This document shows positions 1 through 64,000 of a stretch of DNA of 64,000 nt, one piece after another. Each line of letters opens with the position of its first letter. Positions within the stretch are counted from its first letter, which is position 1. The position numbers were made by a program, and so were the translations under genes. The notes beneath the pieces are model-generated. The model did no database searches, was not told where the DNA came from, and was given only the letters and a program-made list of their open reading frames with translations. Origin of the DNA: Octopus vulgaris (Eukaryota). The DNA lies in NCBI GenBank assembly GCA_951406725.2, contig OX597817.1, forward strand, positions 58,032,001 through 58,096,000, written 5' to 3'.

Positions 1-38
<38 letters not shown>

Positions 39-223
39 CACACACACATGCACACACGTGATTATTTCGATTCGTCAGGCTCAGAATCTGAGTCCGACGA
101 ATTAGATTGATTTGAGAAGCCTACGAAATCTTACATTGTACGAGACCAAATCAAACTGTTTAAAATAATACGTAAATACGTAACCCTTACTAAATGTGTT
201 GAGTACCTCTTCCGTTGGTTTGT

Positions 224-271
<48 letters not shown>

Positions 272-1232
272 ACATTTCTACGTGTATAGATATATACAGG
301 TGCGACTACCCCGCGTCAGCGTAGACCTGTATTAAAGAGGAGGCTCAACACTACTCAAAACCATGAAACTCCTGAACCAGGGTGCTGCAACCGAATGCAA
401 TTTAAAGTCCTACCCAGGACAATCGACGTTAAAGAGTAGATTAGTAAATTCAGAAAATTCAATGATTATTTTGATCGCGACAAAGAGATGAAATCTAAAA
501 TTTCAGACAAGAAGCTTCCCTTGTCTCTCAGACAAATGGCCTCGTCTGAAAAGTTCGTCTTTTCATTCATTAGGCAAATTAATTTATTGCTAGACAGTGA
601 TATTCCCATTTTTTTAAACATTGTACATCTATAAGAGATATAATCTCAGGACGAATACCACTGTTAATTTAGCTTTACGGGATGTGTCTGCTTTGATTAT
701 GATACATTGATTGCTATTTTAAACTAATATTGCTTCTGTTGCGCATAACGAACTTATTGCACTTAGCGAACTTTTTTTCATCCTGAAATCAATTTGAAGC
801 CAATGTCTGTAGCAATTGCTGACCGTTTGATGTGATAAATCTGACCTTCAAACTCTTTTTCTGTTTTTAAAATTCTGTGTTAATTAACCCCTGTGTCAAA
901 GAGACACTGTCAAAATGTCAGCTTTAATTGAAAAAAAACTTGCAGTCAATTTGTTTAAAAGAACAACTTTTACCTTTTAACTGAAGCAATAACAATGAAA
1001 GTTTTACCTTCTATTAATTCCATCCTCGGCCAGAAGCGTTCCACTCCCTCTCTTCCCACCCTCCCTCTCTCTCTCTCATTTTCTCTCTCTCTCTCTCATT
1101 TTCTCTCTCTCTCTCTCATTTTCTCTCTCTCTCTCTCTCATTCTCTTTGTTGGTGTTTATATATTTTAATGAATTTCGACATTCTTTCACAGAATAACAA
1201 GAACAACAGTAACAACAGCAATAACGATAATG

Positions 1233-1295
<63 letters not shown>

Positions 1296-1625
1296 GGAGG
1301 AGGAGGAGGAGGAGAAAAAGAGGAAAAGGAAGAAGAATAGGAAGATGATGATGATGATGATAATGATGATGAAGAATAAGAAGAAGAAAAAGAAGAAGAA
1401 GAAGAAGAAGAAGGAGAAGAAGAAGAAGAAGAAGAAGAAGAAGAAGAAGAAGATTGTACTGATTATTGTTGAGTATATGGGGAACGGTATCAGAAGGCAG
1501 AAAGGACATGGGAGTGGAGTGCCCAGTAGTAAAACGCTTTGTGTCCTTGGCACGGGCAGTATAATCAGGAGAGTATTAGACAGCTGAAAAGAACAGGTAG
1601 CATGGTACCGTAGGCTAGAGATACC

Positions 1626-1659
<34 letters not shown>

Positions 1660-1799
1660 GGAAAACAGTTTAAGGTGGTATATAAAAAAATGCCGTGGAA
1701 CAAAAAAATGCCGTGGAACCAATGTCAATACATGTGAATACGTCCGGCATCATCAAAATTGATACTTATGTGGAGAAAAAAAAAATTGAAAAGGAAAAA

Positions 1800-3350
1800 A
1801 TCACAGGAAAAAAATGGCATAAAAAGGGGGGAAACGTATGGTCAGTTTGCATGAGATATGTGTGGCAAAGACATATACAGAATTCCGATGGTTACGGATG
1901 AGGAGGAGTGACTTGAAGATAGAAATAGAAGCACTTATATGTGCAGCACAAGAACAATCAATTATGTGAAGTGTTACGGAGATGTACTTGCATAGCAAGT
2001 GACCTGATCTGAGATCATGTGTTGGAACGAAAACAATTGCAGTGTTGAAGGTGTTTATAAGCCATTTAAGAAACACACAAAAACCGTTAGATTCACTTCA
2101 ACATTTAAATTTAATTTGCCAAAATATTTTCATCGCTTTCAGACGCGACCCTGTTCACTGACTCGGAATTTTGTCAGTGAACAGGTCGCGGTCTCAAATT
2201 AAATTTAAATGTTGAATTGAATCTAACGGTTTTTGAGTGTTTCATAAAATGGCTTATAAATACCTTCTACGCTGCAGTTGTTATGTGAAGTGTAGAAATG
2301 ATAAAACAACTAAGAGCAACAAATGCAGAATGTATGGTGAGAGAAGTGTGTTGGTGAATGCCCGAAATTGACACAACGTGAATACGAGAGATGACATGAC
2401 AATGTGGCAAGAATGATCCATTGGGAGCTCTGTGGAAATTATGGCCTGGAAAGACCAAACACATGGTATGACCAAATCCAAGAAAGAGTTACTCAGAATG
2501 AGAATTGCAAAATCCTGTGGGATGCAATGGTTCAGTGTGATCAACAGATTAAAAATCGGAAACCTGACATTGTTGTGATGAACAGAAAATAAAAAGAACA
2601 TTCTCAGTAAACAGCACGGAGTGTCCTGGTGACAACTGGATTGAAGAGCAAGAAAAAAAAGTGAACAACCATGATGAACTGAAGTGGCAAATACGCAGGT
2701 TTTGAGCAATGAAGAGAGTGGACGTGATACCAATAGTGATTGTCACGCTTGGAAGTATCAGAACCCAACGTAACTCAAAAGGATTGGAATGCATGGAACA
2801 CCTACATTGTTTGGAACTGCAAGAACTCTCCGCTGGGTTCTTGAAGCATTGTCAATAAACAAAGGAGTACTATAGAAGAGTAAGGTTGGTTCTAAAAACT
2901 TAATTGACTTCCAAGAACCGCATAGAAGCTTTTAACACCCGAGGTATACCTGTTGTAGAATATGGTTCCAATATCAAGTGAAACCTAGATGACTAATAAA
3001 GAATGGACACAAAACCCCAGAAAACTCTTAATTGCCAAGAAAAGGCACCATCCAAAGGCAGTTAAAGACCGCATCTACTCGCCAAGGAGAGAAGGTGGAG
3101 GACAGTTGACCCAACTCGGACTCTCATAAAATATCCACAAATGGTCAGCTGAAGTAGTTAAGCAAGACCAGTTATTGGATGGTGATGTTAGTGAGAGAAC
3201 ATGAATCCGAGAAGATGCTCCATTCTGTAAGCAAAGATGGGAAATATAGGATCAGAGTTACACAACGCGGAAATATAAAACAGTAACGAAGCTAATCTAA
3301 GCCAAAACGCTTAGGATGAAAGCAAAAAGCAGGTTTTAAAAGCTTGCAAG
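1800..3350 (+). mobile_element. Decayed non-LTR retrotransposon fragments with RLE endonuclease (R4/Dong-like)
   Basis: ARMIHWELCGNYGL...WY...ENENCKILWD-like...RKPDIVV at 2404-2592, and a HHPKAxxDRxYxPRREGG post-RT motif near 3040-3100. Many stops and frameshifts. Duplicated at about 10100-11650. Confidence 0.8.
1975..2280. mobile_element. Fold-back insertion inside the LINE remnant, with 13-bp target duplication
   Basis: Arms aacaattgcagtgttgaagg...aatttg and caaatt...ccttctacgctgcagttgtt. ttatgtgaagtgt flanks both sides (1962-1974 and 2281-2293). Second copy at about 10277-10582. Confidence 0.75.
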
Positions 3351-3524
3351 ACATGTCACCCATTTCAATAATTAGATGTCAATGAGGAAGGCCGATACTC
3401 TCTCATTCTAAATACACAAATTGACACATTTTAAATCTATTATTTTATTGCTGGAATTTTTCTGTTTTATCAACTCGTGTGTTTGTAGATTTGTTTGTTA
3501 ATTAATTATTTCTGTCGTGTTTAT

Positions 3525-3745
3525 GGTAGCGAGTTAGCAAGATCATTAACATATCGTACAAAATACTTAGCGACATTTCTTCCGGCTATTTGCATTCTGA
3601 GTTCAAATTCCGCCGAGACTGACTTTGGTTTTCATCTTTTGGAGGTCGAGAACATAAAGCACCAGTGATGTACCGGAGTCGATGTTATTCACTAGCGTCT
3701 TCCCCTCTAAAATTGCTGGCCTGGTGCCAAAATTAAAAATGATTA
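3525..3745 (+). mobile_element. tRNA-derived SINE (family A, diverged)
   Basis: ggtagcgagttagcaagatc...ctgagttcaaattccgccgag...ttttcatc, with B-box-like GAGTTCAAATTCC. Duplicated at about 11826-12047. Confidence 0.75.
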
Positions 3746-5301
3746 TGTTTTGCTTAATCATCAAACGGCACATATTTTTAATAATTTTTCTGTAAGACCG
3801 AATACTGCGTTATCAGCCTTGAGAGGTCCTCTCGTATAGGTGTTTTGGGGCATAAAAGCAAACATCGTTCGTGGCAGACGATCAATGTGAGTGTTTTTAT
3901 GCACCAAGCGTCTATATTACAAGGTTGAGCTGGATATAAAGATTAGCTTTTGGTATTAATACCGCTTCCGTTGTTATATCGCAATACTACGCAGTGGCTG
4001 TGTGTGCTACGAAATCCTCGTCGCCACTGTTATGTCGCACGTTCGGATGCCTTCTACTACTCAACTCTACTCCACTCAACTCTCACCGCTACTCAACTGT
4101 TCTAGTGCTCACAGCTGTGTTCGGTTTCTTTATTAGCCACAAGGGCCCAAACATAGAGGGGGACAAACAAGGACAGACAGGAAACCACAGAGGGGACAAT
4201 ACATAGAACGAATATGATGAGATGATTATGCAGTAATGGGGTTATGAATGGCTGCATGCGCCCCTCGTCACATGCATTACCATTAATCTTTTTAAACTGT
4301 CCGTTTTTATCATGTATTTACATAACAATTAATTATCGTCTGCCATTACAATTATTTGAACCGTTATATTTTTCTCTAAAAATGTTCTATTTTCCGATAT
4401 TATTAAACATAACATAAAACGCTCTTTCTTTTTCCTTTTTTTCCTCCTTTTTCTTTTTTCTTTTCTTTTTTCCTGTCGATTTGACATATTTACTTTTTAG
4501 TAATATTTCATTAGTGGTTCAATTTCTGCTAGATCTACTACTGGTGGCAATTCTTTGAATTCCACCCCTACTCCTGGTGGGTTAATATTATCCACACTAC
4601 TCTCACTGCTACTCAACTGTTCTAGTCTACACAGCTGTGTTCCCGACATCTGTGCTTCCTCTATATCTACGTATTGGACTTGCCTACTTCATCGTCTGGG
4701 GGCGTCCACACAACGGTTGTTAATAATTAATTTTCTGGGAGAATTATCTCATCTTATTTGGACTATTTTATTTGCTTCGTTGCCTGAAATATTCACCCTA
4801 CGTTGCTTAACCTTTCGATCAGCCATTTTGTATTGAAGATTTCTATCTCTTGTAATGATACATTGTATTGTAAATTCCCAAGTGTAGAAAAATTGTTGAA
4901 CTTGGATTTATCGCGAGGTATTAAAATGTTATGATTTGATATTTTCTTTCGTATATTGCATGCAGCTTTCCTTTATCTACGGTCGTCTTTAACCGGGGGG
5001 TTTCATAAAATTTACTTTAGCTTGCTTTATGTTGGCTCATAAGCTGTTGTTACTTGTATCGTCAACTTCCGGTTCAGTCACAACAAAATCTCATCGAATT
5101 TTAGTAACACCGGAGTTAAGATTTATTGCCACAGATTTGCTGACACTGTAGGTTATGAGACGTCCAATAATGCTTCTCGGGCCTTACAGGCCAACATCAA
5201 TATCAAAATTTCTATGAGTCGTCCAATACTAACGTTAGCAACATCATTATTATTATTGTTGTTGTTGTTGTTATTATTATTATTATTGAGTGATAGAGCA
5301 G

Positions 5302-5401
5302 NNNNNNNNNNNNNNNNNNNNNNNNNNNNNNNNNNNNNNNNNNNNNNNNNNNNNNNNNNNNNNNNNNNNNNNNNNNNNNNNNNNNNNNNNNNNNNNNNNN
5401 N
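5302..5401. other. Assembly gap (100 N)
   Basis: Run of N of a standard placeholder length. Confidence 0.98.
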
Positions 5402-5685
5402 ACCTTGGGTGGATTTATTTTGTAGTTGCCGTTGTTGTTGTTGTTGTTGTTGCTGATAATGTTATTTTTATTGTTGTTGTTTTTGTTAACATTGCATTCC
5501 ACAGCTTTCTATAGTTCCACAAAACCATTCCAACACCAAATACTTCCACATTGATAATTCCATCAAATTGTTCCACAAGGCAACAAGATGGCCAGAGCAT
5601 TGGTGCGTCGATCAAAAGTAGTTATATCTTGATTCCGCACCAAGAGTTCCTCATCATTCCTTCTTCATTATTACTTTCACATTAG

Positions 5686-5895
5686 GGCGGCGAGCTGGCA
5701 GAATCGTTAGCACGCTGGGCGAAATGCTTGCGATATTTCGCCCGTCGCTCCGTTCTGAGTTCAAATTCCGCCGAGGTCGACTTTGCTGTTCATCCTTTCG
5801 GAGTCGATTAAATAAGTACCAGTTACGCACTGGGGTCGATATAATCGATTTCATCTGTTTGTCTGTCCTTGTTTGTCCTCTCTATGTTTAGCCCC
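5686..5895 (+). mobile_element. tRNA-derived SINE (family A)
   Basis: ggcggcgagctggcagaatcgttagc...gagttcaaattccgccgaggtcgactttg...aagtaccagttacgcactggggtcg. Homologous to copies at 38326, 38650, 50285 and 52063. Confidence 0.85.
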
Positions 5896-6522
5896 TTTTG
5901 TTAACATTGCATTCCACAGCTTTCTATAGTTCCACAAAACCATTCCAACACCAAATAATTCCACATTGATAATTCCATCAAATTGTGTTCTTCAGCAGAA
6001 CACTTTCTTTCACGTTGCTGCAGTAAATGAGTGACCCTACTATGGACTGGTGTCCAGTTCAGGAGAAATCTTGTGATCTCGGTCATTTATATGCTACAGA
6101 AATCAGGAAACCTCGGACTCGGGACAGTAATGACCATGGGTTGATGATAACGTGCCTAATATATCAATATGACCAGTGGTTCTCAGCCGAGGTCCACATA
6201 AACCTTGTGAATGTGTGTGGGGGGATCCATATAAAATTTTGTTGCTAAAATTTATTTTAGGACACAGATAATCCTTTAATCCTTTCATATCTCCGATAAA
6301 CTGGTTTACTTCTGCAGCACACAAAATATTTAAAAAATGTTTAAATACAATTCCTAATTATGTTTAATTATAAATATGCAATATATCTTAAACATCGAAT
6401 GGCTATGAGAACCCATCCGAGTGGAATAAGAATTTTTAAAAATGGTTGAGAACCGCTGATCTAGACTAAAATACGCTACCTTATCGAGTGCCAATGTTTT
6501 CTCATTTTCCCACCCGGTTTAG

Positions 6523-6631
6523 GTATAACGTACATGAGTGGTATATGCAGTGGTAAATATTCCGCATCTGTTGTGAACAGTGGATCTGAAAACCTTGGTA
6601 TTATCACCTCAACCCGCCTCCTGGGGCACAG
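6523..6631 (+). CDS. Internal exon of an ADAMTS/M12B-like gene: active-site helix region (G)ITYMSGICSGKYSASVVNSGSENLGIITSTRLLGH(S), with a degenerate zinc motif
   Basis: Acceptor ttttcccacccggtttAG and donor CAG|gtaatc; 109 nt, phase 1 to 2. The translation follows the reprolysin pattern GxAYxGxIC...SxSVVED...TxAHELGH. Upstream exons were not found in the window. Confidence 0.85.
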
Positions 6632-6984
6632 GTAATCCTTTAATCCGTTCTTTTTTATACATTGTAATAATCTATAATTTATTCTACCACACCCGACACA
6701 CCCAGCGTAAATCTTTTTTTTTATGAGAAACAGTTAGTCAAGACATTCGACAGTATATCGAGTATATATTGCAACAAAATTGTAACGGGTGGATTTTCAT
6801 GTCTACGAACACTTAAACATTTGAATATTATCATATTGCTTCAACAAGTTTGGCCACGTCTGTCAACAGACTGACCGCATTTAAGTGTGTCAGAAACGAT
6901 TCTTTAGATTCTTCGTGATTTTCGAGCCAACTAAAAATATCTCAACTTTCATATTGTGTTCTCTCTTCATTGCGTGTTTTGCAG

Positions 6985-7104
6985 CTTAAGCGCAGGTTAC
7001 GTGGATATACCGGGTTGTACAACAAAGGATGATGGATTTACAGGAGAAACATTTGGTCTGTGTTCTATAAACTCCATAAAAAACAAAATCGAGAAACTAT
7101 CGAG
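6985..7104 (+). CDS. Exon: end of M12B-like domain LSAGYVDIPGCTTKDDGFTGETFGLCSINSIKNKIEKLS
   Basis: Acceptor gtgttttgcAG and donor GAG|gtaagt; 120 nt, phase 2 to 2. Aligns by eye to LGAxHD...C...FSxCS...L at the end of reprolysin domains. Confidence 0.85.
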
Positions 7105-7434
7105 GTAAGTAACATTATACAATACACAATCTCCGGGGTCGTTGTTATTTCCTAATCGATTTTCTTCCGTTGATTTATTGAACAATTTCAAGTTTCATTA
7201 CATCCCAAGTCAGTCATCACTTCAATCAGTCATAGTGTTTTCCCTCATTCCCGATTGTGAATATTTCAGTTTATTTACGTCTTTAACGAACTTCAGAAAA
7301 GAGCAATAAACGTCATATTTTAATTAAATTTTCTTGTACTTTACTATTATAACATCAAATGGTGTGAATCTTCTGTCCGTCCGTCCGTCCTTCCATCCAT
7401 CCATCCATCCATCCATCCATCCATCCATCCATCT

Positions 7435-7490
<56 letters not shown>

Positions 7491-7734
7491 GCACTTATAT
7501 ATATTATATGACAAACAGATATATGTATGTGTGTGTTAGAGTTATGACTTTTCCATAACCTAACAACCCCATACTGCAATTCAGTGAATAATTTCATAAA
7601 AGTCAGGAAACTAACATTTATTTTGCCGTATTTGCAAACAATATCACCCCCAGCTTAAGAAATCGTCCTCGTTATTGGTTTTTTGTATTGTTTATACTTC
7701 TTTTTGGGGTGGTGGGTACTATATATGATAGATC

Positions 7735-7893
7735 GCTAGCCACTACATATTCTTTATTTTCTCTCCTGGTTTCTTTCTGTGGAAGAGCGTAGGCTCGAAA
7801 CGTTAAAGACTTTTTTCACTTCCCGAGCGTTATACTAATACATATGTTTGTTGTCTACATCACCTGTCTTTGTCTTTTGTTTTTTTGTGAATT

Positions 7894-7900
<7 letters not shown>
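7735..7900 (+). mobile_element. Short Penelope-like/retrozyme-like repeat with a hammerhead-like motif
   Basis: Homologous to 33215-33372. Contains tcttt-CTGTGGA-a-gagc-gtag-gctc-GAAA-cgtt-aaaga and ends in (TA)n. Confidence 0.55.
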
Positions 7901-7936
<36 letters not shown>

Positions 7937-8338
7937 TTGTATTTTCTCATAGCTCCCATGGTTACTGAGATAATCTACTATAATAATAATACTCTTGTGT
8001 TTATGAATGGGAAAGGAAGGGGTAATAGATGAATAAGGAAGGAAGGGGTGATGTCATACTTGGTAGTGGGATGATGAAAACTGTACGCAGAAAAAATAAA
8101 TCAAACAGCGTTTCAACTCTGTGTTTGTATGTAAAAGTGAGGTATGTGAATGCGTGTGTGTGTGTGCGTGTGTGTGTGCGTATGTGTGTTTGTGTGTATA
8201 TGTGCGTGTGCGCGCGCAATGGAAGTGGGATGGTTCATCTTTGTTCACTTAGTATTAATGACATGCATGCATACATACAAACATGCATATACATACATAT
8301 ATAAATACATACATACATACATACATACATACATAGTT

Positions 8339-8341
<3 letters not shown>

Positions 8342-8381
<40 letters not shown>

Positions 8382-9397
8382 CACACACATGCACACACGT
8401 GATTATTTCGATTCGTCAGGCTCAGAATCTGAGTCCGACGAATTAGATTGATTTGAGAAGCCTACGAAATCTTACATTGTACGAGACCAAATCAAACTGT
8501 TTAAAATAATACGTAAATACGTAACCCTTACTAAATGTGTTGAGTACCTCTTCCGTTGGTTTGTCCACACACACACACACACACACACGTACATTTCTAC
8601 GTGTATAGATATATACAGGTGCGACTACCCCGCGTCAGCGTAGACCTGTATTAAAGAGGAGGCTCAACACTACTCAAAACCATGAAACTCCTGAACCAGG
8701 GTGCTGCAACCGAATGCAATTTAAAGTCCTACCCAGGACAATCGACGTTAAAGAGTAGATTAGTAAATTCAGAAAATTCAATGATTATTTTGATCGCGAC
8801 AAAGAGATGAAATCTAAAATTTCAGACAAGAAGCTTCCCTTGTCTCTCAGACAAATGGCCTCGTCTGAAAAGTTCGTCTTTTCATTCATTAGGCAAATTA
8901 ATTTATTGCTAGACAGTGATATTCCCATTTTTTTAAACATTGTACATCTATAAGAGATATAATCTCAGGACGAATACCACTGTTAATTTAGCTTTACGGG
9001 ATGTGTCTGCTTTGATTATGATACATTGATTGCTATTTTAAACTAATATTGCTTCTGTTGCGCATAACGAACTTATTGCACTTAGCGAACTTTTTTTCAT
9101 CCTGAAATCAATTTGAAGCCAATGTCTGTAGCAATTGCTGACCGTTTGATGTGATAAATCTGACCTTCAAACTCTTTTTCTGTTTTTAAAATTCTGTGTT
9201 AATTAACCCCTGTGTCAAAGAGACACTGTCAAAATGTCAGCTTTAATTGAAAAAAAACTTGCAGTCAATTTGTTTAAAAGAACAACTTTTACCTTTTAAC
9301 TGAAGCAATAACAATGAAAGTTTTACCTTCTATTAATTCCATCCTCGGCCAGAAGTGTTCCACTCCCTCTCTTCCCACCCTCCCTCTCTCTCTCTCA

Positions 9398-9435
<38 letters not shown>

Positions 9436-9543
9436 CTCTCTCTCTCTCTCATTCTCTTTGTTGGTGTTTATATATTTTAATGAATTTCGACATTCTTTCA
9501 CAGAATAACAAGAACAACAGTAACAACAGCAATAACGATAATG

Positions 9544-9606
<63 letters not shown>

Positions 9607-9687
9607 GGAGGAGGAGGAGGAGGAGAAAAAGAGGAAAAGGAAGAAGAATAGGAAGATGATGATGATGATGATAATGATGATGAAGAA

Positions 9688-9718
<31 letters not shown>

Positions 9719-9906
9719 AAGAAGAAGAAGAAGATTGTACTGATTATTGTTGAGTATATGGGGAACGGTATCAGAAGGTAGAAAGGACATGGGAGTGGAG
9801 TGCCCAGTAGTAAAACGCTTTGTGTCCTTGGCACGGGCAGTATAATCAGGAGAGTATTAGACAGCTGAAAAGAACAGGTAGCATGGTACCGTAGGCTAGA
9901 GATACC

Positions 9907-9961
<55 letters not shown>

Positions 9962-12900
9962 GGAAAACAGTTTAAGGTGGTATATAAAAAAATGCCGTGG
10001 AACAAAAAAATGCCGTGGAACCAATGTCAATACATGTGAATACGTCCGGCATCATCAAAATTGATACTTATGTGGAGAAAAAAAAATTGAAAAGGAAAAA
10101 ATCACAGGAAAAAAATGGCATAAAAAGGGGGGAAACGTATGGTCAGTTTGCATGAGATATGTGTGGCAAAGACATATACAGAATTCCGATGGTTACGGAT
10201 GAGGAGGAGTGACTTGAAGATAGAAATAGAAGCACTTTATATGTGCAGCACAAGAACAATCAATTATGTGAAGTGTTACGGAGATGTACTTGCATAGCAA
10301 GTGACCTGATCTGAGATCATGTGCTGGAACGAAAACAATTGCAGTGTTGAAGGTGTTTATAAGCCATTTAAGAAACACACAAAAACCGTTAGATTCACTT
10401 CAACATTTAAATTTAATTTGCCAAAATATTTTCATCGCTTTCAGACCGCGACCTGTTCACTGACTCGGAATTTTGTCAGTGAACAGGTCGCGGTCTCAAA
10501 TTAAATTTAAATGTTGAATTGAATCTAACGGTTTTTGAGTGTTTCATAAAATGGCTTATAAATACCTTCTACGCTGCAGTTGTTATGTGAAGTGTAGAAA
10601 TGATAAAACAACTAAGAGCAACAAATGCAGAATGTATGGTGAGAGAAGTGTGTTGGTGAATGCCCGAAATTGACACAACGCGAATACGAGAGATGACATG
10701 ACAATGTGGCAAGAATGATCCATTGGGAGCTCTGTGGAAATTATGGCCTGGAAAGACCAAACACATGGTATGACCAAATCCAAGAAAGAGTTACTCAGAA
10801 TGAGAATTGCAAAATCCTGTGGGATGCAATGGTTCAGTGTGATAAACAGATTAAAAATCGGAAACCTGACATTGTTGTGATGAACAGAAAATAAAAAGAA
10901 CATTCTCAGTAAACAGCACGGAGTGTCCTGGTGACAACTGGATTGAAGAGCAAGAAAAAAAGTGAACAACCATGATGAACTGAAGTGGCAAATACGCAGG
11001 TTTTGAGCAATGAAGAGAGTGGACGTGATACCAATAGTGATTGTCACGCTTGGAAGTATCAGAACCCAACGTAACTCAAAAGGATTGGAATGCATGGAAC
11101 ACCTACATTGTTTGGAACTGCAAGAACTCTCCGCTGGGTTCTTGAAGCATTGTCAATAAACAAAGGAGTACTATAGAAGAGTAAGGTTGGTTCTAAAAAC
11201 TTAATTGACTTCCAAGAACCGCATAGAAGCTTTTAACACCCGAGGTATACCTGTTGTAAAATATGGTTCCAATATCAAGTGAAACCTAGATGACTAATAA
11301 AGAATGGACACAAAACCCCAGAAAACTCTTAATTGCCAAGAAAAGGCACCATCCAAAGGCAGTTAAAGACCGCATCTACTCGCCAAGGAGAGAAGGTGGA
11401 GGACGGTTGACCCAACTCGGACTCTCATAAAATATCCACAAATGGTCAGCTGAAGTAGTTAAGCAAGACCAGTTATTGGATGGTGATGTTAGTGAGAGAA
11501 CATGAATCCGAGAAGATGCTCCATTCTGTAAGCAAAGATGGGAAATATAGGATCAGAGTTACACAACGCGGAAATATAAAACAGTAACGAAGCTAATCTA
11601 AGCCAAAACGCTTAGGATGAAAGCAAAAAGCAGGTTTTAAAAGCTTGCAAGACATGTCACCCATTTCAATAATTAGATGTCAATGAGGAAGGCCGATACT
11701 CTCTCATTCTAAATACACAAATTGACACATTTTAAATCTATTATTTTATTGCTGGAATTTTTCTGTTTTATCAACTCGTGTGTTTGTAGATTTGTTTGTT
11801 AATTAATTATTTCTGTCGTGTTTATGGTAGCGAGTTAGCAAGATCATTAACATATCGTACAAAATACTTAGCGACATTTCTTCCGGCTATTTGCATTCTG
11901 AGTTCAAATTCCGCCGAGACTGACTTTGGTTTTCATCTTTTGGAGGTCGAGAACATAAAGCACCAGTGATGTACCGGAGTCGATGTTATTCACTAGCGTC
12001 TTCCCCCTCTAAAATTGCTGGCCTGGTGCCAAAATTAAAAATGATTATGTTTTGCTTAATCATCAAACGGCACATATTTTTAATAATTTTTCTGTAAGAC
12101 CGAATACTGCGTTATCAGCCTTGAGAGGTCCTCTCGTATAGGTGTTTTGGGGCATAAAAGCAAACATCGTTCGTGGCAGACGATCAATGTGAGTGTTTTT
12201 ATGCACCAAGCGTCTATATTACAAGGTTGAGCTGGATATAAAGATTAGCTTTTGGTATTAATACCGCTTCCGTTGTTATATCGCAATACTACGCAGTGGC
12301 TGTGTGTGCTACGAAATCCTCGTCGCCACTGTTATGTCGCACGTTCGGATGCCTTCTACTACTCAACTCTACTCCACTCAACTCTCACCGCTACTCAACT
12401 GTTCTAGTGCTCACAGCTGTGTTCGGTTTCTTTATTAGCCACAAGGGCCCAAACATAGAGGGGGACAAACAAGGACAGACAGGAAACCACAGAGGGGACA
12501 ATACATAGAACGAATATGATGAGATGATTATGCAGTAATGGGGTTATGAATGGCTGCATGCGCCCCTCGTCACATGCATTACCATTAATCTTTTTAAACT
12601 GTCCGTTTTTATCATGTATTTACATAACAATTAATTATCGTCTGCCATTACAATTATTTGAACCGTTATATTTTTCTCTAAAAATGTTCTATTTTCCGAT
12701 ATTATTAAACATAACATAAAGCGCTCTTTCTTTTTCCTTTTTTTCCTCCTTTTTCTTTTTTCTTTTCTTTTTTCCTGTCGATTTGACATATTTACTTTTT
12801 AGTAATATTTCATTAGTGGTTCAATTTCTGCTAGATCTACTACTGGTGGCAATTCTTTGAATTCCACCCCTACTCCTGGTGGGTTAATATTATCCACACT

Positions 12901-13602
12901 ACTCTCACTGCTACTCAACTGTTCTAGTCTACACAGCTGTGTTCCCGACATCTGTGCTTCCTCTATATCTACGTATTGGACTTGCCTACTTCATCGTCTG
13001 GGGGCGTCCACACAACGGTTGTTAATAATTAATTTTCTGGGAGAATTATCTCATCTTATTTGGACTATTTTATTTGCTTCGTTGCCTGAAATATTCACCC
13101 TACGTTGCTTAACCTTTCGATCAGCCATTTTGTATTGAAGATTTCTATCTCTTGTAATGATACATTGTATTGTAAATTCCCAAGTGTAGAAAAATTGTTG
13201 AACTTGGATTTATCGCGAGGTATTAAAATGTTATGATTTGATATTTTCTTTCGTATATTGCATGCAGCTTTCCTTTATCTACGGTCGTCTTTAACCGGGG
13301 GTTTCATAAAATTTACTTTAGCTTGCTTTATGTTGGCTCATAAGCTGTTGTTACTTGTATCGTCAACTTCCGGTTCAGTCACAACAAAATCTCATCGAAT
13401 TTTAGTAACACCGGAGTTAAGATTTATTGCCACAGATTTGCTGACACTGTAGGTTATGAGACGTCCAATAATGCTTCTCGGGCCTTACAGGCCAAGATCA
13501 ATATCAAAATTTCTATGAGTCGTCCAATACTAACGTTAGCAACATCATTATTATTATTGTTGTTGTTGTTGTTATTATTATTATTATTGAGTGATAGAGC
13601 AG
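8342..13602 (+). repeat. Copy B of the duplication
   Basis: See copy A. The offset drifts from 8341 to about 8301 because of microsatellite length differences. Confidence 0.95.
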
Positions 13603-14033
13603 TGCATGCCATCAAAGTGACACTGGGGTAAAATATAGGAAGCCCAGTATACCTATCATGACTACCGGTCTGACAAGGGTACACTAGGCACATGCATCAC
13701 AACCATATGTGCACGACATGGTGATCTCATATCAAGATAAGCAGCACATGACCTTGCAGGTGGGGCCCAGTTAAAATTTTCTTCAAGTCGAGTAACCCAT
13801 CCCGCTCAAACGGTCCCTGAATAAGGGTTGTTTAAGGATGTCGAACGAACCACCCATGTTTCCAAATGTGAATTATCAAAGCCTCCAAGAATTCCTTTCA
13901 ACACATGGCTATGATGCTCCCCCACTACTTCTGCTCGTGGTCAGAGATGCACATATAGTCAAACCACTAAGGGACATGCTCAACTGGTTAAGGTCAAACA
14001 ACTGACGAGCAAATCTGTGGCATTGAGCAGATT
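13588..14033 (+). mobile_element. ~445-bp interspersed repeat flanked by (TTA)/(TTG) microsatellites
   Basis: Reverse-complement homologue at about 45395-45838. Its first 14 nt are also what copy A ends in at the gap. Confidence 0.8.
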
Positions 14034-14062
14034 ATTAATATTATTAGGCCATTCTTCTTCTT

Positions 14063-14093
<31 letters not shown>

Positions 14094-14115
14094 TTATTAT
14101 TATTATTATTATTAT

Positions 14116-14161
<46 letters not shown>

Positions 14162-14517
14162 TGTAGTAGTAGTAGTAGTAGTAAACAGATCAATAACATT
14201 AATGTCATTGCCGGTATCACCATCATTATCAGTATCATCCCCGCTATATGTTCCTCTGTTTAAAGTAATACTAAATGAAGTACAACACTTATACTTGCGT
14301 GTTTTTACTAACTGGAAGACTGGATATTTGTTATTTCTCGTCGGTTGTTTTTTGTTCTGTGCGAGTTCGATCTGGAAGCAGTCAAGTCCATAGTCGAGGC
14401 ATTGAACACGGCTACGATTTGGAAACATAAATAAAAGCTTTGGAGTAGCACAGAACACTGAATAGTGTTACCGGTTCTCCTTTACACAGTTGTACTTCGA
14501 GGGCGTATTTGTCGTCA

Positions 14518-14575
<58 letters not shown>

Positions 14576-14669
14576 TAATATTAGGGTAAGAGTAATTAAA
14601 AAATTGTTTACTACCAGTGGCCTAGCGTGTAGAAAAATTAATCAATAGACTATATATACTCCACATAAA

Positions 14670-16014
14670 TACAGTGTACATTTAAACACATAAGAGGTAT
14701 CCATCATAGGATACCTGGCACGTTAGAGAGGACAGTTAAATTCCAAACCACTATTAGGGATAAAAATTCGAAGGGAACGAAAAATAATCCAATGATGGAT
14801 ACCTCTTATGTGTTTAAATGTACACTGTATATATATATTTATATTTTGTACTGTTGTTACTGTCCTGTTTTTGTTACCATTTTTACCCCTCCGCAAAAAG
14901 ATCTCAAATTTTATTTAATTTGCTTTTCGCGGGAAGGAAAGTTTCTATCGAAGATGCGTATCGCCTTCACCTTCGAAATTCAGAGTAGATGAAACCATGC
15001 GACTGAAGAAGGGGAATTTTCCTTGTGTTATTTGTCCTGTACTCATTTTTTCGTTGTTTAAGAAAAATGTCCAGTTCCTTGGTTTTGTATTTATGTTTTC
15101 GTTTCTCATTGTGTTCGACGTTTTTTTTGTGTCCTGTACCCATATATGCATGTATATATACATGTAAAGGTAGGTACGTACATATATGTATGTATATATG
15201 CGTATATTTTATTTATTAATTTATTATATGACGGAACGCACACATCCATTTCTAAGTAAGATTGTTCTTGATATTAATAATGATGCGCACTCTTGCCCTT
15301 TCTGTCACCTCCCTTTCTCAGCCTTCATTCTTTCTGGTTTCCTTTTCTTCTACCTTACTGTCTCTCCCTCTCTCTCTCTCTCTCATTCTTTCTGGTTTCC
15401 TCACAACCATTCCCTTTTTTCTCTCCCTTTCTCTTGCTCCTCCTCCTCCCTCCTGTCGTTGACCCGCGACGAGAGCTCTGCTACTGCCTTTCTGGCCTGG
15501 CGTCCTTGAAGTGTAGACGGCATTTTCTGTTGCTCCCTCGCCGTTCTCAAAACTAGCGTTCGTAATACTTTATCTCGTTCGGCTTAACAGCCCTTCTTGT
15601 CTTGTTATTCTCCTTGTCCTGTCTTTTACTGTTTATATTTTGTACTGTCGTTACTGTCCTGTTTTTGTTACCATTTTTACCCATCCGCAAAAAGATCTCA
15701 AATTTTATTTAATTTGCTTTTCGCGAGAAGGAAAGTTTCTATCGAAGATGCGTATCGCCTTCAAAACGCAGAGTAGATGAAACCATGCGACTGAAGAAGG
15801 GGAATTTTCCTTGTGTTATTTGTCCTGTACTCTTTTTTTCGTTGTTTAAGAAAAAATGTCCAGTTCCTTGGTTTTGTGTTTATGTTTTCGTTTCTCATTG
15901 TGTTCGACGTTTTTTTTGTGTCCTGTACCCATATATGCGTGTGTATATATATATATGTAGAGGTAGGTACGTACATATATGTATGTATATATGCGTATGT
16001 TTTATTTATTAATT

Positions 16015-16020
<6 letters not shown>
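14670..16020. mobile_element. Composite repeat between (TA)n arrays: short inverted arm plus two ~380-bp direct repeats (Penelope pseudo-LTR-like)
   Basis: Direct repeats at about 14836-15225 and 15632-16020. tacagtgtacatttaaacacataagaggtatccatcat (14670-14707) is inverted at 14792-14830. Confidence 0.6.
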
Positions 16021-16080
<60 letters not shown>

Positions 16081-16182
16081 TATATGGGGGATCTTTACAT
16101 ATCTTCATGTCGGAGCAATTGTAAACTTGTAAGAACGTCCGGCAACAGGCGAGTTTCTTTTTTCTCAAGTTTATTATTATTA

Positions 16183-16242
<60 letters not shown>

Positions 16243-16289
16243 GAAGTGCTGTTTGTTACCGTTCCATTATTACATCTGATACATTGTAG

Positions 16290-16319
16290 CGAACCTCCCC
16301 AAACTGATACGTGCTACAG
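16290..16319 (+). CDS. Candidate 30-nt symmetric micro-exon (S)EPPQTDTCY(S)
   Basis: Acceptor acattgtAG and perfect donor CAG|gtgagt. Phase 2 to 2 and stop-free, so it fits in frame between exons 6985-7104 and 26146-26269. There is no homology support. Confidence 0.4.
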
Positions 16320-16842
16320 GTGAGTACCCATTGTTGTCTCTTCAGATGCACAATGGAAAATACACGCTGCACTCATCTCTCTCTCTCTCTTTCAGTCTCT
16401 CCCTCGCGCGCGCTCTCTCTCCACCTCTCTCTCCAAAATCAGAAACTCATAAAGAAATTAGAAATCTCTAATGTCACCATGTCTATTTCTATCCCAACCA
16501 AAACACTTCACTTAACTACATTGATTACTCAAAAATATTGAGAAATGCATGAACATCACAACAACGTCATTTTGTCATTGCCTATAATGTTATGGTTTCT
16601 TAGCAATTTTTTAAAATCGTTTAAATTAGGTCATGCATGAATGAGATACATGCTATCAGGGACTCAAATTCACAGCAGTTTCAATTTCATGGTTTCGACT
16701 TCGAGCAGACCCTACTGACCTCTCGCACTCCTCATGATGTTGTGTGACAAACAGGCTTTTGTCTTCCACTGATTTATCTCATTGCGGAGCGGGTACTTTA
16801 TGGTTATGCATGCATGTAATACGGGTGGTATGGTAAGGTTGT

Positions 16843-17177
16843 GAAGGCGCATGACTTCGTGGTTAGAGCGTCGAGCTTACGATCGTGAGGTTGTGAGTTC
16901 GAATCCCGGACCGGGCTGTGTGTTGTGTTCTTGAGCAAGATACTTTATTTCACGTTGCTCCAGTTCACTCAGCTGTAAAAATGAGTTGCGATGTCACAGG
17001 TGCCAAGCTGTATCGGCCTTTGCCTTTCCCTTGGATAACACTGGTGGCGTGGAGAGGGGAGGCCGGTATGCATGGGCGACCGTTGGTCTTCCATAAACAA
17101 CCTTGCCCGGACATGTGCCTGGGAGGGTAACTTTCTAGGGGCAATCCCATGGTCAGTGTCGTGACCGAAGGGGGTCC
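16843..17177 (+). mobile_element. tRNA-derived SINE (family C)
   Basis: A box tggttagagcg and B box gagttcgaatcccgg, followed by gtgttcttgagcaagatactttatttcacgttgctccag. Partial minus-strand copy at about 21285-21427. Confidence 0.85.
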
Positions 17178-17929
17178 CAGATGGTCAGGTTGACTATAGT
17201 AGGGGTGTAGCTGTTGTGAAAGAGTAATGACGTCTATATTAGTCTTAAAAGAAGGGGAATCCTCATACATGAGTTATTGCTGGTCAAGTGCACTTACAGT
17301 TAAAGGCGTTCCACCCCTTTTTGGGGTTAGTTTTTCAGACGTATTCATATTTTTACTGCGTTAGATTGAGATTTGAGAGAGATTTAGTTACCATTTCTGG
17401 CAGATCAACGGGGATAAGTTGTGGTTCTTGATGATGTACGATGCTGGGATAGTGTCGTACATCACCCAATAACTCCCCCCACCGCCACAGCTAGTGAGAC
17501 AGGTTTATCACGTGACATTCTCGTCAACCTAGGATGTTAGAGAATTTGAACCAGCTTTTCTACTGATTTATGAGTTTCTGGTTTCAGTGTTTCTCCCTTC
17601 TTTTTCTCTTCTCTCTCCCTCTTCTCTCTCTCACCTCTCTCTACTCTCTCTAATTTCCTTAGTACAACTCCCTTTCTATCTTTGTTTCCGTCGTTCTTTC
17701 CTTTTTTATTTCTTTCTCTTTTTATCGACCACCTTCTCTCTCTCTCTCGTCTTCTCTGTCTAACTCTTTAACTTCTACCCACAATCATGCTTAACTCTCT
17801 CCTAATTTCATTTCAACAACCCAGTTATTTTCAACTTATATTTAATATTCCTGCCTTTCTTTCTGATTTTCTCTCTCATCCTCTCACTCTTTCTCTCTCT
17901 CTTGTTCTTCTTCTTTCCTTCGCTCCTTC

Positions 17930-18011
17930 TTTATCATGCTTTTTGTCTTTCCTTCACTCTCTCTCTCTCTCTCTCTCTTCTCGTCTCTCTCTTTTATGTT
18001 GCTCTTTGTCT

Positions 18012-18045
<34 letters not shown>

Positions 18046-18082
18046 TCTTTCTCGTCTCTCTCTTTTATGTTGCTCTTTGTCT

Positions 18083-18116
<34 letters not shown>

Positions 18117-18120
18117 TTGT
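17930..18120. repeat. Three ~65-bp CT-rich tandem units
   Basis: tgtctttccttcactctctctc...cttttatgttgctctt repeated. Confidence 0.75.
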
Positions 18121-18833
18121 TTAAATCACTACTCCTTTACTTAACCCCTCCCACACACACACAGTGCAGTATTTCCTCCTAATGATCACGTCCAACGTTT
18201 CCTACTTCTGTAGCTTTATCATCATTTCCAATTCCTAATTTGACTGTAGTTAGTCTTTTTTTCTTACATCTAATTGTAGTTATATTTCTCATTCTCTTAA
18301 ATCGGGAAGTGGTTCTTTTGTCTTTAGAGCTTCCTCACAGTTTCTTCGTCCTGTTGCTGATCAGATGAAATTCGGAGCTAACTAACCCCTTTTCGTTATA
18401 GTTCATTTCTTAGTTTTCTCCATTCTCTCTTATTTTCACAATAAATTTAATTAATTTTAGAAATGCATGAATTAAATTTTCACATAAAACCTGATAATTA
18501 AATGTCCTCTCTCTCTTTCTCTTTTATATACACGCATTCTCTTTTTGACTTCATACATAGCATTACTTATTCTGACCCAGTAGAGGTAAGACATTCTTAT
18601 TGTTCACTGAAAATTTTTCCTATCATGTCTGTAGTAGATTTGTGACTATTCGGTGGTACAGAAGTATTTTTTTACTTCTATTTTTAGCGATGTAGGTGCT
18701 CATGTAGTGCCCTTGTGTATATATGTACATATCTAATATTGTATGTATATATTTTATTAATTTGCCTGTACGGCTGATAATTCTCTTGCCACTCGTGACG
18801 GTATTTTAATAATACCATCCCTATATTTATTTA

Positions 18834-18905
<72 letters not shown>

Positions 18906-20068
18906 CACATACATATGTATATATTATATATGTGTGGGTGTATGAATTTATCTTTGCAAAATAGAAAGCAAGCAATATAACTGATATTTCAAATATGAAT
19001 TCCCTGCTGCTGTTTCAATAATCCTTACATACCATCATAGTCAAGTTATCAATTATGCAGCATAATTATAATTACGTTATAGCCAGTTCGATGTCGTATG
19101 CAACATTCTACACTGAAATAGAATATTCGGAGTTTTTTATGTGATGTTATAGATGGAGCTCTAAATTTTGTGGTTATTCCTAGTGCATATGCACCAAATT
19201 GGAAAATCGTACAAAGGCATGCGCGCGCACACACACACATGGAATGATATGAAATACTATTAAGTGAAAGCAAGTACTCAATACAAGAAAGTGGAACAGT
19301 ATGCTTTGAAATTCAAGTCTTCTCGTGAGCCCATTTGGTATTAATCTTTACCGATCCTCAGGCAAGTTCTGAGCTCAATTTGTTCCAAGTCCGGTTTTAC
19401 CTTTAATAATTAATACTTAATCGACTGACTGTAAACCAGAACGTAGTGTCCTTGCAACGTAAGAATCCTATATATGAAATCAGCAAAATTGTTTAAGACT
19501 AAAAACTTCATCTGGTGTGCGCTCGTCCTCTGTGCCATAGTTCTAATCTTGCTAAAGTAGATGTTGTATTTCAAACCAAAGGAATCAGCAAGAAGTATCA
19601 CTAATATACAAACACATATCCAGAGCAAACACATCTTTGAAATCGATCATCTGCGAGTCAAAAGAATTCAATATATTACATATTCCTCTGTTATCGTCCA
19701 TTTATTCAAGAACTAGAACCAGTCATTTTCAATGATAATAGAATTCCTTCATCATCATATACGGACTTCAATTTTTCATCATTTTGAATGCTTTATGTAC
19801 ACTCTGTCTAAATCACTCACTTTTGACCTTTAATAGGTATATCGACTCATCATAAGCTTATCGATTTTTCCTGATATTTCACTAATATAATCCATTTTAA
19901 TCTTTTATTTGCGGCAACTTTTCTTTGCATTTATTTTAATCAAGAGAAATTCTTAATCCATATTGGATGGAATTCACCGGCGAATTTTGACTTTTATGAA
20001 TTACTACAGACACTGCCTGTCTTCCAGTCTGTCTGTCTGTCAGTCTGTCTGTCTGTCTTTCAATCTGC

Positions 20069-20209
<141 letters not shown>

Positions 20210-20330
20210 AATCTATCTATCTATCTGTCTGTCTGCCTGCCGGTCTATCAATCTGTCTATCTATCCGTCTATTTATCTATCTATCTACGTGTATGTGCAT
20301 AAGTGTGTATATGTGTGTGCATGTATACAT

Positions 20331-20364
<34 letters not shown>

Positions 20365-21920
20365 TTCAGAGTGTTTTGTGTTGTCTTTGTTTAACAAGCG
20401 ATTTGTTCTAAGACTTTATATTGAAACTGAAGCAACTACAACATAGAATAAAATATAAAACAATAAAATTCGTTTTAAAATTTAGATTTATTTCATGATA
20501 AATTAAAATTTGAATTCAAGATGAATCGAACTGATGTATGTATTATTAAACGGTTCTCCTATGATGGAGCTGCAACCGTTTTTTTACTTTCCATTTTCAT
20601 TTTTCTTTCAAACTTTTTTTTCGTAATTTCGTAAGAGTTTCTTGAAGTTTGGTCTGGACTGTAAAGATCCCAAATCCATCATCACTATCTCAAGACCTGC
20701 CCGATATTTTCAAGAGAAAGTGATACTGACGTTTGTTGCTGTCCATTTAATGTAGCAGGGTTAATGTGGGTTGATGTGGGCAATATACGTTAGAATTTGT
20801 GTTTCTGATTATTACCCTTATACGTCATCAGTCATGTGCTTATGTTTTGTTTGTAACCATTCCATGTTATCTGTTAATTTATTTTAGCATTGTACAGTGT
20901 TACGAGTATTGTTTCTAGCATTAATCATCCATTTTGCTCGAATATTGTCCACGCATGTGTTATTTAGTTTCGTTTTGTGTTGTGAGTTGAAGTTCATTGC
21001 AAATGCTGTTTGTTAGAAGTCCATAGGGAGCCGACAGCACAATGTGGCATTTGTATGACCAACACCTCAGTTTGAAACATGACGTTTATAGATTTCACAT
21101 TTAACAAAGTATTATCTCCACCAGAGACAACTTTCCCTGGACAACTTTCCCTCATCATCCTCATCAACACCTGGGCATTACTGCGTCGAGCCCTAGGCCT
21201 CATAGAACCACATACTCATGACGTATAAATGACAAAGATCACAATATTCCTCCTGAAAGGGAGGCCAATTCGTTATGGGTTTACTCATTTACAGCTTAGT
21301 GGATTGGAGCAACGTGAAATAAAGTGTTTTGCTGAAGAACACAACACACCACACGGTCCGGGAATCGAAACTACAAGCTTACGATCTTGAGTGCAACACT
21401 GTAACGACTAGGCCACGCGCCTTCACAGCCTCCATACATCCGGAAATCCAAGACATAGTGATTTGATAGACGCATTTTTGAAACGGATGGTTTCCCTTCG
21501 CTGCAGCATCCCGGTTGGTAACAACGATATCCTTCGTCTGTTTGGCGTTCGATAACCTGATCGTCCTTAACCAATGAGAATTCGCTCAGTCAGTGCTTCG
21601 CTGCTAAGATACCGCTTCGTTCACCATGTTGGTCGGGTGCGCGTGTACGAGTGTATGTGAATGAGATTCTGAGTAGCAACAGTGCGGATCATCCATTGAT
21701 TCATTTCACACACATATACCCACACACATATACAAACACTCATGAACGCGCACGCGCGCGAATTGTATATGCGTACATATATACGTATATGCTTAAATAT
21801 GTCTCTCACCCACTCTCTCTCTTTCTCTCTACATACATACTTACATGCAAATATATACATACATACATACATACATACATACATACATACATACATACAT
21901 ACATACATACATACATACAT

Positions 21921-21969
<49 letters not shown>

Positions 21970-21975
21970 ATACAT

Positions 21976-22131
21976 GGAGTAGCTGTGTGGTAAGAAGCTT
22001 GTTTCCAAACCACATGGTTCCGGATTCAGTCCCATTGCGTTGCGCCTTGGGTAAGTGTCTTCTACTATAGCCTCAGGCCAACCAAAGCCTTGTGAGTGGA
22101 TTTGGTAGACGGAAACCGAAAGAAGCCTGTC

Positions 22132-22133
<2 letters not shown>
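21976..22133 (+). mobile_element. tRNA-derived SINE (family B, 5' part)
   Basis: ggagtagctgtgtggtaagaagctt...ggattcagtccc...gaaagaagcctgtcgt. Homologous to 22641, 26875, 50465 and 54752. Confidence 0.8.
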
Positions 22134-22190
<57 letters not shown>

Positions 22191-22196
22191 ATACAG

Positions 22197-22250
<54 letters not shown>

Positions 22251-22255
<5 letters not shown>

Positions 22256-22582
22256 TTGGTATAAGATAACAATTTCAGATACTTGTCTTAAACATTCAGA
22301 AATGCAAATTTATAATTCAGATGTATGGCATAAGATATTATTCCATTCAAATAACCATATATTTATGGTAAGACGTAGGTGATAAGACTATAGAAATATA
22401 AGAATATAAACATAAAAAATATTTAAAAAACATAAAAATATATAAGGAGTACCATGAAATTAAAAAATATAGTTAGAATAGATTAAAGGAGGCAAGTGAA
22501 ATTTTTATCTTATACCAAATTAAAATAGTTGTACTATATACTGGAGCCTTATCTCTATTAAAATGCTAGTATTCTCTCCCCC

Positions 22583-22643
<61 letters not shown>

Positions 22644-23081
22644 CGCAGGAGTGGCTGTTTGGTAAGTAGCTTGCTAACCAACCACATGGTTCCGGGTTTA
22701 GTCCCACTGCGTGGCATCTTGGGCAAGTGTCTTCTGCTATAGCCCCGGGCCGACCAATGCCTTGTGAGTAGATTTGGAAACTGAAAGAAGCCTGTCGTAT
22801 ATATGTATATATATATATAAGTGTGTGTGAATATGTTTGTGTGTCTGTGTTTGTTTCCCTAGCATTGCTTGACAACCGATGCTGGTGTGTTTACGTCCCC
22901 GTCACTTAGCGGTTCGGCAAAAGAGACCGATAGAATAAGTACTGGGCTTACAAAGAATAAGTCCCGGGGTCGATTTGCTCGACTAAAGGCGGTGCTCCAG
23001 CATGGCTGCAGTCAAATGGCTGAAACAAGTAAAAAGAGTAAAAAAAAAAGAGTAAAGAGTATATATATATATATATATAGA

Positions 23082-23154
<73 letters not shown>

Positions 23155-23480
23155 GTGGAGAGAATACTAGCATTTTAATAGAGATAAGGCTCCAGTATAT
23201 AGTACAACTATTTTAATTTGGTATAAGATAAAAATTTCACTTGCCTCCTTTAATCTATTCTAACTATATTTTCTAATTTCATGGTACTCCTTATATATTT
23301 TTATGTTTTTTAAATATTTTTTATGTTTATATTCTTATATTTCTATAGTCTTATGACCTACGTCTTACCATAAATATATGGTTATTTGAATGGAATAATA
23401 TCTTATGCCATACATCTGAATTATAAATTTGCATTTCTGAATGTTTAAGACAAGTATCTGAAATTGTTATCTTATACCAA

Positions 23481-23485
<5 letters not shown>
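22251..23485. repeat. Long inverted repeat: ~330-bp arms at 22251-22579 and 23157-23485
   Basis: atgatttggtataagataac...aaatgctagtattctctcc is the near-perfect reverse complement of ggagagaatactagcattt...gttatcttataccaaatcat. Confidence 0.9.
22641..23040 (+). mobile_element. Full-length tRNA-derived SINE (family B)
   Basis: ggcgcaggagtggctgtttggtaag...cactgcgtggcatcttgggcaagtg...gacaaccgatgctggtgtg...gctgaaacaagtaaaaagag. A 3'-part copy is at 23590-23785. Confidence 0.85.
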
Positions 23486-23558
<73 letters not shown>

Positions 23559-23803
23559 ATGTGTGTGTGTGTATGTGTGTGTATGTTTGTGTTCTGTGTT
23601 TGTCTCCCACCATCGTTTGACAACCGATGCTGGTGTGTTTACATCCCCGTAAATTAGCGGTTCGCCAAAAGAGGCCTATATAATAAGTACTAGGCTTACA
23701 AAGAATAAGTCCTGGGGTTGATTTGTTCGATTAAAGGCGGTACTCCAGCATGGCTGCAGTCAAATGGCTGAAAGAAATAAAAGAATATATATATGTATGT
23801 GTG

Positions 23804-23894
<91 letters not shown>

Positions 23895-23907
23895 GTATAT
23901 ATATATA

Positions 23908-25046
23908 CTAGCAGCATAGCCCGGCGTTGCCCGGGTATGTAAGAACCCCTAGTAGGCAACGACTAATCCCAATCTAGTCCTTTCCCTCTAGGGAACGAAG
24001 GCGCATGTGTAGGTTGCAATGTATGTCTTCTCTTCCCTCCCAAATAACTATCAAACAGCTATCGATAACCCAACCAATTCCTACCAGGAAGAAATTACAT
24101 TCGAGACTTTACCCCCAACACCACTACTTCTGCTAATAGCTGCTGCAGCCGCAAGTTATTCGTTTCCCCTTTTTGTTTAAACTTTCTTTATAACTACCAC
24201 CCCAAACGTTTTACCTTAAATTTTTGACGTACCCTAAGGGTCCTCGGACGCTACTTGCAAACTCTTGGTTTATTATAAACCGCTTTTGTCGTGTGCACCA
24301 AAAAACATTTTCCATTCGTTTGGTCACTTTTTACTTTTTCGTTGTTGTCACTCACATTGCTGCCCGCTTTTTTGCCGTTTTTGTACATTTTTATACATTT
24401 TGGGATACTTACCCCACGTGTTTCGAGAGTTAAAAAGGTCGAGTTGCGTCCCCTAGACAGTCTGTAGTTTGTGTTTAATACACAAATCGGTTTGCTATGT
24501 GTGCCACATATGATTTAATTAACCAATTTTTTCCAGTAATAAAGTATCCTATTGGAATCAAAAGGGCCATATAGCTCCTTGGAGCGGACATGATGCTCGC
24601 TGTGAATTTAAAAAAAAAAATTCCTGCCAATTTGTGAAAGATATTGTCGAAAATATGTCATCTTGAATTTGAACGCGATTTCCCAAAATGGCATGATTTT
24701 ATCGATTTTTTCTGATGGTAAGGTATTGCATGGAAAACTAACGTCAGAATTAAGTTTCTTAGGGTAACATTAAGCTTCATCATGAGTTTGGTGAAAATCG
24801 ATTGCAAGTTGCGAAAACTACAACAGAAAACGTGTTGCATATAAAAGGCTTAGATTCTCGACCCCATGTCGAATTTATCGATTATTTTCAGAACTGGGGG
24901 AACTTTTCAAAATTTTCGCTGTGTTAGTTTTGAATTAGGACATTGGGCTATGTGTGTGTCAAGTTTCATCAGAATCAGTTGAAAGCCGTGGTCAGGGTGA
25001 GGGTACAACCTGACAGACACACAGACACACAGACAGACAAACTGCC

Positions 25047-25055
<9 letters not shown>
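23908..25055 (-). mobile_element. Non-autonomous Helitron
   Basis: On the minus strand it ends in hairpin cccgggcaacgccggg plus CTAG|t, with a (GTCT)-type microsatellite near the 5' end. Both ends match the copy at 63277-63708. Confidence 0.8.
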
Positions 25056-25081
<26 letters not shown>

Positions 25082-25082
<1 letters not shown>

Positions 25083-25479
25083 TAGCAGTATCGCTCGGCG
25101 TTTCTCGGGTTTGTAAGGGAAATAACTATATAAGCATTTTTAGAGATGTAAAGTATAATAGTCATCTCAATATGGCTAACCACAAGGGGGGGTGTTACTG
25201 TAGCTTTTTACGTTCTGAGATTTAATAATAAATTTTTAGAGAGTTACTTCCCTTATATATGCCAAAAATGCATTAAAAATGGGAAAAATTGATGGTAATT
25301 TTTTTTTTAATCGTAGACTCATCGTAGACGCGCGCTAATACCCAGAAGGGCTCGATATGAATCACGACTATAAGATACCCGGTTTTGGTTAAACTGCACC
25401 GCAAAATGTGGGAGTAGTTAGGAATCTAAATCGTAGGAGACAGACAGCACACAACCTTACTTTTATTTATATATAAAGA
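25082..25479 (-). mobile_element. Second non-autonomous Helitron in tandem with the first
   Basis: The minus strand starts a|TCtttatatataa and ends with hairpin cccgagaaacgccgagcg plus CTAG|t. Confidence 0.75.
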
Positions 25480-25514
25480 TATACATACACACACATAGTG
25501 AAAGACAGGGAAAT

Positions 25515-25639
<125 letters not shown>

Positions 25640-26145
25640 ATATATTAATTGGTTTGAAAGCGCACCAAGCTGGCCAATGCCATAGAAAGCCATACTGGTA
25701 CATATGTCCGTTATATATTCTTCTTTCTCTTCTTTCCGCTCGTATCTGCTCAACGTTGATTTTTTTTCCTGCCATCTGTACCAGTAATATATTGTTATAA
25801 TATCCCGGTTATACTCTCACTATATATTTTTACTGTATGAATCTTTGATGGAGTGGAGGATTAAGAAACACAGCTTCCCCACGTTGTATAGTTTAAATAC
25901 GAATTCAATTGATACACGTGTAAGATGACAAAATAAATAAATCCTTGGGCCCCAGAGTGTTTGTCTGTGTCTATGTATGTCGATGTGTCTTTAAACTATT
26001 AACGAAAACATTACATTTTCATGCCTTTTCCTCTTTTCTTCTGCTCCTCCTCTCCTCCTCATCTCCCACCCGCTCCTCTTCCTCGATCATCGTCGCCATC
26101 CTCGTCCCCCAACGCCACTCTGTAAAAAAAACACCATTTTGTTAG

Positions 26146-39234: not shown

Positions 39235-39745
39235 GCCAGAGTTACCTACAACTCACTACCACATCACTGAGTGAGAGTTACCTGTACACGCCATCTCGCA
39301 TTGGGTCATCATCACTCAACACCCCACTATCACTGAGTCATCATCACTCACTCAAACTCACCAATATACTACTGAGTCATCATCACTCACCATCAACCAC
39401 CTAGTCAGAGTCACCTACACTCACATCAATCACAGCACAACTGTGTTACTCGCACTCACTGAGTTAGAGCCAGATTCACCGATACACTACTGAGTCACCT
39501 TCACTCACCAGCACATCGCTGAGTCATCGTCATTTACCATCACACCACTGTGCCACCTACACTCACCGTCACATCAATACATCATCGATTCTCGCAAGCA
39601 CATCACTGAATTAGAGTCACCTACACCCAGCAACCCATCCCTGAATCATCTGCATTCATCATGACACCAATGAAGCACAGATGCTCACCTCCACACCACA
39701 GAATCCCTCATACACACATCCACACCACCCTATCTCCTACGCTCA
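39235..39745. repeat. Degenerate ~27-31-bp minisatellite (consensus-like gagtcacctacactcaccatcacatcact)
   Basis: Recurrent ctgagtca...cactcacc units. A different degenerate gatc-rich repeat lies just upstream at about 38985-39150. Confidence 0.7.
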
Positions 39746-41173
39746 GTAAAAATATATTCTGAGCTTAGATTAAAATATATTCATTTCTGTTGAGTGTAGG
39801 GTTCGTTAAGAAGTTCACAGCTCATTTCCCCTCAACAGTTGAATACTTCGGGGCTTAAAATCCCAAAGACTGATTCATTACGAGTAACCCAAGCTGTATT
39901 AGTTTAAGATAGCTATAAGGGTATCATACTTAATGCAAATACATCACGGAAAGTCAAATTAACTGCGGTATTCAACTGCAGATAATATCTCTTATGGACG
40001 TACGGTGTTAAAAAATCGAAAAATATATCAGGAGCAGCTGAAAATCCTCCAGTAGTGGTGGTGACAATGCTAAATGCGTATATCTGTCAGTTTAGGCTTT
40101 GTCAGTGGAAAGAATTCACTGGCAATTGCATGCTGAGACAAAAATCTGCGGATTATAGTAAAGCAATGATCGAAAAAAAAATCTGCTGCTTATATATTTT
40201 TGTGTTTTTAACACTGTGAGCTTATCAGAGATATTATCTCAGAACGAATGCTGCGTATGTCTACTTGGAGTATGGTAGACAGATTGCTATTTTAAACAAA
40301 AGCATTTTATTAATTGCTTATAGTGTAATAGTCGATCCCTCTTTGGAATGACTCATTTTCCTGTTTGACGAAAATAATGCTTTCTTATATTGATAATGAG
40401 ATCTGTCTTCAACTTTTTGGTCTGATGTGATGGCATTCATGCCTTTCCGATGTCTGGTTTGATGTGGTGACATTTTGTAACATTAATGCTATTCTTAGGG
40501 ATGAGGTGACATCACTGAAGTTCTAAATGTTTAAGACGCTTACTGGATATGAGCATCGTTCTCATTAAGGGTTCCAATGCAGCCCGGGATATTTAGATTG
40601 GGGAAAGGCACTTATTGATAATCGAAGATCGAACCGATCGAAATGAAGTGTAGATGTAAGTACTGTGTTGTAAATTAAGTACAAGGTCCATAAATACTGA
40701 GGGAGGGGGCACATCTGATTATATGGATCCTAGTACTTGACTGCTAATTATTTTATCGACCTCCGGAAGGCTGGACGGCAAAGTCGACCTCAGCATGAGT
40801 TGAATGCGATTTGAACGCAGAATATAAATTCACATAACTAAACGATGCAGTCACATATATATATATAAAAGGTTAGCTGAGTTAGAGATTAACATAACCA
40901 TTTAAGGGATAGAAGTATCCATTATACCACTGGTATATTACCTATATTTAACCATGGGCATATATATGCAAGCATATTATGCTCATAAATTATAGATAAA
41001 GTCAAGGATAAACATGAGTTTATCAGGAATCAAAATTTAAATAAAACAGAAAATGGAGAAATATTGATGAACAACAATTTACTTACATCAATTATTATTT
41101 ATCAATTCAATACAAGGGATGCAGTCTATTTGTAAGTCAATTGTTGTTCATCAATATTTCTCCATTTTCTTTT

Positions 41174-41318
<145 letters not shown>

Positions 41319-41984
41319 AATAAAATGAGACAACAAAGCCAAGGCTGTGTGGAATATTCAGGACATTTATAAAGAGCAAGTTAGTCTTACATCTGTTTCT
41401 GGGATATTAGGGATATCCCTTCACCACTACTACGACCAACAGTCACTGCTACTACTGCTATTTCGACCACTGGTCATTTCCCCAACTTTAGTCAACACAC
41501 AAGACAGCTATTATGCTCTCCCCCACAAAAAACCCACCACGTGGATTCTGTTGAGACTAGTAAGAAACAATTATGAACTTTATTATTACACTAATCTTTT
41601 TAAAATATTTTTGATTAGGTTCGTTTTTTCAAGAAGAACCGAAACATGTAAAATTTCTAAGAAATTTAAAATTCATTTTATATAGTGGCATTTTCAAATT
41701 TCTTTTTTATAAATATAAACCCACTCGTATACCACCTACACCTATTATAAATATATATATATACAGAGAGAGAGAGAGAGTGAGTGAGAGAGAGAGAGAG
41801 AGAAAGAGAAAGGGAGAGAGAGAAGGTTGAAAAGTAGCACACGAGTAGATGTATATATGGAAAATAGAACAAGGTAGAAAATGTTAAAATAATTTTATCT
41901 TGAAGAACATTTTAGTACCGGTTTCAGTAAAGCTTGATAAACAATTAAATTGTGGAAAAACTGAATGAAAATAAAAAAAAACAT

Positions 41985-42620
41985 ATTTCCATAGTTTTCA
42001 AATACGCGGGACATTTTTCTTTTGTCTGTCTCTCTCTCTTTTACTTTTGTGAAGGCTCGGTAGGTAGGTAGATAGGTAGGTAGGTAGGTAGGTAGGTAGG
42101 TAGGTAGGTAGGTAGGTAGGTAGGTAGGTAGGTAAGTAGGTAGGTAGTAGAAGATCTGAAGAAATATTTAATATGAGGGATGTGGGTTCTGGATTTTGAT
42201 TGTTTAAGCAGCAGTGGCCGAGGAAGGAGACGGTGAAGAAGAAGAAGAAGAAGAAGAGGGGAAGAGGAGAGGGAGTAGGAAAAGAAGAGAAAGAATAAGA
42301 AAAAGACGGGAGTGGTATGACGGTAGTAGGCTGTTGGTAGAGTCTTCTTAAATGGTCAAGTGACCAAAAAGTGACCTGTTGTGGTTATAGCAGTAGTGGC
42401 TGGAACTGTTTTGAATAAATTCTTGGGTAGTGACTGTTATGAATATATCATTTTTAATATTTGCGTGGGTATTATTCTAATGCCCTTGTAGTAGTGTCAT
42501 TTGTGGTGGAAGCATTCAAAAGGAGTTTATATTTTGTTACTACCGAGCCTTCACAAAAGTAAAAGAGAGAGCCTCAGAAAAAAGAAAATGTCTCACATAT
42601 TTCAAAACTATGGAAATATT
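41985..42620. repeat. Inverted repeat: ~80-bp arms at about 41985-42063 and 42540-42620
   Basis: atatttccatagttttcaaatac...ttttgtgaaggctcggtag versus ctaccgagccttcacaaaa...tttcaaaactatggaaatat. Confidence 0.8.
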
Positions 42621-42801
42621 TAAAAAGAACATTTCATATATATATATATATATATATAGGAATAAAATTTATATATAAAGAAGAACGTGAAATGCACAAA
42701 GGGACGAACACAGAAAACAGACGGGTCATTCGAAGCCTTTAATCTTCAGTCAGAAACCGGATCATCATAGCAAATTTCGGCTGATTAACTCTGATATTTG
42801 C

Positions 42802-42853
<52 letters not shown>

Positions 42854-42869
42854 ATAATTTATAATAATG

Positions 42870-42981
<112 letters not shown>

Positions 42982-43064
42982 TATGAGGGAATATTATTCC
43001 AAACTTACTGGGAAAAATTCAATTTAGAAATACTAAATCAAGTTTCACAAAACATAATATATAT

Positions 43065-43352
43065 ATATATATAAATTAGAAAAAAACACCTTTTAAAAAA
43101 CACCAATAAGTAAAAAATTAAATTATACCATCTAGAAAATTACATATTATAGAAAGATTAAATATAAGATAAAACATATAACGATGATTAAGTAATGTAT
43201 ACCAAATATATGTTTTATTTATTAATTTGCACATTACTTAATCATCGTTGTATGTTTTATCTTATATTTAATCTTTCTATATGTAATTTTCTAGATGGTG
43301 TAATTTAATTTTAATTTTTCTTTATTGAATTGATAAAAGGTGATTTTTTCTA

Positions 43353-43365
<13 letters not shown>
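43065..43365. repeat. ~300-bp fold-back element between (TA)n arrays
   Basis: ccatctagaaaattacata...gatgattaagtaatgt pairs with acattacttaatcatc...tgtaattttctagatgg. Confidence 0.85.
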
Positions 43366-43383
<18 letters not shown>

Positions 43384-43954
43384 CTTTCTTTTAAAATGAA
43401 ATTAATAGCCAAAGATTATGTAGCATTCATGCATTTCTGAAAGACAATAGGTGATGTAAGGCGAAAGTGACCTGGGAAACGAACGCGGTTCGTATATTCG
43501 CCTGATTGGTGGTTCCACAACACCCGAAACACTGGTGAACATAAATGGCATTTGTTGTTGATGTTGACACACTCGTTCATTTTGTAGGTAACCAAGCAGC
43601 AGGCTGCAGGATGCGTTGCAAGCAGTCTTGTAGGCAACCCTTGCCCATTGCAGGTTTGTCTCCCTTTGCTAGCCCTTGCGCACCGCTGCTACTGTCGCTA
43701 TTGTCGCTATTGTCGCTACTGTCGCTACTACTGCTACCATTACCACTTCTATCATCATCCTCACAACACTTCAGCTACTACCTCTACAACAATGTTCTCC
43801 TTTGTACTCTCCTCTTCCTTCTTTTCTACCACCACCAACACCTCCACTTTTCTCTTCTCACTCATCATCAACATTTCACACCCGTATCTACCGTTTCAAG
43901 TCCTTTTTCTCTTCATCTTTCTTCCATATTTCCATACTCCTCCTCCTCCTCCTC

Positions 43955-43993
<39 letters not shown>

Positions 43994-43994
43994 T

Positions 43995-44530
43995 CTTCGG
44001 AGCTGAAGGACATTTCTGTTCAGAAATCGTATCAGAAAAAGCATCGTGGGGTGTACAGTGTCCAGTTGCCCAATCAACAGCTTCAAAATGTGTCCGAGGA
44101 CCTACGTAGTACATGTTGTAGTCCGCAAGAAATGTGGTGCAATCCTAAAATGGGATCGCCACCAGAAAACTGCACATTTGCGTCAAAGTCACAAACGCTT
44201 CGGTCCATAAACATCTGCAGAAACTCCAAAACTTGAACTTTGTTGCGTCCATCATAGCTACTGAATGTAACACAGGTAACCTTGGAATCAAGGAGGCCAT
44301 CCTAATTATGGACTGAAACCAGCTATAAACTACAAACAAGAACTACCCGGATGAAACTGACTATTCTAACAACACTAATCTGTGTTTCACTACCTTCTGT
44401 ATAACTGAACATCTCTCATTTTTTTACGTACCCTGATGAAGAGGTGTTAATCCCGAAATATTGAATTACAACGTGAAACTTCATCTGCAGTTTTGTCCTC
44501 ACTTTTGTATTTTATTTCGTATTGTTTCTG
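43995..44530 (+). mobile_element. Penelope-like element 3' remnant (GIY-YIG C-terminus followed by hammerhead-like motif)
   Basis: 44281-44343 reads LGIKEAILI then, after a frameshift, LKPAINYKQE, like the end of PLE GIY-YIG domains. CTGATGA (44433-44439) ... GAAA (44455-44458) follows. Confidence 0.6.
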
Positions 44531-45299
44531 CCTTAACAATTCCTGATTTAATCTATACAAATACACATACGTACATAAACCCACTCACTCATACACACAC
44601 ACGCGCGCGCGTGCATACATACATGTATGAATTCTAAAGTCAAACTGTTATAATCTCACTTCTGTAATTTTATAATTCTCTGCCTCACCCCATCACTCTG
44701 TATTCATATACTTTCTCTCTATCTCATAAATAATCTTGTCTCATTGCACTATATACTAAAACTCACTGCACCACCATACCCTCCATCATCACCACCACCA
44801 CCACCACCACTACCATTACTACCGCTGTCACCACCATGAGCCTCACAAAGCAACTGACCACTTCGCGCACGCACAATTGGTTTACTTTAAATGCAAGCGT
44901 GTACGCATGCGCGTGCCTTTATATGCATTGAGTGTATGTGTGTCAGGTTGAGTGGGCGTCTTTATGTGCACGTGTGTGAATCTGTGTGTGCATGTGTGTA
45001 TGCGATTGAGTATGTGTGTGAGAATGTGTAAGTGCGTGCCTGAGTAAATGCTAATATATTCATGTTGGTAAATAAGATTGTATAAAGACATAAATATGCC
45101 ACTTGTGTGTGTGTATGTGTGTGTGGTTATTCTGTTACGTTGTCTGTATATTCTCTACGTTCTGTTTCTATATTTTCTGCATAATGTTCTATATAGTATC
45201 TGCATATTTTTTTGTATACATAAGTGTGGAAAACCCAGATCCAAACGTTTTTACAAACAAGGTCGATTGTTTCAACCTCATTATCAAAACAAAAACAAG

Positions 45300-45365
<66 letters not shown>

Positions 45366-45394
45366 GTGTTATCATGTACATTGTTTTGTCTTGG

Positions 45395-45838
45395 TATAAA
45401 AGATGGGCTACAGCAAATATTCTGCTCAATACCACAGATTTGTTTGTCAGTTGTTTGACCTTAACCAGTTGAGCATGTCCCTTAGTGGCTGACGATATGT
45501 GCATCTCTGATTACGAGCAGAAGTAGTGGGGGAGCATCATAGCCGTGTGTTGAAGAGAATTCTTGGAGGCTTGGATAATTCACGTTTGGAAACATGGGTG
45601 GTTCGTTCAATATCCTTAAACGATCCTTAATCAGGGACCTTTTGAAAATTCTAACTGGGCCCCACCTGCAAGGTCATGCGCTGTTTATCTTGATATGAGA
45701 TCACCATGTCGCGCACATTTGGTTGTGATGCATGTGTCTGGTGTACCCTTATCAGACGGGTAGTCATGATGGGTATACTGGGCTTCGTATATTTTACCCC
45801 AGTGTCATTTTGATGGCATGCACTGCTCTCTCACTCAA
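45395..45838 (-). mobile_element. Interspersed repeat, reverse copy of 13588-14033
   Basis: Shared gcatgccatcaaa...ctggggtaaaatat...gagatgcacata...aagggacatgctcaactggttaaggtc. Confidence 0.8.
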
Positions 45839-46150
45839 TAATTAATTATTGACTCAAGTTCGTTCTTATTCCTGATATAATTTATGTGGGTAGCGAGTTA
45901 CTACCAATAACTTTAGGTATCCACAAGCTTTCAATAGTCTTCCAAGTGCTTATGACGCTCCTGATAATCTTTGCTGTCTCTAAGAGACAAACTTTTTGTA
46001 GAAGCTCTACAAGACATTCTATTCCAATCTCCTTCAACCATTTCTCTATATCTTTTCAATTAGACTTTTAGAAAAGTAGATCCTAACATCGGGCTACAAC
46101 AAGTTGCCTCAGATGCTACGAACCCTCCTATTGCGTTACAGCAAGCAACC

Positions 46151-46792
46151 TTAGATGCCAAGAACCCTCCTGAGTATCCTAGCTGTCCCTAATAACACTG
46201 TTCTCTGCAGCTGTACTAAACTGGGTTTTGTACCTATTTCCACTATCCTCCATATGTTCAGATCTTTAAGAATAATTCCCAATGCACTTATAACTACTGG
46301 GATACATTTTACCCGCAATTTCCATAGTCTCTGTAATTCAACGGCTGGGTCCTGGTACTTTGATATTTTCCTATATCTCTCATAATGATTTTTTTCATAA
46401 TTTGGGACTGTAAAGTCAGTTATCTGGCACTTTCTATTCTCTTTATCTACTACTACCAAACCAGGCCTTGTAGCGTCTATTACTTTGTCAGTCTGAATGT
46501 TAAAGTCCCACAACACTTTGTATTTCTTACTTTCTAGTATTTCACTAGGCTCATGTTCATACTATTTATCAGTAAGCTTAAATCCTAGCTTTCTACAAAG
46601 CTCCCAGTGGATTGCTCTCCCTAGGTTGTCATGTCTTTACTTGTATTCTTCTTGTGCCAGTATGCTATATTCATTTACTATGTGAGTAACGCTTTCCTCT
46701 TTTGATTTATGTAATCTACATTGGGAATCTACTTGGTTTTTGTCTATCTTGGCTTTTATTCAATTAGTCCTTAATGGTTGATCTTGTGCAGA
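46151..46792 (-). mobile_element. 3' fragment of an RLE-type non-LTR retrotransposon (R4/Dong-like)
   Basis: LWDFNIQTDKVIDATRPGLVVVDK...KYQDxAxELxRLW...IPVVISALG...LLGTARILRRVLGI. Confidence 0.88.
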
Positions 46793-47526
46793 TTATTATT
46801 GTTGTTGTTGTTGTTGTTGTTGTTAATATCATATTCGCACATCAATCGAATGAGATAAATCCTTTAATGGAAAAGTAATGCTTCAAATCATTCGAAAAAA
46901 TGTTTCTGCGCTCGATCATTTTGGCGATGAAGTTTATCAGGAGGATGTTCAAAACGTTTTCCTTGCCCCATCCCACAAAATTCTTTGTGGGTGCGCTTGC
47001 AATCCCTGCGCTCCCTATTCCCGATCCTGTGCCTGTACACTGTGTATAAATACTGTATACCGTCGCCATACTCTACACTACTTATTTGCAGTCTACATTG
47101 TATACGTATAACATTTATGATATATATAAACCGAGTGTATGTTGCGTATATATCATCATTATACTTTACAGACACTGTTTCTATATTGTTTTAACACTGT
47201 ATAAGTATTATTTATATACTGCTTGTGTATTGTCTATATACTCTCTCCCCGCTCTCTGTTCTGTATAAAATCTGTATCGTTAAAGGATGTTTTATAAATT
47301 TAAAATGATTTAAAAATATGAACATTGACTGAAAAAAGAAAAGGTTTCCACGCAAGTAACATACAATTAATAATTCTAAATAATAAGTATAATTAATAAA
47401 TATAATAAATAAGATATAATTGATAATTTTATTGATAGTGACTTCAAAGTTTCGGCGGTAGATGGCGGCGTCAGTGTGCATCAAAGTGTCTGCTCCATGC
47501 ATTGACGGGATAAGTATAAAATAGAT

Positions 47527-48390
47527 TTCCAGGCGAGATGGTGTTTTTTACTAATGTGCTCTTTCGATAGTTTACTAATTTTGCCATTGATAAATTCGAC
47601 CTCGGCGTTCAAGTAAGCCTCATCAAGATTCTTCCTGGCAGCTATGAGTTGGATCTTCAGTGACTGGGATGGAGAACGGTGGTAAGCTAGTGATATAGAC
47701 TTTAGATGGTTTCTGGCTTCGATGACATTTGGGGAATTAGAAGGTTTGCTCTGGCCCCTACTCTTCCTTTTGGGAAGAGTAGCCAGTGCAACTTCCTCTG
47801 TTGATTTGATGAGGCTGCTGTATACTTCCTCAATGTTCTCAGCATATATTTCAGAAGTAGACAGAGATTGAAATTTGTTATAGACCTCAATAGTAAATTG
47901 TTTGGACATATCGGGGTTAGATAAGACTTCCTCCCAGTCGATCATTTTGATCGGGTGAGGCTTAGTTTTTTTGGATGAGCGAAGACTAAGCTTAACGGTA
48001 GCTGATACAATTCTGTGGTCAGAGCCGACAGAACTAAAGGAAGAGTAGGATCTCGAGTCCTTAACACTATTGCGCCATTTCTTTCGAAAGATGAGGTAGT
48101 CAATTTGTGCCCTATCACCAAGTGGGGACTCAAATGTCCAAAGTTGACCTTTTGGTTTCATAAAAGAATTGTTGGAGGTGTAGAGATTAAATTCCTCCAA
48201 GAAGTCTTTGAGCATTTCTCCGTTCCGATTGGTTTTAGAGTTGAAAGTAAACTTGGTCTCATCGGGTCCTAGTCTAGCATTCAGATCACCAGCTATAACC
48301 AGAAAATTATGGAGAGGTACTTGCTCAATGGTTGAACGAAGGGTTGTATAGAAATTTTCAATTTCGTCTGCCACAGACGAATTATGTGGG
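47527..48390 (-). pseudogene. Inverted AP-endonuclease portion of the LINE ORF
   Basis: GDLNAR, NRNGEML, QIDYLI and SDHR motifs. The frame is open and ends HHLAWK. Confidence 0.9.
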
Positions 48391-50071
48391 AAATCCATCA
48401 AAGACCTATCAGGCAAAAATTCTGGGTCATCAATTAGAATTAAAGGGGGATCAGCTAAGAAGCGTTTAGAAAATTGGTCAACCCATTTTAAAAACCTCCT
48501 TGGGAAGAATGCCAAAATCCCTGATAACCCCACTCTCCCAAGTGTGCCTATATCAGACACGCTGGACATCAACACCTCCCCTTTTACCATATTTGAACTA
48601 ACAGCAGCCACCAAGCAACTAAAAGCCTCGAAAGCATTTGGTCCCGACAACATTCCGGCTGTGATTTGGAAGGATGATAGATTTCACACACTTTTGCTTA
48701 ACCTCTGCAACCACACACTTTCCACCTTTGTCGCTCCAAAGATTTGGCACCAATCTCAAATCATTCCAATACCCAAAAAAGGCGATTTGTCCCTCGTCAC
48801 CAACTACAGGGGCATATCTCTAATGTCAATTGCTGCAAAACTGTACAACAAACTGATCCTAAATCGTCTTGTCCTTTTTGTTGAACCTTTGCTCCGAAAG
48901 AATCAAAATGGATTCAGACATGGGCGCTCAACGCTGAGCCAGATACTATGCCTGCGCAGACTTATTGAAGAATCAAAAGCATTTAATCGCGATCTTGCAA
49001 TGGTATTTGTAGACTTTTCTAAAGCGTTCGATTCTGTAGATAGGTACAAGATGTTTGAAATCCTTAAGCTCTATGGGATACCAGACAAAATTATTTCTGC
49101 CATCAAGGTCCTCTACACAGATACGTCTTCAACCATCTTAACCCCTGATGGAGAAACATCATCTTTCTCGATCGAGGCCGGAATACTGCAGGGAGACACA
49201 CTCGCCCCATTTCTTTTCATCATTGTTGTTGATTATGTGCTACGTATGTCAGTTGATACCATCTTTGGCAAGGGCTTTGAAATAAAACCAAGAAGTTCCA
49301 GACACCCAGCTGAGTACTTGACAGACACTGACTTTGCTGACGACATCGCTCTTATCAGTGATTCTCTCTCCAATGCCCAGTCTCTTTTACAATCTCTTGA
49401 ACAAGCCTCAAATTGTGTAGGTCTTTACCTCAATGAGACCAAAACTGAATACATAAACAAGTGCCTGTCCAACAGTGATTGCATCATCCACACTCTCAAC
49501 AGTGCACCTTTAAATATGGTTTCTGATTATAAATATCTTGGGTCATACAAAAGACTTTCTAACTAGAAAGGGTATGGCCTGGTCAGCCTGTAATGACATG
49601 CATAAGATCTGGTCATCAAATCTAAGTAGGGACTTCAAACTTGAAATATTCAAAGCCACAGTCGAACCAATTCTACTATATGGCTCAGAAACCTGGACGT
49701 TATCAAAGAAGCTTGAGAGGCGGTTGGATGGAACCTACACTCGCCTCCTTATGAGAGCTCAAAATCTCTCGTGGAGGCGCCATCCAACTAAAATGCAAAT
49801 ATATGGGAAATTACCACCTGTGTCATCTCTTGTGAAAGGTAGGAGAGTCCAGTTTGCTGGACATTGTTGTAGAGCTGAAAAAGAAGTAATTTCTACTCTT
49901 CTCCTCTGGAAGCCATCTACTCGCAACACCAGAGGGCGCACACTCTCCTACCCTGATGTAATCTCCAGGGATACAGGCATCCAGCAACAGGACCTCCGTA
50001 ATGCTATGATGGACCGTGAAGTCTGGCGCAACATGGTAAATTCCATTGTCTCGACCACGGTCGAACAATGA
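48389..50071 (+). pseudogene. Reverse-transcriptase portion of the LINE ORF, with one frameshift near 49550
   Basis: KAFGPDNI, NYRGISL, QNGFR, VDFSKAFDSV, GILQGDTLAPFLF, FADD and YKYLGS motifs, then LLYGSETW in the next frame. Confidence 0.92.
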
Positions 50072-50093
50072 TGAATGATGATAAAATAGATAG

Positions 50094-50138
<45 letters not shown>

Positions 50139-50139
50139 C

Positions 50140-50214
<75 letters not shown>

Positions 50215-50284
50215 GGCCATTATAGTATAGGCTATATACGGGTTTCATGACGATTAAGACGATCATATTATTTGTATATTCGAA

Positions 50285-50622
50285 GGCGGCGAAGTGGCAG
50301 AATGGTTAGCACAGGCTTTATGATCTGAGTTCAAATTCCGTCAAGGTCGACTTTGTCTTTCATCCTTTCGGGATCGATAAAATAAGTACCAGTTGTTCAC
50401 TGGGGTTGATTTAATCGATTTATCCCTCTTTCCAAAATTTCAGACCTTGTATAGTTGTATATTGCACAGCTGTATGGTTAAGAAACACGCTTTTCAACCA
50501 CGTGGTTTCTTGGTCAGTCTCACTGTCCGGCATTTTGGACAAATATTTTCTACTATGGCTCCTGGCCGAATAATGCATTATGAGTGAATTTGGTAGACGG
50601 AAACTGAAAGAAGCCCATCGTT
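50285..50622 (+). mobile_element. Adjacent SINE remnants (family A 50285-50450; family B 50465-50622)
   Basis: Homology to the other copies in the window. Confidence 0.75.
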
Positions 50623-51347
50623 TGTTTGAGTGATTTTGTTTATCTCCTTTATAATTCACGAATAATGAAGGCGAAGTAAGGCTGAATCAGTGCGTGTGTT
50701 TATTATTGTCGTATTACCCTCCGGTGATACAACAAAATCTGTTCCCGCACACAATTTCACATCAAGAATCTTGCAAACCAAGTACAAACGCGAAATACAT
50801 TATTTGCCAAACGATATCTTGTAGTTTATTATTTATTGTTGGTCTTTTCTCTATGCAATCAAAATATCCACAGCTAAATAATGTACTGCAATACATCTTT
50901 GATGCGAAGACCTGGTTAGCTTCTGATAAAATATGGTACAAGTCTCGCCTTCGATATATCAGTTCCCTTGAAGAACACAAGCTGTATGTTTATATTATAG
51001 AAACAAACCATTTGCATTTTGTTTATAGGCACGTGATACGTGTACCTAATTGTCACATTTTGCAATGTGATGGATATTTTAATGCGATATAGCGTCCAAC
51101 TTTTGATTGGTAAATATTTTATCGATTCCAGAAGGATAAAGAGTAAAAACTAGATTGTTCAGTTCGAACTTAAAGCGTAAAGAGATACTACTCAATTCTG
51201 AAAGATATTTTGGTCGATGTTGTATCGTGTCTGCTACCCAACAATACGAGAATTTTATCGAGTATTAAGACAGAGGCCTCACACCAAGATTATATTAAAC
51301 TACGTGCTGTGTTCTGCTACAATTTAAAACAAAGAACTCACGTTAAG

Positions 51348-51851
51348 TCATCTTACTATAACGGGTGCTATGTCCATCTGTCTGTCTGTTCCCTCTTCAC
51401 GGTCAAACGGCTTGACCAATGGTCACGATGTTTTTCGGGATTACGAAGGGGGTAATCAGAAAAAAATGTAAAAAAGTATGATCATTTAATGGATATTGAG
51501 TTTGTATTAATAAATGACCTTTGATTTTTTTTTTTTTTTTTGTTAAAATTCCAGCAATTGGGATTAACTCTGGATTTCCCCCTTTAGAGTTCGTGAATTT
51601 AGAGGGTTTAGATTTGCGATACTATCCCATTATTTCCCATCGTAGATGGGCAGACTCCTAAAGATTCCATTCGCGCATTCACAACAAACAAGGCACAGGG
51701 CCAGACTTTAGATCGTGTGGGTGTATTTTTAGCCACTCCGATGTTTACACACGACCAGTTATACGTCGTTACGAGTAGAGCAATGGACTCCAGTAATTTG
51801 AAAATTAGTGTTGACCAAACAGAAAATATCGTCTGCAAAGAAATTTTGTAA
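51348..51851 (+). mobile_element. Helitron remnant with PIF1-type helicase C-terminus
   Basis: 51672-51851 translates as RAFTTNKAQGQTLDRVGVFLATPMFTHDQLYVVTSRAM...TENIVCKEIL*, matching AxTINKSQGQTL...FSHGQLYVAxSR. A 5'-end-like tc...tctgtctgtctg lies at about 51350. Confidence 0.8.
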
Positions 51852-52062
51852 ATCATATTGATGTTATCGGAAGGAATAGGATTCATAATTTAAATAAGAA
51901 AGTTTGTGAACTTTGAATGTCTTAGAGTGTAAACAAACGTAAAATACTGTAAACAACTAAAATAAAAGTATATCTGAATAGCATTTTTTCTTAATACTTT
52001 TTATGTAGTGGTCGAAGGAAGCTCTGGCTTTCGTTAGGAGTGGTCCAAATAACCTATTTCTT

Positions 52063-52275
52063 TACTGCCCACAAGGGGCTACACACAGAGGGAACAAACA
52101 AGGACAGACAAACGGATTAAGTCGATAACATCGACCCAGTGCGTAACTGGTAATTATTTAATCGACCCCGAAAGGATGAAAGGCAAAGTTGACCTAGGCG
52201 GAATTTGAACTCAGAACGTAGCGGCAGACGAAATACCGCTAAGCATTTCGCCCAGCATGCTAACGTTTCTGCCGG
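52063..52275 (-). mobile_element. tRNA-derived SINE (family A)
   Basis: Reverse complement of the 5686 family, including the tgtttgt...agccccttgtgggcagtaaag tail. Confidence 0.85.
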
Positions 52276-52554
52276 AGCCTATTTCAGTTCGGGAGTGAAT
52301 CGTCATCACCTGTCACTTAGTTGGAAACACATGTCTCATAGCTGCAATAGAATGCTGTACCACCAACAATAAGGTGATTTCTCTAAGACATCATCCAGAA
52401 ATCTATCAAAGTCCATTGACACATTTCTCAATACATACTGCTGTTATGACTTCAGACCCTCATTGTATGCCTCCATCATAGATGGGTAGATTTGCTAGTA
52501 CTGAAAATAGGCTCAATTAACTTTCGAAATATTCATGGAAAAAACATCCTCAAC

Positions 52555-52637
<83 letters not shown>

Positions 52638-52727
52638 AACACACACACACACACAAACACACACACAAACACACACACACACACACACACAAATATCTAC
52701 ATGCCTATATGTATATGCATATGTATC

Positions 52728-52760
<33 letters not shown>

Positions 52761-53430
52761 GATCGATCGATCGATCTAGCAGTCTGTATGTCTGTCTGTC
52801 AGTCTGTCTGTCTGTCTGTATCTCTCGGTGCATGTATAAATAAGCCATTAGATTTAGTATAAGAATAGTAGATAGATATGGAAAAGTTAAATAATTTATG
52901 AGAAAATACACACACACACACACACATACAAGTGTGTATATACACATATATGCATACATACAAATATATGCCTGCGTGTGTATGTGCGCGCGCACGGGTG
53001 TATTAACAAGTATATGGCATATATACACATGTTCTATATCTAGTATACGACTGCAAATAGAACGTATATATATATGTATGTATATATATATATATATATA
53101 TATACATACATATATACACACATTTTAAAAATGGTTTTTCATGGTATTTGGTAATGCAACAGACACGGAACCTTTCACAAAAGCAGCTGGAAATAACAAC
53201 TTCACTTTATAAATAGTCATCGTCTCGACTGATCGCTTCCTTTTTACACTGTATTTCTGTTGAAGGTCAACATCCAAGGAAGGGATTTAGTGGTAATACT
53301 AGTAGTAGCAGCAGCAGCAGCAGCAGCAGTTGTTTTTGATGTTCTTTTTATGTTTTTTTTTATTTTTTATATTCTTGTTTCTCACTCTGTTGCATTTCTA
53401 AAGGTCACACACTGAATGTGATTGTTATGT

Positions 53431-53509
<79 letters not shown>

Positions 53510-53769
53510 CGTGTGGAAGGTGCGTGGGCGAGAGAGGGATAAGGACGGTTAGAGGATGGAAATGAAGAACGTAGAATCGTGTATTGAAATATATAGTCCA
53601 CGTCTATAGGAAGATATCTAGGTTTAAACACTCCTAGTGCATCGTGTGTGTGTGATATGTATTTGGGTATACACATATACATATACACAAGTACGTTGTA
53701 TGCACATACATGTATGTGTCTATATACATACACGCTCTTACAACACATACCACTCCCGTTCATATATAT

Positions 53770-53991
53770 ATATAAAATACAAAATGGGACAAGAACGCAA
53801 AACATCCAAATAGACGATACAAAAAACACGGACAGGTCATTCGAAGCCTTTAATCTTCAATCAAGAACCGGATCATCCTTGCAATTTCGGCTGATTAATC
53901 TTGCGATTGCTCCAATCTGGCCAGCCCCAAGGAAAAAACTAAGCTAAGAGCATTAGATTCCTCGGAAAAAGGATCGAATGTGTACGAAACA

Positions 53992-53997
<6 letters not shown>
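53770..53997. mobile_element. TA-embedded interspersed repeat (related copy at 42690-42806)
   Basis: Shared ggtcattcgaagcctttaatcttca...accggatcatc...aatttcggctgattaa. Possibly Penelope-derived. Confidence 0.6.
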
Positions 53998-54041
<44 letters not shown>

Positions 54042-54751
54042 GTACAGGAAGTAGAATAGAGGCGTTTTAAGTAGGTTACCACCGACCATATTGATTGCAG
54101 CTAAAAGTTTCCACACACATGTAGGCACCTATTTCTTCAGTCAATCATTTTGGAATTAAGCTTACATGAAAAAGAATATGACAGTCAGAAGATAGTCTTC
54201 TGGTTAGCTCAGATCTTGTACTAGCATGATATGAGTTCAACAGTAAACTGGCAGACATCGTGTAAATATGGACCAGGGCAACTCGCTCTGAAGGAAGTCA
54301 AATCCAGGCGGTCGCTAATCAGTATGACATATTTATTTATGGAAACCCTTGCGATAATAACAACCGTAAAGTTTGCGAAATAATCTACTGGAAGGCGATG
54401 GATGTAAAAACAAGGGCAAGTATATTGTATGTACTTTAAGTACATACCATCCTTATAGAGGAAAAACAGCCCTAACATTGGTGAAAGAATTGATGACAAT
54501 TGGAGTGAGTACAGTAAAATATGTCAGTATCCGGTCTCTATTAACATTCCCCGGAAAAATATAATGGTTTGATAGACAACATCGAGGACAAATATAGAAC
54601 TTAATATACCTCAGGTAATCGATGTAAATAATATAATACTAGAACGCTATAATCTGTGAAAGCACAATATAGCTTTATTGCAATACGAAGAAAATGACTA
54701 ATCAGTGATACAAATATATATACACATATGTAGATCAACAAGCACAACGGA

Positions 54752-55040
54752 CAGCCTTGTGAATGATTTGGCAGACAAAAACCGAAAGAAGCCCGTCGTG
54801 TGTATGTGTATGTGGTTGTGTGTGCGTGTGCGTGTTTGTTCCCCACCATCGCTTGACAACCAGCATTGGTGTGTTTATGTCCCCGTAACTTAGCGGTTCG
54901 GTGAATGAGACCGATAGATAAGTACCAGGCTTAAAATCTAAAAAAATAAGTACTGGTGTCGATTCGTTCGACTAAAATTCTTCAAGGCGGTGCCGCAGCA
55001 TGGCCGCAGTCAAACGGCTGAAACAGACAAAAGATAAAAA
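54752..55040 (+). mobile_element. SINE family B, 5'-truncated
   Basis: gccttgtgaatgatttgg...gaaagaagcccgtcg...cttgacaacc...gcagcatggccgcagtc. Confidence 0.8.
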
Positions 55041-55676
55041 AAACTATTGTTGTTGTTGTGAACATAATCAAGTCAGGTTTTAAGTTGTTGTGACATCCTA
55101 AAAATGCTACATTACGAAGTGCGTCACCAGAATATATATATTAACATACGACCTCGTTGTTTGTTTGTTTTTAAATCTTATTCGAGGGCAAGCATAGGCT
55201 GCACCACTCCTCTCAATTGTAACAATCAGAAACTATCTTTTGAATAAATTATAAATAAAATATGTACAAATATGCAAGACTTGAAATAGTTGTTATGCAG
55301 ACAAAATCGCCGTCCAGGTAAAAATATGTTGATTACTTTGCTCATTGGATCTGAGATTAAATTTTTTCTTCAGGTTTTCGATCCGTTTCTAGATACAACT
55401 TTATTCTTCCTTCTCTCGGTTCTCCATATTGTTGTCAGACAAAGATTATTGCTTTTCTCTTTTTCATTTTTGAGAAAAATAATCACAATTGCTTTTTCAA
55501 TTATAAATTCTTTCGACCACAGGAAATAAATACGAATTGATTACATTCTTTTCTATATATACAATAAATAATCGTTTATATTTTATCCATTATCGTTACT
55601 ATTAAATAGAACTTAGGCAATCTCTTGTACTTTCTGATAATAAATTTTAATATTTTCTTCTCCCTTTCTTCCACAG

Positions 55677-56131
55677 TACCAAAGCATTTTGGATTCGGTC
55701 CCAACCTCATACAGAGTCGCCTGCATTACCCAATGCATTCGATGAAAGCTGCAGTTGAAGTGGAACAGAGGCGAATTCCAGTGGCCAAGAACAGGTTCAT
55801 CCAAAAGACAAGAATGGCTCTGAGAAGGCCAATGGCTCGATTAAATGTGATGCGGAGTCCCAGGAGAAGAATGTTCGCACCTGTCATGAATCACCAAAGA
55901 ATAAGAAACAAAACAGTTCCACGGTTTCAAGTGAACCAAAATTCACCTCTTGCCCAGGCCCGTAGGCTGGGTAGGTTTGGTTTCTTCCCGAGACCAATGT
56001 ACCCGTTACGTGGGAATTCAAACCAAGGAAGGATGCGACAGATGGATTCAGGTCGGCGTTTCATGGCTGGAAGATGGAGAAGAAGGGAATCAAGATCAGC
56101 AAAGAAGCTTTGGGATGCAAAAAAGCATTAA
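55677..56131 (+). CDS. Probable terminal exon: 151-aa Arg/Met/Pro/Gln-rich basic tail VPKHFGFGPNLIQSR...KKLWDAKKH*
   Basis: Strong acceptor ttttcttctccctttcttccacAG. Phase 1 matches the donor at 37051. It is a 455-nt non-repetitive open frame in AT-rich surroundings. Linkage across the 18.6-kb intron is inferred from phase and composition. Confidence 0.7.
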
Positions 56132-56339
56132 TTTTTTTTTATATAAACTAAACTTTGTTTTTAATTCCATTTAATCTGTTGGTTTGTTCTATTTAAAGAA
56201 GTAAGTAACACAAATATTGTCTTTTCTAGTAAACCTGTTTTTCTTTTGTATTACAAATACCAGTACAAAAGCATAAATCTAGGATGATTGACACGATGTC
56301 ATAAGAGATGAGTTTAGAAGCTTCAATTATCAATGCTAT

Positions 56340-56345
56340 AATAAA
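56340..56345 (+). promoter_or_regulatory. Candidate polyadenylation signal AATAAA
   Basis: Lies about 210 nt after the stop codon, but AATAAA is common in AT-rich DNA. Confidence 0.3.
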
Positions 56346-57528
56346 GAAAGATGCTTTTTAATTAGTTATGAGTATGTAACTTTTACTAAAAGAAAGCAAT
56401 TATTAAAGTCTTAATTGTGTAGAAAATGCTTATAAATTCCAATTTTAAAGTATTTTTTAATCAAAATGTGATTTTCAAATTTCTTTTATTGTGGAAGATT
56501 TCAACAACACGTTTCCATCAGAAAACAAATTTTTATTCACTGCGACCTAGCGTTTTTAGCATCTTACGTTTGAATCCTTTTTCTTCTACTGTTTCCTTGC
56601 GGCGCAGCTTCTCTCTCTCTCTCTCTCTCTCTTCTTCTTCTTCTTCTTCTTCTTACTCTCTCTTTCTGCCTCTTCTATGTTTACAGCCTCTATTTCTATT
56701 GGTTTAAAAAAAAAATTTCTACTTAATGATTTTTCTCCATTTGATATTTGTCTCTTCAGTTTCTCAAAAATCTTTGTTTTTAACTCTTTCCCCGTTGTAT
56801 AATCTAATTCTTTTCGTTTTTCCCTGCACACTCTGTTACTCATAAAAGTCCAGCTACACTATTCAAACCAAAATACGCCATGAAAAAAAACGAAAAACAA
56901 GAGACACTTCAACATTAAATTGGTGAAATCAGATGAATCAATCGTTTTTTAATAATCCAAACATTATAAATATGATGTTCGCAATTAACATACGAACACA
57001 CATACAAATATATACATTTAAACACACACACACACACACACACATTACACATGCGCGAGTACACACACAGATGTGTGTAGTAACTCCTATAATAAATTTC
57101 ACGTTGTAAGACACCTGGTGGAGCATCGAATAGTTGATAGTATGGTACCAAAGCTACTCTTAAGGAATAACCATACTCTGATCTGAGCCCAACACTTACA
57201 TATAATTATCTGCTCAGCCTAAACACGGGGTTATCACTGGTTACATTACTACAAAAATGTTTCTACCTTAACAAAATACAAATGCATTTCATTCCAGTTG
57301 TTTTGTTTCGCGATAATCTTGTTCTATTTAAATAGTGATGTGTTGTCACATTCTTGCATATTTCCTACCTTGTTTTTTTTTCTAGTTCCTCTGAAAAATA
57401 ACTGGACAGTTCTGCAGCGGTAACCTTCCTTCTTCACAGAGATGCAACTTGCTTTATAGTGGTGTTGTCCGAATATTGCAGTCAAAGCTAGGGAGATATA
57501 TACATATATACACACATACAAATATACT

Positions 57529-57645
<117 letters not shown>

Positions 57646-57871
57646 GTCTTTATGCGTGTGTATGTGTGTGTGTATGTGTGTGTGTGTGCGCGTGCGTGCA
57701 TGTGCGTGTGTGTGTTTGTATTTTACAGGTAGGCTGGTAGATGGAGCGAGAAGGAGAACCAGATGGGATGCAAAGATTGGTAGTTACATTGGTAGATATA
57801 GGTTGATAGCTAGAAAATAAGTAGGCACACACACATACACATGCACGCGCACGCATATATATATATATGTA

Positions 57872-57919
<48 letters not shown>

Positions 57920-57920
57920 C

Positions 57921-58012
<92 letters not shown>

Positions 58013-58042
58013 AAGGGTGAAAAGGAACACACGAGTTGATAT

Positions 58043-58323
58043 ATATGAAAAAACAAGTAAAAAATAGAAAATGCTAAAATAATTTTATAGTACTACCTCC
58101 AACACACAAGTGCAAACAAGGGAGTCAGAGAAAGGCAGAATGCCACTTAAATCTGAACACTACTATAGAAATATTCTTTTAAAAAAATTTTTCTTCTAAT
58201 TTTTCTAAATTTAATTATTTAATCGTTACAGTTGAAAAGGTCTCAAAATGACCGAAACCGGTACTGAAATGTTCACTATAAAATTATTTTAGCATTTTCT
58301 ATTTTTTACTTGTTTTTTCATAT
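58043..58323. repeat. TA-flanked element with ~48-bp terminal inverted repeats
   Basis: atatgaaaaaacaagtaaaaaatagaaaatgctaaaataattttatagt versus actataaaattattttagcattttctattttttacttgttttttcatat. Confidence 0.8.
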
Positions 58324-58371
58324 ATATATATATATATACATATATATACATGTACATATATATATATATAT

Positions 58372-58452
<81 letters not shown>

Positions 58453-59476
58453 AAAGTATTGAGAATAGAACATCTGGTTCGATAGAAGTGTGAGTGAGTG
58501 CGAGCAGATTAAGGACAAAAAATGGATACAGACAGAAAACTAAATAACAAACAGTCGATAGATAATGAGAACGTTTATTTGGTAAAGAGACAAGAAGATC
58601 AAAAGAAATGGTAAACTCTTTTAAGAGAATCAAAGACAATTTGTGCTGGTTGTAAATTGAAATAGTGTGTGTGCATGTGTGCGTGTGCGCGCACGTGTAT
58701 AGCAGATACGAAGAGTGGTATTGTCTACAACTGTTTGACATTGGGCACGAACTCACACATACACACATATTCACAGAAATACACAACCATAGGTACACAC
58801 ATACACACAGACACACATGTAACATATGTCCTTTTATGGTAAGGTCGACTCTCTCTTGGGTTTCTTAAGAGATCGATAAAGTAAACCACAGACATGATTT
58901 AAAAGACCATAGCGTAACAACGATGAAAAATTAAACGGTAAAATAACCCATTTCACGTTTCATCAATGGCTCTATGGTCATCTTCCTACACGAACACTCG
59001 TTTTCTGTGAAATGAAATTCCAAGTCATTGCGAATTAGTATCATAATTACTGTAACGTTCTGTGTGTGTATACATGCATACATACATATGCATGTATGTA
59101 TGTACATAGATACTTGTAATAACGAAGTCGAACTAAATCTGATATTTTGAAACGTACGTATTTTAATACGTACGTTTTAGATTTGTGTAATATATAACAG
59201 GAAATACGTCCATTTCGTAAACTTTCCTCAGTCTAACGATTTTTGAAATGCCTTAACTGAGGAAGTTCTACGTAATGGATGCATTTCCTATCATATACTA
59301 CGCAAACCTGGAACGTACGTATTAAATGATGTGAAAATATCACTATTTGGTTTGATTTTATTATTACAATTAAAACGACTCGATGCCAGTGTAAATTAGA
59401 CGGTCTTGATCCCACTTAAGTGGATGCTGTAACTTGAGTCGAAAATTCTGGTACCGTGCAGTACTTCTTAGCGTAA

Positions 59477-59507
<31 letters not shown>

Positions 59508-60164
59508 ACTATATTTTTCTTACGAAATATACAGACCGCATAGAAATGCACAAGTTGAACCTGAGACGTTAGACAATTATAATAAATGGAATGGAGAAAG
59601 TTCAAATCAGGCAAAGTACGATGAACACATATGTGTACGGATTTAAGATAAAAAAAGAACATATATTGATATATTAAAAATACATATAAAAATATATGTA
59701 AAAATATAAAAATATATGAATATAAAAAATATATATGGACGTATAAATATATGAATATACAAACATAGTAATAATATAATGAAGTATAGGATTGTAGAAA
59801 AAAACGTTTTTTTTTTTAAAGAATTAAAAGCATATTGAAAGGAAAATAATAAGCGTCAAAAAAGTTTTAGGATACATGAAAAGAAAATATTCCTATAGCC
59901 GTTTCAATCCTCCGAGCATATATATATATATATACTGCAACTTAAATCACATCTTAAATTTCACGGGGAGAAAAGTGGCGATTGCTTGAGCCAAGCCTAA
60001 TCAAGTAGCTTTCTTTGGATATGAAACTTGATTTGCTATCCGTAAACATTCAAGGCTTTGTCCATGGTGTTTGTGCGTGTATTTATATACATGCACAGAC
60101 TGTTTTTAAAAGCATATATGTATGCATGTGTGTATGTACGTATGTATGTGTATATGTATATATA

Positions 60165-60201
<37 letters not shown>

Positions 60202-60230
60202 ACATGTGTGTATATATATATATGTATATA

Positions 60231-60275
<45 letters not shown>

Positions 60276-60711
60276 GTATATATATATATATATGTATATA
60301 GTTATATGTATATATATATATATAAACATATCTATCAATCTTTATATGTGTGTGTGTGCGTGTTTGTGCATGTGTGTGCACCAATCATCTCTAAATCTTG
60401 GTGAGTGAGCTGAATAGGTTTCCCTGAGGAGATCAAATAAGATCGAACCATGTCCATTACTTTCATCATTTTGCTTTAAAGACAAGATCAACCCTTAACT
60501 GTGTGGTCTTTTCATTTAATTTTGATCAACTGATTTTATTAAAGCTTCCTCCTTTGTTTATTGTTTTTAGATTCTGGGGGAATTCTAATGGGTGTTTTGC
60601 TTGTTAACTGCAAGGATAATCTCATTTAATCGTAAAATTTTAACTCACTGTATTAAATATGAGGATCTACAGAGTGCATATGTGTGTATGCATATGGATA
60701 TGTATATATAA

Positions 60712-60788
<77 letters not shown>

Positions 60789-61194
60789 CATACAGGTCGA
60801 CAAAAAGATCCTTTTTTAAATAATATAAGCAGAGTAAGAACTAAATACCACTCGAAGTGTACACATTAAAACAAATATATATTTTTTTTTTACCTGCGCA
60901 TAATTATGCTTAGAATTTTGTAAACAGTATAAACTAGTTTATTATTTACAAAGATTATAAAAGGCATTTATTTTGGTGTTTATTTTCCATTGAAGTTAAT
61001 TGCAGAATCTACGGATCAAAATCTTTTAGTAGTAAAATTTTAAATTTTATTAATTAGAATATTGTTTTGTTAACATGCAAAACAGAATAAAATGAGATTA
61101 TTAAAGATATGGCAAAAGATAAATTTCGGAGATGTTTTTGTCTCGGAAGTGATTTGGTCTTAGACCGTGTGTTGAAGACAAAATCAATTCCAGC

Positions 61195-61415
61195 ATCGAA
61201 GATACATATTAGCCATTCAAAAATGCACAAAGAATGTTAAGTTCACTTTAATGTTTAGTATTTGGTGTCAATATTTTCGTCACAGGGTTTCACTGAAGTG
61301 GAACCATCTCAATGACTAGGTTACTGCCACGAAAATTTTGACACCGAATAATCAATGTTTAAATGATGTTAGCAGTTCTTTGTGTGTTTTTGAATGGTTG
61401 GTGTATGTCTTCCAT
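61195..61415. repeat. Diverged fold-back element
   Basis: ccattcaaaaatgcacaaaga...tttggtgtcaatattttcgt pairs with acgaaaattttgacaccgaa...tctttgtgtgtttttgaatgg. Confidence 0.65.
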
Positions 61416-61419
61416 TCTG

Positions 61420-62858
61420 TAACTGAAAAATATGAATTATAAACAGAAAACTGAATAAGATAAAACCCAAAGAAACAATAAGTGAGGTCTAGAAACCAAG
61501 TATGATGGGAAAAGATTAAATCCAGTGAATAACTGAGATAAAGAGAAAAAATAGAAATAAAAATAGCACAAAACTGATAAAGATAAATGAGATATAAAAA
61601 CAGTGTAAGATAGAATAAGGTAGAAAACAGAAAAAGATATATTACATGTAATATCAGAATTTTATAAATTTATCAGAAACAGAGTGAAATCAATGAGATT
61701 TTAAAAAATGAATAAAATGGATGAGGAATACGAAAATTAGATAATAGTTAAAGAAACAGAATAAGGTGAATGAATTATAAAACACAAGTTAAATGAGGGA
61801 TTAAAAACCAAAACAATATATAACTAAGATCTAAGAAAATAATAGTATAAATTATTCAGGAAGGCAGAATGTCATGTAAAGACGAAATTGAAGGAATAAC
61901 AGAATAAACGAAATGGAAATTAACAACAGCTAAGGGATAAATGAAATCTAAAAACTGAATAAGATTAAGATGTGGAAATCAAATTATGATGTAATAAAAC
62001 AAAAATAGGAAACAAAAAGAGAAAATTTAAAAAATAAATTCTATAGAAAAGATTAAGGTTTACGAAATTTATAGAAATAAGCAAAAGTAAGAAAAATAAA
62101 AAAAAAACAAAAAGCAGAAAATGATAAACTGGTTATATTAAAACAATAAATATAATCAAATAAATGCGATTTAAAAACTAGGTAATATCAATTAGTGGTG
62201 AAGGTGAAATACATAATATGTATTGATGTATATATCATAAGATAAAGCACTTGTAGAGCCAGTATAAGACAGCTGATGTATAAAAGTAGATTAAGATAAA
62301 TGGAGTATCAAAACGGTATAAGTGATATTTTGGAACGGAATATGATGAAGATAATAAATAAAATATGATAATGAGATAGAATTTTAAAAAATTGAACAGG
62401 ATTAAGCAGGAATAAGATAACAGAAAAAATAAATGAGATTTAAAAATGAAATAAGGTGATGCATACATAACAAAACAATAAAACAGAATAACAGATAAAA
62501 ACAAGATAATTGCTATTTATAAATAAGATAAAAAAAGATAAAAAGAAGACAAAATAACACGCAAAAAATAAAAATAAGAGAAATAAAATTCAAAAACAGA
62601 GTAAAATAAATGCGATAAAATAAACAGAAAAGAATTGGTGAAATATGAAAAAAAAAACCCAAAATAAGACGTTAGAATAAAAGATGAGAAAAAGGAGAAG
62701 AAAGCGATGTAAATTAGAGATGAAAGCAGAATTCGATTTAAAAAAGATATATGCAAAACTGATTAAGGTAAACTGCATTGGTGTGTGTGTGTACGTGCTT
62801 GTACCACTGCGTGAACACACACACACATACACACACACACAAACACACACACAAACAT

Positions 62859-62906
<48 letters not shown>

Positions 62907-64000
62907 CCACACACACGCACAATTACTTTCTCCGTGAGATAAATGAGAGGTATGACAGAATGAAAGGTAATATTAAAAACGAAATAAATAGAAGTGACAA
63001 AAAAAAAACCCCGGAAGGGAATACACGAAATACAAATGAATGAACTAAATGGAATAATATAACCATAGATTAAGGTAATATATATTGGAAAAGAGGAGAC
63101 TAATGAGATATGATACAGAATAACATGAAACATATATAAGATCCGAAAGAGAAATGCAAAACAGAATGAGAAGGATGTGATATGAAATGAGAATACGATA
63201 ATGAATAAACGGAAGCAGAAAAGCAAAAAGGATACAAGTAGAATAAGAGAAATGAGATGTATAAAAGCGGTTTAAATCTCTCTATATATAAACGGAAGTT
63301 TGTCTGTCTGTGTGTCTGTGTGGCTGTCAGGTTGTACCCTCACCCTGGCCACGGCTTTCAACCGATTCTGATGAAACTTGACACACACATAGCCCAATGT
63401 CATAATTCAAAACTAACGCAGCGGAAATTTTGAAAAGTTCCCCCAGTTCTGAAAAAAAACCCGATAAATTCGACATGGGGTCGAGAATATAAGCTTTTTA
63501 TATGCAACACATTTTCTGTTGTAGTTTTCGCAACTTGCAATCGGGTGACAGCTAGGAACATCGTATACATAGAAGTATTCGAGTGAAGAGAAGACATTGC
63601 AACCTACACATGCGCCTTCGTTCCCTAGAGGGAAAGAACTAGATTGGGATTAGTCGTTGCCTACTAGGGGCTCTTACATACCCGGGCAACGCCGGGCTAT
63701 GCTGCTAGTGTAAAATAAATAAAATTACATATATTAGACTAAGATAAGAAAAACAAGGCAGAATAAGATAAACAGAATTAAATCAAATGAAATTTTATGA
63801 AAGTCATTCATTTATTTTGTTTTATATATAAAAAAAAAAGAAGGAAATACATGAGGTGCATAAAGAAAAATACTTAGATGAACACAGAAAAACGTAAAAA
63901 CAGAATAAGGTAAAAGAGATGGAAAAATAGTTTTTAAGACAAATGTGACATGAAATATATGATACATGAAATATTAGCTGGGGAAACGATGTAAAAAAAA
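61420..64000. repeat. Purine-rich degenerate low-complexity satellite-like tract
   Basis: Recurrent aaaacagaataagataaa / aaatgagat motifs and very few C on the plus strand. Interrupted by a (CA)n tract and a Helitron. Confidence 0.6.
63277..63708 (+). mobile_element. Short non-autonomous Helitron, same family as 23908-25055
   Basis: a|TCtctctatatata start, hairpin cccgggcaacgccggg and CTAG|t end. Inserted between A and T with no TSD. Confidence 0.88.

Follow-up and report, generated by a model that had tools for sequence, protein, structure and literature searches.

The locus and its exons

The window, by which is meant the whole analysed stretch of 64,000 nucleotides from Octopus vulgaris, is repeat-rich animal DNA in which the later part of a large split gene lies on the forward strand. 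A search with exon 11 led to a full-length protein of O. bimaculoides whose cluster includes records of O. sinensis, O. vulgaris and Argonauta, and when the O. sinensis record was mapped on the window and the 150 kb upstream of it a gene of 19 exons over about 120 kb was obtained, with GT-AG borders throughout and a frame of 2,613 nt specifying 870 amino acids without an internal stop. The product differs from the O. sinensis record at one residue and from the O. bimaculoides protein at 17. Exons 10-19 are the ten constitutive exons inside the window, and the view taken in a preliminary description of this DNA, that frame and splice sites are kept over ten exons, holds good, as all ten have GT-AG borders and are stop-free; the junctions of exons 12-19 are based on GT-AG sites and on the match to public models.

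Exon 10 (6523..6631, like all the exons below on the + strand) encodes the edge strand (GITYM), a Cys and the active-site helix as far as R-L-L-G-H-S, and exon 11 (6985..7104) continues with LSAGYVD, a Gly at the Met-turn (GGA, 7043-7045), FGLCS and the last helix of the M12B fold. The end of that fold and the start of a disintegrin-like ADAMTS_CR_2 domain are found in exon 12 (26146..26269), the domain running through exon 13 (29543..29647) and ending in exon 14 (31634..31685). There follow two six-Cys repeats, one in exon 15 (32462..32599; CPFGD…CC.SC), which has no Pfam match and was single copy in a genome search, and one in exon 16 (33989..34120; CEYGD…CC.TC), then a Thr-rich, mucin-like stalk in exon 17 (35453..35611), a small basic two-Cys module (CWNPH…KC) with a dibasic KRRK stretch in exon 18 (36875..37051) and, in exon 19 (55677..56131), an Arg-rich tail and the stop, with neither a Pfam nor an Atlas match. 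The tail occupies residues 706-870, has 43 Arg and Lys to 5 Asp and Glu and a pI of about 12, and no homologue of it was found beyond the orthologues. An optional 30-nt microexon (16290..16319, + strand; EPPQTDTCY), adding ten residues including one extra Cys, occurs in isoform X1 of O. sinensis and in one O. bimaculoides model and is skipped in the three RNA-like contigs described below; it lies between the M12B domain and the disintegrin-like domain, and the extra Cys could permit a disulphide-linked form.

The layout of the whole protein is therefore one of a hydrophobic N-terminus (residues 1-25, a putative signal peptide as judged by eye), a prodomain, an M12B domain (about 211-430), ADAMTS_CR_2 (448-508) and the six-Cys repeats (513-600), followed by stalk, two-Cys module and tail. 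Both of the Pfam models to which the preliminary description had pointed exceed their cut-offs on the O. bimaculoides orthologue, namely Reprolysin (PF01421, 30.3 bits against 20.8) and ADAMTS_CR_2 (PF17771, 33.4 bits against 27.3), and for this reason the motif discussed below is not a chance resemblance. The assignment to an ADAMTS or reprolysin-like protein stands in so far as these domains are concerned, but not as to a true ADAMTS, since no thrombospondin repeat (TSP1) was matched at E <=0.1 on any of the three full-length orthologues and the whole 19-exon frame is accounted for. Pfam likewise gave no match on the orthologues to disintegrin proper, EGF or transmembrane segments, the C-terminus being the basic tail. 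The spacing of the two six-Cys repeats resembles that of PLAC, the C-terminal domain of MIG-17; there was no Pfam match to PLAC on two exons or on eight relatives, and a fold search with the Cys repeats gave no match that stood out.

The junction on which the motif depends was looked for in four public runs, compared over 6300-7400, three of them RNA-like (from three studies) and one DNA-like; the RNA label of the runs is a guess supported by the exact skipping of the intron, and contigs drop rare variants. The splice from 6631 to 6985 was found in the contigs of all three RNA-like runs, just as had been claimed, a 353-nt GT..AG intron being skipped exactly and with no base changes. Each of these runs gave one contig of about 3 kb, the loose ends of which continue into the preceding exon and, beyond exon 11, into the exon at 26146. 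The single DNA-like run retains the intron and does not have the junction.

Exons 10 and 11 lie in an 8.3-kb tandem duplication flanking a 100-N gap (5302-5401), the first copy beginning 2.9 kb upstream of the window and ending at 5301 and the second running from 5402 to 13602. The copies are 98.6% identical, with 19 gap openings and 15 mismatches over 8,273 aligned bases, none of the mismatches falling within the 229 exonic bases; the duplication is probably an assembly artefact of uncollapsed haplotypes. A real tandem duplication of the exons was rejected, as a second 229-nt pair shifts the frame and the contigs run through exons 9-10-11-12 once; the models of other species also have exons 10-11 once. 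The likely false duplication accounts for the garbled state of the public model CAI9721044.1, which lacks exon 10, contains a spurious exon from window position 5517 and has exon 11 twice, so that the motif is hidden; it has no Reprolysin match. Several other features of the introns were observed. Two open frames of 404 and 185 amino acids in the last intron (47484-50068, + strand) look by eye like a LINE reverse-transcriptase remnant, and decayed mariner-like transposase was recognised, also by eye, at about 30150-31080, a stretch that recurs, dispersed, 108 kb upstream, and at about 35930-36560. In the long intron 11 a 445-bp inverted repeat (96.9% identical) around a short SINE-like repeat (22199-23537) is a possible RNA-editing substrate.

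The altered active site and activation region

Metzincin catalysis is defined by the zinc-ligand His residues, the catalytic Glu and the residues of the Met-turn. The AG|…|GT-bordered exons 10 and 11 join in frame (…ITSTRLLGHSLSAGYVDIPGC…) to give ITST-RLLGHSLSAGY-VDIPGC, in which the decisive codons are CGC for Arg (6615-17), CTC for Leu (6618-20), CAC for His (6627-29), AGC for Ser (6989-91) and TAC for Tyr (6998-7000). The replacement of the first His by Arg and of the catalytic Glu by Leu, both put forward in the preliminary description, is confirmed by the codons in the genome and in the RNA-like contigs, while the second His is kept and there is no third. The further claim that the third His has become Tyr is correct only if the position is counted from the first His, as the octopod protein has one extra residue between the second His and the Asp; counted back from the Asp the residue is Val, Ile or Ala, and by neither count is it His. 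The Ser reported in place of Gly is present but does not count as damage, since the 131 ligand-intact relatives include 26 that have Ser there, and the ADAMTS consensus as quoted in PMC4448532, HEXXHXBG(/N/S)BXHD, admits G, N or S. That A-to-I editing could not restore the motif proved right codon by codon: no A>G change at CGC, CTC or TAC yields His, Glu and His.

In an alignment of relatives (A4; up to 117 for the motif columns) the first His column is 90% His, the Glu column 93% Glu and the third His column 91% His, and Met occupies the Met-turn column in 94% of 117 relatives, this being the Gly of the octopod protein. No Met occurs from the motif to FGLCS, in agreement with what had been noted. 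The distance from the second His to the FSxC motif is 24 residues, compared with 31-48 (median 39) in 114 relatives, and it follows that about 15 residues have been deleted after the Met-turn and before FGLCS. The VED motif preceding the active-site helix, with Glu in 85% of relatives, is VNS in the octopod protein; the Glu is presumably a Ca ligand. The protein is very probably not a zinc protease.

The activation region has changed as well. Of the two Arg columns of the furin site (RxKR), one has Arg in 90% of 101 relatives and the other in 93% of 106, and all four octopod-clade lineages have NSTKN at these columns, creating tandem N-glycan sequons (Asn194 and Asn198). The only strict furin motif in the octopod protein is at residue 852. 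In a scan of 32 residues a strict motif was missing from 44 of the 142 rows, the four octopod rows among them. Conservation of the prodomain exceeds that of the N-terminal part of the catalytic domain. The prodomain has a single Cys, located away from a conserved Asp (position 144 of P0007; exon 4, upstream of the window) that lies a little ahead of the furin site and is present in 81% of 79 relatives and kept in octopods. In active members this Asp may be a latency switch; a literature search for an Asp latency switch gave no paper on M12B.

An AlphaFold model of the Argonauta orthologue built from a 121-sequence alignment (pLDDT 81.7, pTM 0.67), which replaced a poor earlier one from 11 sequences (pLDDT 48.9), resembles the ADAM17 zymogen over its prodomain and M12B part (Z 24.2, 320 residues, rmsd 4.3), a likeness that may echo the active relatives in its alignment. 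The M12B part by itself matches ADAMTS5 with Z 20.7 over 194 residues (rmsd 2.5), and ADAMTS5, ADAM8 and other M12B domains in general with Z 20-21. As modelled, the M12B fold is kept whilst the catalytic chemistry is lost.

Conservation among octopods and mollusc relatives

An intact HExxH in an orthologue at this position would have told against the reading of the preliminary description, but the RLLGH motif is identical in every one of the four orthologous lineages with sequence there, namely O. sinensis, O. bimaculoides, Argonauta and the transcript P0003, the last being 80% identical overall and more distant than Argonauta. Compared with P0003 as the most distant orthologue, the motif exon is identical at 35 of 37 residues, the next exon at 33 of 39 and the six-Cys repeats at 87 of 88, the other figures being those for the signal peptide (8/25), the prodomain (139/162), the N-terminal part of the M12B domain (105/136), ADAMTS_CR_2 (51/67) and the tail (117/162). 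The second His (His383), Asp391 and the prodomain Asp186 are all conserved in the orthologues. The unevenness of divergence between regions is highly significant (chi-square 86, 11 df, p ~1e-13, at the protein level in place of dN/dS), and such a pattern would not be that of a decaying gene. In trees the octopod clade sits on a long stem, of 0.93-1.83 changes per site depending on the method, and has a short crown, a shape that points to fast change followed by stasis. No orthologue from squid, cuttlefish or Nautilus was found among the taxon-named matches and 22 proteins looked up, most of the 150 matches of one search being without names.

The wider mollusc family includes other proteins with altered sites. 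The 143 relatives covering the whole motif, a count that omits seven rows without the motif and three apparently exon-skipped models, comprise 131 that keep all ligands and 12 (about 8%) that lack ligands. Eleven of the 12 group together as a clade (rows P0016, P0017, P0057, P0065, P0081, P0082, P0087, P0097, P0120, P0123 and P0130), the named members of which are from Crassostrea, Ostrea, Mactra, Dreissena and Sinanodonta; the twelfth is from Solemya. The motifs of the clade of eleven are of the form Q-[EQ]/R-Q…[RS]…[DL], its sister group consists of proteins with active motifs from Haliotis, Lottia and Aplysia, and the clade is probably an ancient bivalve pseudoprotease that is in places annotated as Peptidase M12B. 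No paper on other dead members of the mollusc family was found by literature search. Two further relatives, P0024 and P0031, have intact motifs together with what seems to be a transmembrane segment followed by a cytoplasmic tail, so that the family includes membrane-anchored forms; they are the nearest rows to the octopod clade in one tree, with weak support.

The octopus genome itself has three intronless paralogues in addition to HExxH exons elsewhere. One, C17 (G000:C17, L018:919-2913), is intact, with the same architecture, HELGHSLGVLHD, the Met-turn and RRKR. The other two are without ligands and keep both the Met-turn and RxKR: C24 (G000:C24, L040:677-2683, - strand) encodes 668 amino acids with KMIAQ… and C8 (G000:C8, L041:672-2612, + strand) 646 amino acids with QLIGR…. 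The C-termini of the C24 and C8 proteins are hydrophobic and like GPI signals. Both group with C17, and the whole has the look of a clade of retrocopies in which activity was lost separately.

The relation between these losses was approached with trees, a first one from which five of 157 rows were dropped (<60% cover) and later ones of 49 and 31 hand-picked rows. Grouping of the octopod gene with the dead intronless pair was rejected (p-AU 0.004). The octopod clade stood apart from the bivalve dead clade in all three trees, but a tree that joins the two is not rejected (p-AU 0.29), and one in which the octopod clade is joined to the combined bivalve-dead and gastropod-active clade was 2.4 log units above the quick search, with p-AU 0.60. 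The other dead mollusc proteins mostly lose the second His, whereas the octopod protein keeps it. Met after the motif is kept in all 12 dead database proteins and in both dead intronless genes, and the furin motif in nine of the 10 dead database proteins scored and again in both intronless genes. As far as the sequences indicate, death of the site is recurrent in the mollusc family, and among the cases seen the loss goes furthest in the octopod gene.

Possible role and comparison with known systems

The preliminary description had favoured a functional pseudo-enzyme over a pseudogene, and the intact, spliced and conserved gene agrees with that; the binding or scaffold role attached to it is one that we also infer. 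The reading towards which we lean, with modest confidence, is that of a dead MIG-17/Sona-like M12B protein which is likely to be closed by its prodomain and likely to serve as a secreted matrix adaptor. According to this proposal the protein would be secreted, having a hydrophobic N-terminus and no membrane anchor that could be seen, and the prodomain would not be removed, because NST sequons replace the RxKR of the relatives, but would remain bound to the dead domain in the manner of a zymogen. The conserved surfaces of this closed module and the near-invariant Cys repeats might then bind a protein partner, by analogy with ADAM22 and LGI1, and the Arg-rich tail could, to judge by its charge, anchor the assembly on polyanions, sulphated proteoglycans for instance. 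It is also the case that another protease could cut the prodomain linker, since removal of the MIG-17 prodomain is autocatalytic and takes place without furin. A bolder extension of the adaptor reading, which we regard as doubtful, would see a permanently frozen zymogen, a MIG-17-like protease turned in octopods into a glycan-sealed pro-enzyme fold without a metal site, in which the former cleft region and the Cys repeats form a new, near-invariant binding surface and the Arg-rich tail brings about condensation into a matrix peculiar to cephalopods. Among several independent losses in the mollusc family (octopod, intronless pair, bivalve clade and Solemya) the octopod protein would then be the most dismantled, and the prodomain Asp would be a latency switch of the family.

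Other explanations have to be set beside this. The dead protein might regulate active relatives, binding the substrate, the inhibitor or the prodomain partner of an active paralogue such as C17 and serving as a decoy or competitor. The presence in the genome of the active-motif C17 paralogue with the same architecture and of further HExxH exons would suit such a role, as would the conservation of the exon lining the cleft, one of the highest in the gene, and the regulation of active cousins by pseudopeptidases is described as a pattern in PMC11266112. The C17 paralogue is, however, distant, the grouping with its dead intronless relatives fails as described above, and the cleft has been remodelled by the deletion of about 15 residues and is probably covered by the prodomain, which makes regulation of this kind unlikely. 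We consider it rather unlikely, too, that the protein is a gland secretion of saliva, mucus, egg or adhesive in which the Cys repeats or peptides from the tail are active and the dead domain is a carrier. One M12B gene is reported to be specific to the posterior salivary gland in two octopods (PMC7656900), but that paper names no gene id for it and M12B terms had no match in its supplement. The tail does carry KRRK and RWRR sites and has the high pI already noted, but the only strict furin motif is that at residue 852 and conservation is very high. A typical venom gene is not expected to be so highly conserved. The ink and salivary-gland proteome supplements contained none of the ids tried, and ids may differ between databases.

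A rebuilt enzyme, in which the kept His, the prodomain Asp and a Tyr or Asp bind a metal and support some other or weak activity, would be consistent with the retention of the fold and the conservation of His383, Asp391 and Asp186. It is nevertheless very improbable given the lack of a general-base Glu, of two of the three His ligands and of the Met-turn, the shortened loop, and the Arg at the first His position, which disfavours a cation. That the altered motif is the result of a pseudogene, a sequencing error or mis-splicing, or that editing restores the motif, is scarcely credible: the exons do lie in a duplicated stretch beside a gap and one public model is garbled, but the exons of both copies are identical, the spliced contigs match the genome, the 870-residue frame is open, other species share the motif and no A>G change can restore the codons. 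Roles other than those listed are left with a small share of the probability, and the secreted, prodomain-closed adaptor continues to be the reading that we prefer.

No paper on the octopod gene was found by accession id in full text or by topic, in searches that left subscription journals mostly outside and with transcriptome supplements that may list the gene. A protein of ADAMTS-like type, presumably secreted, in which ligands, Met-turn and activation site have all gone and which is nevertheless strongly conserved brings the secreted branch into the pseudoprotease class, and offers a natural test of how far the metzincin fold can be stripped. More generally, a mollusc family annotated as active 'ADAMTS-like' or 'Peptidase M12B' has some 8% dead members, including a bivalve-wide clade, and readings of mollusc transcriptomes in which all are counted as proteases would be wrong.

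The closest known systems are MIG-17 of C. elegans and Sol narae (Sona) of Drosophila, which consist of a prodomain, M12B and a disintegrin-like/Cys-rich region without TSP1, as does the octopod protein. The best result of an Atlas feature search was the MIG-17 cluster (0.94, with 200 of 256 features shared) and the third was the Sona cluster (0.88); the trees included neither nematode nor insect sequences, so the likeness is one of architecture and features. By these features the octopod protein is a MIG-17/Sona-like, TSP-less combination of M12B and ADAMTS_CR_2 and not a true ADAMTS. MIG-17 and Sona are described in PMC4989167 as secreted, TSP-less relatives of ADAMTS, Sona depending in vivo on its catalytic Glu and MIG-17 losing its prodomain autocatalytically, without furin. 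By comparison, the octopod protein lacks the Glu, has a single His and no Met-turn, and carries in addition the Thr-rich stalk and Arg-rich tail.

Vertebrate ADAMTS proteins (ADAMTS13, 1, 4 and 5) share ADAMTS_CR_2 with the octopod protein, and the best PDB sequence match is to ADAMTS13 (E 6e-8, residues 325-508), with ADAMTS1 and ADAMTS5 the best Foldseek matches. All ADAMTS are predicted to be active and carry a furin site, according to PMC4448532, which puts the dead ADAMs at eight of the 21 in man; unlike ADAMTS, the octopod protein has neither TSP1 nor an active motif nor a furin site at the end of its prodomain. The dead ADAMs provide the other comparison. The pseudopeptidases listed in PMC11266112, ADAM2, 7, 11, 18, 22, 23, 29 and 32 and UNC-71 of C. 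elegans, have an M12B domain with replaced ligands and general base that serves in binding, and the octopod M12B domain appears equally dead; the octopod model matches ADAM22 with Z 20.2 over 192 residues. ADAM22 binds LGI1 by a surface of its dead domain and not by the pseudo-active site (PMC11266112). As far as that account goes, ADAM pseudopeptidases are membrane-anchored and typically retain the Met-turn, the Met being present in all nine listed, whereas in the octopod protein no membrane anchor was seen, the Met-turn and the loop next to it are lost and the prodomain is apparently retained. Dead M12B domains are thus already known in ADAMs, and what is new here is one in a presumably secreted, MIG-17-like protein in which the Met-turn and the activation site have been lost too.
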